From: a virus
Lineage: Duplodnaviria > Heunggongvirae > Uroviricota > Caudoviricetes
Virus record (IMG/VR): IMGVR_UViG_2565956731_000005
Location: 1-42,839 of that record
Length of the DNA: 42,839 nt
Reading direction: 5' to 3' (one strand)
The position numbers and the translations under genes were made by a program. Shown here in pieces: positions 1 to 42,839 of this stretch (positions are counted from its first letter, which is position 1; every line of letters begins with the position of its first letter). Under the pieces are notes generated by a model. The model saw nothing but the letters and a program-made list of their open reading frames with translations. It was not told where the DNA came from and did no database searches.

Positions 1-516
1 ATGAAATTTAAAAAATGTCTTCTGCCTGTGGCAATGTTAGCGTCATTCACTCTGGCAGGATGCCAGTCAAATGCTGATGATCATGCCGCCGATGTTTATC
101 AAACCGATCAACTGAATACCAAACAAGAAACTAAAACCGTTAATATTATTTCCATTCTTCCCGCAAAAGTTGCCGTAGACAACGCCCAAAATAAACGGAA
201 CGCACAAGCCTTCGGCGCGCTTATTGGCGCTGTCGCTGGCGGTGTTATCGGCCACAACGTCGGGTCTGGCAGCAATTCCGGAACGACGGCAGGTGCAGTT
301 GGCGGCGGAGCTGTAGGCGCGGCAGCGGGTTCTATGGTGAATGATAAAACCTTAGTGGAAGGTGTTTCTTTAACATATAAGGAAGGCACCAAAGTGTATA
401 CCTCCACCCAGGTGGGTAAAGAGTGCCAGTTTACGACAGGTTTAGCCGTTGTTATTACCACGACGTATAACGAAACGCGTATTCAGCCAAATACCAAATG
501 TCCTGAAAAGAGCTAA
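1..516 (+). CDS. Glycine-zipper outer-membrane lipoprotein (YcfJ-like)
   Basis: Lipoprotein signal peptide with lipobox LAGC at the N-terminus; Gly-rich GxxxG zipper segment including LIGAVAGGVIGH, as in YcfJ/17-kDa surface-antigen family proteins. Strong RBS-coupled gene follows. May be host or phage cargo. Confidence 0.7.
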   Translation: MKFKKCLLPVAMLASFTLAGCQSNADDHAADVYQTDQLNTKQETKTVNIISILPAKVAVDNAQNKRNAQAFGALIGAVAGGVIGHNVGSGSNSGTTAGAVGGGAVGAAAGSMVNDKTLVEGVSLTYKEGTKVYTSTQVGKECQFTTGLAVVITTTYNETRIQPNTKCPEKS

Positions 517-531
517 TAATCAGGAGGAGTC

Positions 532-1071
532 ATGAAGAAAGTTTTTCTTTGCGCCATCTTAGCCTCCTTAAGCTATCCGGCTATCGCCTCATCATTGCAG
601 GATCAACTATCGGCTGTCGCAGAAGCGGAACAGCAAGGTAAAAACGAAGAGCAAAGGCAGCATGACGAATGGGTCGCGGAGCGCAACAGGGAAATCCAGC
701 AAGAGAAGCAACGTCGCGCAAACGCCCAGGCCGCGGCTAATAAAAGAGCGGCAACGGCAGCAGCGAATAAGAAAGCTCGTCAGGATAAACTGGACGCCGA
801 AGCCACTGCGGACAAAAAACGCGATCAAAGTTATGAAGATGAGCTACGCAGCTTAGAGATTCAGAAACAAAAACTGGCGCTGGCGAAAGAAGAAGCCCGC
901 GTTAAGCGCGAAAACGAATTTATCGATCAGGAACTGAAGCACAAAGCTGCGCAAACCGATGTGGTGCAATCTGAAGCTGACGCAAACAGAAATATGACTG
1001 AAGGCGGTCGCGATCTGATGAAAAGCGTGGGCAAAGCAGAAGAGAATAAATCAGATAGCTGGTTTAATTAA
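532..1071 (+). CDS. Secreted Lys/Ala/Glu-rich coiled-coil protein, function unknown
   Basis: Strong RBS AGGAGG 6 nt upstream of ATG; N-terminal signal peptide (…PAIA/SS); highly charged, low-complexity helical body. Followed by an intrinsic terminator. Confidence 0.6.
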   Translation: MKKVFLCAILASLSYPAIASSLQDQLSAVAEAEQQGKNEEQRQHDEWVAERNREIQQEKQRRANAQAAANKRAATAAANKKARQDKLDAEATADKKRDQSYEDELRSLEIQKQKLALAKEEARVKRENEFIDQELKHKAAQTDVVQSEADANRNMTEGGRDLMKSVGKAEENKSDSWFN

Positions 1072-1115
1072 TCGATGTTAGTAACTTCAATCCTATGATT
1101 CGTGAGTATAAAAAA

Positions 1116-1142
1116 CCCTCTGTAGTAACAGAGGGTTTTGTT
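1116..1142. terminator. Bidirectional rho-independent terminator
   Basis: Hairpin CCCTCTG-TAGTAA-CAGAGGG flanked by an A-run upstream and T-run downstream, so it is followed by a U-tract on either strand. It separates the plus-strand genes from the minus-strand lysis operon. Confidence 0.7.
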
Positions 1143-1288
1143 CATTCATAGTGCAGAGTCAAATCATTCCCACTCAATTATTTACGATAACCATAACCAA
1201 TTGAGTGATAACATTTTTCCAAATCTCAACTTTTCCCGTACCGTTTTATATACCGTCACCGGAAATCAGTACCGTGAAAAATGCCATG

Positions 1289-1771
1289 CTATCTGGTCAG
1301 GGTGTCGTACTGTTTTTCGCAGACTCTTCCGGCTTCGGCTGCCCGGTCAGCATACTCTGCCAGTTGTCTGTTTCTCTCGAGAGATTTGCTGAGCACGTCG
1401 GCAAGCAAAACTCCGGTGTCTGCGGCTGACGTCCCAGCGCCGACAATGGCGTTATACTGCCTGAGCTGCTCACGGATGGCAAAGAGTTGTTGCTGCAACC
1501 TGCCAGCGCGAGCGGCAGCATCAAGAGCATCATTGCGCGCCTGGTCGATCCTCTGCTGAGCTTCACGTTCATTGGTCACTTTCTCCTGTTCGTAGTACTG
1601 ACGAACTTTGTCTTCTTCGGCTTTGCGGTCTTCTTCCGCCTGCGCATACCCGGCATCGTACTGGCGACTGCCGTGTATATTCCAGGCAACCACTCCGACG
1701 ATGAACAGAGCAGCAAGCATCACCACGATAAGCAGTTGTTTCCAATATGCTTTTACGAATTCCCAGATCAT
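1289..1771 (-). CDS. Rz-like i-spanin (inner-membrane spanin)
   Basis: Start overlaps the endolysin stop; N-terminal transmembrane helix followed by a charged coiled-coil periplasmic domain; last gene of the lysis cassette. Confidence 0.65.
1297..1572 (-). CDS. Rz1-like o-spanin lipoprotein, embedded out of frame within Rz
   Basis: Alternate-frame ORF wholly inside the Rz gene; lipoprotein signal [13 protein letters not shown] followed by a Pro/Ser-rich body. True start is probably the internal Met at about 1533. Confidence 0.55.
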   Translation of the reverse strand: MNVKLSRGSTRRAMMLLMLPLALAGCSNNSLPSVSSSGSITPLSALGRQPQTPEFCLPTCSANLSRETDNWQSMLTGQPKPEESAKNSTTP

Positions 1772-2397
1772 ATAGCCAGCACCTTACTGGCAGTGACGTA
1801 CCGCGCGCGCCGGTCGTCGATGCCGTTCCGGCCACCATTGATAATCAGAGTTACACGTGCAATATCACCGGTATACTTCATGCATCCTTTGCTGGCAAAG
1901 AACCACGCCGCGCTACGAGCCGCGTATTCGTCCTGCGCCAGCAGTTCAGGATTCTCCAGCAAGTCCACTTTCAAGCCGTTTCCGCAGTCACGATAGTTAT
2001 TCAAACCGGTAATCTGGATAAGTCCGCGACCTCGGTAATTCCAGCCATCGCCGGGGGCATTGTTCCCCATGCGTTTGCTGTACACCAGATTGGCAATAGC
2101 TCTCTGGCGCTCAGGTGGCAATGGTGGTTCGCCTGCGCGTCGCCCCAATGCGTTGGCCTGTCCCTGAGTGAGACGCCCAGCCCGAACAAAGTTAGCCAGT
2201 CCGCTGACGCTGTAGTTGAAATTCTCCTGCAACCGGGTGAAGCCTCCAGACTCATGCCCGACCTGAGCAATAAACATAGCCTGATCTTCTGGTTTGCTGA
2301 TACCAAACTCTTTCATCGCAGACGTTATATGCGAGAACCAGCGTGCGGACAGTGACTCGCTGATACCAGCAGCTCGCTGGAATTGTTTAATCTCCAT
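1768..2397 (-). CDS. Endolysin, glycoside hydrolase family 19 (chitinase-like lysozyme)
   Basis: Motifs [24 protein letters not shown] and NNYRDCG typical of GH19 phage endolysins of epsilon15/SPN1S-like phages (from memory); sits between the holin genes and Rz. Confidence 0.9.
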
Positions 2398-2698
2398 GTT
2401 TAGACCTCGATACTTTGAAAATCTGAACGACGTTACCGCGCGTTTTAATAACCGCAGCTAGCATGACAGCGTTGATAATGACCTCGGATAAATCCACAGC
2501 CATTGGCGTGCGTAACCAGATTGCATAGACGACACGAACAGGAATACTTGCCGCAGCGACAATCAGGAAATAAGCAAGCCACCCTCCCCATCTCCTGTGT
2601 TGAGAACCGTTACGCTGGAAAGTGACAACGCGAATTGCTATACCAGTACAAATAACTGCATTGGTGATAAGCAAAAAAAGCTCATGAGTTACCATCAT
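2387..2698 (-). CDS. Small membrane protein of the lysis cassette (holin/antiholin-like)
   Basis: 103 aa with 2-3 hydrophobic helices and a charged C-terminus; overlaps both the holin and the endolysin genes. Confidence 0.5.
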
Positions 2699-3098
2699 CT
2701 TTTCTCCCCGGAATTAACTCGCGTGGATTGTCGGAACGGTGGTAGAGCCAGATACCAATTCGCACTGCGACAATTGCTGACACGAATGCGCCAGCAGAGA
2801 AAACAATCCCTTTTTCAAAAGAGTCCTGCGTGATGGTAGGGATCAGGCTGGCTATGCCGATAAGAATTGATGCTGCTGGTTTGTAAAAGAGAAGACCGCA
2901 AAGAAAGCTGAGCATCGACAGGAGCACCCGGCGGCGGATCGGATATTCGACAGCAGAGGTAACAAAAATCACCGCGCCAGCCAAAGCACCGAGCGCCACT
3001 TCTGGCGGAACGCCTACGATAACAGCAGCAAAAGAGCTCATGCTAAGCCATTGATTTAGATGGTCAGTGGTTAGATGAGCTGACATAATGAACACCAT
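2682..3098 (-). CDS. Holin
   Basis: 138 aa with multiple transmembrane segments and a charged C-terminal tail, immediately upstream of the endolysin. Possible dual start MVFIM (GTG at 3098, ATG at 3086). Confidence 0.6.
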   Translation of the reverse strand: MVFIMSAHLTTDHLNQWLSMSSFAAVIVGVPPEVALGALAGAVIFVTSAVEYPIRRRVLLSMLSFLCGLLFYKPAASILIGIASLIPTITQDSFEKGIVFSAGAFVSAIVAVRIGIWLYHRSDNPRELIPGRKDDGNS

Positions 3099-3285
3099 TT
3101 ATTACGCATAACAATCTCCTTACTATTGAAGATGCATACATAATAAACCATTTATGAATAATAGTTACCTCAAAGCACTGTATTTCTACCTTCTACGGCA
3201 ATGAAAATTACGTTTAGAAAATGGTCTAGTGTTCCTCTCAGTGACTATTGAATTAGCTTCACGTACTGTGCAATAAGCAAGCCGA

Positions 3286-5961
3286 CTACTTAGATCCCCC
3301 CTCCGGATTCAGCAAATTATTCAGCTCCGCAAGATGTGACTCTATTTTTTCGATTCTTCTACGCAAATAAGCAGACTCAAGCCATAAGCACTGGTCAGCA
3401 CGAATCCCCCACCTATTTCCAGCTTTGCGTACCAGAATTCGCTCTTCTGTTTCGTATTCTTCTTCCTTCTCAATTTCGACACCATCCACAACTTCAGTAA
3501 TCGTCCTTACCGCCATCACTGGCTCGTATTTATCATCCCATTCATCGTAACAGAGAAGGCCAAATCGGGTTCCATCAACCCCATGCGCGAGGAAAGCGTC
3601 TCTTACCTGTTGTGCTATGACACCAAAATGCCAGCGGGCACCATCTCCCTTTTCCCTGATAGCCTCAAGCCAGCGAAAAGCTACGATCCTGATATCTCCC
3701 CATGCATCCAAAATTACATCACCTTCATAACCAGGGGACATATTCAGACTGAGTTCACTCGTTGTTAGCGGGTCGCTTTTTTCCCTACCATCTGAGGTGT
3801 TTATTGAGCCTGAAACAGCATAAATCTGAGTTGGCCTGTTATCTGGTACACCAACACTGTAAGAATTATCCAGATAAGGATGCCAGTGACCATTTGGACT
3901 TACTTTCCATCTCCAGGTGTCATTACTTCCCAAATGTAAATCAGCTCCATTTGCAGCCATTAAAGCTACATTGGAAGTGCTCATGTACATCTGGAAATAA
4001 CCAACGCCTTTTCTCTGCCATTCATAAAGCAAGCCTGTTCCCTGTTCGTTGTTGAACTTTAATGCTTTTATAGGTGAATTTTCTCCCCATGTTGTATCAC
4101 CTGAATAAATTACATGAGGAACCACCTCTGGATTATCAGAGATACATATTTCTTTAGATGGTAGAGATAGCGTTCTTTTATCTCCTGCACCAAGCGCATA
4201 AATCAGAATGGTGCGTCTGGTTGCCCCCATAACATCAGAATGCTCAGATACTATCGTTACCGATGGATAAAGAACACCATCGTAATCAACAAAATGCATC
4301 CCTTCTGATTCGCGGAATGTAGGGGTAGAGCCAATGATTCGTGGTAAATCCGTATCACCCAAATTAGAAATGGCTTTCTGCACATCATTTCCCAGCAGAT
4401 CGCAACTTGATAAATATTGAGTCTGCCCAAACGTAGTATTCCCACAATACATATACAGATGCGAGCCATCAGAACAAAATCCACTAAGTGATGTGGTTTC
4501 ATCACCACCGACTTGCGAAAGTTGAAGAGTAAACTCATGAGTACACAGGGCTGAATAATCACCTGGTTTATCAAAAATGTCTGTGGAAAATACACGAAAC
4601 GTTTGCTTATTGTAGTCGCCATTGTCGGTGAAACGGATAATCATCCATTTTCCGTCTAATGTAATAGTCGGAGTAGTTGAACTACCCGCTGTACGATTTT
4701 CCTCTACAACCCTAAACATTTCAGGAGAATCTATTTCCCCCTCGGAGTTGCTCCTCCAGGAAAATCTAACCACCCCATGTGAACCACCTACAGAAAAATC
4801 AAAGTCAGTATGGGTAGTAGAGCCTGCCGGTGTATCTGGAGCTGTAGTCCATAACTTAATCGCATTGTCTATATTCTGTACCGCTATTCCCTGATGACCC
4901 AGCCTGTCCTCAGGAAGCATAAAATCAGAAGATGTGTTTTTAATTTTTGAATCAGCAGAATATTTATTCCAGACAGAAACAGTAGTAGGGTTTCCATCTA
5001 TTTCTGTATTGTGATTGGAATAATAAGCTCTGCTTACAGGATCATATGCAAAAGTTTGCAATGTTCTTATTTGTCCGCGACCATTAGCAATTGGTATAAA
5101 CCGTATAGCGGCATTAGACTCATGTCCAATGGAATTAACGTCCCATGCAGGTCGCTTGCTTGTAACTAATTCGCCATTAACAGGAATGACTTTTCCGCCA
5201 ACCAACCATTTCCCGTTAATATAGGTATTCCTGAAAAATGTTCTGGAGGTAAAATAAGTTTTACCCTGCATATCAATAATTCTAGATGAAATAGCAGCCT
5301 CAAGTGATTCAAAAGCTAAAGAATCATTTGTAACACCATCACCTACAGCACCAAAATCTTTAGGGCTAACTGTGTCACGCATCTTATCCTGGAACGTTCT
5401 GTATACTGCTCCAGAACCATACTGAATAAACCAACCAAAACCACCAACAACTCCGGCGATTGCAGCATCAACATAATTACGCATTGAGCGATTATTTACA
5501 GCATCCTGCTCAAGTGATGGATCTGCAAGGTTAGAAATTCTGTTTTGTTTTGCATCGTAATATTTTGCAAGCAGAGAGGGCTTCATCAATGCACGTCTGA
5601 ACCACCCAAAACATTGCTGGATCAGCATCGTCAGGTAGTCAAAGGCATCTTCATGCACTTCGGGGAAAAACTTTCCCTGATTGCGGAGGTCTGTCTCCTG
5701 CACTACATCAAGCACACGATCTATCGTAATTAGCCAGCCAACAGCAAGCGGAGACGGAAGAACCACAGAACCGCCACTATAAGTGCCCGCCCCAGTTACC
5801 GTATAACCGGTATCCAGGACCAATTCTGTTACGTTTCCGTTCAGGTCAGACACCTGAACAACCAGGTCGGATTTTTTGAAAATACGGAAGGTATACGGAA
5901 ATGATGTCGTAACTCCGTTACCGGTGTATTCGTTGTGGTCAACTTCGGTTGAGACCGTCAT
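3286..5961 (-). CDS. Tailspike / tail fibre with depolymerase-type beta-helix and C-terminal intramolecular chaperone (peptidase S74-like)
   Basis: Conserved podovirus tail-fibre N-terminus (MTVSTEVDHNEYTGNGVTTSFPYTF); DFGAVGDGVTNDS pectate-lyase/beta-helix signature; C-terminal region with WHFGVIAQQV resembling the auto-cleaving chaperone domain. RBS GGAGA upstream. Confidence 0.85.
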   Translation of the reverse strand: MTVSTEVDHNEYTGNGVTTSFPYTFRIFKKSDLVVQVSDLNGNVTELVLDTGYTVTGAGTYSGGSVVLPSPLAVGWLITIDRVLDVVQETDLRNQGKFFPEVHEDAFDYLTMLIQQCFGWFRRALMKPSLLAKYYDAKQNRISNLADPSLEQDAVNNRSMRNYVDAAIAGVVGGFGWFIQYGSGAVYRTFQDKMRDTVSPKDFGAVGDGVTNDSLAFESLEAAISSRIIDMQGKTYFTSRTFFRNTYINGKWLVGGKVIPVNGELVTSKRPAWDVNSIGHESNAAIRFIPIANGRGQIRTLQTFAYDPVSRAYYSNHNTEIDGNPTTVSVWNKYSADSKIKNTSSDFMLPEDRLGHQGIAVQNIDNAIKLWTTAPDTPAGSTTHTDFDFSVGGSHGVVRFSWRSNSEGEIDSPEMFRVVEENRTAGSSTTPTITLDGKWMIIRFTDNGDYNKQTFRVFSTDIFDKPGDYSALCTHEFTLQLSQVGGDETTSLSGFCSDGSHLYMYCGNTTFGQTQYLSSCDLLGNDVQKAISNLGDTDLPRIIGSTPTFRESEGMHFVDYDGVLYPSVTIVSEHSDVMGATRRTILIYALGAGDKRTLSLPSKEICISDNPEVVPHVIYSGDTTWGENSPIKALKFNNEQGTGLLYEWQRKGVGYFQMYMSTSNVALMAANGADLHLGSNDTWRWKVSPNGHWHPYLDNSYSVGVPDNRPTQIYAVSGSINTSDGREKSDPLTTSELSLNMSPGYEGDVILDAWGDIRIVAFRWLEAIREKGDGARWHFGVIAQQVRDAFLAHGVDGTRFGLLCYDEWDDKYEPVMAVRTITEVVDGVEIEKEEEYETEERILVRKAGNRWGIRADQCLWLESAYLRRRIEKIESHLAELNNLLNPEGGSK

Positions 5962-6064
5962 GTTAAATCTCCAGATAGTCGCAGCACCCGTTGCGCCGCA
6001 TATCTGGTCATTCTATTACCTAAAAAACCACATATGGATAGAAAGACTGTGAATATGAATAGAT

Positions 6065-6081
6065 ATTACCTTTCAGGTAAT
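6065..6081. promoter_or_regulatory. 17-bp palindromic operator ATTACCTTTCAGGTAAT
   Basis: Perfect inverted repeat ATTACC-N5-GGTAAT; one of 12 copies of the same motif found at promoter regions in this window. Confidence 0.6.
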
Positions 6082-6117
6082 TTGCAAAACGTGCTGGATA
6101 GCAAACAAATTATTTGC

Positions 6118-6137
6118 TACTGTATAAATATACAGTT
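6118..6137. promoter_or_regulatory. LexA (SOS) box TACTGTATAAATATACAGTT
   Basis: CTGT-N8-ACAG with an all-A/T spacer and TA flanks, 18/20 match to the Enterobacterial consensus TACTGTATATATATACAGTA; about 20 bp upstream of the start of the small gene at 6158. Confidence 0.75.
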
Positions 6138-6157
6138 ATTGCATGGAGAAGATTAAG

Positions 6158-6415
6158 ATGCAGCAGTATCACTATCCACTGGAAGACGGATTTACCGAAA
6201 GGATTCACACGCCGGGAGGCGTCAGGTCACTGGTGGAGGGATCGCACTTGATGAAATTACTCCGGGATCTCGATAAGGATGGATTTAATGTCGATGGCCC
6301 ACTTGCCGAACTGACTGCACTGATTAACTACGTCACCAGCTCACAGATGTCTATGCAGGATCTGCAAACACATCTCGACTATTGTGCCGAACAATTACGA
6401 AAACAAACCCGGTAA
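6158..6415 (+). CDS. Small KilAC-like protein, paralogous to the Ant C-terminal domain; candidate SOS-induced antirepressor
   Basis: RBS GGAG 9 nt upstream of the ATG at 6158 (track start 6143 lacks an RBS). Protein aligns with the C-terminus of the Bro-N protein at 7564..8274 (YxxPLxxG…IHxPxGV…LMxLL…DGxxVxGxxAELT…QTH). Confidence 0.5.
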   Translation: MQQYHYPLEDGFTERIHTPGGVRSLVEGSHLMKLLRDLDKDGFNVDGPLAELTALINYVTSSQMSMQDLQTHLDYCAEQLRKQTR

Positions 6416-6421
6416 ATTTAA

Positions 6422-6439
6422 AGGCCGCAAGAGCGGCCT
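6422..6439. terminator. Hairpin between convergent genes (bidirectional terminator candidate)
   Basis: AGGCCGC-AAGA-GCGGCCT stem-loop in the 22-bp gap between convergent genes 6158..6415 and 6438..7166; T-rich on the minus side. Confidence 0.5.
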
Positions 6440-7166
6440 ATCGTTTCGCTTTGTGCTCATCCCAGCACGTTTTGCACCATGCCATTAATCCGTCCGCATT
6501 TTGATTATTAGGGTAAAAGCTGGTTCGTTTTCTGCGGACATTACAAATTGGGCACCACTTCATATGGCGTGTATTCTTTGGGCCATCGAGACACCTTGCA
6601 CACCACTTAGTCAATCCATCTGGATTTTTTGACGATTTCCTGAATTTTTCATATGGTAGGTTTATTCTGCATCGCAAGCACTGCTTGCTACCACTTGAAA
6701 CTCTGTTAGCTGATTCTTCTTTTGGCGGCGATACAGAAGGTATTCTTGCTGGCTCTGATACTGCCTGAGGTGCTTTTTTAGATGACTGAGACGATATGTC
6801 ATCACCAGGGAATCTTCCATGATATGCCGGACGCGTTGACACTCCAGGTGGAAGCTCAGCTGTAAACGGCTTTGGCTGAATCAGTTGCCTCTCTTTTGCT
6901 AACTCCTGCTGTTTATAATATGTCTGGATTACCGCACTATCATAAGCAGGAGGTGCGGAAATATTAGGCGCATTACCTCCAGTTTTTTGAAACTGAGTAG
7001 AGGTGTGTTCTATCACCTGTGTACGATTAATCGTTATCTCCCCATCTTCGGTCTTTATCGTTTTGTTATGATTAACGACCGTACGATCAGAGATCTTAGT
7101 CTTGTTCTGGTTGATAACGTAAATAATCACCGCAACCACACCAACAACTATCCAGAAAACTTCCAT
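6438..7166 (-). CDS. Membrane-anchored protein with tandem C-terminal zinc-ribbon repeats, function unknown
   Basis: N-terminal transmembrane helix (FWIVVGVVAVIIYVI), Pro/Ser-rich linker, then CLRC…DGLTKWCARC…WCPIC…DGLMAWCKTC (two xDGLxxWCxxC repeats plus extra CxxC). RBS GAGGAAAA upstream; operator 20 bp upstream. Confidence 0.6.
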   Translation of the reverse strand: MEVFWIVVGVVAVIIYVINQNKTKISDRTVVNHNKTIKTEDGEITINRTQVIEHTSTQFQKTGGNAPNISAPPAYDSAVIQTYYKQQELAKERQLIQPKPFTAELPPGVSTRPAYHGRFPGDDISSQSSKKAPQAVSEPARIPSVSPPKEESANRVSSGSKQCLRCRINLPYEKFRKSSKNPDGLTKWCARCLDGPKNTRHMKWCPICNVRRKRTSFYPNNQNADGLMAWCKTCWDEHKAKR

Positions 7167-7185
7167 TGCTTTTCCTCACAATAAC

Positions 7186-7202
7186 ATTACCTTAAAGGTA
7201 AT
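7186..7202. promoter_or_regulatory. 17-bp palindromic operator ATTACCTTAAAGGTAAT
   Basis: Perfect inverted repeat in the divergent promoter region between 6438..7166 and ant. Confidence 0.6.
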
Positions 7203-7250
7203 ATCTTGCTTTCAGGTGATCAAGCGTTAAACGCAATCAACCAAATACGG

Positions 7251-7295
7251 TTGATTTTAATATTTCTTCGCGTTTATCATTACCTTTGCGGTAAA
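7251..7295 (+). promoter_or_regulatory. Candidate sigma70 promoter (TTGATT-N18-TATCAT) overlapped by operator ATTACCTTTGCGGTAAA
   Basis: -35/-10-like hexamers with 18-bp spacing; operator copy at 7279..7295 overlaps the -10/+1 region; points toward ant. Confidence 0.4.
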
Positions 7296-7385
7296 TTTAC
7301 ATCGCACTCCTCTTGTGCCATAGTAATCGGGTACTGGCAAAATCCAGTGCCGGGATTGGCGTCCCGAGTTACTAAGTGGCGCATA

Positions 7386-7407
7386 CCACGCCAGACGTGG
7401 TTTTTTT
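7386..7407 (+). terminator. Rho-independent terminator in the ant leader
   Basis: CCACG-CCAGA-CGTGG hairpin followed by TTTTTTT, about 155 bp upstream of the ant start codon. Confidence 0.65.
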
Positions 7408-7563
7408 ATGCGTTAAGCACAGCTATATCCGAATTATGGTGGGCTGGGCAGGGGTCCGAAAGGACGCCGGTACCACTTAGGCCGGTACGCCAACCTTGTC
7501 CAGTTCACCACCAGTAATTGGCGTTGCGGTGGTGATTAAAATCACTAAGTGGAGATAACCACC

Positions 7564-8274
7564 ATGGCTAATGCTCAAACTGCCATCTTCAAATTTGAAT
7601 CTGTTAACCCTATCCGTTCCATCATTATCGATGGCCAACCATGGTTTGTAGCCCAAGACGTTTGTAGTGCGCTGCGTATCCAAAACGTCACCCAAGCACT
7701 TGAAAAACTGGATGATGATGAAAGGTCTATGTTCAACATAGGGCATGAACATCGTGCAATTTTTGACAGCCGAGTAAAAGAGATCAACATCATCTCCGAG
7801 TCAGGCCTCTACACACTGATCCTCCGCTGCCGCGATGCGGTGACACCAGGCACTATCCCCTACCGCTTTCGTAAATGGGTTACAGGTGAGGTTCTTCCTC
7901 AGATCCGCCGCACCGGAAGTTACATTAAAAACTCGCTCCCGCAGGAAGAACGCATAAAGATGGTTGCCGACCAGGTAGCCAACGCCACGGCGTCAGCAGT
8001 AATGCAGGCGATGAAGATAGAGAACAAAACCTACAGTGCCCCACTGAAGCCCGGCTACCGCAGTCTGATTCATTCTCCGTCTGGTGTTCTCGGCCTGACG
8101 GAGAACTCACTGCTGATGAATTTGCTGAACCAGTTACAGGAAGACGGGCACGACGTATCGGGCGCGGCGGCGGAGCTGACCACCATGTTCTGCTACATCG
8201 TCGGTGTGAGTAAATGCCTGCGTGATATCCAGACCCACGCGGAGTACATCAACGACAAGGCAGGGTTCTTCTGA
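7564..8274 (+). CDS. ant: Antirepressor Ant (Bro-N domain plus KilAC-like C-terminal domain)
   Basis: Bro-N signature (AIFKFESVNPIRSIIIDGQPWFVAQDVCSAL…YRFRKWVTGEVLPQIRRTGSY); RBS GGAG 9 nt upstream of the ATG at 7564. Confidence 0.85.
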   Translation: MANAQTAIFKFESVNPIRSIIIDGQPWFVAQDVCSALRIQNVTQALEKLDDDERSMFNIGHEHRAIFDSRVKEINIISESGLYTLILRCRDAVTPGTIPYRFRKWVTGEVLPQIRRTGSYIKNSLPQEERIKMVADQVANATASAVMQAMKIENKTYSAPLKPGYRSLIHSPSGVLGLTENSLLMNLLNQLQEDGHDVSGAAAELTTMFCYIVGVSKCLRDIQTHAEYINDKAGFF

Positions 8275-8343
8275 CGGCGGCGGCACAGGGATGTGCCTTT
8301 AAATAATTCTGTACGATTGCAGACTGTGGGTGAATAGCGTACT

Positions 8344-8360
8344 ATTACCTCAAGGGTAAA
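8344..8360. promoter_or_regulatory. Operator-like palindrome ATTACCTCAAGGGTAAA
   Basis: Motif copy about 60 bp upstream of the small ORF at 8420. Confidence 0.5.
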
Positions 8361-8419
8361 CGGATTGGTTTCATTTTTATTAATCCGTGTAATGAACTTA
8401 TGAGATATGAGGTAATGTC

Positions 8420-8599
8420 ATGCGAAACGAAAAATTGCAGATGCGTAGAGCGCAAGCTGCCGCAAGACGTTCTTTCAATGGAAGCGTAGAGTACGTAAAA
8501 GTTACTATGACAAAAGATCACGCAAGTCGCGTATCCCGCGCTTTCTTTGATTCTCGTAACAATAAGGAAAATTATGAGTTCGTCTGCGTCGCAGAATGA
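8420..8599 (+). CDS. Small basic protein (59 aa), possible ribbon-helix-helix antitoxin/regulator
   Basis: Below the ORF-track size cutoff. RBS GAGG 8 nt upstream; overlaps the start of the downstream gene by 26 bp (operon-coupled). VKVTMTKDHASRVSRAFF is consistent with a beta-strand plus helix DNA-binding fold. Confidence 0.35.
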   Translation: MRNEKLQMRRAQAAARRSFNGSVEYVKVTMTKDHASRVSRAFFDSRNNKENYEFVCVAE

Positions 8600-9119
8600 T
8601 AAAAATCAAATTGTCAGATATAAGGGTCGAGTATTGCATACGCAAAATTTCTCGGCCCTTTGTGCATCTGATCTTGAGCTGAAGAAAGTATCTGATGCCT
8701 TTACCCAGTATTGGAAAACGGGATACCATCCATCTCTTGGTAAAGATGCTGCATTTGCTCGTCCGACAGAAATGCTTAAACTAAATGTCAGGCATACTCA
8801 TGTCGATAACCAAGACTATATTCCAGAAGATAGTGATAAAAAACACACTGGTAAAAAATCATCTTGGGATGCATGGAAAAATATAGCGTCTGTACAAGTA
8901 AAATGCATACCAACAAGTGATTGCTTTTTAGTTTATTCGGTAAATCACAATCGTGATGCGCTGGTTATGTTTTTTGTTGACGCAGATGCCCACAACATAA
9001 CTGAGCAAGAAGAGTTTAAAGAGGCAGCAATCACTATCAGTTATCAATTCTTTGAGAAAACAAAAACAGAACCAATGCCTTTAGAAGAAGATCTTTTTTC
9101 TGATAAATGGAAGGAATAA
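8574..9119 (+). CDS. YafO-like protein (putative toxin / mRNA interferase family), product uncertain
   Basis: RBS AAGGAAA upstream of the ATG at 8574. Central region (GKDAAF…NVRHTHV…TSDCFLVYS…ALVMFFVDADAH) resembles YafO-family toxins as recalled; AT-rich relative to neighbours. Confidence 0.45.
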   Translation: MSSSASQNDKNQIVRYKGRVLHTQNFSALCASDLELKKVSDAFTQYWKTGYHPSLGKDAAFARPTEMLKLNVRHTHVDNQDYIPEDSDKKHTGKKSSWDAWKNIASVQVKCIPTSDCFLVYSVNHNRDALVMFFVDADAHNITEQEEFKEAAITISYQFFEKTKTEPMPLEEDLFSDKWKE

Positions 9120-9140
9120 GCCCGCGTTGCGGGCTTTTTT
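9119..9140 (+). terminator. Rho-independent terminator
   Basis: AGCCCGC-GTT-GCGGGCT followed by TTTTTT, immediately after the stop of 8574..9119. Confidence 0.75.
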
Positions 9141-9205
9141 GTGTCTGCGGATTCCCGCCCGGGTGGCGGTGGCATTCGTTAAAAACAAGGCTGCGAAAGC
9201 GGCCT

Positions 9206-9217
9206 GTGACATGTCAC
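9206..9217. repeat. Perfect 12-bp palindrome GTGACATGTCAC (copy 1 of 3)
   Basis: Identical 12-mer also at 26395..26406 and 30805..30816; flanking sequence is not conserved. Confidence 0.9.
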
Positions 9218-9224
9218 GCTCACG

Positions 9225-9365
9225 TTATGACAAGCCTATGTACCCTGCTACACCAGATAATATCAAAATAACTGCAACAGCAAATTCGCCATCGTCAATG
9301 ATACATTTGCGGTTCATAACGCCAAGTGCAACAAGCGCAAACACAACAAGAATAAAAGCAATCAT
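9225..9365 (-). CDS. Small hydrophobic protein (46 aa), two predicted membrane helices
   Basis: Below the ORF-track cutoff. ATG with RBS AAGGATGAG directly after the stop of the 824-aa virion gene; MIAFILVVFALVALGV…VAVILILSGVAGYIGLS. Confidence 0.3.
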   Translation of the reverse strand: MIAFILVVFALVALGVMNRKCIIDDGEFAVAVILILSGVAGYIGLS

Positions 9366-9374
9366 TTCTCATCC

Positions 9375-11849
9375 TTATTGCGGAGTGACATCCTGTGGTC
9401 GCCACCAGTATGTCTGATTAAACTCTTTCTTCGAACGTTGCTCCATTTTACGCAAATAGCCTGGTGAAAAATACTCCTGCATCTGGTTAAAGATCATATG
9501 ATCGAGAGCCGCCTTTAAGTACCATAGATTCGCACCTGGCATCAAACCTTTCCCCAGCTTCACCAGATCACCACCAGTCTGCTCACTCTTCCCTTCCACA
9601 GCATTTAACGGTATGCCCTGAGCAATCTTCACTACGTCATCAACCAGACCAGCTACCGGGCCAAGCATCGACGCCAGCGCGCCGCTTCCGTACCTAGTGT
9701 GATCTGACAATAAAAAGTCACCGTAAAGGCCAAGGCCACCACCTTTCAGTAAAGCACCAAGCCAGAATTTTGCGGCATCTTCTCCTGTCATCTCTCGAGG
9801 ATTACGACCAGACGCAAGGTCGTTAAGTTGCTGCGACAAAGCGCCAAGAATGGTCGTACTGGCAATAAACGTCGCAATATATGCCGCACGCCCACCAGCA
9901 GACGGCATACCCATAGCGCGTGACCAGTGACGCATAACAACCGAGATAGGAAACGATTTAAACAGGAAAACACTTCTCGTTAATTCACCTTTCCATGTTC
10001 CACGCTGAATACCAGAACCGGTTATCAGTTGCTCACGTGCTCCCGGTGTAATAACAGCCATATCAACTTCTTCAGTTACGGCACCGAGCAGTTTACGCAT
10101 TGCCTCAAATTTCACTCGTTCAGGCTCACCAAGATGTTTAACTGCTGAATCAGGGATACGCATAATGCTTTCCGGTGTCAGCATCGTATTATTGCCGTTC
10201 CCCCAGTCCTCCTGTTGCGCCAGCTTCCATACGCTCCAGTCTGTTTCAGTAATCCCTTTGCTTTTCAGGATACGAAAATCAGAGCCATCGAGGCTACGAA
10301 GGTCTGGTGTCCGTGACACTACTTCTCCCAGGCTTCCCATCATTGTTACGCCATAGGCGCGCTTGTGCGCATCTGACCATGCTGTAAGTCCACTGGCACG
10401 CATTACCGCCATTGCCGCCCAACGAGACACAGACGGCCCCATATTATCCATCGCCCAGCGGTTAACGCTGCCAAGTAGAGATTCCATCGCCAGACCAGCG
10501 CGGCGCGCCCGCGCAAGCTCAGTACGGTTCGTTGGGTCCATAGCTTCAAGCTGGTTGCGGAATAACTGGTTCATTGGAAGGTTGGTAACCTTCGCAGACA
10601 GATACATGGTTCCAAGATCAGAGAACGATGACAGCAACGCGGATCCGAGTCTGCTGGCAACCAGCCAGTTGCGGATATTGTCAGACCATCGCGCGATGTG
10701 CGGATTCGCTACAGGCTGTGTCTTTCCGGAAATAAAGTTGTACAGATTCTCTGTGTTGTTCGCCAGCCGCTCGACTTTACCGGTTTTACTCGGGTTAGCT
10801 GTTGCCGTTTCTGCCTTAACCTGATCAAGAAGGGAGCGGAAAACATGATCGGGGTTTGGGCCATATGTTTCCACCAGTGCAATATCTTTACTGATACCTT
10901 CCAAGTGACCGACCATGATTTCCCATAGAGAGCGATCGCCATAAAGTTGCTGATATTGCAGATAGGAATCTGCATCTTTGAAATGTATCTGTCGTGATGC
11001 ATTACCACGGTTAGCACGTGCGCCGGAAATTCGCATTCCGGTATCAGTAAGCTTATTCAGCCCACCAGTAGCGATCGTGTTATAAGCCTCTCCAAGAAAT
11101 GCAGACAACTCGGCATCGTTCATCAGTTGTCCATCGGCTCGGGTATAATATTTGCGATCCAGCTTACCTATAACATCGCTAACCCATTTATCTTTTGATA
11201 CCGCCCCAACCTTTTCCATAGAATGATGTTGAGGGATCCCCCAGTTTTCGAGATAGCCAATGTCCCCACCAGCATCATTAAACCGGCGGCGGAGTAGATC
11301 TGTCACTTCTCTCCACGCCTTAGCACCTTTTCTTGCTTTAGCATTGCCAGTATTTTGCCCTCGCATTTCATATACCAGGTCACGCACGCCAGCTTCATCT
11401 TCAAACAGGCCAAAAAAGCGAGGATCAACTGCTTCAAATGCCTCCTGCAATTGACTCAATGCATAATCACGAGTGGCTTTTGTTCTGGACTCAACAGAGA
11501 GGAAATTAGATTTGCCGTCTGCATTAAAAGCAATAGTACGGTTAAGAGCGCCAAGTTTTCCATCAGCCCCTTGGTAGCTATTGATAAATTTATCCAATCT
11601 CTGACGTGCGGCTATAGTGAGGGCAACACGACGTTTCTTTAATGCCGCTTCTCGCTGTAATTCTTCAGATGCCAATTGTGCTGCACGATACAGCCGCTCT
11701 GATTCGGAAAGTTGTCGCCACGACATCGGGTCATCACGAGCAATGGAGCGCATATTTCGATAAATGCGGTCTTCAATGTTCTGTATTTCTCGCGCCGTTA
11801 ACGTGCGCTGCGCCGCCTGCTGGACCGCTTGTATACATTCCTGTCTCAT
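9375..11849 (-). CDS. Large internal virion / DNA-ejection protein
   Basis: 824-aa protein, the last of three large genes following the tail-tube genes, in the position of T7 gp14-16-like core proteins; tightly coupled to the upstream gene. Confidence 0.65.
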   Translation of the reverse strand: MRQECIQAVQQAAQRTLTAREIQNIEDRIYRNMRSIARDDPMSWRQLSESERLYRAAQLASEELQREAALKKRRVALTIAARQRLDKFINSYQGADGKLGALNRTIAFNADGKSNFLSVESRTKATRDYALSQLQEAFEAVDPRFFGLFEDEAGVRDLVYEMRGQNTGNAKARKGAKAWREVTDLLRRRFNDAGGDIGYLENWGIPQHHSMEKVGAVSKDKWVSDVIGKLDRKYYTRADGQLMNDAELSAFLGEAYNTIATGGLNKLTDTGMRISGARANRGNASRQIHFKDADSYLQYQQLYGDRSLWEIMVGHLEGISKDIALVETYGPNPDHVFRSLLDQVKAETATANPSKTGKVERLANNTENLYNFISGKTQPVANPHIARWSDNIRNWLVASRLGSALLSSFSDLGTMYLSAKVTNLPMNQLFRNQLEAMDPTNRTELARARRAGLAMESLLGSVNRWAMDNMGPSVSRWAAMAVMRASGLTAWSDAHKRAYGVTMMGSLGEVVSRTPDLRSLDGSDFRILKSKGITETDWSVWKLAQQEDWGNGNNTMLTPESIMRIPDSAVKHLGEPERVKFEAMRKLLGAVTEEVDMAVITPGAREQLITGSGIQRGTWKGELTRSVFLFKSFPISVVMRHWSRAMGMPSAGGRAAYIATFIASTTILGALSQQLNDLASGRNPREMTGEDAAKFWLGALLKGGGLGLYGDFLLSDHTRYGSGALASMLGPVAGLVDDVVKIAQGIPLNAVEGKSEQTGGDLVKLGKGLMPGANLWYLKAALDHMIFNQMQEYFSPGYLRKMEQRSKKEFNQTYWWRPQDVTPQ

Positions 11850-11854
11850 TTAAT

Positions 11855-13657
11855 TTAACCTCTCAAGAAACACGCCACAGCGACATCAAACAGGCTGGAA
11901 TCCTGTATTGCCTGCTCACTTTCCCTGTTCGCTTCATCCAGTACTTCACGCGCGCTGCGCGATTGTGGATTACCATCATCATCCAGCACGGTGATTATCA
12001 TGTCAGGTGATTCAAGCAGCGAGTCTTCAGCTATGCGCAGATCAATATCTCCTGCCTGATCTGCCATCATTTTTTGTTCTGCCTGTTGCAATATTTTATC
12101 AGGCTCAAAAGGAGCTACTTCGTCTGGCGTCCTGACCTCTGCTGTTTTATAGAATGAAACAGCCTGAGCATTAAGTTCACTTTCTGCCTGCTGTCGCCGT
12201 GCCAGTTCTGCCCGAGCTTCAAAAAACTGACCGCCAGGCTCGTGCGGTGCCAACGCGTTACGGGAAAATTCCAGGCGTTCTTGTGCCTGCCGGATTCGTT
12301 GATCAATATCGCGAAGTCTGGCCTGTTTATATGATCGAGCACGAGACAAAGCTTTACCGCTACCGGTTGGCTCTTCTGCAAGAATTTGTGCACGCTGTTC
12401 AGTGAGATTTTCAATAATTCGTTGGCTATTAGCGATTTCAGACTGGTAAACCTGTCTATCTCCACGCGGCAAAAGCTGCGCGGCCTGTTCTTCAAGCAAC
12501 CGATTTTCTATAGCGCGCGCCGTTACTCCATCATCTACAGATGACAGAGCCTCATTAACTGCCTGAGACAGCAGACTCTTGCGCCCAGGAATTTCACTGA
12601 AAGATGCAGACTCAACAATGCTGGCAACGTCTACAGGTCTCCCCTGGCTAACATCAGACATAGCTTTTCGCAGAGCCTGAATGTGAGAATTGCGCGAAAG
12701 CACGTTGATCGGCACGCCGGGCGCAATATCAATTTCAGCATGATGAGCGGCATTCGCCGCCAGTGCAGCATCGATATCAACTGGTGAAAAATTTGGTGCG
12801 TTTGTAGACTCGCCGCGAGAGTTAATAAATCTGCCGACACCACCAAACGCCACCCCAAGAACAGCATCAATAGCAATTGCCTGTCGATCCAACACATCAT
12901 ACTGGTTAGCCATTTCGCTATAGCCACCATCACGAAGCGTTTTTGCAGTAAGCCCACGCTGTGCCATACCGAACGCAATATTTGTACCTGCGGCATAGGC
13001 AATATCTGGCGTTGCACGTACTGCTGTTGCTGCGGCGCGTCGCACTGAACTCTCACCCGTCCGCGCAAGCTGAGCCGCCACACCTTCCGCCAGCGCACCA
13101 CCAGCACGTAACCCGAGGCTCATAGGGATCAGTGTTCCGGCACCAGCAGTAATGCCCTGCACTAATCCCGCTTCCTGCGCCGTCCTGAAATCAACACCCT
13201 GTGCTGTCAGCCGTTCAAACTCAGAAAAACCCTGTAGCGAAGTTACCGCCGCAGCACCTCCGACAGGACCACCGAGCGTTGTACCGACAACAGCCTGCCC
13301 GCCCATATCGAACAACCCATAAAGAACCTGCCCGGCGGTTCCGGTTGTCGCGGCATCAGGCGTCAGCCGCTTAACCTGCTGCTCTGCTAGTTTTCTCTGC
13401 TCGGCAATGTATGAAACTGAAGTATCATTGAGCGAGGTGTTTTCGTTAATAAACTGAGCAATCGGGGATACGATTTTATCCATCCCTGCCCATAGCAACT
13501 GATCTGGCTTTGCCACCAGCCCGGAGTACAAACCAGACAATGCCGCTCCTACAGCATTGTCGAAAAAACCAACATCGCGGTTAAAGCCCGCTGGATTTGA
13601 TGCTGCTTCGTCAAGTTGCTGATTCTGGTTTACTGGATTAAGGCCAAAGTAACTCAT
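11855..13657 (-). CDS. Internal virion / ejection protein
   Basis: 600-aa Ala/Gly-rich protein in the virion operon; start overlaps the upstream stop. Confidence 0.65.
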   Translation of the reverse strand: MSYFGLNPVNQNQQLDEAASNPAGFNRDVGFFDNAVGAALSGLYSGLVAKPDQLLWAGMDKIVSPIAQFINENTSLNDTSVSYIAEQRKLAEQQVKRLTPDAATTGTAGQVLYGLFDMGGQAVVGTTLGGPVGGAAAVTSLQGFSEFERLTAQGVDFRTAQEAGLVQGITAGAGTLIPMSLGLRAGGALAEGVAAQLARTGESSVRRAAATAVRATPDIAYAAGTNIAFGMAQRGLTAKTLRDGGYSEMANQYDVLDRQAIAIDAVLGVAFGGVGRFINSRGESTNAPNFSPVDIDAALAANAAHHAEIDIAPGVPINVLSRNSHIQALRKAMSDVSQGRPVDVASIVESASFSEIPGRKSLLSQAVNEALSSVDDGVTARAIENRLLEEQAAQLLPRGDRQVYQSEIANSQRIIENLTEQRAQILAEEPTGSGKALSRARSYKQARLRDIDQRIRQAQERLEFSRNALAPHEPGGQFFEARAELARRQQAESELNAQAVSFYKTAEVRTPDEVAPFEPDKILQQAEQKMMADQAGDIDLRIAEDSLLESPDMIITVLDDDGNPQSRSAREVLDEANRESEQAIQDSSLFDVAVACFLRG

Positions 13658-16167
13658 TGCGGAATATCTCCGGAGAATCTCTGACGCTTCTGTGTCAGAT
13701 CAAGAACAACAGGAGAACCATCATCTTTCAACAGATAACCAGTACCAAGTTTCACCAGGTACTGACTATCGCCGTAACTTTGCAAACCATACTGACCAGG
13801 CGGTGTTTTTATCCCGGAGCCGACAACTTGTTCATTCCAAGCCTGATTAACCTGCTTATCGAATTGCTCTGCAGACATTCCCCACGGCAAAAGGACATTC
13901 CCCATTCCGTTATAGTCATGCACGCCACCTGTAGCTACGTTAACAGCCTGTTTCCAGACATCATTGTCAATTTCGCCTGATACCACGCCTTTTTTCGCCA
14001 TCACACCAGCGTAATAATCCTTTGCGATCTCGTATGCCATTGATGCCCCCTGAGCGTCACCAGCAAATGCATCCTTCACCATGTCAGAAAACTCAAGGCG
14101 AAGATCAGCATCTTTAGGCATCGGAATACCTTTCGCATCATCAGTACCTTTACGAGCCGCCGCGCCAGCAAGAATTGTCTGCGCAGCGGTTTCAGGAGAC
14201 ACGGAAACATCCGGATTAAACCAGTTTTTTTCTGCCAAAATACCACCAGGCTTATCCATCAGTATCCCGGCAACGGCAGCAGATGGAGCGTTGGCACTGA
14301 TCTGCTGTAGTGCTGACATATACACCTGCCCACCACCAGTGCTCTGCCTGATGGTATCGAGATATGCTGCCTGTTGGGAAACTGGAGCATCACGAAAGAA
14401 AACACCGATCTGATTGGCCTCGTCTTTGGAAAAGAACGTCAGTGGAGTGCCATATGACTTAGCAAGGTCACTGACCTGAGCGGCACGCAAGGCAACGCTC
14501 TGTCCAAAGTTATCCTTATTGCTCATGTCGATAGGCTTTGCCTGTCCGGAGGCAAGAGAGAACTGCACAGGATCCGACTGCCGCTGCTTTATCACCTGAT
14601 TTGCAGCCGAAACAACGTTGTCATAAAGAGCTGCGCGTGCCGCATACCCCTCCCCTGTATCACCAGTATCCGGGCGTAATTGCTCAACATATGCTGTAAT
14701 GCTGCTTGTCGGCATGTTGCGGAAAGAGCCTATATACTGTCCGGCGATCTGCGTATTCTTAAACTCGGTATATCGCAGGTTTCCTTCTCTGACTCCATAA
14801 GCTGCAATAAAATCATCCTCACCAGGTGGGTTAGGAAATTCAACGCCACGCATATACGCAGCCGTCGCATCGCGAACACGGCTGTCGAGCATCGTTTTAT
14901 ATTCAGCCTGCTGTTGTCTGGCTAGTGCATCAGTCTGTCGCAACACGCTGGCCTGATCTGATTCACTTAAAGCATCGAACCAGGCTACACCGGTATAACG
15001 TTTATTTTTTGTCGGTAGCTGAGAAAGCCCCAGCGCGGCACTAACACCAGCAGTTAACTGCTGATCACTGTATGGCTGGCTACCGTTTTCATGATGGATA
15101 ATGGCTGCACAAAGCGCCTTCAGGGTATCCGGATTAGATGCATCGAGAGGTTCATCAGCAGAAACGCCAAGTTGTTCGCACACTGCTTTGATATACGACA
15201 TTGTGTCATTTTTATCAGTGGGCGGTGCCCAGCGATTAATTATCTCGCTGACGGTATCAATACCCTGCCGCTGATACGACATCAGGTTCCGCCCTAATGC
15301 ACGAATACCGTGTTCAGGGGTTTCGAATTTGGCAAAGCGACCATCATCACCAGTCTGCCCAACCCACGGATTAGTTTTGCTGTATTCAAGATTGCCGGGG
15401 TTATTGTTGCGTATACCGCGGGTACGATCGGAAGATCCACTATCTGCTACAGCACGGCGAGATCCAGCAGCAGTATCACTTAACTCGCCGTTTTGCTGTC
15501 TTACCTGAAGATAGTTTGCTCCAATAGCATTTTGAGCAGTTGCTTTTGCTGTTGCTTCTTTAAACTCGATTTTCTTGGCCTGGATTTGCTCGTCACTCCA
15601 GCCATGTGCAATGCCGTAATCCTCAATTTGCTGGAAAGTTTGCTTATTAGCCAATACATATGCGGCGTTGTCGCCATACAATGCTGCGGCATTTTTACCA
15701 TTGTTCAGCAGTGTCGCCTGAAACTGGCCTTCTTCGTAGGCATTTATTTGCCCTATCTCGTGCCGCCCGGCCTGCGTAGTGAACTGAATGCGCTGCTGCT
15801 GCGCCTGCTGCATGAAAGCATTACGAGCCTGTTCATCCGGCAGCGACATAGCCAGTTGTTCGACCTGAGCATCAAACTGCTGCGTATACTCCTGACCTTT
15901 TCCAATAGCATTTTTCCCTTTCAGGTTAAGCAATCCTGTTTCAGGATTATTCAGCAGATCGCTGCTTATCTGACTGAGGTTAAGAGATGCCTCCTGAGCC
16001 AGAGCGATATTGGCACGCTGTTTTGCCTGCCCCAAAACATCAATTGCCTCTGTCCCTGCCCGAACAAAAGCATCACCAATACCTTGCTGAGAAAACGTCT
16101 GCAAGCCTGCTGACTGAACTCCACGACTCTCAACCTGACGTCCGGATACTGTTGGTACGACTGGCAT
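13654..16167 (-). CDS. Internal virion protein with possible peptidoglycan-hydrolase motif
   Basis: Track ORF extends to 16242, but the Met at about 16167 overlaps the upstream stop, so the start is probably there. Contains GIRNNNPGNL…FETPEHGIRA; domain family not verified. Confidence 0.6.
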   Translation of the reverse strand: MPVVPTVSGRQVESRGVQSAGLQTFSQQGIGDAFVRAGTEAIDVLGQAKQRANIALAQEASLNLSQISSDLLNNPETGLLNLKGKNAIGKGQEYTQQFDAQVEQLAMSLPDEQARNAFMQQAQQQRIQFTTQAGRHEIGQINAYEEGQFQATLLNNGKNAAALYGDNAAYVLANKQTFQQIEDYGIAHGWSDEQIQAKKIEFKEATAKATAQNAIGANYLQVRQQNGELSDTAAGSRRAVADSGSSDRTRGIRNNNPGNLEYSKTNPWVGQTGDDGRFAKFETPEHGIRALGRNLMSYQRQGIDTVSEIINRWAPPTDKNDTMSYIKAVCEQLGVSADEPLDASNPDTLKALCAAIIHHENGSQPYSDQQLTAGVSAALGLSQLPTKNKRYTGVAWFDALSESDQASVLRQTDALARQQQAEYKTMLDSRVRDATAAYMRGVEFPNPPGEDDFIAAYGVREGNLRYTEFKNTQIAGQYIGSFRNMPTSSITAYVEQLRPDTGDTGEGYAARAALYDNVVSAANQVIKQRQSDPVQFSLASGQAKPIDMSNKDNFGQSVALRAAQVSDLAKSYGTPLTFFSKDEANQIGVFFRDAPVSQQAAYLDTIRQSTGGGQVYMSALQQISANAPSAAVAGILMDKPGGILAEKNWFNPDVSVSPETAAQTILAGAAARKGTDDAKGIPMPKDADLRLEFSDMVKDAFAGDAQGASMAYEIAKDYYAGVMAKKGVVSGEIDNDVWKQAVNVATGGVHDYNGMGNVLLPWGMSAEQFDKQVNQAWNEQVVGSGIKTPPGQYGLQSYGDSQYLVKLGTGYLLKDDGSPVVLDLTQKRQRFSGDIPQ

Positions 16168-16712
16168 TATAATCCTCCGGGTAATCTGGTTCCTGCTGCT
16201 GCCCCGATTGGCGCAGGAGTGCTTTGAGTAAACGGACTCCACGTCCCACCAAACATCTGGTACGCACCGTATGCCTTCAGAGGCGCAGTGAGTAAAGTTG
16301 TTGCTGCTCCCACATTCCCCTGTTTACGGGCTGAACTGGCTTCTGCTTTATAGTTGGCAGCCTGAACCTGATAACCGTAAGCCTCGCGTTGCGCGTTATT
16401 CACCGTCGTCAGCGCATCAAGAGCGCCAAACTGAGCAGTGTCACCAAATATATCCAGCGCGTTACCTGTAGATAAATCAGCGCCGGTAGCCCCCATTGTC
16501 GCCGCCTGTGTACCAAGCCGCTGTCGGGTCTCTCTGCGTCGTTGCTCAGCTTCAGCGTTACCTCTGTTTATTGCATCATTTGCCTGAGCTGTGGCTATAT
16601 CTGCGTTCGCTTCTGCAACCTTCGAGGCATACTTTCCCTGTTGGTACTGGGTGTATGCCTGAATGCCACTCATGGCGAGCATTGCGCCACCAGCAATAAC
16701 CGGATCGCACAT
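16167..16712 (-). CDS. Virion structural protein (internal core-like)
   Basis: 181-aa Ala/Gln-rich protein in the tightly coupled virion operon. Confidence 0.55.
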   Translation of the reverse strand: MCDPVIAGGAMLAMSGIQAYTQYQQGKYASKVAEANADIATAQANDAINRGNAEAEQRRRETRQRLGTQAATMGATGADLSTGNALDIFGDTAQFGALDALTTVNNAQREAYGYQVQAANYKAEASSARKQGNVGAATTLLTAPLKAYGAYQMFGGTWSPFTQSTPAPIGAAAGTRLPGGL

Positions 16713-17176
16713 TATTTTCTCTCCATGTGAAATCTGTGGAAATTAAGACCAAGAGCACCATAAGGCGCGGCTTCTTCAAGCCTGAATCCAAGCCAGTGCA
16801 GCCATGCTTTGGCAACATGGTTTCGCTCGTCGACGTAGTTTTCCAGGCGCGGATAAACTGCCAGCATCTGCTGCAATACAGGGCGGCAGTGGCGCAGAAA
16901 TGTCTTCTGATATTTTTCAATACGGCTGGTTCCTACCAGCCAGGGCGTACCATTGCCACCGATCATTGACGCCGGAGATACACCAAACATGGTTACCAGT
17001 TCTCCGTTCGCGAACCCTGACCAGGCCATAGTCGCAGTGCGAAGACCAACGCGCAGCGCATCTTCGGTAGTCATCAGCGATACCGCATACAGTTCGTCAA
17101 TATCAGCCTGACGAACATCCGGCAAAATCATCTGAAGATGCTCTTCGGTAGCGGGAATAATTTGAACATCGATCAT
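16712..17176 (-). CDS. Virion-associated protein
   Basis: 154-aa ORF translationally coupled between the tail-tube B gene and the core genes. Confidence 0.55.
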   Translation of the reverse strand: MIDVQIIPATEEHLQMILPDVRQADIDELYAVSLMTTEDALRVGLRTATMAWSGFANGELVTMFGVSPASMIGGNGTPWLVGTSRIEKYQKTFLRHCRPVLQQMLAVYPRLENYVDERNHVAKAWLHWLGFRLEEAAPYGALGLNFHRFHMERK

Positions 17177-19647
17177 CAGAATCCCCCAACAGTAAGGCGA
17201 GGAATAACGGCAAGAACAGACAGCGGCAACGGATCAAGCTGACGGATTTTTACACGTCCGTTTTTGCCCCAGTTACTGTCCAGTTTCACTTCTACTTTTC
17301 CGGTAGCGTCATCAACAGGATCATCGTAGAACTCGAATTCACGCTGTGGATATTCGTACCATTTACCGCCGGGCGTAGTCGCCCAGATGCCGCGACTGGC
17401 ATTCACAACCAGAGTAACGGAGGGGATCACCTGTTTTTTGTCCAGCAGCGTTTCCTGTCCGTTAATGTTGATATCCAGTGTTTCGAATTCAGCAGTTATT
17501 GGCAGGCCGATGTGCACTACAGCCCCCGGAGATTCCAGCGTGACGGCACCTCCGGAAACCACTTTCTGTGGTTCCACGTTCGCATCAGAGAGAATGTTTA
17601 CGGTCTGGCCTTCAAGATGAGACAGGCCTCCAAATGTCCGGCGCGCCATCTGCCAGTTCGTGGTGGCCGCATTCCTGAGGGATGGCGGGACGTTCCTGTT
17701 GGCACGAACCACTACAGCGATATTGCTGGTTACAGAAATAATGTCGCAACGTAATTCTTGTGACACTTCATCGCCAGTATCAGGATCAGTTCCGGCATAA
17801 GGGAACTGTAGTTGCGCACCGACATCACTACTGGTGAAGTACGCACCACCAGAAACACTGATTGTATATTCCGCTCGGTAATCCCATTCACCAGAACCAC
17901 CAGTGATGGTCATCGTTCTGTCAGACGTATTTCTTCCATCATAGCTAAGGCCAGAATCAACAAAGAAAGCATCTTCATCGCTGGTAAATAAACGGCTGGA
18001 CAGTCGCTCTATGTATCTCACTGTTTGCCCGTTAACGGTTCGGTTAACGACGAAATACACCGCATCTTCATTGCCTTCGCTGATACTGCATGTGCTTTCA
18101 TATTTCCCGGTACTGGATTGTGGTGCCCATGCAAAAACCTGCTGATCACGCAAATAGGTCATCACCAGTAATTTACCGTCATCACGAATGCAGAAGGCGC
18201 TGGAGTAAGGGACAATAGAGAAGCACCAGTCAACAATGCTGTGCTTCTGAAAAAGATGATTGGCAAGGATGGTCAGGTCGTTCCCCTGATAGCCGTCAAC
18301 ATCGAATGAGTAGGCCAGATCACGGACAACGCTGCCTTTCTCCTGGACGAACAGAGCAATATTCGCCACGGCAATTGGCGGGACGTTGCTTGAGCCATTT
18401 GATCCCTGAGAGCTGAATGCAAATGATGATGGGGTTAACACTTTGTTCTGGTCGCCGGTGATGACGTACTCACCTCCGGAAGTCAGCGCCACCAGCGAAC
18501 CAACATCAATCAGGTGACGGATCTCATTAACCTGACGCCCGGCATAGGTGTAGATAATTCTGTCGTCATCCTGCGTAGGATTGCTTTTGCCAAAATCCTT
18601 ATAATCCCCGGTACGGCTGGCCCAGATAGTCTGAGGGAACGCAGTCGATGCGGCGAAGTAAAGACGTTGTTGATAATAAACAACAGTGCCAGGATAACCA
18701 TTAACACTGTTCCAGGCATATTTAGCCCATTTATAGCTGGCATTATCCTCGCCAACGACCTGCGAAGGGATATAGGAAATCACCTCAGCAGTTGCAGTAG
18801 TGCCATTTGCAGCAGTGATACGGGCAATGCCAAAACCACTGTGCAGATACTCCCACTCAATGCCAGTATCATCATCACCGGATCCGCCCCAGCCATCCCA
18901 TGATGTGCCTTCTGTATGCGAAGGGCGCAAAGTGCCTGTTTTGCCTGCTGTAACGGCGCGATAGTAGTTACTGTCTGCACGGCGAATATCGCCAATCGAC
19001 GTACTCTTACTGGTTTCCCATACCGGCACTGAATCCACTGCAGGCTGTTCCAGATAGAATAATTTGCCTACCTGCTCCGCGCCAAAAATAGAGGCGCTTG
19101 CCGTTAACGTAATTGTCCCGGTGCTGGCGCTGGCATAAACCGTCACTGACTCGTCAATATTGATATCTTCAAATGGCCCGTTCTTCGTTACCACATCAAC
19201 CAGTTGCCAGTTGTCATGCGCATAGCGACGCAACTCTTTCGGCGGGTATGCCGGATGAACCAGCGTAAGCACGTCTGCGCTTTGCGTGAATTTAATTCGG
19301 AACAGATCGGCTTCAGTATATGGCGTGGCAATTTCATAAATAACATTGCTGCTGTTCAGCACCAACGCACCATCTTTGATAACGCGCATGTACTGGTGTC
19401 CGAACTCCAGAGCATAAGTCTGAACCGTCGAGAACTGGAACGGGATCAGACGGCATTTCCGATTTGGGTATTTGGCGGCACCGACAAAACGCGTACCAGG
19501 TCGATTCTCAACGCCGCCATACTGCCGCACGATAAAATTATCGCACTTGCGCAATGCCACCTGGTACTTCGCCATGTCGATACGTCCGTACAACGACGGT
19601 CCAATCTCACCACCAGCAAAGCTGGGCTGGATCCAACTGATAGCCAT
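17176..19647 (-). CDS. Tail tubular protein B-like (nozzle)
   Basis: 823 aa, by size and position equivalent to T7 gp12; follows the tube-A-like gene. Confidence 0.6.
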   Translation of the reverse strand: MAISWIQPSFAGGEIGPSLYGRIDMAKYQVALRKCDNFIVRQYGGVENRPGTRFVGAAKYPNRKCRLIPFQFSTVQTYALEFGHQYMRVIKDGALVLNSSNVIYEIATPYTEADLFRIKFTQSADVLTLVHPAYPPKELRRYAHDNWQLVDVVTKNGPFEDINIDESVTVYASASTGTITLTASASIFGAEQVGKLFYLEQPAVDSVPVWETSKSTSIGDIRRADSNYYRAVTAGKTGTLRPSHTEGTSWDGWGGSGDDDTGIEWEYLHSGFGIARITAANGTTATAEVISYIPSQVVGEDNASYKWAKYAWNSVNGYPGTVVYYQQRLYFAASTAFPQTIWASRTGDYKDFGKSNPTQDDDRIIYTYAGRQVNEIRHLIDVGSLVALTSGGEYVITGDQNKVLTPSSFAFSSQGSNGSSNVPPIAVANIALFVQEKGSVVRDLAYSFDVDGYQGNDLTILANHLFQKHSIVDWCFSIVPYSSAFCIRDDGKLLVMTYLRDQQVFAWAPQSSTGKYESTCSISEGNEDAVYFVVNRTVNGQTVRYIERLSSRLFTSDEDAFFVDSGLSYDGRNTSDRTMTITGGSGEWDYRAEYTISVSGGAYFTSSDVGAQLQFPYAGTDPDTGDEVSQELRCDIISVTSNIAVVVRANRNVPPSLRNAATTNWQMARRTFGGLSHLEGQTVNILSDANVEPQKVVSGGAVTLESPGAVVHIGLPITAEFETLDININGQETLLDKKQVIPSVTLVVNASRGIWATTPGGKWYEYPQREFEFYDDPVDDATGKVEVKLDSNWGKNGRVKIRQLDPLPLSVLAVIPRLTVGGF

Positions 19648-20252
19648 CAGGACAACCTCGCAATGGTAAACTCATCAACCGGTGGCTGTGGTTCCTGTGA
19701 TTCATTCTGGCTATGCGAGCCAGCACTAAGAATCACGCGATTGTACATATTGAGGGCAAACGTACCGAGGTCTGCATTCCCAGTCAGCGCCATGTTAATA
19801 GCTGCCGCAAGACGCCAGGCCAGCGCCTCCATAAAAATGGCATCAAACATGTTCACATCTGTAACGCGAGAGACATACTTGAGCCATGCCTGCGGCTGGT
19901 CTGTGTAGATCAATTTTCCTGTTCCGTTGGTGTCTGCACCAACTTCGTACTGAACGCGCATTGCTGCTGTTGGATTACGTACACCAGGAAGCATAATTTC
20001 AGTAATGCGCAGACAATCGGACGGGTACTGGTACGCATATTCCCAGTCAGGCGGTGGATTGCTCGTATCTGCAAGCGCCACGCGTTTGGTAGCAAAGTTC
20101 CAGTCAAAATCAGAAAGAACAGCATCACGGCAGGCCTCAAAGTGCAGCGAACATTCCCCCGCTTCCTTGCTGGCTTCCGTCAGGCTGTTAATGCTGCGGC
20201 TGTTGCCAATATTGGACAGCGCACGATTGCAGATCTCTACTATAGAGGCCAT
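19647..20252 (-). CDS. Tail tubular protein A-like (adaptor)
   Basis: 201 aa, by size and position equivalent to T7 gp11. Confidence 0.5.
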   Translation of the reverse strand: MASIVEICNRALSNIGNSRSINSLTEASKEAGECSLHFEACRDAVLSDFDWNFATKRVALADTSNPPPDWEYAYQYPSDCLRITEIMLPGVRNPTAAMRVQYEVGADTNGTGKLIYTDQPQAWLKYVSRVTDVNMFDAIFMEALAWRLAAAINMALTGNADLGTFALNMYNRVILSAGSHSQNESQEPQPPVDEFTIARLS

Positions 20253-20581
20253 TGCTCACCCCCATTGCCGTACAGGGTTTCAGCCGCTGATTTTTCTACA
20301 TTCCCGGAAACAGGAGCGATCGCCATATCAGTGATCTGCAGATCGGCGCTGCGATTAACACCATCGTCAGTTTCTCTGGCAGACAGGCCTCGAATAACAG
20401 CTTTTGCAGTTATCATCACTTCTGTTCCGACGCCCTGAGGTTGCGCCTTCAGCTTATTCAATGTGTCGTTATTAAGAGTGATGCACAGCCCCCACGGGTA
20501 TTCATCGCGAGTTCTGGTTTCTCCGCTCTCATCCTGGTAGCTGTCAGTGCCGGTTTTGAGGTTTACGAGTTCCATATACAC
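20240..20581 (-). CDS. Hypothetical virion-module protein
   Basis: 113-aa ORF within the co-oriented structural operon. Confidence 0.45.
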   Translation of the reverse strand: MYMELVNLKTGTDSYQDESGETRTRDEYPWGLCITLNNDTLNKLKAQPQGVGTEVMITAKAVIRGLSARETDDGVNRSADLQITDMAIAPVSGNVEKSAAETLYGNGGEQWPL

Positions 20582-20625
20582 TCCTGCAATAAAGGGGCCG
20601 AAGCCCCTTGTCTGATCCGCGAGGC

Positions 20626-20970
20626 TTACACGCCCAGTTCTTTACGCTTATCTGCGATCTTCTCGCGGAGCGTTTCGGCTTTGGCGTTATGGTGTGGCTT
20701 CTCGTTAAAGAGCAATTCGTACTCTTCACGGAGCTTATCCAGTTCACCATCATCTGACACATCGTTGATGATTTTGGTGCTGGTTGTTGCCATTGACACC
20801 TTTCCTGCAACTTTTGCTTTTGCCTGTCTGGCTGCATCGTTAACAGGTTCCAGTGCGCTACCAGGCTCACCTTCGTATTCGATTTCTGCCCCCTCCGGCC
20901 ACAGAGTGTTATGGATATGAGAGAGGCGCAGAACGCGGTATCTTGGTTTCTCACCAGACATCGATATCAC
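20626..20970 (-). CDS. Hypothetical virion-module protein
   Basis: 114-aa ORF; a hairpin follows on the minus strand (GGGGC-CGAA-GCCCC plus T-rich stretch, about 20586..20610). Confidence 0.45.
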   Translation of the reverse strand: MISMSGEKPRYRVLRLSHIHNTLWPEGAEIEYEGEPGSALEPVNDAARQAKAKVAGKVSMATTSTKIINDVSDDGELDKLREEYELLFNEKPHHNAKAETLREKIADKRKELGV

Positions 20971-20971
20971 C

Positions 20972-21409
20972 TTAACCAGTTACTTTTGAGCGGATCGGAT
21001 ACGGCGTATTGGCATCAACATCAAGACTGATACCAGCAGTGAATTTGCCGGCCGTTAGTGGGCCAGTTGCGACGGAGTAGTTAACACGCAGATATCGCTG
21101 AACACCGGCAGGCACCTTTGCAGAAACAACACGTTTACCTGCAGTCATGGTGGCCTTTGCCAACGCACCACTATCATAAATAGTGGTCCAAGAGCTGTTA
21201 TTCTCACTCGTCTGCAACTGGATGTTTACAGTTGCCTCACCACTTGCCGTGGCGGCTTCGTTAACCAGCGCCCAAAACTCAAGCGGGTAACCCACGCCGA
21301 TATCGCGACGATTTCCATCAATTGGACCAAGATCGATTACGTCAGTAGAAGCCGCGGTATCAGTTACCGCCTGTGCTTCGGAGAACATCAACAGTTTGTC
21401 GGTGATCAT
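20972..21409 (-). CDS. Hypothetical capsid-associated protein (decoration-like)
   Basis: 145-aa ORF directly after the major capsid gene; beta-rich composition. Confidence 0.45.
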   Translation of the reverse strand: MITDKLLMFSEAQAVTDTAASTDVIDLGPIDGNRRDIGVGYPLEFWALVNEAATASGEATVNIQLQTSENNSSWTTIYDSGALAKATMTAGKRVVSAKVPAGVQRYLRVNYSVATGPLTAGKFTAGISLDVDANTPYPIRSKVTG

Positions 21410-21460
21410 CTTCTTTCTCCATTAGTGGGTCTGTTACGACCCACTGGTTAATAACAGGCG

Positions 21461-22453
21461 TTACACCACACGGGCTTCTGTTTCCAGAAGCGCATCAGTT
21501 TCACGGATTGGTACACCACGGAATGAAGTCCACCACTCGCCTTCTGTCTCTTTTACGCTGATCGCCAGAGATGTTTTCTCCAGAGATTGCAGATCAAGAG
21601 CCTGGCCTACAGTGCGGTTCATGTAGAACACCGGGCGACCCATTCCACGGTTTGGAATGCGATGCAGTGCTTTAACCATCAACTTCGCAATATTTGTGGC
21701 AGAGGAAGGTTCTGAAAGATTGCTGACATCGATGTTTGCAATGCGAACAACATAACGCCAGTCACGCAGAGCAAGTCCGTTGTCCCATTTGTAATGGGTG
21801 CGATAGCCTTCGTACTTGCCGCCATTAGCATCTTCCAGTGTCACCTGGCCTTTATCTTCCATCTGGATGCCAGCCTTCTGCCCTTTCGGGAAGATGCCAT
21901 GCACGGTGTTTTCGCCCCACACCACTAACCAGATTGAGGTGTTATCTGTACCCGTGCCACCAGCATCAATGATGTTCTGAGCATTACCCGCAGACAGGCT
22001 GGAATAGCGGGAGGACAGTCCCATAAACTGCTGAGGGTTAACGCTGGAATCACCATAAAACAGCGTCTGCGCCATCTGCTGATTCATCGCTTCAATAAAT
22101 GCGCGGTCTTCAGACAGGCGGAATTCAGCGGTATTGCCGTTCAGATCAGCCAGTGACTTATCGACTTCAGCATAGGTTTCCAGCATGCCAATGGAATCAG
22201 TGACCTGCACCGTTGTTGATTTGCTCGGTTGTACGCCATAGTTCAGCAAACGCCAGGTAGCGGAAGGTAAACCAGAACGAATGGTGGTTCGGTGTCCGGT
22301 AGGAAGGTTTCCTTCAACAAAAGGCATATCCTGAAGGATTGGGTTAGTTTGACTGAGAAGCTCGATAATCTTATCGACTTTCCCGTTTGGATCGACGCGC
22401 TTACCCCAGTCAGCCAGCGTTAGCGCAGTTAAGCCTTTAACAGCCATTGTCAT
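21461..22453 (-). CDS. Major capsid protein
   Basis: 330 aa, directly downstream of an acidic scaffold-like gene; a stem-loop follows the gene, as after T7 gene 10. Confidence 0.7.
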   Translation of the reverse strand: MTMAVKGLTALTLADWGKRVDPNGKVDKIIELLSQTNPILQDMPFVEGNLPTGHRTTIRSGLPSATWRLLNYGVQPSKSTTVQVTDSIGMLETYAEVDKSLADLNGNTAEFRLSEDRAFIEAMNQQMAQTLFYGDSSVNPQQFMGLSSRYSSLSAGNAQNIIDAGGTGTDNTSIWLVVWGENTVHGIFPKGQKAGIQMEDKGQVTLEDANGGKYEGYRTHYKWDNGLALRDWRYVVRIANIDVSNLSEPSSATNIAKLMVKALHRIPNRGMGRPVFYMNRTVGQALDLQSLEKTSLAISVKETEGEWWTSFRGVPIRETDALLETEARVV

Positions 22454-22461
22454 TTCCTCTC

Positions 22462-23163
22462 TTATTTGCCATAGAGCACTTCGGCCGCACTACGCTGGCC
22501 TTCATTACCACCGGTGACCATGCCATCTTCAGACATCGCCTTTCCGATTTTCACGAACGTTTTGACCAGATCAGGGTGATTACCCAGCCCGGTGGTGTTC
22601 AGATATTCTTTGAGTTCAGGTGTCCCGAACTGGTCAAGCGCACGCTGTGCGGCGCTAAGGTTAGAAATCAACTTGTCGCCACCGATTTCTTTGTCAGCTT
22701 TTACATCCGCAGCCCACTGCTCGGTTGTTTTCTGCCAGGCTTCTGCCTGGCGCTGCTGAACACCTGCCAGAATCTTCGGATAAGCATCAACCAGCTTTTG
22801 CGCTTGCTCGTTGGTCAGGTTAAGTTCTCGCGCCACCGGCTCGAATTCCTTCAACGCTTCTGTATCCAGCTCTACGCCTTCGGCAGCCTGAAACTCGTAC
22901 TTCTCAGGCGCACCCTCTGGTTTATCGCCGTCCTTTTTTTCATCCTGCTTATCGTTTTCAGGCTTTTTGTCATCAGCAGGTTTATCGCCATCAGCAACAG
23001 GTTGTGGCTTATCACCTTCCTGTTGTGATGGATCACCAACTGGAGCAGGGTTATCACCTGCAGGCGCTGACGGTTCTGACGCAGCCGGAGCTGCTCCACC
23101 ATCGACTGGTTGCTCATTGCAAAGACGGCGATACAGCAAACGCTCAAATAAATTCATGATCAC
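22462..23163 (-). CDS. Scaffolding protein
   Basis: Highly acidic, Pro/Asp/Lys-rich low-complexity N-terminal half with a helical C-terminal half, between portal and capsid. Confidence 0.65.
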   Translation of the reverse strand: MIMNLFERLLYRRLCNEQPVDGGAAPAASEPSAPAGDNPAPVGDPSQQEGDKPQPVADGDKPADDKKPENDKQDEKKDGDKPEGAPEKYEFQAAEGVELDTEALKEFEPVARELNLTNEQAQKLVDAYPKILAGVQQRQAEAWQKTTEQWAADVKADKEIGGDKLISNLSAAQRALDQFGTPELKEYLNTTGLGNHPDLVKTFVKIGKAMSEDGMVTGGNEGQRSAAEVLYGK

Positions 23164-23456
23164 TCCTGTTCACTGGCCTCTTTGGCCATCTTCAAATACT
23201 GTTCAGGGCAATGCGCCATAACGCGCTGAAACAGTTCCAGCGCCAGATTGCGTTGCCCCTCATTAAATGCCATTGCCATAGCGTCCATCGGTGAGATAGC
23301 GGAAAACACACGGCCTTTCTCCAGCACCGACCAGACAACGCGACGCCCCTGTTCACTGCTCATGACAAAGCGAATGTCATCAATTTCACGCTGCGCCATG
23401 TCACGTTGCTTACGGGCGTTTTCTTCTTTCAGTTGATCGTCTTCGTAATCTGTCAT
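23160..23456 (-). CDS. Hypothetical head-module protein
   Basis: 98-aa ORF translationally coupled between the portal and scaffold genes. Confidence 0.5.
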   Translation of the reverse strand: MTDYEDDQLKEENARKQRDMAQREIDDIRFVMSSEQGRRVVWSVLEKGRVFSAISPMDAMAMAFNEGQRNLALELFQRVMAHCPEQYLKMAKEASEQE

Positions 23457-25132
23457 TGTGATTGCCCACCCTGACCACTAACTGCATTCGCCATAGCTGA
23501 CAAAACACTCGGATCCGAAGTTTTAGCTTCGCTTAGCGTCTTGGCACCCTGTGCCGCCGCCATCCCCATCGCCATCATTTGTTGCTGCTGTTGTTGCTGT
23601 GCCCGTTGCTGGCGAGCCTGCTCAACCTGTTCCTGCGGAACAATGACGGTTGGAGACACTCCTGACATATCAGCGAATGCATCGATCGCCTGATCAACGT
23701 TGAGTTTGTCGAGAGCTTCTGGTTTCGCTTGCGCAAGTTGACCAATGAAGTTGACCGTAGACGCCAGACTGGACAGGCCGATAGACTTCTGCGCCTGAGC
23801 CATGACGGAAATGTATTCGACCTTCAGGGGCATACCTTCCATCGCGTCAGGCGGTGGCGGCAGCATGTTTTTACGCACCATCATCGAGAAAGCGCGGTCA
23901 ATGAGAGGATTAAGACATTCGTCGTTCAGACGCTCCAGAACCGGCCCCAACATCAGAAGTTTTTCTTCTTTCATTTCGATCACTGCTTCAACAGGCATCG
24001 AGCGGGTATTGATGTTCTGCAACATCATGAACAGATCGACAAAGTAGGCGCTGTTAATGATTTGACGAGTGTCCTGAATGTCTGCTACCAGATCTGCTGT
24101 ACTGGGGTTAACCAGATAAGCAGGCCTGAAGCCATCCTGACCAGTAATCTGATCGATATACGTGATGTCGCCAGGAAGAAGGGAGGCGCGCTGATTCTTG
24201 AGGGAAGTCGGAGCAACCATCGGCGGATTGGTGGCTTTATCAATCAACTGCGACTTGCGCTTCTGGAGAAGTTGCAATGCCTTAACAGGTCCAAGCGCCA
24301 GCATACCCGGGCATGATGATCCATAAACATCTTCGCCATTAACTTCCCAGCGCGGAGCCATAATTGGAAACTCATCAAATCCGGACTCACGCAACAACTT
24401 GTCGTTATCGCCACCAACCTCGTAATAAACCGATTTGAATGGCTTGTTCTTGCTATCCAGCTTCGATGTATCGCGGTCAATGTTCGGGTAAACCGAATGC
24501 ATCACTTCAATCCACTTCTCGTAGGTGCCGCTTTCCCACATGCTTTTTACGGATTCGCTGACGTTATTTAGTCCGAACTCCTGAACAAGCTGACGAACAG
24601 TCATAGAGAACTTGCGAAAACAGGTGTCCACATTGCCACGAGGTGAGTTAGCCAGGTAGTAACTTCCTATCGGGAATGGCATTGTACGAATGATGTCCTC
24701 GTCATCCTCCAGCACCGCCATTGCGCCAGTGCTGTATGTGCCGAGGCTTCCGTATAACTGCGGCAGCGACTGATAGAGATTCGACTTATTGAACATATCG
24801 TTCATGCGGTTCTGCACCGCCTCAAGCCACAACTTAACAGGGCCATAATCCATCATTTCAGGATCTGGCGTAGCCAGGCGAAACCACGGACGCGCGGGGC
24901 TTGTGATGCCTGACATCATGCCGCTGGCGAGAGTGCGCGCCGCCATAGTCCCGGTCGAATCAATAATGCGTGTATTGCGTCGATCGTTACGGTTGACCTC
25001 AGAAGTCAGAAAGCGGGAACCACGCGGGTTGATGTAATCACTCAACTCGCGCCAGTGCGGCTCGAACGACTGACGCTCGCTTTCAAGTTGTGCGAACTGT
25101 TTGTTCAATCGCTCTTTAGTTGTTTCCGCCAT
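23453..25132 (-). CDS. Portal (head-to-tail connector) protein
   Basis: 559 aa, the size and position of a T7 gp8-like portal; Gln/Met-rich C-terminus. Confidence 0.75.
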   Translation of the reverse strand: MAETTKERLNKQFAQLESERQSFEPHWRELSDYINPRGSRFLTSEVNRNDRRNTRIIDSTGTMAARTLASGMMSGITSPARPWFRLATPDPEMMDYGPVKLWLEAVQNRMNDMFNKSNLYQSLPQLYGSLGTYSTGAMAVLEDDEDIIRTMPFPIGSYYLANSPRGNVDTCFRKFSMTVRQLVQEFGLNNVSESVKSMWESGTYEKWIEVMHSVYPNIDRDTSKLDSKNKPFKSVYYEVGGDNDKLLRESGFDEFPIMAPRWEVNGEDVYGSSCPGMLALGPVKALQLLQKRKSQLIDKATNPPMVAPTSLKNQRASLLPGDITYIDQITGQDGFRPAYLVNPSTADLVADIQDTRQIINSAYFVDLFMMLQNINTRSMPVEAVIEMKEEKLLMLGPVLERLNDECLNPLIDRAFSMMVRKNMLPPPPDAMEGMPLKVEYISVMAQAQKSIGLSSLASTVNFIGQLAQAKPEALDKLNVDQAIDAFADMSGVSPTVIVPQEQVEQARQQRAQQQQQQQMMAMGMAAAQGAKTLSEAKTSDPSVLSAMANAVSGQGGQSQ

Positions 25133-25146
25133 TTCAATGACTCCGG

Positions 25147-25353
25147 TTACTGACCAAGCAGCGTTTTACCGCTGGTATTAGCGGTTGATGTGTCGCCCTG
25201 AGAACCGGTAAGCAGCGTAGAACTACGACCAGCAGCAGCGCGACGGCGACGAGTTTCTTCGTCGCGGGCATCAACAACGGCGGCATCCTGCTCCTGTGGT
25301 GCTGCCTGAACTTCTGGTGTTGCAGGCACTGACGGTGAGCTACCCATGCACAT
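25147..25353 (-). CDS. Small Ala/Thr-rich protein upstream of portal
   Basis: RBS GGAG 8 nt upstream of the ATG; ends 15 bp before the portal start. Low complexity, so uncertain. Confidence 0.4.
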   Translation of the reverse strand: MCMGSSPSVPATPEVQAAPQEQDAAVVDARDEETRRRRAAAGRSSTLLTGSQGDTSTANTSGKTLLGQ

Positions 25354-25442
25354 ATCAATGACTCCGTACGCAATTTAATTATTACCAATTTAACCACATA
25401 TGATTTATTTATCGTAGATAGTTGACATTTAACGCACGAATT

Positions 25443-25459
25443 ATTACCTTCCAGGTAAG
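25443..25459. promoter_or_regulatory. Operator-like palindrome ATTACCTTCCAGGTAAG, with TTGACA at 25422..25427
   Basis: Motif copy downstream of a consensus -35 hexamer; points rightward toward the tRNA. Confidence 0.45.
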
Positions 25460-25780
25460 TAAATGGTTCATTCCGGTTATTAACCTGACTGGCTTGTCGT
25501 TAAATTGAACAGGTGGAGTGAGCTTTTATTTTGAGCAGTACGGCGTATGGCACATGCGCCGATAGCGGTCTGGATACGTTTAAGGGGCCCCCTCCCTTGC
25601 TCGGGCAAACGAACCAGGTAGCCGGAATGTGCAAGTCGAGCGGTTTTATTCCGCGCACGGGGATTCACCATCCCGGCGATTCGGTGTGACGCCTCGGAAG
25701 AGACGAGGGTACAACGATGAGAGCATTTATGGAGCCGCGACAAAGTGTGGCGCCTTAACAGGCTAAGTGCTCTCAGCGTT

Positions 25781-25857
25781 GTGGCATTAGCTCAGTTGGA
25801 CAGAGCAACCGCCTTCTAAGCGGTTGGTCGCAGGTTCGAATCCTGCATGCCACGCCA
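25781..25857 (+). tRNA. tRNA-Arg (anticodon UCU), CCA end encoded
   Basis: Cloverleaf folded by hand: acceptor GTGGCAT/ATGCCAC, D-arm GCTC-AGTTGGACA-GAGC, anticodon stem ACCGC/GCGGT with loop CTTCTAA, T-arm GCAGG-TTCGAAT-CCTGC, discriminator G then CCA. Resembles argU. Confidence 0.9.
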
Positions 25858-25900
25858 GAATCACGCCTAAGGACCGTGATGCCAGAAGTTCCAGGGGCTT

Positions 25901-25942
25901 GGCGGTGATGGTTTCCCTTGAAGGGCTATCACCGCCCTTTTT
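25901..25942 (+). terminator. Rho-independent terminator T1 downstream of the tRNA
   Basis: Long hairpin GGCGGTGAT…ATCACCGCC followed by CTTTTT. Confidence 0.7.
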
Positions 25943-26020
25943 ACAGCAGGACGCCATTGCGATGACTTCATGCTGTAAACCAGTACAGCCACGGAAGGCA
26001 TAACTCATTGCTTCCAGTTC

Positions 26021-26045
26021 GCCCGGTTCGTCCGGGCATTTTTTT
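26021..26045 (+). terminator. Rho-independent terminator T2
   Basis: GCCCGG-TTCGT-CCGGGC followed by ATTTTTTT; the T-run abuts the RBS of the next ORF. Confidence 0.7.
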
Positions 26046-26057
26046 AAGGTGAAAATC

Positions 26058-26390
26058 ATGAAAGAGAAGACTGCAGCTGAGCGCTATGCCGCAGCTATCA
26101 ATGCCGCGATGGCGATTGTAAACCTGCGTGAAGAGATTAAAGATCTCCTTGCAATTATCCATAACAACCTGACATGTACAGAGTTGCTTGGCGGTCAGTA
26201 CAACGGTGAGGCGGTGAAGGAGGCATTTAAAAATGCCGAGGTAGGAATAATTCCAGCAAACTATGTCAAGGCTGAATGTGTGCTCCTAAAGGCACGAGTG
26301 AGTCTGCATGAAGATCCTGGTAATCTCGGTCGAACTGCAATGCGTTACGTGATAGACGAGTCGAATGCCAAACACAATCTACCGAAATAA
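26058..26390 (+). CDS. Hypothetical protein (moron, antisense to the late operon)
   Basis: RBS AAGG 8 nt upstream of the ATG at 26058 (the track GTG start is 26049); followed by the palindrome and a terminator. Confidence 0.5.
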   Translation: MKEKTAAERYAAAINAAMAIVNLREEIKDLLAIIHNNLTCTELLGGQYNGEAVKEAFKNAEVGIIPANYVKAECVLLKARVSLHEDPGNLGRTAMRYVIDESNAKHNLPK

Positions 26391-26394
26391 CACC

Positions 26395-26406
26395 GTGACA
26401 TGTCAC
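26395..26406. repeat. Perfect 12-bp palindrome GTGACATGTCAC (copy 2 of 3)
   Basis: Begins 5 bp after the stop of 26058..26390. Confidence 0.9.
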
Positions 26407-26410
26407 AAAC

Positions 26411-26437
26411 AGCCAGCCTATGAGCTGGCTTTGTTTT
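26411..26437 (+). terminator. Rho-independent terminator
   Basis: AGCCAGC-CTATG-AGCTGGCT followed by TTGTTTT. Confidence 0.65.
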
Positions 26438-26480
26438 ATCCTCACCAGAGGATATCAACGACATTATCCCCACCAGCGGA

Positions 26481-29126
<2,646 letters not shown>

Positions 29127-29915
29127 GAAGTCGCTGTCTTCCCCGTAGTCATCAACCCATTTCTGCAACTGCTGTTTGTTAGTGCCTTCCACCGTCCGGC
29201 TGTCAATCTGCGCAGTTTTCCAGCGGTGTTTATATTTGCGGAAACATTCGCGGAAACGCCCGGTGTTACGTGTAGGGTTTCCGAACGCCACCCAGATAAT
29301 CTCAGTGTCTTCGTCCGTAAGCGCACCCTCAGCAACTTCCCACACCAGATCCGCAATGTTCGACGCTTCATCGAATACCACGATGATGCGTTTGCGCTCG
29401 TTGTGTAGTCCTGCGAATGCCTCAGTGTTGTGCTCAGACCAGGGGATTGCGTCAGCCCGCCACCGCTTGTCGTGCCCAGGATCATTGCTGTACATCGCGG
29501 TAGCGGTACAGGTAAACCAGTCTTTCGTGATAGCAAGGTTCGACCACTTGATAATTTCCGGCCAGGTCTTCGTTCGTAGCTGGTTGTCGGTGTTGGCGGT
29601 CACCACGACCTTACAATCCTCGCAAGTGGACATGCCCCAGTTGATCAGCATTGAGATGAATGCGGATTTACCAATACCGTGACCAGAAGCGCGTGCCAGC
29701 ATAAGCGGCTGATAGCGCGTCTCTGGATTCTGCAGGTGATCACGTATCTCTCGGAACGCATCAGCCTGCCACTGACGTGGGCCGGTGGCATGTGCCAGTT
29801 CAGTCCCCTCTTCCCCCCATGGGAACGCATAGAGGGCATAGCCAAGCGGATCGTGAGTGAACCCTGCAATATCCTCGATTAACTGCTCTTCAGGAGATAA
29901 CGCTGTATCTGTCAC
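29127..29915 (-). pseudogene. Terminase large subunit, N-terminal (ATPase) fragment
   Basis: Walker A-like ASGHGIGKS; start overlaps the terS stop. The track ORF's last residues ([18 protein letters not shown]) are translated from the IS end, not from terminase. Confidence 0.8.
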
Positions 29916-30586
29916 TGATTACCATCCTGACGTTCTTTGAGTCGCTTCCTGGCTGCTGCTATGCGATCAGCAATTGTCACATTCACATTAACATCCAGAC
30001 GTTCTTTGAACGCGTTGACATCAACATGCTTACCAATCAGCTCAAGGTTCTTCACCTTGTCAGGCCATTTAATTTTTTTGAGGATTGTCTCTATCGAATC
30101 CTCGTTCATGTTCATGATGGTCGATGACAGATCAAAGCCACTAAGCGTAGTGCGCCAGATTTTCGGCCACTCGCGGATTGGCTTAAGGCTCCCATCGTCG
30201 TTGAGGATGTCGATCACGTCCATCTGGTCGATCTCCACCAGGCGCATGAGAACGTAATCAGCACTGACGCGCATTCGTTTGTTGCGCTCTTCCATCAGCT
30301 CGGCAATCCGTTTCTGAATGCGTTCATCGCGCATCATGACACTGGCTTTAACTGCCGCTGTATTTGGGGAGAATCCTGCGTTAATCGCAGCCTGAGTCTG
30401 ATTTTCAGGCGTTTTGATGTATGACTGGCAATAAGCCTCCTGCATTGCTGTTAGTGGCTTAAATTGCGTTGATTTGCGTTTATAGGTTTTAGGTTCAGCA
30501 GGCATCATAACCACCGTGGTAATAGTTACCGTTGTGGTAATAGTACCATGCAAAATAAAGCCGCCATAGTTGGCGGCAGTATTCAA
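29912..30586 (-). CDS. Terminase small subunit
   Basis: Terminase_2-like small-subunit features (…MQEAYCQSYIKTPENQTQAAINAGFSPNTAAVKASVMMRDERIQKRI…), directly upstream of and overlapping terL. Start may be the internal Met near 30508. Confidence 0.65.
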   Translation of the reverse strand: MNTAANYGGFILHGTITTTVTITTVVMMPAEPKTYKRKSTQFKPLTAMQEAYCQSYIKTPENQTQAAINAGFSPNTAAVKASVMMRDERIQKRIAELMEERNKRMRVSADYVLMRLVEIDQMDVIDILNDDGSLKPIREWPKIWRTTLSGFDLSSTIMNMNEDSIETILKKIKWPDKVKNLELIGKHVDVNAFKERLDVNVNVTIADRIAAARKRLKERQDGNQ

Positions 30587-30816
30587 AGTCCATCAAATTC
30601 ATCGTAAAAACTCTCGTCAAGATACCCTTCCCATTTACCGCGAATGAAAATTACATCCTCGCCGCAAGGGTGCTGACTGTCGATAACTATATCCCTCCTG
30701 GCGCAACCATACTTATGCATGAGAAATTTAACCTCTTTCGGAAAATTTGCTGAGTTATCTCTCATATCTTCAAGGTCGTAGCGTATTTTTGGCATAACAC
30801 CTTCGTGACATGTCAC
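30583..30816 (-). CDS. Hypothetical protein upstream of terS
   Basis: Track start is a GTG inside the palindrome; an alternative ATG lies at about 30795. Coupled to terS. Confidence 0.4.
   Translation of the reverse strand: MTCHEGVMPKIRYDLEDMRDNSANFPKEVKFLMHKYGCARRDIVIDSQHPCGEDVIFIRGKWEGYLDESFYDEFDGL
30805..30816. repeat. Perfect 12-bp palindrome GTGACATGTCAC (copy 3 of 3)
   Basis: Lies at the junction of genes 30813..31154 and 30583..30816, just upstream of the packaging genes. Confidence 0.9.
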
Positions 30817-31154
30817 ACTATTAATTTCGTTTCATGCCAGCCTTTGGTCACCCAGCATTGCGAGTCACCATTACACGGGCATGAATTCACAGGAACTCTC
30901 TCGCCGCACTTACCGCAACGTTTTCTGCTGATCGATTTTATACGCCCGCGCACGCGTGCATCATCCTGGCGGATCAGTAACGCTATATACTCACCAAATT
31001 CGTAAGGCGCACGCCCGGGGCGACGCGTGGCACAGTTACTCTCCAGCATTTCAATTTCCTGAGCATCAAGCACAATTTCCAGCTTACGCACACCAGATGC
31101 AGCTTGTCTGGCTCTCTGAGCGGCTTTGCGCTCTGCTGCTGATTTAGCCATCAA
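30813..31154 (-). CDS. Basic protein with C-terminal Cys-rich zinc ribbon; candidate regulator
   Basis: N-terminal Lys/Arg/Ala-rich helix; C-terminal CGKCG…CPCNGDSQC. Last gene before the packaging genes. Confidence 0.5.
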   Translation of the reverse strand: MMAKSAAERKAAQRARQAASGVRKLEIVLDAQEIEMLESNCATRRPGRAPYEFGEYIALLIRQDDARVRGRIKSISRKRCGKCGERVPVNSCPCNGDSQCWVTKGWHETKLIV

Positions 31155-31425
31155 TATTCACCTTTATCGCGAACACATTTACCGGTTTATCGCCGAAGTG
31201 CGGATGTGTGATTGTCTTGATTTCATATCCGTCATACGGGACGTCAATTCTGCGGCTGGAATCGTCGCGCTTCGGATATCCCTTTGTGATAATCAGGCGG
31301 TCATACTCCCGGAACATAATTCGCTTATTCCAGTAGTCATTACACAGGCGATACTCTTCCGTTTTCTCCCCGCGAATCATGGCATCGAAGTATTCACCTT
31401 TGACGGCAAGTTGCAGGTTAGCCAC
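31144..31425 (-). CDS. ASCH-domain-like protein
   Basis: LAVKGEYFDAMIRGEKTEEYR resembles ASCH/PUA-like phage proteins. Confidence 0.55.
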   Translation of the reverse strand: MANLQLAVKGEYFDAMIRGEKTEEYRLCNDYWNKRIMFREYDRLIITKGYPKRDDSSRRIDVPYDGYEIKTITHPHFGDKPVNVFAIKVNIDG

Positions 31426-32107
31426 GGTTAACCTCCTGCGGCGGTTCCGGTAGCGGCATCCAATTGATTACATCGCATTCAGGGATGCTGATATCATCAC
31501 CAAGCCACCCTTGACCTTCAGACCAGCATTGCACGTAATACCCGTATTTTGTGTTCACTACGCACCACTGCGCGTCGTTCGGCGTCCGCTCACTACAGCT
31601 TATCCAACTATCCGGAGTTACCGGATAGTTGCCATTTACATCGAAGTTTGGCTCTGCGTCCTGAACCAGGAGGATGTAACCATTCTTGGCTGTATCAAGT
31701 TCTAACGCTTCGGTGACGGTGCCGAAATAGCGATTACCTAAATCAGCATCACAAGTGCTTATATCAATGGAAACTTCCATGCCTTCGATTAATTCTGGCA
31801 AGTTGTAAGTTTGGCTTACAGGTTGGCTACCATGAAGCATGGCGGCGCGGTGACACCAGATAATCCAGCCAAGCGCCATATCCCATGCCATGTATTCTCT
31901 ATCGCCATTTTTTGCCCTACGGCGATCTACAGATTCCCCGAAACGCTTCTCCATAAATAATTCATAGGCTGCTCGTTCATCCGATACTACTGCCAGTGAT
32001 GCCAGAGCAATTTCATAAGCCCGGCGCTCAATATTGTCTCGCACGTCCAGGCTGCCTATGCGTTCTTTGATTTCTTTAATCATTTCTTTGTCGGTTAAAG
32101 TTGTCAT
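31418..32107 (-). CDS. DUF551-like phage protein
   Basis: C-terminal WMPLPEPP motif typical of DUF551-family proteins of lambdoid nin regions (from memory). Confidence 0.55.
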   Translation of the reverse strand: MTTLTDKEMIKEIKERIGSLDVRDNIERRAYEIALASLAVVSDERAAYELFMEKRFGESVDRRRAKNGDREYMAWDMALGWIIWCHRAAMLHGSQPVSQTYNLPELIEGMEVSIDISTCDADLGNRYFGTVTEALELDTAKNGYILLVQDAEPNFDVNGNYPVTPDSWISCSERTPNDAQWCVVNTKYGYYVQCWSEGQGWLGDDISIPECDVINWMPLPEPPQEVNRG

Positions 32108-32619
32108 GCCGCGTTTCCTTCTTTCTTATTAACAATTACACCGTCATATATTTCATTAAGGTGTCCTCTTAGCTCCATGCGCCTTAATGCAGATAACATG
32201 TAATCGCATTCAACCTGCTTATTCCCAGTAAATGGCTTATCGTCAGGATTACCCCAACAGCAATTCCCCTTGGGCCACCCATGTACTTTCCGTACTCTTC
32301 CGTTAACAACGTGAAGTAATCCCCAGCCAGGTGGTAAATCCTCAATTGAAATAATTCCCGGCTCACTAATAAAGAATCGCCAGTCGCCCATTCCAAGAGA
32401 CGGATTTTTACGAAAACGCTTTTTTCTATCTGCCAACAAGTCAGCACGAGAACATTTCGCCTCTATCAGGCATGATGCTGAATTTCTGAATCCCATAGCA
32501 TCTGGCTGTTCTCCGGTACTGGTTACAGCTATAAAGCGGTCATGAAAACAAACCTTGAACCCGTTGCGCTTAAGGAACTTGTACGCAATCTGACAGAGTT
32601 CGCGGTGTGTTAACGCCAT
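32104..32619 (-). CDS. Putative PD-(D/E)xK nuclease (MmcB-like)
   Basis: Start reassigned to the internal ATG with a strong RBS AAAGGAG (track ORF runs to 32781); motif PDAMGF…LIEAKCS fits PD-(D/E)xK. Confidence 0.5.
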   Translation of the reverse strand: MALTHRELCQIAYKFLKRNGFKVCFHDRFIAVTSTGEQPDAMGFRNSASCLIEAKCSRADLLADRKKRFRKNPSLGMGDWRFFISEPGIISIEDLPPGWGLLHVVNGRVRKVHGWPKGNCCWGNPDDKPFTGNKQVECDYMLSALRRMELRGHLNEIYDGVIVNKKEGNAA

Positions 32620-32620
32620 A

Positions 32621-33187
32621 TCACTCTCCTTTGATGCGAATGCCAGCAGCGCGCTCGGCTTCACTTTGTTCCCAAAACCACTTGTGAAGCTCCATAAGCT
32701 TTTCGTCAATCGGTGCATATTTGCGATTAAAGTAGGCCTGAGCATCTTTCTCAGATTCGTCCGGTAATTCGCCAGGGCCAAACAGTGTGTTATAAATCCA
32801 TGCCAGTCCGCTCTTAGCGTCGCCAGTTGCCTGCCATTCGATAATGGCAGCCTGCATGACCAGAATGTTTTTCCCGATTAACAGGTCCAGTTCTTTGAAC
32901 CGGTTGCGGATGTATGCATTCTCGCTTTGTAATTTTGCGTTGCGCTTCTCTGCGGCTTCCAGCTCAACACGCAGCTTCCCTACCGTTAGCGCAATTTCCT
33001 CGTTCTCCTGGTCACGGCGTTTGATGTATTGCTTGTTTCTTTCCCGTTCATCCAGCAGTTCCAGCACGGTTTCTGGTCCGGTCAGAAATTTGAAGGCGTT
33101 GAGCGCATCAATATCCACACCGTAATCTTTAAGTTCCTGTTCACTTAACAAATCATCATCAGCTGGCAACATTAACAGGCGTTCCAT
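32621..33187 (-). CDS. Hypothetical coiled-coil protein
   Basis: Track ORF 32621..33436 overlaps the Lar gene in another frame; the likely start is the internal Met near 33187. Start uncertain. Confidence 0.45.
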   Translation of the reverse strand: MERLLMLPADDDLLSEQELKDYGVDIDALNAFKFLTGPETVLELLDERERNKQYIKRRDQENEEIALTVGKLRVELEAAEKRNAKLQSENAYIRNRFKELDLLIGKNILVMQAAIIEWQATGDAKSGLAWIYNTLFGPGELPDESEKDAQAYFNRKYAPIDEKLMELHKWFWEQSEAERAAGIRIKGE

Positions 33188-33230
33188 TGCTGGAATTGCA
33201 CGTTCCGCCACCTCACGCAGTTCCTGGTAA

Positions 33231-33464
33231 TTAATTTCGCTCACTGGTTGCCTCCTTTGCTCGCTGATTCCACTCGGCTCTAACCTCTGAATAAAAAATC
33301 GCGCAGTCATTTCCAGGCGCTGCATATTTGCTACCAGATTGAGCGCGACACGTACCGCATCGAACGAAATAGAATCGACCGCCAGAGCCATATTCAGGGT
33401 GATCTGCTTCGCTGGCAACGTGCGCTGCACCGCCACAGAATGGACATGGTAGTAGGTTGCTCAT
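33231..33464 (-). CDS. Lar-family restriction alleviation protein (zinc ribbon)
   Basis: LLPCPFCGG…VRCGTCRA…EWNQR pattern of Lar-like proteins; ATG overlaps the stop of the upstream gene. Confidence 0.6.
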   Translation of the reverse strand: MSNLLPCPFCGGAAHVASEADHPEYGSGGRFYFVRCGTCRAQSGSKYAAPGNDCAIFYSEVRAEWNQRAKEATSERN

Positions 33465-34051
33465 GAATGCACTCCCTTGTGAAGCTGTTCCGCACAATGC
33501 AGCAGGGCGTCAGTCGCCTCTTTCACCGTAACGCAGTCGCCATCGTCCAGCCCGGACACCGACGCGTGCTTAACGAACGCCGCGCAAAGGTCATCAAACG
33601 CCTTAGCCCGGACTTCAGCCAGGAAAGCATCGGTGGCTGGGGTGTCTGATTGCATAGACTTTGCGCGATAGTCATTCCACCCTCTTGCATACATGGGATT
33701 AACTTGCACTCCATCTTTTACGCAATATGCCTGCCCTCCACGGTTGATAACCTTGATTTCGTCCATAGCGCCAGACTTCAGCCCCGCATTCTCCGCCGCC
33801 AGCGCCGAAAACTTCTCGTGTGCCAACTTAACAGCCGCATCAGCCTGCTTAATTGACTCAATCGCGCTCTGGTGGTCTTCGGCCAGCGCATTAGCACGCA
33901 CCAGTTGCACTTCCAGTTGCACTTCCAGTTGCGTTGCCAAATCGCTGATCAGCTTTGCCACACTGCGCATATCAACGGCACCACATTCAGCTTTCAGTTC
34001 CGAAGCCATCTCATGCCCGGCGGCAACTAACCCTTTGATATTACTTTCCAT
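33461..34051 (-). CDS. Hypothetical protein with in-frame tandem repeat
   Basis: 196-aa ORF; contains LEVQLEVQL encoded by 2.6 copies of a 12-bp tandem repeat at 33902..33933. Confidence 0.5.
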   Translation of the reverse strand: MESNIKGLVAAGHEMASELKAECGAVDMRSVAKLISDLATQLEVQLEVQLVRANALAEDHQSAIESIKQADAAVKLAHEKFSALAAENAGLKSGAMDEIKVINRGGQAYCVKDGVQVNPMYARGWNDYRAKSMQSDTPATDAFLAEVRAKAFDDLCAAFVKHASVSGLDDGDCVTVKEATDALLHCAEQLHKGVHS

Positions 34052-34112
34052 CTTTACCCTCGTTTATCCACATAACTTATTGATTACATTGATAACTAAA
34101 AAGATCGTCGAT

Positions 34113-34457
34113 TCAGAACTCTTCGATGTTCCAGCCACCACCTGCTTTCTTTGGTTTAACCGTTACCCCGATGATTCGGAACGGATATTGATCTGCGGCG
34201 ACTTTGGTTTTCACCCTGGCGTCGTCGGTCCAGAAACCTTTCACTTCGTGCAGTTCCATCTCGCCGGTGGCGAGCATCACAGCAAAATCGGGCGTATAGA
34301 ACGTGTTGTCAGCTAACCGCAGCTTGATACCCTCGAATCGATACCAGGCGATTTCCCCTGCACGTTTACGCTGCTCAAGGTGCTGGCAATACGCAGATTC
34401 TGTTTTGTTCATCTGGCCTGTTTTGAGTCGACCAAGAGCCTGTATCTGTTTTCTCAT
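34113..34457 (-). CDS. Small putative PD-(D/E)xK endonuclease
   Basis: Motif YTPDF…ELHEVKG fits the PD-(E)xK fold; RBS GAGG upstream. Confidence 0.45.
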   Translation of the reverse strand: MRKQIQALGRLKTGQMNKTESAYCQHLEQRKRAGEIAWYRFEGIKLRLADNTFYTPDFAVMLATGEMELHEVKGFWTDDARVKTKVAADQYPFRIIGVTVKPKKAGGGWNIEEF

Positions 34458-34459
34458 GA

Positions 34460-34476
34460 TTTACCTCTGAGGTAAT
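34460..34476. promoter_or_regulatory. Operator-like palindrome TTTACCTCTGAGGTAAT
   Basis: Motif copy immediately upstream of gene 34113..34457; overlaps its RBS on the minus strand. Confidence 0.5.
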
Positions 34477-34521
34477 TAAAAACCACATAAGACACGAAAT
34501 CAATAGATTTTAGAATATTTT

Positions 34522-34538
34522 ATTACCCAGCAGGTAAT
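34522..34538. promoter_or_regulatory. 17-bp palindromic operator ATTACCCAGCAGGTAAT
   Basis: Perfect inverted repeat, 45 bp from the previous site, in the intergenic region after the P-like gene. Confidence 0.6.
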
Positions 34539-34574
34539 CATCGAGACGTAAAAAAATGCGCTATCGCGCTGGTA

Positions 34575-35375
34575 TTACTTGATAAATCCTGCCGCCTTTC
34601 CCCGCCTGTATTCCTCCATCAGCCACTGCGCCGGTGTTATTCCCCCAAGGGTGGCAGCGTTAGGCATGCACCCGAAACTTCGTCCTGGTGGATGGTAAAC
34701 GTCTCTCCCTGTGTCCGGAGGCGTACTCATGGGCTCTGGCTTTGCCTGTATGCTGATCACCGGATCGGGTATCTGCTGTCCGGAAGCCACCTTTTTCGCC
34801 CAATCATCGAGCAGCCTGCGTGCGTGTTTCTCAACCTCAATCTCGCTAAGCTGGCGCTGATACATTGCACGGCGGGTATCACATACGACCCAGTACATAA
34901 CCGGATGTCGCCACGGGAATCTTTCGGGACCACCAGGATATAAACTTTTTTCCTTGCTGTACCGGTGAAACTCCGCCATCACATCGTCAATGGTGACGCC
35001 AAGAACCATCTTGCTGTCTTTGCACCACTTGATAAATTGCCCTGGAGACGGCCAGAACGGAGATTCACTGGCGCGGGCGTGGCGCATACCAGCAGAAACC
35101 TGTTCACGGGTTCGGATCCCCCCTTCGGCAAACGCAGCAATCCACTGCTGTTTTGCAGCAACTTCCTGCTCTGGCGTCTTCAGGTTGGTTACCACTGCCG
35201 CCGGAAACAGTTGTTTCAGCTGTTTAAAAAGGGCATCAACAAGCCTCTCTGCTGACATGTTCACCACATTGTCATTGTTGACGTACTGATGCTCATAACC
35301 TGACATGCGAGAAAGGGCTTCTCCGTCACGGTTTTGTATCGCGGTAAAAACGTTGTTCACAAGAAATCCTTCCAT
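34575..35375 (-). CDS. Replication protein P-like (DnaB helicase loader)
   Basis: N-terminal region aligns with lambda P as recalled (…EQVSAGMRHARASESPFWPSPGQFIKWC… versus lambda …EQVNAGMRVARRQNRPFLPSPGQFVAWC…). Confidence 0.8.
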   Translation of the reverse strand: MEGFLVNNVFTAIQNRDGEALSRMSGYEHQYVNNDNVVNMSAERLVDALFKQLKQLFPAAVVTNLKTPEQEVAAKQQWIAAFAEGGIRTREQVSAGMRHARASESPFWPSPGQFIKWCKDSKMVLGVTIDDVMAEFHRYSKEKSLYPGGPERFPWRHPVMYWVVCDTRRAMYQRQLSEIEVEKHARRLLDDWAKKVASGQQIPDPVISIQAKPEPMSTPPDTGRDVYHPPGRSFGCMPNAATLGGITPAQWLMEEYRRGKAAGFIK

Positions 35376-36172
35376 GCTTCAGGGCTGTTCCAGTGCGGAA
35401 CGTTGTTATCAGGTAATGTTGATTGCTTCTGTCTGCTAATCTGCAGCCGCCTTGCCAGCTTCTGCTCCCACTGTGCCTGATGGTATGCCTTACCCTCAGC
35501 CATCCAGTAAATTCTGAACTCTACAAGTTCCTGTGCCGTTGGCAGACTGTCCAGGTAGATCCCCTGCAATGAGCTTTTCCGAAGAAAGTCATCTGATGGC
35601 TGCCATTGTTCATGCATGACAAATTTGCCTAATTGCCCTGGCCCACCAGGAGGAACAAAGTTATTCATCACGGCGTTGTTTGCGCCGGGGTCATGAGGCA
35701 CAGAATCCCCGCTTTTTGTCCTGCTCTCCCTCTCTTGGTTAAATGACTGGTTATATGACTGGTTCTGGATCCCGTTTTTGGGATCATTCAACATCCCGTT
35801 TTTGGGATCATTCAACATCCCGTTTTTGGGTATATTCCCGTTTTCGGGAACATTACCGTTTTCGGGTTCATTGCCCCCCTCCCGGTTGCCTTTAATGTTC
35901 CCGTTTTTGGTTATATTAAGAGAGAAAACCCGCACTCTTTTTGTCGCTCCCTTTCTCTCTCCGGTATCTGAAATAAGCCCCATTTTCATGAGCGATATAA
36001 GCCCGGCCTGCACGGTTTTTTTATTCAGGCAAGTGTCTTTAACGAGGCGTTCTATGCTGGGGTAGCAGAGGTTATATTCATCGGCTCTGTCAGCCATCGA
36101 GAGCAGTATGAGCTTTAATGATGAGCTACCTGGATCTGTCTCCCAGGCCCAATCTGTTGCATGTCTGCTCAT
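35357..36172 (-). CDS. Replication initiator (O-like) with ori iterons inside the coding sequence
   Basis: N-terminal DNA-binding-like domain; central repeats (PENGNVPENGNIPKNGMLNDPKNGMLNDPKNG) are encoded by the iteron array, as the lambda origin lies inside O. Confidence 0.7.
   Translation of the reverse strand: MSRHATDWAWETDPGSSSLKLILLSMADRADEYNLCYPSIERLVKDTCLNKKTVQAGLISLMKMGLISDTGERKGATKRVRVFSLNITKNGNIKGNREGGNEPENGNVPENGNIPKNGMLNDPKNGMLNDPKNGIQNQSYNQSFNQERESRTKSGDSVPHDPGANNAVMNNFVPPGGPGQLGKFVMHEQWQPSDDFLRKSSLQGIYLDSLPTAQELVEFRIYWMAEGKAYHQAQWEQKLARRLQISRQKQSTLPDNNVPHWNSPEAWKDFL
35769..35917. repeat. Replication-origin iteron array
   Basis: Two perfect 24-bp direct repeats ATCCCGTTTTTGGGATCATTCAAC (35769..35792 and 35793..35816) plus at least four degenerate copies of CCCGTTTT(T/C)GGG, followed by an A+T-rich stretch. 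Confidence 0.8.
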
Positions 36173-36187
36173 GATTAATCTCCGCTA

Positions 36188-36388
36188 TCAGCTTGAGTGT
36201 TGTGGGGAGGAATTAATCATGATCTGCTTAATCTCTGCCCTTATGCGACGGTTTGATTCCATGGTGCACTCAACACAGTGTCCGTTGTAAACCCAGCGTT
36301 CACTGTCATGTCCATGCTTACATGGTTTTCCGGTGTAGTAGCGTTTAAGTCCGCGCTTTGCGGCATCAATACGTGTAATGATTTCCAT
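36188..36388 (-). CDS. Small Cys/His-rich protein at the cII position
   Basis: Likely start is the ATG at about 36388 (track ORF runs to 36451). Contains GKPCKHGH…NGHCVEC, a putative zinc finger; sits between the Cro-like and O-like genes. Confidence 0.4.
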   Translation of the reverse strand: MEIITRIDAAKRGLKRYYTGKPCKHGHDSERWVYNGHCVECTMESNRRIRAEIKQIMINSSPQHSS

Positions 36389-36466
36389 GGTAAGCCCTGT
36401 TATTAGTATTGGGATTACGGTCATTTTGTGCTGACACAAAAAAAAGATCAACCAGATTTGGTTTTT

Positions 36467-36483
36467 TATTACCTTTGAGGTAC
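36467..36483. promoter_or_regulatory. Operator-like site ATTACCTTTGAGGTACG (degenerate right half)
   Basis: Motif copy between the cII-position gene and the terminator after the Cro-like gene. Confidence 0.4.
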
Positions 36484-36490
36484 GAATAGA

Positions 36491-36515
36491 TATGAAAAGA
36501 CCGCCGGGTGGCGGT
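36491..36515 (-). terminator. Rho-independent terminator downstream of the Cro-like gene (tR1-like)
   Basis: On the minus strand: GACCGCC-ACCC-GGCGGTC followed by TTTTCAT, 24 bp after the Cro-like stop. Confidence 0.6.
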
Positions 36516-36538
36516 CTACAGAGGGTTGTGGCTGAATA

Positions 36539-36769
36539 TCATGAGTAGAAGAAGTATGCCAGTTCTGCTTTTGAGCGCAGCCATTGTCTTGATTTACAGG
36601 CTTTAAAAAGCCCATCCATCAATACCTTACCTGGCATTTTGCGCTTACCTGTTAAGTGAGTCTGGATATAGTGACTCGTCGTTCCGGCTTCCTGTGCGAA
36701 GGCTTCACGCTCATCCGGAGTAAGTGCAAGCCAGTGCTTTTTGAAATCGAAATGTCCGTTATCGCTCAT
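36539..36769 (-). CDS. Cro-like HTH regulator
   Basis: 76 aa with an HTH-like segment (EAFAQEAGTTSHYIQTHLTGKRK); divergent from the repressor gene, with operators between them. Confidence 0.55.
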   Translation of the reverse strand: MSDNGHFDFKKHWLALTPDEREAFAQEAGTTSHYIQTHLTGKRKMPGKVLMDGLFKACKSRQWLRSKAELAYFFYS

Positions 36770-36804
36770 AGCTATTGCCTGATATTTATTTCAGATAATA
36801 AATA

Positions 36805-36869
36805 TTCACCTATAAGGTAACAAAAATCAAGGATAGTTACCCATGAGGTGCATTTACCTGTTGGGTAAT
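36805..36869. promoter_or_regulatory. Immunity-region operator cluster
   Basis: Motif copies TTCACCTATAAGGTAAC (36805..36821), a weak GTTACCCATGAGGTGCA (36836..36852) and TTTACCTGTTGGGTAAT (36853..36869) in the 154-bp divergent region between the Cro-like and repressor genes, reminiscent of a three-site OR arrangement. Confidence 0.55.
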
Positions 36870-36923
36870 ATTGCTTTAAATTGAATCATCTTCTGATTCA
36901 GATATGAGGCGATTTTCCAGAAA

Positions 36924-37508
36924 ATGAAAAGTATCCAGGACGTCCGCAGGCAAAATCTCAACGACTTGATCGACCGTGAATTCAATGGTGTTCAGACGCG
37001 GATGGCTGAAAAACTTGGAACTCAGGCAAATCTGGTAAACCGCTGGGCTCTTGGCAAGAAGGTTATCGGCGACCAGGTTGCACGAAAAATTGAAGCTGCC
37101 GCCAATAAACCCCGTAACTGGCTTGATATCGATCGCTCGCTTTCTCAGGAAGGTTTTCAGCCTGTCGGCCCAAGCGACATTGGCCAGCTGGCGGCTCACA
37201 ACCTGGAACGCTGGATGAGCGAAAGCCGCGACCTTTCAACACAGGGAAAACTTCACCGCGCATCCGGCGTAGCCCAGGTGACAATCAGCCGCCTGTTAAA
37301 CAATGAGGTCAGCGTTTCCATTTCCACCCTGGAGAATGTTGCATCCGCATTCGGGCGTCACGGCTATGAATTACTGATTCACCCGCACGACCCTGCGACC
37401 ATCAACTATGACCGCTCGCGCTACGCATTGTTACCCGAAACCGAGAAAGCAAAGATCGAAAGTTACATTGAATTTGTCATCAACCAGAACGAAAAAAACA
37501 AACAATAA
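36924..37508 (+). CDS. Prophage repressor, tandem HTH (XRE-type), no S24 peptidase domain
   Basis: Two HTH-like segments (QTRMAEKLGTQANLVNRWALGKK and LHRASGVAQVTISRLLNN); C-terminus shows no Ser/Lys autocleavage motif; divergent from the Cro-like gene; followed by a terminator. Confidence 0.7.
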   Translation: MKSIQDVRRQNLNDLIDREFNGVQTRMAEKLGTQANLVNRWALGKKVIGDQVARKIEAAANKPRNWLDIDRSLSQEGFQPVGPSDIGQLAAHNLERWMSESRDLSTQGKLHRASGVAQVTISRLLNNEVSVSISTLENVASAFGRHGYELLIHPHDPATINYDRSRYALLPETEKAKIESYIEFVINQNEKNKQ

Positions 37509-37530
37509 AATCATACTTTTCAGTAAGTAA

Positions 37531-37552
37531 GCCGCCTTCTGGCGGCTTTTTT
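37531..37552 (+). terminator. Rho-independent terminator after the repressor gene
   Basis: GCCGCC-TTCT-GGCGGC followed by TTTTTT. Confidence 0.75.
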
Positions 37553-37564
37553 ATTGCCTATACT

Positions 37565-37643
37565 ATTACCTAATGGGTAATTTTTTTAACTCATATCTAT
37601 TGACATCAAACCAAATACGCATAATTATTACCTCAACGGTAAC
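37565..37643 (+). promoter_or_regulatory. Rightward early promoter (TTGACA at 37600..37605) flanked by two operators
   Basis: ATTACCTAATGGGTAAT (37565..37581, perfect) upstream of the -35 hexamer and ATTACCTCAACGGTAAC (37627..37643) over the -10/+1 region; drives the recombination operon. Confidence 0.55.
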
Positions 37644-37661
37644 AGACCGAGGTAACAAGTT

Positions 37662-37814
37662 ATGCAGTGGAAAATCATCAACGGTTGGTACTGCGTTACT
37701 GCATGCGGATTCATGAGCTGGAAGTTCCGCACCTTACAGGAAGGCATTAAGTGGGCTTTCGTCAGCAAAGAAGCTCGCGATGTGGCCAACGATAACGAGA
37801 TATGGGAGGGCTGA
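37662..37814 (+). CDS. Small protein (50 aa), first gene of the rightward early operon
   Basis: Below the ORF-track cutoff. RBS GAGG upstream; MQWKIINGWYCVTACGF…; function unknown. Confidence 0.3.
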   Translation: MQWKIINGWYCVTACGFMSWKFRTLQEGIKWAFVSKEARDVANDNEIWEG

Positions 37815-37816
37815 TA

Positions 37817-38116
37817 ATGAACGTTAATCAGCAGAAAAATCTTCAAAAAATCATGCTGGCATTCGACAAGGACTACCGCCTGTCAGAACAGCTATATGAC
37901 CGACAAGTTGAACTGATTGAGAGTATCCGGCTTCATCAACTGGCATCAACTTTCGACGTTGTAACAGTTAAAGGCGTTCGCCAGGAAGTACTGGAGGCCG
38001 CTAAAGACAGCCCTGAGTTCGAAGAACTAATGGATGCCTACCGGCGCGAGGCAATGGCAATTATAGCGCGCTGGGATCTGGCGGATCAGCTTGATGGGCA
38101 GAGGGACGCGGCATGA
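37817..38116 (+). CDS. Hypothetical early protein
   Basis: RBS GGGAGGG 6 nt upstream of the ATG at 37817 (track start 37802); stop overlaps the exonuclease start. Confidence 0.5.
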   Translation: MNVNQQKNLQKIMLAFDKDYRLSEQLYDRQVELIESIRLHQLASTFDVVTVKGVRQEVLEAAKDSPEFEELMDAYRREAMAIIARWDLADQLDGQRDAA

Positions 38117-39012
38117 TGCGGAACGCTGGAATCATGGATAGAACAAAATACATCGGAGGAAGCGATGTTGCAGGGATTCTTGGAATTAGCCCATGGCGCA
38201 CCCCGCTTGAGGTTTATCTGGATAAGGTCCAGCCACGTGTCAAACCAGTAGACCCAAGCAAGCAGAAAGTTTTCACGCGTGGCCAGCGTATGGAGCCATA
38301 CGTAATAGACCTGCTTTCTGAGGAAACAGGGATGGAAATCGTTCATCGCGGAAACCGCTATATCCACCGTGATTACGATTTTATTGCAGCTGAGATCGAT
38401 GCAGAAGCAGCGTCAGGCGAGAACATTGAGATCAAAACAGTTAGTCCGTTCAAAGCCAAAGAATGGGGAGAAATCCAGACAGATGCAATTCCTGTGCATT
38501 ACACGGCCCAGGCCATGCACGGGTTGATGGTTACAAACAAACAGGTATGCGTTTTCGGTGTGCTTATCGGTGGCGACGACTTCCGAATCTATCGGGTTGA
38601 GCGTGATGAAGAAACTATCCAGGCGATCTTAGAAAAAGAAATCGCTTTCTGGGACCGAGTGAAAAATCTTAACCCGCCGGAAGCTACCAGCGTAAGCGAT
38701 GTATCGCTGATGTTTGAGAAAGATGCCGGGACAAGTATCGAGGCTGACGGAAAGGCACTCGCACTATTCAACGATCTACGAGACATGAAATCACGCAGAA
38801 AATCACTGGAAGAAGAAATAGCTATATCAGAAGAGAAGCTGAAGATGTACATGCAAGAGCACTCAGTCCTGACCCTGGACGGAAAGCCGCTCTGCACATG
38901 GAAATCTCAGATCAGCAACAGATTCGACCAGAAGCTATTCCAGTCAGTACACCCTGAGTTATTCGAAAAATTCAAAACAACAACGACACAACGCGTCTTC
39001 AGAATGAAGTAA
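38113..39012 (+). CDS. YqaJ-like viral recombinase exonuclease
   Basis: N-terminal GGSDVAGILGISPWRTPLEVY signature of the YqaJ/lambda-exonuclease family; immediately upstream of RecT. Confidence 0.8.
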   Translation: MMRNAGIMDRTKYIGGSDVAGILGISPWRTPLEVYLDKVQPRVKPVDPSKQKVFTRGQRMEPYVIDLLSEETGMEIVHRGNRYIHRDYDFIAAEIDAEAASGENIEIKTVSPFKAKEWGEIQTDAIPVHYTAQAMHGLMVTNKQVCVFGVLIGGDDFRIYRVERDEETIQAILEKEIAFWDRVKNLNPPEATSVSDVSLMFEKDAGTSIEADGKALALFNDLRDMKSRRKSLEEEIAISEEKLKMYMQEHSVLTLDGKPLCTWKSQISNRFDQKLFQSVHPELFEKFKTTTTQRVFRMK

Positions 39013-39021
39013 GGAGAAAAA

Positions 39022-40044
39022 ATGTCTATCAATGCACTTAAGGCAGCGGCTACCGGTAACCAAGTTGCACATCATAATGAGAAACCAACAACTCTGGCCG
39101 GACTTCTGGCAGACCCAAAAATTAAAGCTCAGATGGCTTTGGCACTTCCAAAGCACATGACAGCAGACCGTCTGGCGCGCATAGCAACCACAGAGATCAG
39201 AAAGGTTCCAAAACTTGCATCATGCGACCAAGCCAGCTTCCTGGGGGCAATTATGCAATGTGCCCAATTGGGTCTTGAACCAGGCGGAGCTCTTGGACAC
39301 GCTTACCTGATACCGTTCGACAAACGCCAGAAAGTAAATGGAAGATGGGAAACCGTATCTACAGAAGCACAGCTGATTATCGGCTATCGCGGAATGATTG
39401 ACCTTGCCCGCCGCTCTGGGCAGATCCTGAGTATCTCGGCTCGTACCGTACATACAAACGACAAATTCAGCTACTCATACGGCCTGGAAGAAACGCTCGA
39501 GCATTTACCTTGCGAAACAGGTGACCGCGGAGAATTAACGCACGTTTACGCCGTTGCACGACTGAAAGATGGCGGAGTCCAATTTGAAGTTATGAGCCGG
39601 GCAGACGTTGAGAAAGTTCGTGCACTGAGCAAAGCCGGTAGCAGTGGCCCATGGGTTGATCACTTCGATGAGATGGCTAAAAAAACAGTAATTCGCCGAC
39701 TGTTCAAATATCTTCCTGTTTCTATTGAAATGCAGAAGGCTGTTGTTATGGATGAGCGCGCTGAAGCTGGACTTAGCCAAGATAACGCAGCTGTTATCAC
39801 TGGTGAATATTCCGTAGTTGACGATGAGCGTCAACACCTGTCGCCAATTTCAGATTCAGAACGAGAAGAAGCTCGAGAATATATCATCGCGATACTTAAT
39901 AGCCTGGATCCATCTGCTGAAGATGCAAAAACGATGTTCAAGCGCGCTGAAAATGAAATTAACACCATGGCTGAAAAGCTCGGTGATGAATATCACCAAA
40001 AATTCATGATGACGCTTAACGATATGCGTCCAGAATTCGAGTAA
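39022..40044 (+). CDS. recT: RecT-family single-strand annealing recombinase
   Basis: RecT-like sequence and length; RBS AAGGAG; paired with the YqaJ exonuclease. Confidence 0.8.
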   Translation: MSINALKAAATGNQVAHHNEKPTTLAGLLADPKIKAQMALALPKHMTADRLARIATTEIRKVPKLASCDQASFLGAIMQCAQLGLEPGGALGHAYLIPFDKRQKVNGRWETVSTEAQLIIGYRGMIDLARRSGQILSISARTVHTNDKFSYSYGLEETLEHLPCETGDRGELTHVYAVARLKDGGVQFEVMSRADVEKVRALSKAGSSGPWVDHFDEMAKKTVIRRLFKYLPVSIEMQKAVVMDERAEAGLSQDNAAVITGEYSVVDDERQHLSPISDSEREEAREYIIAILNSLDPSAEDAKTMFKRAENEINTMAEKLGDEYHQKFMMTLNDMRPEFE

Positions 40045-40093
40045 CCACCACCGCGGCGCCACGTGCGCCGCACTGCAACCAAGAGAGGTATTC

Positions 40094-40342
40094 ATGAAAG
40101 GTGCATTAGGTAAGAAAGAACTCCTGGCGGTGGTGCCACTGTCATGGAGCACTATCGACCGTATGGAGCGCGCAGGGGAATTTCCTAAACGCTGGTATAT
40201 CACCGATAAACGCTGCGCATGGAACCGTGATGAAGTTGAGCGTTGGCTTGATGAACGTCAGGCAGCAAGCCCGGCAGAGTTCCAGGGTAAAAAGCCTCCT
40301 GTTCAGCAACGTGTATATCGTCCTGTGAGCAACGCGGCATGA
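40094..40342 (+). CDS. AlpA-family regulator / excisionase-like protein
   Basis: WSTIDRMERAGEFPKRWYITDKRCAWNRDEVERWL fits the AlpA/Xis HTH pattern; near the integrase. Confidence 0.65.
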   Translation: MKGALGKKELLAVVPLSWSTIDRMERAGEFPKRWYITDKRCAWNRDEVERWLDERQAASPAEFQGKKPPVQQRVYRPVSNAA

Positions 40343-40451
40343 GTGTGCTGCTAAGGCACTGGAGCAAATGGTCAGGATGGTACTTATTCCTGGCCTCTGT
40401 TTCAGCATGGCTTTATCTGCTGGCATTAATTTTCAGAGAGGGTTGGATTAA

Positions 40452-40751
40452 GTGAGAAAGTTAAGCCGACTTGAAAAATATCACATGAACAAGGTTTCAA
40501 TGCGCAGCCCTTCAAAGGTTGTTGCCGTTACTCCTGCGGCGATAGAGATCGAAAAACGCGCGATTGAAAGAGAGAAAAAAGGGCAGTTCCGCATTGCCGC
40601 CCACCTTTGGCTTCAGTGTATGGATGTTGCTTCTGGTGATGTTGAACGTGCAAGGATCGCGGTTCGCAGGGACCAATGTATCACAAAAGGTAACGGCCTT
40701 CGCCGTGGCGACTATAGCGGCATAGGATGTTGTGGGGTGGTTTATGACTAA
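40452..40751 (+). CDS. PerC-family transcriptional regulator-like protein
   Basis: AIEREKKGQFRIAAHLWLQCMD…ERARIAVRRDQCI resembles the PerC signature as recalled; start uncertain. Confidence 0.5.
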   Translation: MRKLSRLEKYHMNKVSMRSPSKVVAVTPAAIEIEKRAIEREKKGQFRIAAHLWLQCMDVASGDVERARIAVRRDQCITKGNGLRRGDYSGIGCCGVVYD

Positions 40752-41394
40752 GAAATACACACTAATCTATGCAGATCCACCCTGGGTATACCGGGACAAA
40801 GCCGCAGATGGTAATCGCGGTGCCGGTTTCAAATATCCGGTTATGAGTGTGCTGGATATCTGCCGCCTTCCTGTGTGGGATTTGGCCGATGAAAACTGTC
40901 TGTTGGCCATGTGGTGGGTGCCAACACAACCACTCGAAGCACTAAAAGTTGTTGAAGCCTGGGGATTCCGTCTGATGACGATGAAGGGCTTCACGTGGAT
41001 AAAATGTGGTAGTCGACAACAAGATAAACTGGTTATGGGTATGGGACACATGACTCGCGCCAATAGTGAAGATTGCCTGTTTGCGGTAAAGGGAAAACTA
41101 CCTACGCGCATTAATGCAGGGATCGTTCAGTCATTTACCGCACCGCGGCTTGAGCATTCAAGAAAGCCAGATATCGTTCGTGAAAAACTTGTGCAATTAT
41201 TAGGCGATGTTTCTCGCATTGAACTGTTCGCCCGCCAGACGTCTCATGGCTTCGATGTTTGGGGTAATCAGTGCGAAGACCCGGCAGTGCAACTACACCC
41301 TGGATACGCGTTGGATATTGGCGGATTAACAAATGCATTCAGCAATGCTCCGCTGTCACCAACAGACAACCAGGGGCGGGAGCGTGCTGCATGA
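40744..41394 (+). CDS. MT-A70-family N6-adenine DNA methyltransferase
   Basis: Catalytic DPPW motif in IYADPPWVY; likely start is the ATG at about 40744 (track start 40732). Confidence 0.8.
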   Translation: MTKKYTLIYADPPWVYRDKAADGNRGAGFKYPVMSVLDICRLPVWDLADENCLLAMWWVPTQPLEALKVVEAWGFRLMTMKGFTWIKCGSRQQDKLVMGMGHMTRANSEDCLFAVKGKLPTRINAGIVQSFTAPRLEHSRKPDIVREKLVQLLGDVSRIELFARQTSHGFDVWGNQCEDPAVQLHPGYALDIGGLTNAFSNAPLSPTDNQGRERAA

Positions 41395-41585
41395 ACAGGG
41401 CATCACCAGCAGATTTAAGAAAATGCCTTGAAACTGCAAACATGCTTGCACACAGCGGGATCAGGTTTGTTCCAATTCCCGCTGTCACTGATGCTGAATT
41501 TGCAACACTGTCAGCAATATTCGAAAACAAAATTGAATCACTGGCAGCAGAAGCAGAGATGGAAGAAAATCAGCAGAACTATTAA
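41391..41585 (+). CDS. Small hypothetical protein
   Basis: ATG overlaps the methyltransferase stop (ATGA coupling); ends 4 bp before the integrase stop on the opposite strand. Confidence 0.4.
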   Translation: MNRASPADLRKCLETANMLAHSGIRFVPIPAVTDAEFATLSAIFENKIESLAAEAEMEENQQNY

Positions 41586-41588
41586 ACG

Positions 41589-42839
41589 TTATTCCCCCGC
41601 CATCCACTTCTCAAACTTCGACGGGGAGAACGGAATCAGATCCGTATGCTCCCCGTCAATCCATGAATCAATCATATCGGCCCACTGCTGCAACATGTAG
41701 GCGCGCTGTCTGGCGTATTCCGCTTTGTTATATACGGCGCGCACACCTTTCTGCTCATGTGCCAGAGCCTTTTCAATCCAGTCTGAAGGATAACCAGCCT
41801 CATGCAACAACGTACTGGCTGTACGGCGCATATCATGTACAGTGAAGTCCTGAATATGCTCACCATCTTCATTTATTATTTTCACCGTTCTGTCGATCAG
41901 AGAGTTCAGCGCGGCATTAGATAATGGCTTCCGGAAATTGTAACGACCAGGAACCAGATATTCACTTCCACCAGCGCACATCTGCAACCCGACCAATATA
42001 TCCTGTGCCTGTTTAGGCAGGTAAATAACGTGCGCCCGGCTTCCCTTCATGCGGTCTGGAGGAATTGTCCATGTCCATTTTTTAAAATCTATTTCATCCC
42101 ACGTTGCATTGGTGAATTCGCCCTTACGAACCATAGTGATAAGCACCAGTTTTAAAGCCATTTTCATAGTGCCCATAGCACCAATGGCATCCAGCGTGCG
42201 GAAGAACAGGCCAATTTCTTCTGGTGTCAGTGTTCGCTCTCGTGGTTTAAATATGGCGATAGACGAAGGTTTAATGTCAGCCGCAGGATTAAACAAACCA
42301 TGACCACGGTCATTGGCGTGACGGTATACGCTACTGATGATCTCCCTGGCCTGCACTGCTGTTGCCCGGCCACCGCGTTCGACAATCCGGTCACACAAAT
42401 CACGAACCATCGATGTGGTAATTTCAGCCATCATTTTATTGCCAAGAACCGGAAGTATGTCACGGTCGATCACCGCCTGTTTCATTGCGCGGGTACTGTC
42501 AGCCAGGATGACGTGTTTCATATAACTGTCGGTATGTACCGCAAACGTCTCGGCACCACGAATCTTTTTGATACCGTCACGTTTAGCCGCAGCCGGTGAC
42601 TGGCCTGCTTTAAGCAGCTTCTTTGCAGCAATCAGTTCTTCTCGCGCTTCTGCCAGGCTGATACCGTCACGCCCATACTGCCCGATTACCAGTGTTTCGC
42701 GGCGACCGTTGATACGGTAGTCATAGCGAAACGAGACCGTGCCTGACGTAAGCACAGCTACATACAGCCCGTCACGATCGGAGACCTTGTACAGTTTGTC
42801 CTGCGGCTTGAGGTTTTTTAATTTTGTATCGGTAAGCAC
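41589..42839 (-). CDS. int: Tyrosine integrase (P4-like), N-terminus at the window edge
   Basis: N-terminal arm-binding-like region (LTDTKLKNLKP…); catalytic region with HDMRRT and a C-terminal tyrosine; the start may lie just beyond the window. Confidence 0.9.
   Translation of the reverse strand: MLTDTKLKNLKPQDKLYKVSDRDGLYVAVLTSGTVSFRYDYRINGRRETLVIGQYGRDGISLAEAREELIAAKKLLKAGQSPAAAKRDGIKKIRGAETFAVHTDSYMKHVILADSTRAMKQAVIDRDILPVLGNKMMAEITTSMVRDLCDRIVERGGRATAVQAREIISSVYRHANDRGHGLFNPAADIKPSSIAIFKPRERTLTPEEIGLFFRTLDAIGAMGTMKMALKLVLITMVRKGEFTNATWDEIDFKKWTWTIPPDRMKGSRAHVIYLPKQAQDILVGLQMCAGGSEYLVPGRYNFRKPLSNAALNSLIDRTVKIINEDGEHIQDFTVHDMRRTASTLLHEAGYPSDWIEKALAHEQKGVRAVYNKAEYARQRAYMLQQWADMIDSWIDGEHTDLIPFSPSKFEKWMAGE

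What the first reader, a model, noticed from the sequence alone, without database searches (positions are those of the whole stretch)
30813..31154. Zinc-ribbon protein upstream of the packaging genes as a candidate late-gene regulator
This 113-aa protein has a basic helical N-terminus and a C-terminal CGKCG…CPCNGDSQC zinc ribbon. It is the last gene before the packaging and virion genes, and its stop is inside one copy of the GTGACATGTCAC palindrome. No Q-like antiterminator or other late regulator is otherwise recognisable in the window.
Basis: inference. Interest (0 to 1): 0.4.

Follow-up and report, generated by a model that had tools for sequence, protein, structure and literature searches.

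The report
Phage DNA-binding protein with its operator
The gene encodes a small, uncharacterised phage DNA-binding protein whose probable binding site, a 12-base palindrome, sits in the gene's own stop codon in many unrelated phages, which argues that it regulates DNA locally and is probably not the switch for late genes.

Summary
The ORF is real. It lies on the minus strand at 30813..31151 and encodes 112 aa from the ATG. It is the homologue of epsilon15 gp49, phiV10 gp55 and N15 gp46 (phrog_536, no Pfam family). Its TGA stop lies inside GTGACATGTCAC, which occurs 3 times in the window against 0.15 expected.

The main new result is comparative. In 217 non-identical phage loci encoding a family member (3.8 Mb), GTGAC-N2-GTCAC occurs 335 times against about 3.5 expected. 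Other spacings are nearly absent. In 142 loci the motif overlaps or abuts the gene's stop, including N15-like relatives at about 35% identity. P2 has neither the gene nor the site.

The AlphaFold model (pLDDT 92) most resembles ribbon-helix-helix (RHH) DNA binders, with an added Cys4 zinc module. The palindrome is therefore very probably the protein's operator.

The "late-gene activator" reading is weakly supported:
- Homologues with their sites coexist with Q (N15, phiKO2, ZF40) or with a small regulator gene in the ogr position (P2-like phages).
- The sites lie at the 3' ends of transcription units, not at promoters.
- Repressor operators precede each late unit.
- There is no Ogr/Delta or Q signature.

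My best guess is a site-specific RHH regulator acting as an autoregulatory roadblock or boundary element. The site resembles matS with one central base removed.

The parts
30813..31151 (-). Gene for the 112-aa RHH-like, Cys4 zinc protein. It is the homologue of epsilon15 gp49, phiV10 gp55 and N15 gp46 (phrog_536). Its start overlaps the stop of the upstream ASCH-domain gene.
30805..30816 (.). Site A: GTGACATGTCAC. It contains the gene's TGA stop and is the probable operator of the protein.
   Evidence: The same register is seen in epsilon15 (39612), in most relatives at 60-97% identity, and in N15-likes as GTGACTGGTCAC.
26395..26406 (.). Site B: GTGACATGTCAC between the terL stop with its bidirectional terminator (26411..26430) and the end of a reverse-oriented moron gene (26049..26390).
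   Evidence: The syntenic copy in epsilon15 is at 2142, just after terL.
9206..9217 (.). Site C: GTGACATGTCAC at the end of the long virion operon. It is followed on the minus strand by an imperfect hairpin plus a T-run, and it faces a convergent YafO-like toxin gene.
   Evidence: The syntenic copy in epsilon15 is at 19517, inside the gp18 stop and directly before an annotated terminator.
30583..30795 (-). Small ORF (70 aa from the ATG, 77 aa from the GTG inside the palindrome), phrog_1541, function unknown. It is inserted between site A and the terminator. It is absent from epsilon15.
   Evidence: (annotated as 35754..35966 in the HL15 phage).
30560..30577 (-). Intrinsic terminator at the end of the early-right operon.
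   Evidence: The equivalent is annotated in epsilon15 at 39646..39672.
30507..30541 (.). Two adjacent repressor-operator-like sites (ATTACC-N5-GGTAAT type) just upstream of terS.
   Evidence: 15 copies in the window against 1.2 expected. The epsilon15 record annotates the equivalent site 12..27 as repressor binding.
29912..30475 (-). terS (small terminase), the first packaging gene. The probable start is the ATG that gives MPAEP...
   Evidence: Pfam Terminase_2 E=1.4e-29 and phrog_51. Start taken by analogy with epsilon15.

Best explanation
The gene encodes a small site-specific DNA-binding protein.

Architecture (from the model and the family alignment):
- An N-terminal basic helix.
- A ribbon-helix-helix (RHH) core: strand around residues 22-28, helices 30-42 and 52-75.
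- A Cys4 zinc module (residues 79-99).
- A short C-terminal helix.

Binding (inferred): it most likely binds as a dimer to the 14-bp operator YGTGAC-N2-GTCACR. I infer that the conserved basic helix reads the invariant GTGAC half-sites and the beta-ribbon reads the variable central two bases.

Operator position (shown): one operator is built into the gene's own stop codon. Inferred consequences: freshly made protein can load in cis. Once bound, it should block RNA polymerase at the end of its own gene. That would give negative autoregulation and control of read-through into whatever lies downstream, as LacI does at O3.

In this epsilon15-like prophage (shown): the three operators sit at the 3' ends of three successive transcription units, namely the early-right operon, terS-terL and the long virion operon. 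Two of the three sit at junctions with convergent morons, beside terminators.

Proposed role (inferred): the protein acts as a symmetric boundary or roadblock element that insulates these units during lytic growth. I do not think it is the activator of late genes.

Shown versus inferred:
- Shown: the gene-motif linkage, the motif enrichment, the strict spacing, and the fold resemblance.
- Inferred: direct binding, dimerisation, zinc binding, and the roadblock or insulator role.

My own split of confidence: binding to the motif about 0.8, roadblock or insulator role about 0.35.
For: Gene-site linkage:
- In 217 non-identical loci (3.82 Mb) encoding a family member, GTGAC-N2-GTCAC occurs 335 times against 3.5 expected from base composition.
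- Spacers 0, 1, 3, 4, 5 and 6 give 1, 8, 0, 0, 4 and 4 occurrences.
- 211 of 217 loci have at least one site, and 142 have it at the gene's stop.
- The same register (TGA stop inside the first half-site) holds in epsilon15-likes, in N15-likes at about 35% identity, and in a 28%-identity metagenomic relative.
- ZF40-likes have the site 3-5 nt after the stop.

Co-variation between protein clade and site:
- The site centre is AT in the epsilon15-, ZF40- and P2-like clades, TG in N15-likes (58 of 67 sites), and AC, GC or CC in the Vibrio clade.
- The predicted beta-strand differs between these clades, while the RK..QR.R helix stays conserved.

Conservation and controls:
- The three sites are at the same syntenic places in epsilon15 and in this window, although the proteins are about 76% identical.
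- P2 lacks both the gene and the site. P2-likes with the gene carry 2-3 sites phased 32-33 bp apart.
- In a sample of 80 IMG/VR stretches holding TGTGACATGTCACA (83 sites), 20 stretches hold the gene. A further 36 sites lie in DNA homologous to gene-carrying loci.

Fold:
- AF2 pLDDT 92.
- There are weak hits to RHH_5, RHH_1, RepB-RCR_reg and YbfE.

Context:
- Sites lie beside terminators at the ends of units.
- About 50% of epsilon15-clade sites are within 30 nt of a terminator-like hairpin, against 11% of random positions.
- RNA folding around site A is unremarkable (z = -0.10), which favours a DNA-level site.
Against: - There is no experimental binding data. No paper in the held library mentions the motif.
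- Terminator adjacency is specific to one lineage: 0% in N15-likes and 5-19% in other clades.
- In ZF40 and N15 some sites lie inside genes (cII-like gene, gp08, repA). A single 'boundary element' role therefore does not fit all lineages.
- In P2-likes the array lies between terminators next to cos, a zone that is probably not transcribed. This suggests a DNA-level role other than a transcription roadblock.
- The co-variation rests on only about three independent clades.
Confidence: 0.5

Rival explanations
1. Late-gene switch. The protein is the last product of the early-right operon. It binds the three palindromes beside the terminators that separate the early operon and the late units. There it lets RNA polymerase read through, or it activates nearby late promoters. 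This would act as a timer, in the way lambda Q acts next to its own gene.
For: - The gene lies at the distal end of the early-right operon, directly before the packaging module.
- All three sites in this phage lie in the late region at unit junctions, next to terminators.
- No Q-like protein was found in the window.
- In Vibrio phage K308 a site lies 20 bp upstream of terS.
- The C-terminal half shows weak similarity to the RNA-polymerase-binding TraR/DksA zinc finger.
Against: - The family coexists with Q-like regulators in N15, phiKO2 and ZF40. In P2-likes it coexists with a small regulator gene in the ogr position. In those phages its sites are not at late promoters.
- No Ogr_Delta or Q Pfam signal.
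- The distance from site A to terS is not conserved, and an ORF is inserted between them here.
- Repressor operators precede each late unit.
- RHH proteins bound to DNA usually repress.
- SPN1S has a version with its N-terminal helix replaced.
Confidence: 0.15
2. DNA-architectural protein of the MatP/matS kind. The protein marks one to three sites on the phage chromosome. It either bridges them or organises a nucleoprotein complex near the packaging or replication regions. The site in its own stop codon ensures cis-loading. Effects on transcription would be secondary.
For: - The half-sites are identical to those of matS (GTGAC[AG]N[TC]GTCAC; PMC3603311), with one central base fewer.
- P2-likes carry 2-3 sites phased 32-33 bp apart between cos and the terminator after Q, a zone bounded by terminators.
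- ZF40-like phages carry a pair of sites 2.0-2.5 kb apart that, in ZF40 itself, brackets cI-cro-cII. N15-likes pair a site in repA with the one at gene 46.
- So far the family has been seen only in phages of Enterobacterales, Vibrio and Aeromonas. From my own knowledge, these are the groups that have MatP.
Against: - No sequence relationship to MatP: no hits to PF06303 or PF17414, and hhalign is not significant.
- No matS-type N3 site occurs in 3.8 Mb.
- There is no predicted coiled-coil or other tetramerisation element like that of MatP.
- The positions of the sites are not conserved between phage types.
Confidence: 0.15
3. The palindrome is not this protein's site. It is bound by another factor, either a host protein or another phage protein. 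Alternatively it is a recombination or mosaic-junction sequence, and the gene merely sits next to one copy by descent.
For: - Sequence similarity between relatives breaks off right after each palindrome, with different morons or ORFs downstream. This is how module-boundary sequences behave.
- In the IMG/VR sample, 27 of 83 sites lie in DNA unrelated to the gene-carrying loci I held.
Against: - Descent alone does not explain exact conservation of the motif at the stop codon from epsilon15-likes to N15-likes at about 35% protein identity.
- Nor does it explain clade-specific changes of the centre that also appear at the distant second sites.
- Nor does it explain co-occurrence in P2-likes where gene and site are 0.5-4.6 kb apart, while P2 lacks both.
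- No other gene is shared by all the lineages.
Confidence: 0.1

Closest known systems
MatP / matS (E. coli Ter macrodomain organiser)
   Same: Both involve an RHH-type DNA binder with a basic helix before the beta-strand. The half-sites GTGAC...GTCAC are identical. The host range overlaps that of MatP-bearing bacteria. There are only a few sites per replicon.
   Different: The phage site has a 2-bp centre, not 3 bp (335 N2 sites against 0 N3 sites in 3.8 Mb). There is no MatP N-terminal four-helix bundle and no C-terminal coiled coil. No hit to PF06303 or PF17414, and hhalign is not significant. The phage protein has a Cys4 zinc module that MatP lacks.
Small RHH repressors (Arc, Mnt, CopG, ParD/TacA antitoxins, TraM/TraY)
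   Same: These are the best structural matches. They share the beta-alpha-alpha core, palindromic or phased repeated operators, and small size.
   Different: The phage protein has an extra conserved N-terminal basic helix and a C-terminal Cys4 module. Its operator lies at the 3' end of its own gene rather than at its promoter. No Pfam RHH model reaches threshold.
LacI at operator O3, which overlaps the 3' end of lacI (transcription roadblock with tmRNA tagging; Abo et al. 2000, recalled from memory)
   Same: A regulator whose binding site overlaps the end of its own coding sequence. This is a precedent for autoregulation by blocking its own transcript.
   Different: LacI is an unrelated fold (HTH). 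For the phage protein the roadblock is only inferred.
Lambda Q and the P2 Ogr / P4 Delta late activators
   Same: In this phage the genomic position resembles that of Q: last early gene, cis site next to its own gene, terminator and late genes downstream. Like Ogr, it is small and cysteine-rich.
   Different: No homology to either. The cysteine spacing is CX2C-X8-C-X7-C rather than the Ogr spacing CX2C-X22-C-X4-C. The site is not the TGT-N12-ACA of Ogr. The family coexists with Q-like proteins and, in P2-likes, with a gene in the ogr position in other phages.
TraR/DksA C4 zinc-finger proteins (F TraR, E. coli YbiI, P2 Orf82)
   Same: The arrangement helix, CxxCG..[LI]P knuckle, helix aligns weakly. 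Profile against the PDB gives E=0.03-0.045, and pairwise hhalign against TraR gives 37% probability.
   Different: No member hits PF01258. The second CxxC is absent. The aligned helix is helix B of the predicted RHH core, so it cannot also be a free helix that inserts into the polymerase channel.

Membership tests
PHROG 536 ('transcriptional regulator') | Full-length match to the family HMM | tested here: met
   E=1.9e-54, residues 2-112 against profile positions 2-114 of 115. The family name is an annotation, not a tested function.
Ribbon-helix-helix (RHH) superfamily | Beta-strand, helix, helix core fold | tested here: inconclusive
Ribbon-helix-helix (RHH) superfamily | Match to an RHH sequence model at its threshold | tested here: not met
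   Only sub-threshold hits in 5 of 60 members (RHH_5, RHH_1, RepB-RCR_reg), plus YbfE NF008671 at E=0.065.
Ribbon-helix-helix (RHH) superfamily | Obligate dimer that inserts an antiparallel beta-ribbon into the major groove of a palindromic or repeated operator | not testable with these tools
   Indirect support only: a conserved 12-14-bp palindrome linked to the gene and arrays phased 32-33 bp apart in P2-likes.
Ogr/Delta zinc-finger late activators | Match to Pfam Ogr_Delta, with C-X2-C-X22-C-X4-C spacing | tested here: not met
   No hit at E up to 1 for the protein or for 60 relatives. The spacing here is C79-X2-C82-X8-C91-X7-C99.
Ogr/Delta zinc-finger late activators | It is the late activator of its phage, with sites upstream of late promoters | tested here: not met
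   P2-like phages that carry the family also carry a small regulator gene in the ogr position after gpD. In those phages the family's sites lie near cos, not at the late promoters.
Lambda Q-type antiterminators | Match to Q family models | tested here: not met
   No Pfam or PHROG hit to antiterminator families. N15, phiKO2 and ZF40 carry a separate Q-like gene as well as the homologue.
DksA/TraR C4 zinc finger | Match to PF01258, with two CxxC pairs | tested here: not met
   No PF01258 hit in 60 members. Only the first CxxC is present. Similarity to TraR and YbiI is borderline (E=0.03-0.045; hhalign probability 37%).
MatP (macrodomain Ter protein) | MatP N-terminal and C-terminal domains (PF06303, PF17414) | tested here: not met
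   No hits. hhalign of the family profile against E. coli MatP gives probability 0.5%. The MatP sequence I used was confirmed as genuine.
MatP (macrodomain Ter protein) | 13-bp site GTGAC-RNY-GTCAC | tested here: not met
   The half-sites are identical, but the spacing is 2, not 3. There are 0 N3 sites in the window and 0 in 3.8 Mb of family loci.

The most novel reading that the evidence does not exclude
A widespread phage-borne counterpart of the bacterial MatP/matS system. An RHH-zinc protein is loaded in cis from a site embedded in its own stop codon. It marks one to three matS-like (N2) sites on the phage chromosome. It bridges or insulates them to organise phage DNA, for example by separating transcription, replication and packaging zones. 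It might also interfere with host MatP or MukBEF-type machinery acting on phage DNA.
Probability: 0.1. Interest if true: 0.8.

Novelty: new variant of a known kind. Interest (0 to 1): 0.55.

Why it matters
The family (phrog_536) is common in temperate phages and prophages of E. coli, Salmonella, Klebsiella, Yersinia, Pectobacterium, Vibrio and Aeromonas. It is annotated only as "hypothetical" or, by remote similarity, as "transcriptional regulator".

Pairing the family with a precise operator (YGTGAC-N2-GTCACR) turns an anonymous gene into a testable regulator with a predicted regulon of one to three sites per phage. It also gives annotators a cis-element to mark.

An operator embedded in the regulator's own stop codon, conserved from podoviruses to N15-like phage-plasmids, is an unusual and compact regulatory design.

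The near-identity of the site to matS, which prophages otherwise avoid (PMC3603311), raises a concrete question about cross-talk with host chromosome organisation.

For epsilon15-like phages, which are used as reporter and biocontrol phages (phiV10, SPN1S), the result also bears on late-gene control. That control probably involves repressor operators at each late unit rather than a dedicated activator.

Tried and rejected
- **Ogr/Delta, Q and DksA/TraR membership.** No Pfam hits for the protein or for 60 relatives. Only borderline profile hits to TraR and YbiI.
- **Homology to MatP.** hhalign was not significant. My last large protein search, seeded with MatP, returned only near-identical MatPs, so I could not build a diverse profile.
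- **RNA-level function of the palindrome.** The fold around site A is no better than shuffles (z = -0.10). A 12-nt palindrome can form only a 4-bp stem.
- **The palindrome as a sigma-70 promoter.** GTGACA resembles a -35 hexamer. Epsilon15 has a possible -10 at 17 bp, but this window does not. Rejected.
- **The palindrome as the prophage repressor's operator.** The annotated operator is a different sequence, ATTACC-N5-GGTAAT.
- **The gene as a mobile cassette with a target-site duplication.** There is no site or half-site upstream of the gene.
- **Defence or anti-defence role.** No PADLOC hits.
- **Terminator adjacency as a family-wide rule.** It holds only for the epsilon15 clade.
- **P2-type cos match in the P2-like loci.** No exact match. 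Only a C-rich run similar to the complement of P2 cos.
- **Literature.** No paper in the held library contains the motif in a phage context. Papers on epsilon15-like phages (vB_EcoP_ZX5, epsilon15 packaging) do not discuss this gene. The MatP-matS structure paper was not held.
- **Searches that could not be run as planned.** The family alignment was too diverse for pattern-based locus search. The afdb50 fold library was unavailable. BFVD returned only a fragment of the same family.
Full report
**What the window is.**
The window is an epsilon15-like (Uetakevirus) prophage of E. coli.
- The region of the finding is 97-98% identical to phiV10, O157 typing phages 9 and 10, TL-2011b and PAS61. The gene corresponds to phiV10 gp55 and epsilon15 gp49.
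- The phage's main coding strand is the window's minus strand. The early-right operon runs from about 36.8 kb down to 30.8 kb. It contains a cro-like gene, replication genes and nin-like accessory genes.
- The packaging and virion genes follow, from 30.5 kb down to 9.4 kb. Beyond them lie morons, the tailspike (5961..3286) and the lysis cassette.
- terL is split by an IS21-family element.

**The observation.**
- The ORF is real. It runs from 30813 to 31154 on the minus strand.
- Almost all of 613 close homologues are 112 aa, so the start is the ATG at 31151. That ATG overlaps the stop of the upstream ASCH-domain gene.
- The TGA stop (30815..30813) lies inside GTGACATGTCAC at 30805..30816.
- The palindrome occurs three times (9206, 26395, 30805) against 0.15 expected. 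No shuffle reached three.
- The statement that this is the last gene before the packaging genes is only approximately true here. Between it and terS lie a 70/77-aa ORF (phrog_1541), a terminator (30577..30560) and two repressor-operator-like sites. In epsilon15 the small ORF is absent.

**The protein.**
- It matches phrog_536 ('transcriptional regulator') over its full length, E=1.9e-54.
- It matches no Pfam family. The only NCBIfam signal is a sub-threshold hit to the LexA-regulated protein YbfE over residues 10-49.
- An exhaustive HMMER search of 1.84 billion representative proteins found only 153 clusters, so the family is compact.
- In an alignment of 60 diverse members, C79 and C82 are invariant. 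C99, R8, R13, E54, L59, P87 and G95 are nearly invariant. A fourth cysteine is always present in the loop between C82 and C99.
- AlphaFold2 run on this alignment gives a confident model, pLDDT 92. It has helix 5-19, an extended segment, helices 30-42 and 52-75, the cysteine knuckle, and helix 100-108.
- A few members give sub-threshold hits to RHH_5, RHH_1 and RepB-RCR_reg.
- I therefore read the protein as an RHH-type DNA binder with an extra N-terminal basic helix and a C-terminal Cys4 zinc module.
- A profile search of PDB sequences gives borderline hits of the C-terminal half to TraR and YbiI, E=0.03-0.045. Pairwise hhalign against TraR gives 37% probability. No member hits the DksA/TraR Pfam model and the second CxxC is missing. 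I treat this as a possible distant resemblance only.

**The key result: the gene and the motif travel together.**
I collected loci around homologues of the window protein, ZF40 gp22, N15 gp46, a Vibrio phage homologue and a P2-like Yersinia phage homologue. I added three distant metagenomic members.
- In 217 non-identical loci (3.82 Mb), GTGAC-N2-GTCAC occurs 335 times against about 3.5 expected from base composition.
- The same half-sites at spacings 0, 1, 3, 4, 5 and 6 occur 1, 8, 0, 0, 4 and 4 times.
- Permuted half-sites have a median of 2 occurrences.
- 211 of the 217 loci have at least one site. In 142 the site overlaps or abuts the stop codon of the gene.

The register is conserved across clades:
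- In epsilon15-likes, in most relatives at 60-97% identity, and in the N15/phiKO2 clade (about 35% identity), the last sense codon ends in G and the TGA stop forms positions 2-4 of the motif.
- ZF40-likes place the motif 3-5 nt after a TAA or TAG stop.
- A 28%-identity relative from a P22-like metagenomic phage has its stop inside GTGACGCGTCAC, with a second copy 1.4 kb away.
- Another distant relative has two adjacent copies at its stop. One very divergent member has none.

Further properties of the site:
- The flanking bases are Y at -1 and R at +13 in 98% of 122 unique contexts, so the site is effectively 14 bp.
- The centre dinucleotide follows the protein clade. It is AT in most clades, TG in N15-likes (58 of 67 sites, including the distant second copy inside repA), and AC, GC or CC in the Vibrio clade.
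- The predicted beta-strand differs accordingly: RKLELxL or ITxLTLRL, against RRDWVLE, against IQELRLKV. The N-terminal RK..QR.R helix is conserved throughout. This is what one expects if the conserved helix reads the invariant half-sites and the ribbon reads the centre. It rests on only about three independent clades.

Controls:
- P2 has neither the gene nor any GTGAC-N(1-4)-GTCAC.
- P2-like prophages that carry the gene almost all have the site.
- In a capped sample of 80 IMG/VR stretches holding TGTGACATGTCACA (83 sites), 20 stretches contain the gene. A further 36 sites lie in DNA homologous to gene-carrying loci. Gene carriers are well under 0.1% of that collection.

**Where the sites are.**
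- In epsilon15 the palindrome is at 39612 (gp49 stop), 2142 (27 nt after the terL stop) and 19517 (gp18 stop). These are the same three syntenic places as in the window.
- In both phages each site adjoins an intrinsic terminator. Sequence similarity between relatives breaks off directly after the site, with different morons or small ORFs downstream.
- Sites B and C lie at convergent junctions with reverse-oriented morons.
- About half of the epsilon15-clade sites are within 30 nt of a terminator-like hairpin, against 11% of random positions. This does not hold in other clades: 0% in N15-likes.
- ZF40-like phages carry a pair of sites 2.0-2.5 kb apart. In ZF40 itself this pair brackets the cI-cro-cII region, with both sites inside coding sequence, and a third site follows gp22.
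- N15-likes have one site about 620 bp into repA and one at the gene 46 stop, directly before the ribosome-binding site of gene 47.
- P2-likes have two or three sites phased 32-33 bp apart. The array lies between a C-rich cos-like run and the terminator after Q, 0.5-4.6 kb downstream of the gene.
- In Vibrio phage K308 one site lies 20 bp upstream of terS.
- The RNA around site A has no unusual structure.

**Is it the late-gene regulator?** I think this is unlikely.
- The family coexists with Q-like proteins in N15, phiKO2 and ZF40. In P2-likes it coexists with a small regulator gene in the ogr position.
- It has no Ogr/Delta or Q signature.
- Its sites are not promoter-proximal, and the spacing from site A to terS is not conserved.
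- The epsilon15 GenBank record annotates repressor-binding sites (ATTACC-N5-GGTAAT) just upstream of terS, of the portal unit and of the tailspike.
- The window has the same arrangement: sites at 30507 and 30525, at 25443, and at 6065. In all there are 15 copies against 1.2 expected. The late units therefore look directly repressor-controlled.
- SPN1S, an isolated Uetakevirus, carries a version whose N-terminal basic helix has been replaced, while the palindrome is retained. This is weak evidence, because that variant may still work.
A local antitermination role cannot be excluded, and I give it about 0.15.

**Most likely mechanism.**
- Shown: the gene-site linkage, the strict N2 spacing, the clade-specific centres, and the RHH-like model.
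- Inferred: a dimer binds YGTGAC-N2-GTCACR. Because one operator overlaps the gene's own stop, newly made protein loads in cis and should stall RNA polymerase at the end of its own gene.
- That would give autoregulation and would gate read-through into downstream genes. The precedent is LacI at O3, which overlaps the 3' end of lacI (from memory, Abo et al. 2000).
- In this phage the three symmetric sites at unit ends would act as bidirectional boundary elements. They would reinforce the terminators between the early operon, the packaging unit, the virion operon and the convergent morons.
- I put about 0.8 on binding to the motif and about 0.35 on the roadblock or insulator role. The arrays next to cos in P2-likes and the intragenic sites in N15 and ZF40 show that the downstream biology differs between lineages, or that it is architectural rather than transcriptional.

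**Relation to known systems.**
- The site equals the matS consensus GTGAC[AG]N[TC]GTCAC (PMC3603311; for example GTGACATTGTCAC in PMC8669397) with one central base removed.
- Prophages were reported to avoid true matS. Consistently, I found no N3 site in 3.8 Mb.
- There is no detectable sequence homology to MatP. The protein also lacks MatP's other domains. This is therefore a functional analogy and a lead, not membership.

**Novelty and interest.**
- I found no paper containing the motif in a phage context in the held library, and no characterisation of epsilon15 gp49 or N15 gp46.
- The protein is a new variant of a known kind: an RHH regulator with an added Cys4 module, paired with a newly recognised operator embedded in its own stop codon, spread across several phage morphotypes.
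- Interest is moderate to fairly high (0.55). The regulator-operator pair is directly testable and the matS resemblance is intriguing. The biological role is still inferred, and the original 'late regulator' idea is probably wrong.

Noticed in passing
window 27173-29126 (inverted repeats 27173-27200 and 29099-29126; istA 27259..28281, istB 28278..29060): An IS21-family (IS100-like) element splits the large terminase gene. The N-terminal part is at 29070..29915 and the C-terminal part at 26481..27206, both on the minus strand. The prophage is therefore probably unable to package DNA.
   Followed up: partly
window 25781-26390: A moron lies between terL and the portal unit. It consists of a reverse-oriented gene (26049..26390, phrog_27507, function unknown) and a tRNA-Arg(TCT) at 25781..25857. 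Palindrome site B lies 5 nt after the end of this gene.
   Followed up: partly
window 6065, 7186, 7279, 8344, 25443, 30507, 30525, 34460, 34522, 36468, 36853, 37565, 37627 and others: There are 15 copies (up to 2 mismatches) of ATTACC-N5-GGTAAT against 1.2 expected. The epsilon15 record annotates this sequence as the repressor operator. Copies precede terS, the portal unit, the tailspike and the BRO-N antirepressor region, as well as the early promoters. Late units may be under direct repressor control.
   Followed up: partly
window 40452-40751 (+) and 36188-36388 (-): Two other unassigned regulator candidates. The first is a PerC-family 'transcriptional activator' (phrog_868, PF06069) in the early-left operon. 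The second is a 66-aa Cys/His-rich protein (phrog_1081; contains CKHGH...CVEC) just after the cro-like gene.
   Followed up: no
L184 11675-11760; also L191-L249 (P2-like prophages): P2-like phages that carry the family have 2-3 copies of the site phased 32-33 bp apart. The array lies between a C-rich cos-like run and the terminator after Q, in a zone bounded by terminators. P2 itself (L269) has neither the gene nor the site.
   Followed up: partly
L177 4292 (N15 genome 33237); L182 5125 and 7622 (ZF40): N15-likes keep a second GTGACTGGTCAC about 620 bp inside repA. ZF40 has two sites 2.5 kb apart that bracket cI-cro-cII, and ZF40-like relatives keep a similar pair 2.0-2.5 kb apart. In both cases the pair of sites flanks the immunity region, which suggests possible looping.
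   Followed up: no
L393 2349-2657 (Salmonella phage SPN1S): In SPN1S (and apparently SPC32H) the first 22 or so residues of the protein, the basic helix, are replaced by unrelated sequence. The rest of the gene and the palindrome at its stop are intact. This may be a natural hypomorph in a viable phage.
   Followed up: partly
window 7549-9119 (+): A BRO-N domain protein (a likely antirepressor) and a YafO-like toxin gene are encoded convergently with the end of the virion operon. Palindrome site C lies at that junction.
   Followed up: no
NC_007804.2 (phiV10) record end, L001: The deposited linear phiV10 sequence ends exactly at the stop codon of gp55. The palindrome is therefore cut in two by the arbitrary opening point of the record and cannot be seen in it.
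   Followed up: yes

Follow-up and report, generated by a model that had tools for sequence, protein, structure and literature searches.

An EaE-like prophage gene carries a rare expanded allele of an in-frame 12-bp repeat, very probably of slippage origin

The window analyzed here is the whole of a 42,839-nucleotide stretch, positions 1 to 42,839 of the IMG/VR virus record IMGVR_UViG_2565956731_000005, and the gene of interest lies on its minus strand at 33461..34051. The minus-strand genes of this locus follow each other in the order O-like replication initiator with DnaT and HTH_36 domains (35357..36172), replication protein P (34575..35375), DUF1064 gene (34113..34457), repeat gene, Lar-family restriction-alleviation gene (33231..33464; Pfam PF14354, E = 1.9e-9) and, two positions downstream of the repeat gene, Ead/Ea22-like gene (32621..33436; PF13935, E = 2.6e-28, 99.7 bits). 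Beyond the O-like gene there are a repressor-like HTH gene (36924..37508) and YqaJ, RecT recombinase and integrase genes. On the other side of the locus, an epsilon15-type GP7 capsid gene and a portal gene are found, the terminase coming after the Ead/Ea22-like gene. The identical gene order is annotated in two complete Escherichia coli genomes. Judged by its neighbors, the repeat gene belongs to the early-right part of a prophage of phiV10/epsilon15 type and follows the replication genes, and calling it an early gene, as was done in the preliminary description of this DNA, is reasonable by gene order, that is, by position only. The O-like gene has a cluster of tandem repeats of its own at 35736..35872 (2.4 copies of 12 bp, 2.6 copies of 24 bp that are 100% identical, and 3.1 copies of 18 bp), which encodes NGNVPENGNIPKNGMLNDPKNGMLNDPKNG and resembles origin iterons that lie within the initiator gene, as they do in lambda.

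The repeat gene starts with ATG, and a Shine-Dalgarno-like GAGGG (34057..34061, minus strand), read directly from the sequence and conserved in all aligned relatives, is situated 5 bases before it. At the other end the TGA stop codon overlaps the ATG of Lar (ATGA at 33461..33464), and this overlap suggests that the two genes may be translationally coupled. The ORF originally listed for Lar, with a TTG start at 33497, heavily overlaps its neighbor; Lar actually begins with the ATG at 33464. The ORF listed for the Ead/Ea22-like gene, with a GTG start at 33436, also heavily overlaps its neighbor, and the actual start is probably well downstream of 33436, since the Pfam match begins only at residue 66. 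Both genes are annotated as partial in strain VE-V11-M, which makes the stretch 32621..33497 a patchwork.

The product of the repeat gene is 196 aa long and identical to WP_024009240.1/ETF35368.1 of E. coli UMEA 3489-1 (exact look-up), a protein present on one contig. Its relatives are labeled "EaE protein," "eae-like domain protein," "ORF9" (ST104), "YfdS family" or "hypothetical," and some proteins sharing the same N-terminal module are labeled "ead/Ea22-like." At the DNA level the gene is 90.4% identical, over 71% of its length, to the "EaE protein" gene of phage vB_EcoP-720R6, and its N-terminal module is 98-99% identical to the "eae-like" genes of phages phiV10 and ZX5, a 12-bp gap aside. 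The PHROG matches (492, E = 1.9e-47; 614, E = 4.8e-32; and 250) are all of "unknown function." No Pfam match at E <= 0.01, no match to PF13935 (Ead/Ea22-like) and no NCBIfam match at E <= 1 was obtained for ORF 33461..34051, and the best hit of the 196-aa protein in a PDB profile search had an E value of 0.22. The EaE-like "family" is an annotation label without a curated model, and it is by similarity and annotation that the protein is placed in this loosely defined group. We therefore describe the gene, on the basis of the ORF list, the exact look-up, the annotations of the relatives and the PHROG matches, as one for a mosaic accessory protein, EaE-like ("eae-like domain," ST104 ORF9-like).

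Tandem Repeats Finder delimits an array inside this gene at 33901..33932 (period 12, 2.7 copies, 100% matches, no indels, score 64). Read directly, the tract is CCAGTTGCACTT CCAGTTGCACTT CCAGTTGC, 32 bp in total, that is, 2.67 perfect copies of a unit which is CCAGTTGCACTT on the plus strand and GAAGTGCAACTG on the coding (minus) strand, and it stands out as a clean 12-bp gap in comparisons with 1.67-copy alleles. The span previously given, 33902..33933, lies one base too far to the right (position 33933 is g, and the unit has a there), while the tract itself is real. The peptide LEVQLEVQL had been assigned to the right gene: the ORF is present on the minus strand with an ATG start and 196 aa, and its translation includes ATQLEVQLEVQLVRANALA, with residues 41-50 (QLEVQLEVQL) encoded in frame by nucleotides 33902..33931. 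By chance, 20 consecutive matches at lag 12 would be expected approximately 3e-8 times for that lag and 1.7e-6 times across lags 4-60. In 30 first-order Markov simulations of the window the maximum run length was just 10-13, and in the window itself the lag-match run of the tract is the second longest, behind the repeats of the O-like gene. The tract is the trace of a duplication event and not a chance occurrence. Two antisense ORFs reading over the repeat on the plus strand (33693..34316 and 33872..34030) were considered and rejected as unsupported.

The repeat belongs to a conserved N-terminal module (residues 1-57, MESNIKGLV...ATQLEVQL[EVQL]VRANALA; 33881..34051, minus strand), which in different carriers is joined to many different downstream modules. 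Most relatives have one unit less than the window. When the full protein was used as a query, 108 of 120 protein-cluster representatives had a single QLEV followed by QL, one had two units (P0009, strain VE-V11-M), and the remaining 11 comprised one point-mutated unit and ten proteins with an unrelated N-terminus. The 188-aa cluster sibling P0129 was examined as a possible contraction allele and rejected, as it has a different N-terminus and one unit. In the common allele the tract is CCAGTTGC-ACTT-CCAGTTGC, i.e., an 8-bp direct repeat with a 4-bp spacer encoding QLEVQL (1.67 copies); the window allele is this allele plus one extra 12-bp unit, which adds Leu-Glu-Val-Gln. Each of the 16 phage genomes with at least 80% coverage of a 202-bp module query, among them phiV10, TL-2011b, PAS61 and ZX5, has 1.67 copies and is 12 bp shorter here than the window.

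The N-terminal module is present in approximately 460-500 of 5426 complete E. coli genomes. A 53-nt junction query that is passed only by alleles of 2.67 copies or more matched exactly two of them, both with 2.67 copies, VE-V11-M (Viet Nam) and 602687 (Bangladesh). A synthetic 0.67-copy query likewise found exactly two genomes with 0.67 copies, MS20653 and MS20654 (both from Finland), which encode ATQLVRANALA. A synthetic 3.67-copy query had no full-length match in the complete E. coli genomes; its top match was 602687 with 2.67 copies, and the other 59 matches were listed as 24 bp shorter, corresponding to 1.67 copies. Thus four of the approximately 460-500 carrier genomes are non-modal (about 1%), and the others appear to have 1.67 copies, a figure of about 99% that is the remainder of this count together with approximately 130 listed matches and not a base-by-base check of each genome. 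Three further 0-unit alleles, on three more downstream backgrounds, were found among fragmentary proteins when a synthetic three-unit query was run against a collection of 5.8 billion proteins; this query returned only proteins of up to 106 aa, mostly fragments or frameshift products, so that full-length two-unit alleles were not enumerated by it. An exact search for a 31-nt string specific to 2.67 copies came up empty in GTDB species representatives, IMG/VR and JGI metagenome contigs, a result informative as evidence of rarity only.

The length polymorphism anticipated in the preliminary description, with invariance across isolates as the contrary outcome, does therefore exist: comparison across related prophages reveals alleles of 0.67, 1.67 and 2.67 copies, separated by exact 12-bp steps and all in frame, but only about 1% of the carriers deviate from the mode. 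All three allele classes encode full-length proteins. Diverged modules of Salmonella and Citrobacter, approximately 64% identical, retain ATQLEVQLVR, and since these homologs keep one unit, the modal and conserved state of 1.67 copies is evidently also the ancestral one. The window carries a rare derived allele, expanded by one unit.

It is exceedingly unlikely that the extra 12 bp are an assembly or sequencing error of a draft assembly. The exact protein of the window is indeed found on one contig only. However, two complete genomes of independent origin, one from Viet Nam and one from Bangladesh, have the identical 53-nt junction, and their two-unit proteins occur on 8 and 4 contigs; a clean in-frame duplication of 12 bp is atypical of sequencing errors. 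The rare alleles are each represented by 1-8 contig records and are thus heritable rather than read errors.

How the variants came about is suggested by the structure of the ancestral tract. The two copies of CCAGTTGC, lying 4 bp apart, would form a direct repeat that could misalign during replication or repair, and each such slipped-strand mispairing would add or remove exactly 12 bp, giving the series 0.67, 1.67 and 2.67, in frame throughout. Slippage, which had already been proposed as the source of variation from the repeat itself, is now supported, as an inference, by the 8-bp direct repeat, by alleles that differ in whole units and by their occurrence on several haplotype backgrounds. 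Levinson and Gutman are said to have presented slipped-strand mispairing between short direct repeats, in 1987, as a general mechanism of short in-frame tandem duplications and deletions. The locus does not differ materially from such indels: the copies are perfect and head-to-tail, the progenitor contains misalignable 8-bp direct repeats flanking the unit, whole units are both gained and lost, and non-modal alleles are rare.

The three expanded alleles (window, VE-V11-M and 602687) belong to genes of 196, 168 and 218 aa, respectively, and differ in their SNP haplotypes. Apart from the 12-bp insertion, VE-V11-M is identical over 61 upstream and 231 coding bases to ML35, PEC399 and E2865, which have 1.67 copies. 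The window allele has a G 57 bp 5' of the repeat, in common with other 1.67-copy alleles, and a private upstream A. In 602687 the 5' side differs at three further positions, 33-92 bp from the repeat, and the 3' flank is different as well. Three flanking haplotypes and architectures favor two or three independent duplications, i.e., recurrent slippage.

A different history would be a single duplication that was later moved between haplotypes and architectures by recombination or gene conversion, at a site not unusually prone to slippage. The family is mosaic enough for this: among 12 relatives, approximately nine central and eight C-terminal variants are joined at conserved linkers, a module junction lies approximately 20 bp from the repeat in this heavily recombining family, and MS20653 and MS20654 share a private upstream SNP and differ in their C-terminal module, so that an indel allele can evidently be shuffled. 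On the other hand, the expanded alleles differ at SNPs 33-57 bp 5' and within approximately 30-60 bp 3' of the repeat, and a single origin would consequently need several very short conversion tracts. Alleles of both gain and loss exist, the 0-unit state being found on at least four downstream backgrounds, and the ancestral 8-bp direct repeat is a textbook substrate for slippage. A single origin may be regarded as the less likely course of events, though with a modest chance of being correct.

The mosaicism extends over the whole family, which in 12 sequences has a constant N-terminal module, an optional segment of 28 aa, approximately nine alternative central segments, the conserved linker TPATDAFLAEVRA, approximately eight C-terminal segments and a conserved tail that is AEQLRKGGNQ in the family and LHKGVHS in the window. 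Such mosaicism is already a familiar trait of early regions in lambdoid and P22-like phages. The optional segment (residues 58-85, EDHQ...FSALA; 33797..33880, minus strand) is helical and was delimited from the sequence and from protein and DNA alignments. Its 84 bp, exactly four heptads, are precisely missing from relatives of 168 and 164 aa, e.g., VE-V11-M and ML35, and are bounded by an 8-bp direct repeat, GCCAGCGC, at 33798..33805 and 33882..33889. The stretch 33797..33889 is thus a second repeat-bounded in-frame indel within the same gene. Many copies of the family are truncated or frameshifted, e.g., that of strain 07_3636 and the short proteins returned by the three-unit query, and the gene therefore appears to be dispensable in prophages.

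In DNA and protein similarity, early-region position and mosaic build, the gene resembles the EaE genes of vB_EcoP-720R6, HF4s, EC.W1-9, phiV10, PAS61 and ZX5, whereas the extra LEVQ unit sets the window allele apart from the EaE genes of the 16 module-bearing phages. In phage epsilon34 an eaE-like N-terminus joined to other domains had been reported earlier (PMC2629481). In build the protein also resembles Ea22: both combine an N-terminal region with a long helical or coiled-coil stretch, exchangeable C-terminal domains and a conserved basic-Gly tail (LRKGGNQ or LHKGVHS in the repeat-gene family, K/RGE in Ea22). A prolysogenic role has been shown for lambda ea22 (PMC7093339), but in the window the PF13935 match belongs to ORF 32621..33436 and not to ORF 33461..34051, and this role is consequently not transferable to the repeat-gene protein.

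As for the consequences at the protein level, an AlphaFold2 monomer model based on an alignment of 56 sequences is weak as a whole (pLDDT 68.6, pTM 0.27) and weak outside one long helix, which is predicted for residues 28-92, with block pLDDT values of 83-89 across residues 31-80, and contains the repeat. Foldseek comparison of the model with the PDB gave a best E value of 1.6. In this model an extra LEVQ would lengthen the helix by just over one turn (approximately 6 Angstrom) and would shift any downstream heptad phase by four, a "stutter." Brown, Cohen and Parry reportedly described stutters in 1996 as four-residue insertions in the heptad pattern of coiled coils. The likeness to these is that of a four-residue insert in a long helix with a phase shift of four, as judged by arithmetic and a crude scan, the helix being that of the monomer model only. 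The scan, a home-made heptad score, found weak and shifting registers, and the segments flanking the repeat were in phase only in the one-unit allele, which is weak evidence. Flanks in the same phase might hint at purifying selection for one unit.

It could be argued that variation in the number of LEVQ units is adaptive, tuning a coiled-coil stalk in length or register and thereby the geometry of the oligomers or the partner recognition of a modular phage effector. The unit is found in the longest and most confident helix of the model, the neighboring optional segment of exactly 28 residues, or four heptads, suggests a periodicity constraint on the helix, and relatives called Ea22, composed of a coiled coil and variable C-terminal domains, affect the lysis-lysogeny choice (PMC7093339). 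Nevertheless, such selected length tuning is very unlikely: about 1% of the carriers differ from one unit, no allele exceeds two full units, the one-unit state has been kept across genera, which points to purifying and not diversifying selection, and the Pfam, NCBIfam, PHROG, PDB profile and Foldseek searches gave the protein no known function. If it were true, one possible gain would be escape from a host defense sensor. An extended version, in which the LEVQ count and the 28-residue segment together would act as a length and register adjuster of a stalk presenting swappable C-terminal effectors, the rare alleles being selected because they alter oligomer geometry or evade defense, is very improbable.

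Also extremely improbable is a role at the level of DNA or RNA, with the repeat serving as iteron-like protein-binding sites or as an RNA structure and not merely as coding sequence. Iteron-like repeats are indeed present 1.8 kb away in the O-like gene (35736..35872). However, the second full unit is missing from approximately 99% of near-identical relatives, there is no Rfam match at the repeat, and the unit reads in frame and has been kept at the protein level in diverged homologs.

Nor can the locus be likened closely to bacterial contingency loci, which, according to the work attributed to Moxon and colleagues, are phase-variable simple-sequence repeats. A tandem repeat within a coding region whose copy number changes, here presumably by slippage, is common to both. 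In contrast to contingency loci, the 12-bp unit is a multiple of three and so causes no ON/OFF frameshift, the maximum is 2.67 copies and not a long array, and variation over approximately 500 genomes is rare and not hypervariable. A phase-variable contingency locus was rejected on both counts, since neither an expression switch nor a long array changing at high frequency among close relatives was found.

The 12-bp tract is thus very probably an ordinary slippage-type indel polymorphism, a derived duplication of one unit in a conserved helical module, and not a programmed switch. The variant is most likely neutral or mildly deleterious, because non-modal alleles amount to about 1%, more than one extra unit is never seen, and the gene family is often truncated or frameshifted in prophages. 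Across the genomes compared, the copy number polymorphism is rare and bears no sign of being functional.

In this case an eye-catching perfect repeat in a prophage gene has turned out to be a rare ordinary indel allele, neither regulatory nor hypervariable, and it can be dropped as a candidate switch. Nothing about it is new: public databases already contain the protein sequence, and the phenomenon is textbook knowledge. The locus nevertheless provides a clean natural case of an 8-bp direct repeat at which units are both gained and lost, and the 2.67-copy allele, present in less than 1% of carriers, might find minor use as a marker in strain or prophage typing. Biologically, the mosaic context, a conserved N-terminal helical module with combinatorial downstream fusions, is more interesting than the repeat.

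Some other features of the window can be mentioned. An IS21-family insertion sequence of approximately 1954 bp (27173..29126), with an IstA-like gene containing an rve domain (27259..28281) and an IstB gene (28278..29060), interrupts the large terminase gene, the halves of which are ORFs 26481..27206 and 29070..29915. The alignment with the uninterrupted relative has a 5-bp overlap, which would fit a target-site duplication of 5 bp. Packaging is probably defective in this prophage. Rfam identifies isrK (7331..7407, 63.5 bits) adjoining a C4 antisense RNA (7432..7515, 66 bits) upstream of ORF 7549..8274, a layout which we take to be that of P1/P7-type antirepressor immunity regions. A tRNA-Arg gene (anticodon TCT; 25781..25857) lies in the prophage, with the portal gene on one side and the interrupted terminase gene on the other.

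What the first reader, a model, noticed from the sequence alone, without database searches (positions are those of the whole stretch)
35769..35917. Replication origin iterons embedded in the O-like initiator gene
Two perfect 24-bp direct repeats plus at least four degenerate CCCGTTTT(T/C)GGG copies lie inside the O-like coding sequence, where they encode the repeated PKNG/PENG peptide, and are followed by an A+T-rich stretch. This is the lambda-style arrangement of an origin inside the initiator gene, with a different iteron sequence.
Basis: partly seen in the sequence, partly recalled or inferred. Interest (0 to 1): 0.4.

Follow-up and report, generated by a model that had tools for sequence, protein, structure and literature searches.

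The report
Phage replication origin inside initiator gene
A row of six short DNA repeats inside a prophage replication gene is very probably the phage's replication origin, built like the classic lambda and phi80 origins, so it is a well-supported but fairly ordinary feature.

Summary
Six same-strand copies of CCGTTTTYGG lie at 35769-35921, against 0.17 expected by chance and none elsewhere in the window. They sit inside a 271-aa minus-strand gene (35357-36172) of a phiV10-like prophage.

The repeats are a DNA element, not a peptide repeat. In 84 relatives from several proteobacterial classes, the core CCCRAAAACGG occurs in all three reading frames and almost only on the coding strand, and its synonymous codon positions barely vary. 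It always lies just after the N-terminal winged-helix domain. It travels with that domain, not with the C-terminal domain or with the P-like loader gene.

The core equals the annotated gp15-binding sites of phage phi80 and resembles lambda's iterons, so the sequence is not new.

The protein is not a Pfam lambda-O member. It combines HTH_36 with a DnaT C-terminal domain, and profile comparison gives only a distant link to O.

The A+T-rich claim is weak. Instead, a conserved set of 12-nt GAAYC repeats follows the array.

Verdict: a lambdoid-type iteron origin, a new member of a known kind. Function is inferred, not shown.

The parts
35357..36172 (-). Initiator gene, 271 aa. N-terminal HTH_36 winged-helix domain, then a linker that carries the iterons, then a C-terminal DnaT-like domain.
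   Evidence: ORF. Pfam HTH_36 1.9e-10 (aa 18-67) and DnaT domain 4.2e-15 (aa 184-252). phrog_1032 'replication initiation protein' 6e-108. PDB DnaT chains at E about 2e-20 over aa 180-265.
35912..36172 (-). Coding region of the N-terminal DNA-binding domain (aa 1-87), the presumed reader of the iterons.
   Evidence: Relatives at 40-87% identity in 80 genomes. Profile-profile match to the HTH plus wing of lambda O, phi80 gp15 and P22 gp18: probability 81.6%, E 1.1e-5.
35769..35921 (-). Iteron array of six sites. Cores on the coding strand: 35901-35911 ACCAAAAACGG, 35856-35866 CCCGAAAACGG, 35838-35848 CCCGAAAACGG, and CCCAAAAACGG at 35820-35830, 35796-35806 and 35772-35782. Each core sits in a short dyad such as ATCCC-AAAAAC-GGGAT.
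   Evidence: Family-wide conservation.
35867..35900 (-). G-rich spacer between the first iteron (in gene order) and the second. It encodes KGNREGGNE and varies among otherwise identical relatives.
   Evidence: variants include REGG, LEGC, REGS, LDGC and REWS, while aa 1-87 are about 100% identical.
35729..35764 (-). Three tandem 12-mers on the coding strand: AACCAGTCATAT, AACCAGTCATTT and AACCAAGAGAGG. They are the local form of a family-wide GAAYC repeat that directly follows the last iteron, and are a candidate unwinding or single-strand binding region.
   Evidence: (D6). GAAYC occurs 3.08 times per 100 nt in the 60 nt after the last iteron, against 0.25 elsewhere in the genes. 48 of 71 genes have at least 2 copies, mostly 12-13 nt apart.
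35891..35925 (.). Short A+T-rich patch around the isolated iteron. It is the least stable duplex inside the gene and an alternative unwinding site.
   Evidence: 30-mer 35891-35920, -33.5 kcal/mol, about the 99th percentile of the window.
35378..35632 (-). Coding region of the DnaT-like C-terminal domain (aa 181-265), presumed to contact the P-like loader and/or single-stranded DNA.
34575..35375 (-). Lambda-P-like helicase loader gene. It overlaps the end of the initiator gene by 19 nt.
   Evidence: Pfam Phage_lambda_P 1.5e-56. phrog_109 'P-like helicase loader'. 31% identity to lambda P.
36498..36517 (-). Terminator-like hairpin between the cro-like gene and the replication genes.
   Evidence: The equivalent site in phiV10 is annotated as a putative rho-independent terminator.
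36770..36923 (.). Divergent early control region between the repressor-like gene (36924-37508, +) and the cro-like gene (36539-36769, -). Leftward early transcription would run through the iterons.
   Evidence: Contains a promoter-like site at 36823-36795 (-) and the least stable DNA of the region.

Best explanation
The six repeats are the initiator-binding sites (iterons) of this phiV10-like prophage's replication origin. The origin lies inside the initiator's own gene, between the parts that encode its two domains.

Proposed mechanism, by analogy with lambda and phi80; every step is inferred, none is shown:
1. Early leftward transcription expresses the initiator and the P-like protein.
2. 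Dimers of the N-terminal winged-helix domain bind the dyad-symmetric sites (ATCCC-AAAAAC-GGGAT). Together they form a nucleoprotein complex on the array.
3. The neighbouring DNA opens, either at the 12-mer repeats (35729-35764) or at the short A+T patch (35891-35925).
4. The C-terminal DnaT-like domain recruits the P-like loader carrying host DnaB, and perhaps holds single-stranded DNA.

What is shown: the repeats exist; they are conserved as DNA independently of the reading frame; they co-inherit with the N-terminal domain; they match known phi80 initiator sites.
For: 1. Real and non-random. There are 6 copies against 0.17 expected, and none elsewhere in the window.

2. Selected as DNA.
- In 77 P[KE]NG units from 84 distinct relatives, the codons are CCC 77/77 (background 23%), AAA 57/57, GAA 20/20 and AAC 74/77 (background 47%).
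- The core with at most 1 mismatch occurs in frame 0 (PKNG) 116 times, frame 1 (xQKR) 38 times and frame 2 (VPKTE) 28 times.
- 30 genes carry it in more than one frame.
- There are 182 coding-strand hits against 5 on the other strand.
- In all but one gene the hits lie about 200-540 nt into the gene.
- Spacings include 17, 22 and 25 nt, which are not multiples of 3.

3. Travels with the DNA-binding domain.
- Edwardsiella phage GF-2 has this N-terminus and iterons joined to a lambda-O-type C-terminus and a lambda-like P (55% identity).
- AP22 joins them to a DnaB-like helicase gene.
- SPN1S, Tyrion and TL-2011b share only the DnaT-type C-terminus and have no such repeats.
- Tyrion also has an 86%-identical P.
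- Iteron variants follow N-terminal subgroups.

4. Same core as known sites. The annotated gp15-binding sites of phi80 read TTCCCGAAAACGGGAA. Lambda's iterons read ATCCCTCAAAACGAGGGAT.

5. Distant homology. The HTH plus wing region matches the O family at probability 81.6%. This agrees with the HHpred statement in PMC5509034.

6. Copy number varies between 4 and 9 among near-identical phages, as reported for lambda versus Stx phages (PMC7466680).

7. A P-like loader gene follows and overlaps the initiator gene.
Against: - There is no experiment on this phage or on any family member. No held paper mentions the sequence.
- No clear lambda-like A+T-rich tract exists. GC is 0.35-0.44 beside the array, against 0.23 in lambda.
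- The N-terminal domain is not a Pfam Phage_rep_O member, so binding is inferred from co-occurrence only.
- Close phiV10-like genomes such as TL-2011b carry an initiator without such repeats, so an in-gene iteron array is not universal in this phage group.
Confidence: 0.8

Rival explanations
1. The repeats are only a protein feature: a flexible, low-complexity PKNG/PENG linker that grew by replication slippage. The DNA itself would have no function.
For: All spacings in this window are multiples of 3, and the repeats read as a tidy peptide repeat. Copy number varies among close relatives, as expected of slippage.
Against: Synonymous positions barely vary across distant hosts. The same 11-mer is read in all three frames as PKNG, QKR and PKT, and lies at spacings that are not multiples of 3 in relatives. 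Strand bias is 182 to 5. phi80 reads the same core in another frame, as FPKTG.
Confidence: 0.03
2. The sites do bind the initiator, but they serve control rather than initiation. Possible roles are autoregulation, titration or handcuffing, or exclusion of related phages. DNA opening and helicase loading would happen elsewhere, for example in the very A+T-rich early control region near 36780-36840.
For: The flanks of the array are only mildly A+T-rich. The least stable DNA of the region lies in the intergenic control region. Iterons have control roles in plasmids (established knowledge; PMC4980987 was listed but not read).
Against: Position, orientation and core sequence match the origins of lambda and phi80, where the in-gene iterons are the origin. 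A conserved repeat element directly abuts the array family-wide. The control region is not conserved together with the N-terminal domain in other hosts (gene neighbourhoods).
Confidence: 0.1
3. The conserved sequence is a junction that promotes recombination between phage modules. It would be kept because it allows N- and C-terminal modules to be swapped.
For: It lies exactly at the boundary where relatives exchange C-terminal domains and loader genes.
Against: The sites are multiple, dyad-symmetric and orientation-specific, and they follow the N-terminal domain only. Conservation of an 11-mer from Enterobacterales to Sphingomonadales and Desulfovibrionaceae relatives is hard to explain by recombination convenience alone. 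This role could still be a side effect of an origin.
Confidence: 0.05

Closest known systems
Origin of phage phi80: gp15-binding sites inside gene 15, followed by P-like gene 14
   Same: The core is identical (CCCGAAAACGG within TTCCCGAAAACGGGAA). The orientation relative to the gene is the same. The sites lie right after the winged-helix domain coding region, and a P-like gene follows.
   Different: phi80 gp15 is Pfam Phage_rep_O with a lambda-type C-terminus. It has four sites about 21 bp apart, read in another frame (FPKTG). There is no significant pairwise similarity to this protein.
Origin of phage lambda with the O and P proteins
   Same: Iterons lie in the middle of the initiator gene. 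They are dyad sites with ATCCC/GGGAT arms around AAAAC. The architecture is modular: the N-terminus reads the origin and the C-terminus pairs with P. A P homologue lies downstream. Copy number varies among relatives.
   Different: Lambda's site is about 4 bp longer (ATCCCTCAAAACGAGGGAT). Lambda has a strong 40-bp A+T tract (GC 0.23) downstream, whereas here the flanks are weak (0.35-0.44). The domain families at both ends of the initiator differ.
DopC/DopE of Cellvibrionales and Oceanospirillales (Brezellec et al. 2017, PMC5509034)
   Same: The two-gene architecture is the same: an HTH_36 plus DnaT C-terminal domain protein next to a lambda-P homologue.
   Different: DopCE are chromosomal, domesticated genes, and the authors found no iteron-like repeats in dopC. 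Here the gene is in a prophage and carries six iterons.
E. coli primosomal protein DnaT (solved chains such as 4ou6, 6aep, 2ru8, 9zbt)
   Same: The C-terminal domain (aa 180-265) matches DnaT residues about 85-170 at E about 2e-20.
   Different: DnaT has no origin-binding winged-helix domain and works in replication restart, not at an origin. The NCBIfam DnaT equivalog scores 82.7 bits against a cut-off of 201.
P22 origin in gene 18, with the gene 12 helicase
   Same: The origin is annotated inside the initiator gene, with repeats followed by an A-rich stretch.
   Different: The repeat is different (TCGGTAAAAC type). The initiator is Phage_rep_O, and the partner is a DnaB-like helicase rather than P.

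Membership tests
Lambdoid iteron origin embedded in the initiator gene (lambda/phi80 type) | Four or more same-orientation repeats of a dyad-symmetric site inside the initiator ORF, between the N- and C-terminal domain coding regions. | tested here: met
   Six sites at 35769-35921, between HTH_36 (aa 18-67) and the DnaT domain (aa 184-252). The arms are ATCCC/GGGAT.
Lambdoid iteron origin embedded in the initiator gene (lambda/phi80 type) | The repeats are constrained as DNA, not as peptide. | tested here: met
   Synonymous sites barely vary. The core occurs in three reading frames with a 182:5 strand bias.
Lambdoid iteron origin embedded in the initiator gene (lambda/phi80 type) | Iteron type follows the initiator's N-terminal domain, while the loader follows the C-terminal domain. 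| tested here: met
   GF-2, AP22 and Her compared with SPN1S, Tyrion and TL-2011b. P identities. Subgroup variants.
Lambdoid iteron origin embedded in the initiator gene (lambda/phi80 type) | An A+T-rich unwinding tract adjacent to the iterons. | tested here: inconclusive
   GC is 0.44 at 35728-35768 and 0.35 at 35912-35945, against 0.23 in lambda and 0.35 in phi80. The family mean dips only 6-7 points for about 40 nt after the last iteron.
Lambdoid iteron origin embedded in the initiator gene (lambda/phi80 type) | A helicase-loader gene lies directly downstream of the initiator gene. | tested here: met
   Phage_lambda_P 1.5e-56 at 34575-35375, overlapping the initiator gene by 19 nt.
Lambdoid iteron origin embedded in the initiator gene (lambda/phi80 type) | The initiator binds the repeats, and the fragment supports initiator-dependent replication. 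| not testable with these tools
   Needs EMSA or footprinting and a plasmid replication assay.
Lambda O protein family (Pfam PF04492 Phage_rep_O plus a lambda-type C-terminus) | The N-terminal domain scores as Phage_rep_O. | tested here: not met
   No PF04492 hit even at E up to 1. There is only a distant profile-profile link over the HTH plus wing: probability 81.6%, E 1.1e-5.
Lambda O protein family (Pfam PF04492 Phage_rep_O plus a lambda-type C-terminus) | A lambda-O-type C-terminal, P-binding domain. | tested here: not met
   The C-terminus is a DnaT-like domain. The lambda-type C-terminus is seen instead in the GF-2 relative.
HTH_36 plus DnaT-C initiators paired with a P-like loader (phrog_1032; DopC/DopE-like architecture) | An HTH_36 N-terminal domain, a DnaT C-terminal domain, and an adjacent lambda-P homologue. 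| tested here: met
   The architecture is described in PMC5509034.
Plasmid Rep_3-type iteron origins | Iterons upstream of the rep gene, with DnaA boxes, an A+T-rich region and a Rep_3 initiator. | tested here: not met
   The iterons lie inside the gene. There is no Rep_3 hit and no DnaA box in or next to the gene.

The most novel reading that the evidence does not exclude
The array plus the following 12-mers may form an ancient, portable origin cassette: CCC-RAAAAC-GG iterons followed by two or three GAAYC-type 12-13-nt repeats.

- Two very diverged winged-helix initiator families share its iteron core. These are the lambda/phi80 O type and the HTH_36 type, found in phages of Gamma-, Beta- and Alphaproteobacteria and in Desulfovibrionaceae relatives.
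- In this cassette the 12-mers, not a plain A+T tract, would be the place where DNA opens. One strand would be held there by the initiator, possibly through its DnaT-like single-strand-binding domain.
- That would link a restart-primosome domain directly to origin firing.
Probability: 0.25. Interest if true: 0.6.

Novelty: new member of a known kind. Interest (0 to 1): 0.4.

Why it matters
It places the replication origin of phiV10-like (Uetakevirus) prophages of E. coli; the phiV10 reference record (NC_007804) annotates no origin in the stretch retrieved around this gene.

It also gives a simple sequence rule for finding origins in hundreds of prophages from many proteobacterial hosts. The rule is the core CCCRAAAACGG just after an HTH_36 domain, followed by 12-nt repeats.

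The same site appears under two very different-looking initiator families. This suggests that the origin-reading code of lambdoid phages is much older and more widespread than the classic coliphage examples show.

The pairing of a DnaT-like domain with a P-type loader is worth testing for how the helicase is brought to the origin.

Tried and rejected
- Structure of the N-terminal domain. The single-sequence AlphaFold2 model had mean pLDDT 51 and was unusable, so no fold search was run.
- Literature. Searches for phiV10 or epsilon15 origins, for HTH_36 initiators with repeats, and for the iteron sequence itself found nothing relevant.
- Natural mini-replicon. An 8.6-kb Klebsiella 'plasmid' carrying a relative is a linear fragment with prophage genes, so it is not evidence of autonomous replication.
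- Terminator-like hits. The + strand hits inside the array (35779-35798 and 35803-35822) are a by-product of neighbouring dyad arms plus the T-run of the next iteron. Their number is not above the shuffled expectation.
- DnaA boxes. None lies in or beside the gene.
- Rfam. No RNA family matched in the region.
- Pairwise and small-profile comparisons with lambda O and phi80 gp15 were not significant. Only the larger profiles gave a moderate signal.
- The class counters in my script for one search used a faulty pattern and were ignored. Only the raw motif tallies were used.

Full report
**1. The observation**

- Two identical 24-bp units lie at 35769-35792 and 35793-35816.
- Four degenerate copies start at 35817, 35835, 35853 and 35898, giving spacings of 24, 24, 18, 18 and 45 bp.
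- The decamer CCGTTTTYGG occurs six times, all here and all on one strand. Shuffles gave a mean of 0.17 and a maximum of 2.
- The 11-nt core CCCRAAAACGG, with one mismatch allowed, occurs nowhere else in the 42.8-kb window.
- The repeats lie in a 271-aa minus-strand ORF (35357-36172) and encode TKNG...PENG.PENG.PKNG.PKNG.PKNG.
- On the coding strand each unit is a short dyad, for example GATCCCAAAAACGGGATG.

The 'A+T-rich stretch' is only weakly there.
- GC is 0.35 at 35912-35945 and 0.44 at 35728-35768, against 0.49 for the window. The lambda tract has 0.23.
- The least stable 30-mer within the gene is 35891-35920, around the isolated repeat.
- That patch lies on the N-terminal side of the array, the opposite of lambda's layout.

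**2. Context**

The window is a phiV10-like (Uetakevirus) temperate phage genome.
- The gene is 97-99.5% identical to genes in phages EC.W1-9, phiv142-3, PAS61 and phiV10. Most of the right half of the window matches such phages at about 97-98%.
- The protein has Pfam HTH_36 (aa 18-67) and the DnaT DNA-binding domain (aa 184-252).
- It matches solved DnaT chains at E about 2e-20 over aa 180-265.
- It belongs to phrog_1032 'replication initiation protein'.
- The gene that follows and overlaps it (34575-35375) is a lambda-P-type loader: Pfam 1.5e-56 and 31% identity to lambda P.
- Upstream lie a small ORF, a terminator-like hairpin, a cro-like gene and a divergent repressor-like gene. Early leftward transcription would therefore pass through the repeats.

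**3. DNA element or peptide repeat?**

I collected 84 distinct relatives of the N-terminal domain, at 40-87% identity. They come from phage records and from one genome per species. The hosts include Enterobacterales, Vibrio, Pseudoalteromonas, Marinomonas, Acinetobacter, Burkholderiales, Sphingomonadales and Desulfovibrionaceae.

Two results settle the question.
- Synonymous sites. In the 77 P[KE]NG units, Pro is CCC 77/77 (background 23%), Lys is AAA 57/57, Glu is GAA 20/20 and Asn is AAC 74/77 (background 47%).
- Reading frames. The core occurs in frame 0 as PKNG (116 times), in frame 1 as xQKR (38) and in frame 2 as VPKTE (28). Thirty genes carry it in more than one frame. There are 182 coding-strand hits against 5 on the other strand, and in all but one gene they lie about 200-540 nt into the gene.

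Spacings of 17, 22 and 25 nt are common. The family logo extends the site to about AA.A.tCCCRAAAACGG.A...Tt, which is roughly dyad-symmetric. This is selection on DNA, so the slippage-only linker explanation is rejected.

**4. What the repeats travel with**

The N-terminal and C-terminal halves of the protein have different sets of relatives.
- Edwardsiella phage GF-2 joins this N-terminus (50% identity) and GATCCCAAAATTGGGAT repeats to a lambda-O-type C-terminus. Its P is 55% identical to lambda P.
- Acinetobacter phage AP22 joins them to another C-terminus and a DnaB-like helicase gene.
- Vibrio phage Her has five perfect 24-bp units.
- SPN1S, Tyrion and TL-2011b share only the DnaT-type C-terminus and have zero core hits and no comparable array. 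Tyrion also has an 86%-identical P.
- TL-2011b is about 97% identical to this window over most of the compared 23 kb, so the replication module is mosaic even within this phage group.

Sub-families of the N-terminal domain carry their own variants at the same place:
- CC-AACAAY-GG in an Acinetobacter group, at 17- and 22-nt spacings;
- CCCAAAAGTGGG in a Halodesulfovibrio relative;
- CCGGAAACGG in a Desulfovibrionaceae relative.

I did not run a tree-aware test.

**5. Variation among close relatives**

Among 77 complete genes with essentially identical N-termini, the array has 4-9 sites. The arrangement in this window is the commonest, in 53 of 77. Proteins of 271-311 aa in E. coli genomes show the same variation. 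Lambda and Stx phages likewise differ in iteron number, four against six (PMC7466680).

**6. Comparison with known origins**

- Lambda's four annotated iterons read ATCCCTCAAAACGAGGGAT.
- The annotated gp15-binding sites of phi80 read TTCCCGAAAACGGGAA. This is the same core as the 18-bp units here (TTCCCGAAAACGGGAAT), with two exact hits in gene 15, read in another frame as FPKTG.
- P22's repeats are of a different type.

The iteron is therefore not a new sequence. What differs is the protein.
- phi80 gp15, lambda O and P22 gp18 are Pfam Phage_rep_O. This protein is not, even at permissive thresholds.
- Pairwise and small-profile comparisons are not significant.
- A 34-sequence profile against a lambda/phi80/P22 profile gives probability 81.6% and E 1.1e-5. 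The match covers exactly the helix-turn-helix and wing.
- This agrees with an HHpred statement in Brezellec et al. 2017. That paper describes the same HTH_36 plus DnaT-C plus P architecture as the domesticated DopC/DopE pair, which lacks iterons (PMC5509034).

**7. A second conserved element**

Directly after the last iteron, relatives carry two or three GAAYC-containing repeats, mostly 12-13 nt apart.
- They occur 3.08 times per 100 nt there, against 0.25 elsewhere in the genes. At least two copies are present in 48 of 71 genes.
- Here they are AACCAGTCATAT, AACCAGTCATTT and AACCAAGAGAGG at 35729-35764. One close relative has an extra copy.
- The family mean GC dips only 6-7 points over these 40 nt.
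- Their conservation could be partly at the peptide level (QNQSLEP), because the frame pattern is mostly shared. Lineages with 10-11-nt spacing argue for a DNA role.

I suggest, as inference, that this is the opening or single-strand-binding region.

**8. Mechanism, rivals and verdict**

Best explanation (confidence 0.8): an iteron origin of the lambda/phi80 kind.
1. Winged-helix dimers bind the six dyads.
2. The adjacent DNA opens.
3. The C-terminal DnaT-like domain brings in the P-like protein with DnaB.

Rivals:
- sites that bind the initiator but serve control only (0.1);
- a recombination junction (0.05);
- a pure peptide repeat (0.03).

No experiment exists for this family in the held literature.

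Circumstantial evidence: two E. coli assemblies hold a circular 41,027-bp molecule whose copy of the N-terminal and iteron region (first 147 aa) is 99.3% identical to this one and which has the same gene order around it. It has no recognised plasmid replicon.

Verdict: real, well supported and ordinary in kind. It is a new member of the lambdoid in-gene origins. The modestly interesting points are the wide, frame-independent conservation of the core, its sharing with phi80, the DnaT-like domain and the 12-mer repeats.

Noticed in passing
window 35867-35900: The G-rich spacer between the first and second iteron (encoding KGNREGGNE) is a substitution hot spot. Relatives whose first 87 residues are about 100% identical show REGG, LEGC, REGS, LDGC, REWS, REVG and other variants.
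   Followed up: partly
window 35768-35809: Three GATC (Dam) sites lie within about 40 bp and overlap the left arms of the 24-bp iterons and the last iteron. The window average is 4.04 per kb. GF-2 iterons also contain GATC, and many relatives have AAAGATCT just downstream. This may link the origin to methylation or SeqA control.
   Followed up: no
window 35729-35764, and relatives L004-L167: A family-wide set of two or three GAAYC-type repeats, mostly 12-13 nt apart, directly follows the iteron array. They are about 12-fold enriched there.
   Followed up: partly
window 34064-34072: A single perfect DnaA box, TTATCCACA, lies in the gap between the ORF ending at 34051 and the DUF1064 gene. This is about 1.7 kb from the iterons.
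   Followed up: no
window 25781-25857: A tRNA-Arg (anticodon TCT) gene sits in the middle of the phage-like sequence. It could be phage-borne or could mark an attachment site.
   Followed up: no
window 7331-7515: Rfam matches to the isrK Hfq-binding RNA (7331-7407) and the C4 antisense RNA (7432-7515) lie side by side, both above their gathering scores.
   Followed up: no
window 36188-36388 (-): A small 66-aa Cys/His-rich ORF lies just upstream of the initiator gene. It belongs to phrog_1081 (unknown function) and weakly resembles the N-terminus of endonuclease VII-type proteins. It is conserved in phiV10 as PhiV10p42.
   Followed up: no
L175 (NZ_CP079771.1, pHL15EC-2) and NZ_CP079768.1: Two E. 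coli assemblies contain a circular 41,027-bp 'plasmid' with a 99.3%-identical copy of the N-terminal and iteron region (first 147 aa) and the same gene order around it. It has no typed plasmid replicon. It looks like the phage genome as a free circle.
   Followed up: partly
L172 (phage TL-2011b), compared with window 20000-42839: TL-2011b and ZX5 are about 97% identical to the window over most of the compared half. Yet TL-2011b carries an initiator with a different N-terminus and no such iterons, and ZX5 matches this protein only over the DnaT-like C-terminus. The replication module has therefore been swapped within the group, and the origin of TL-2011b is unplaced.
   Followed up: partly
window 35357-35375: The end of the initiator gene and the start of the P-like gene overlap by 19 nt, which suggests coupled translation.
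   Followed up: no
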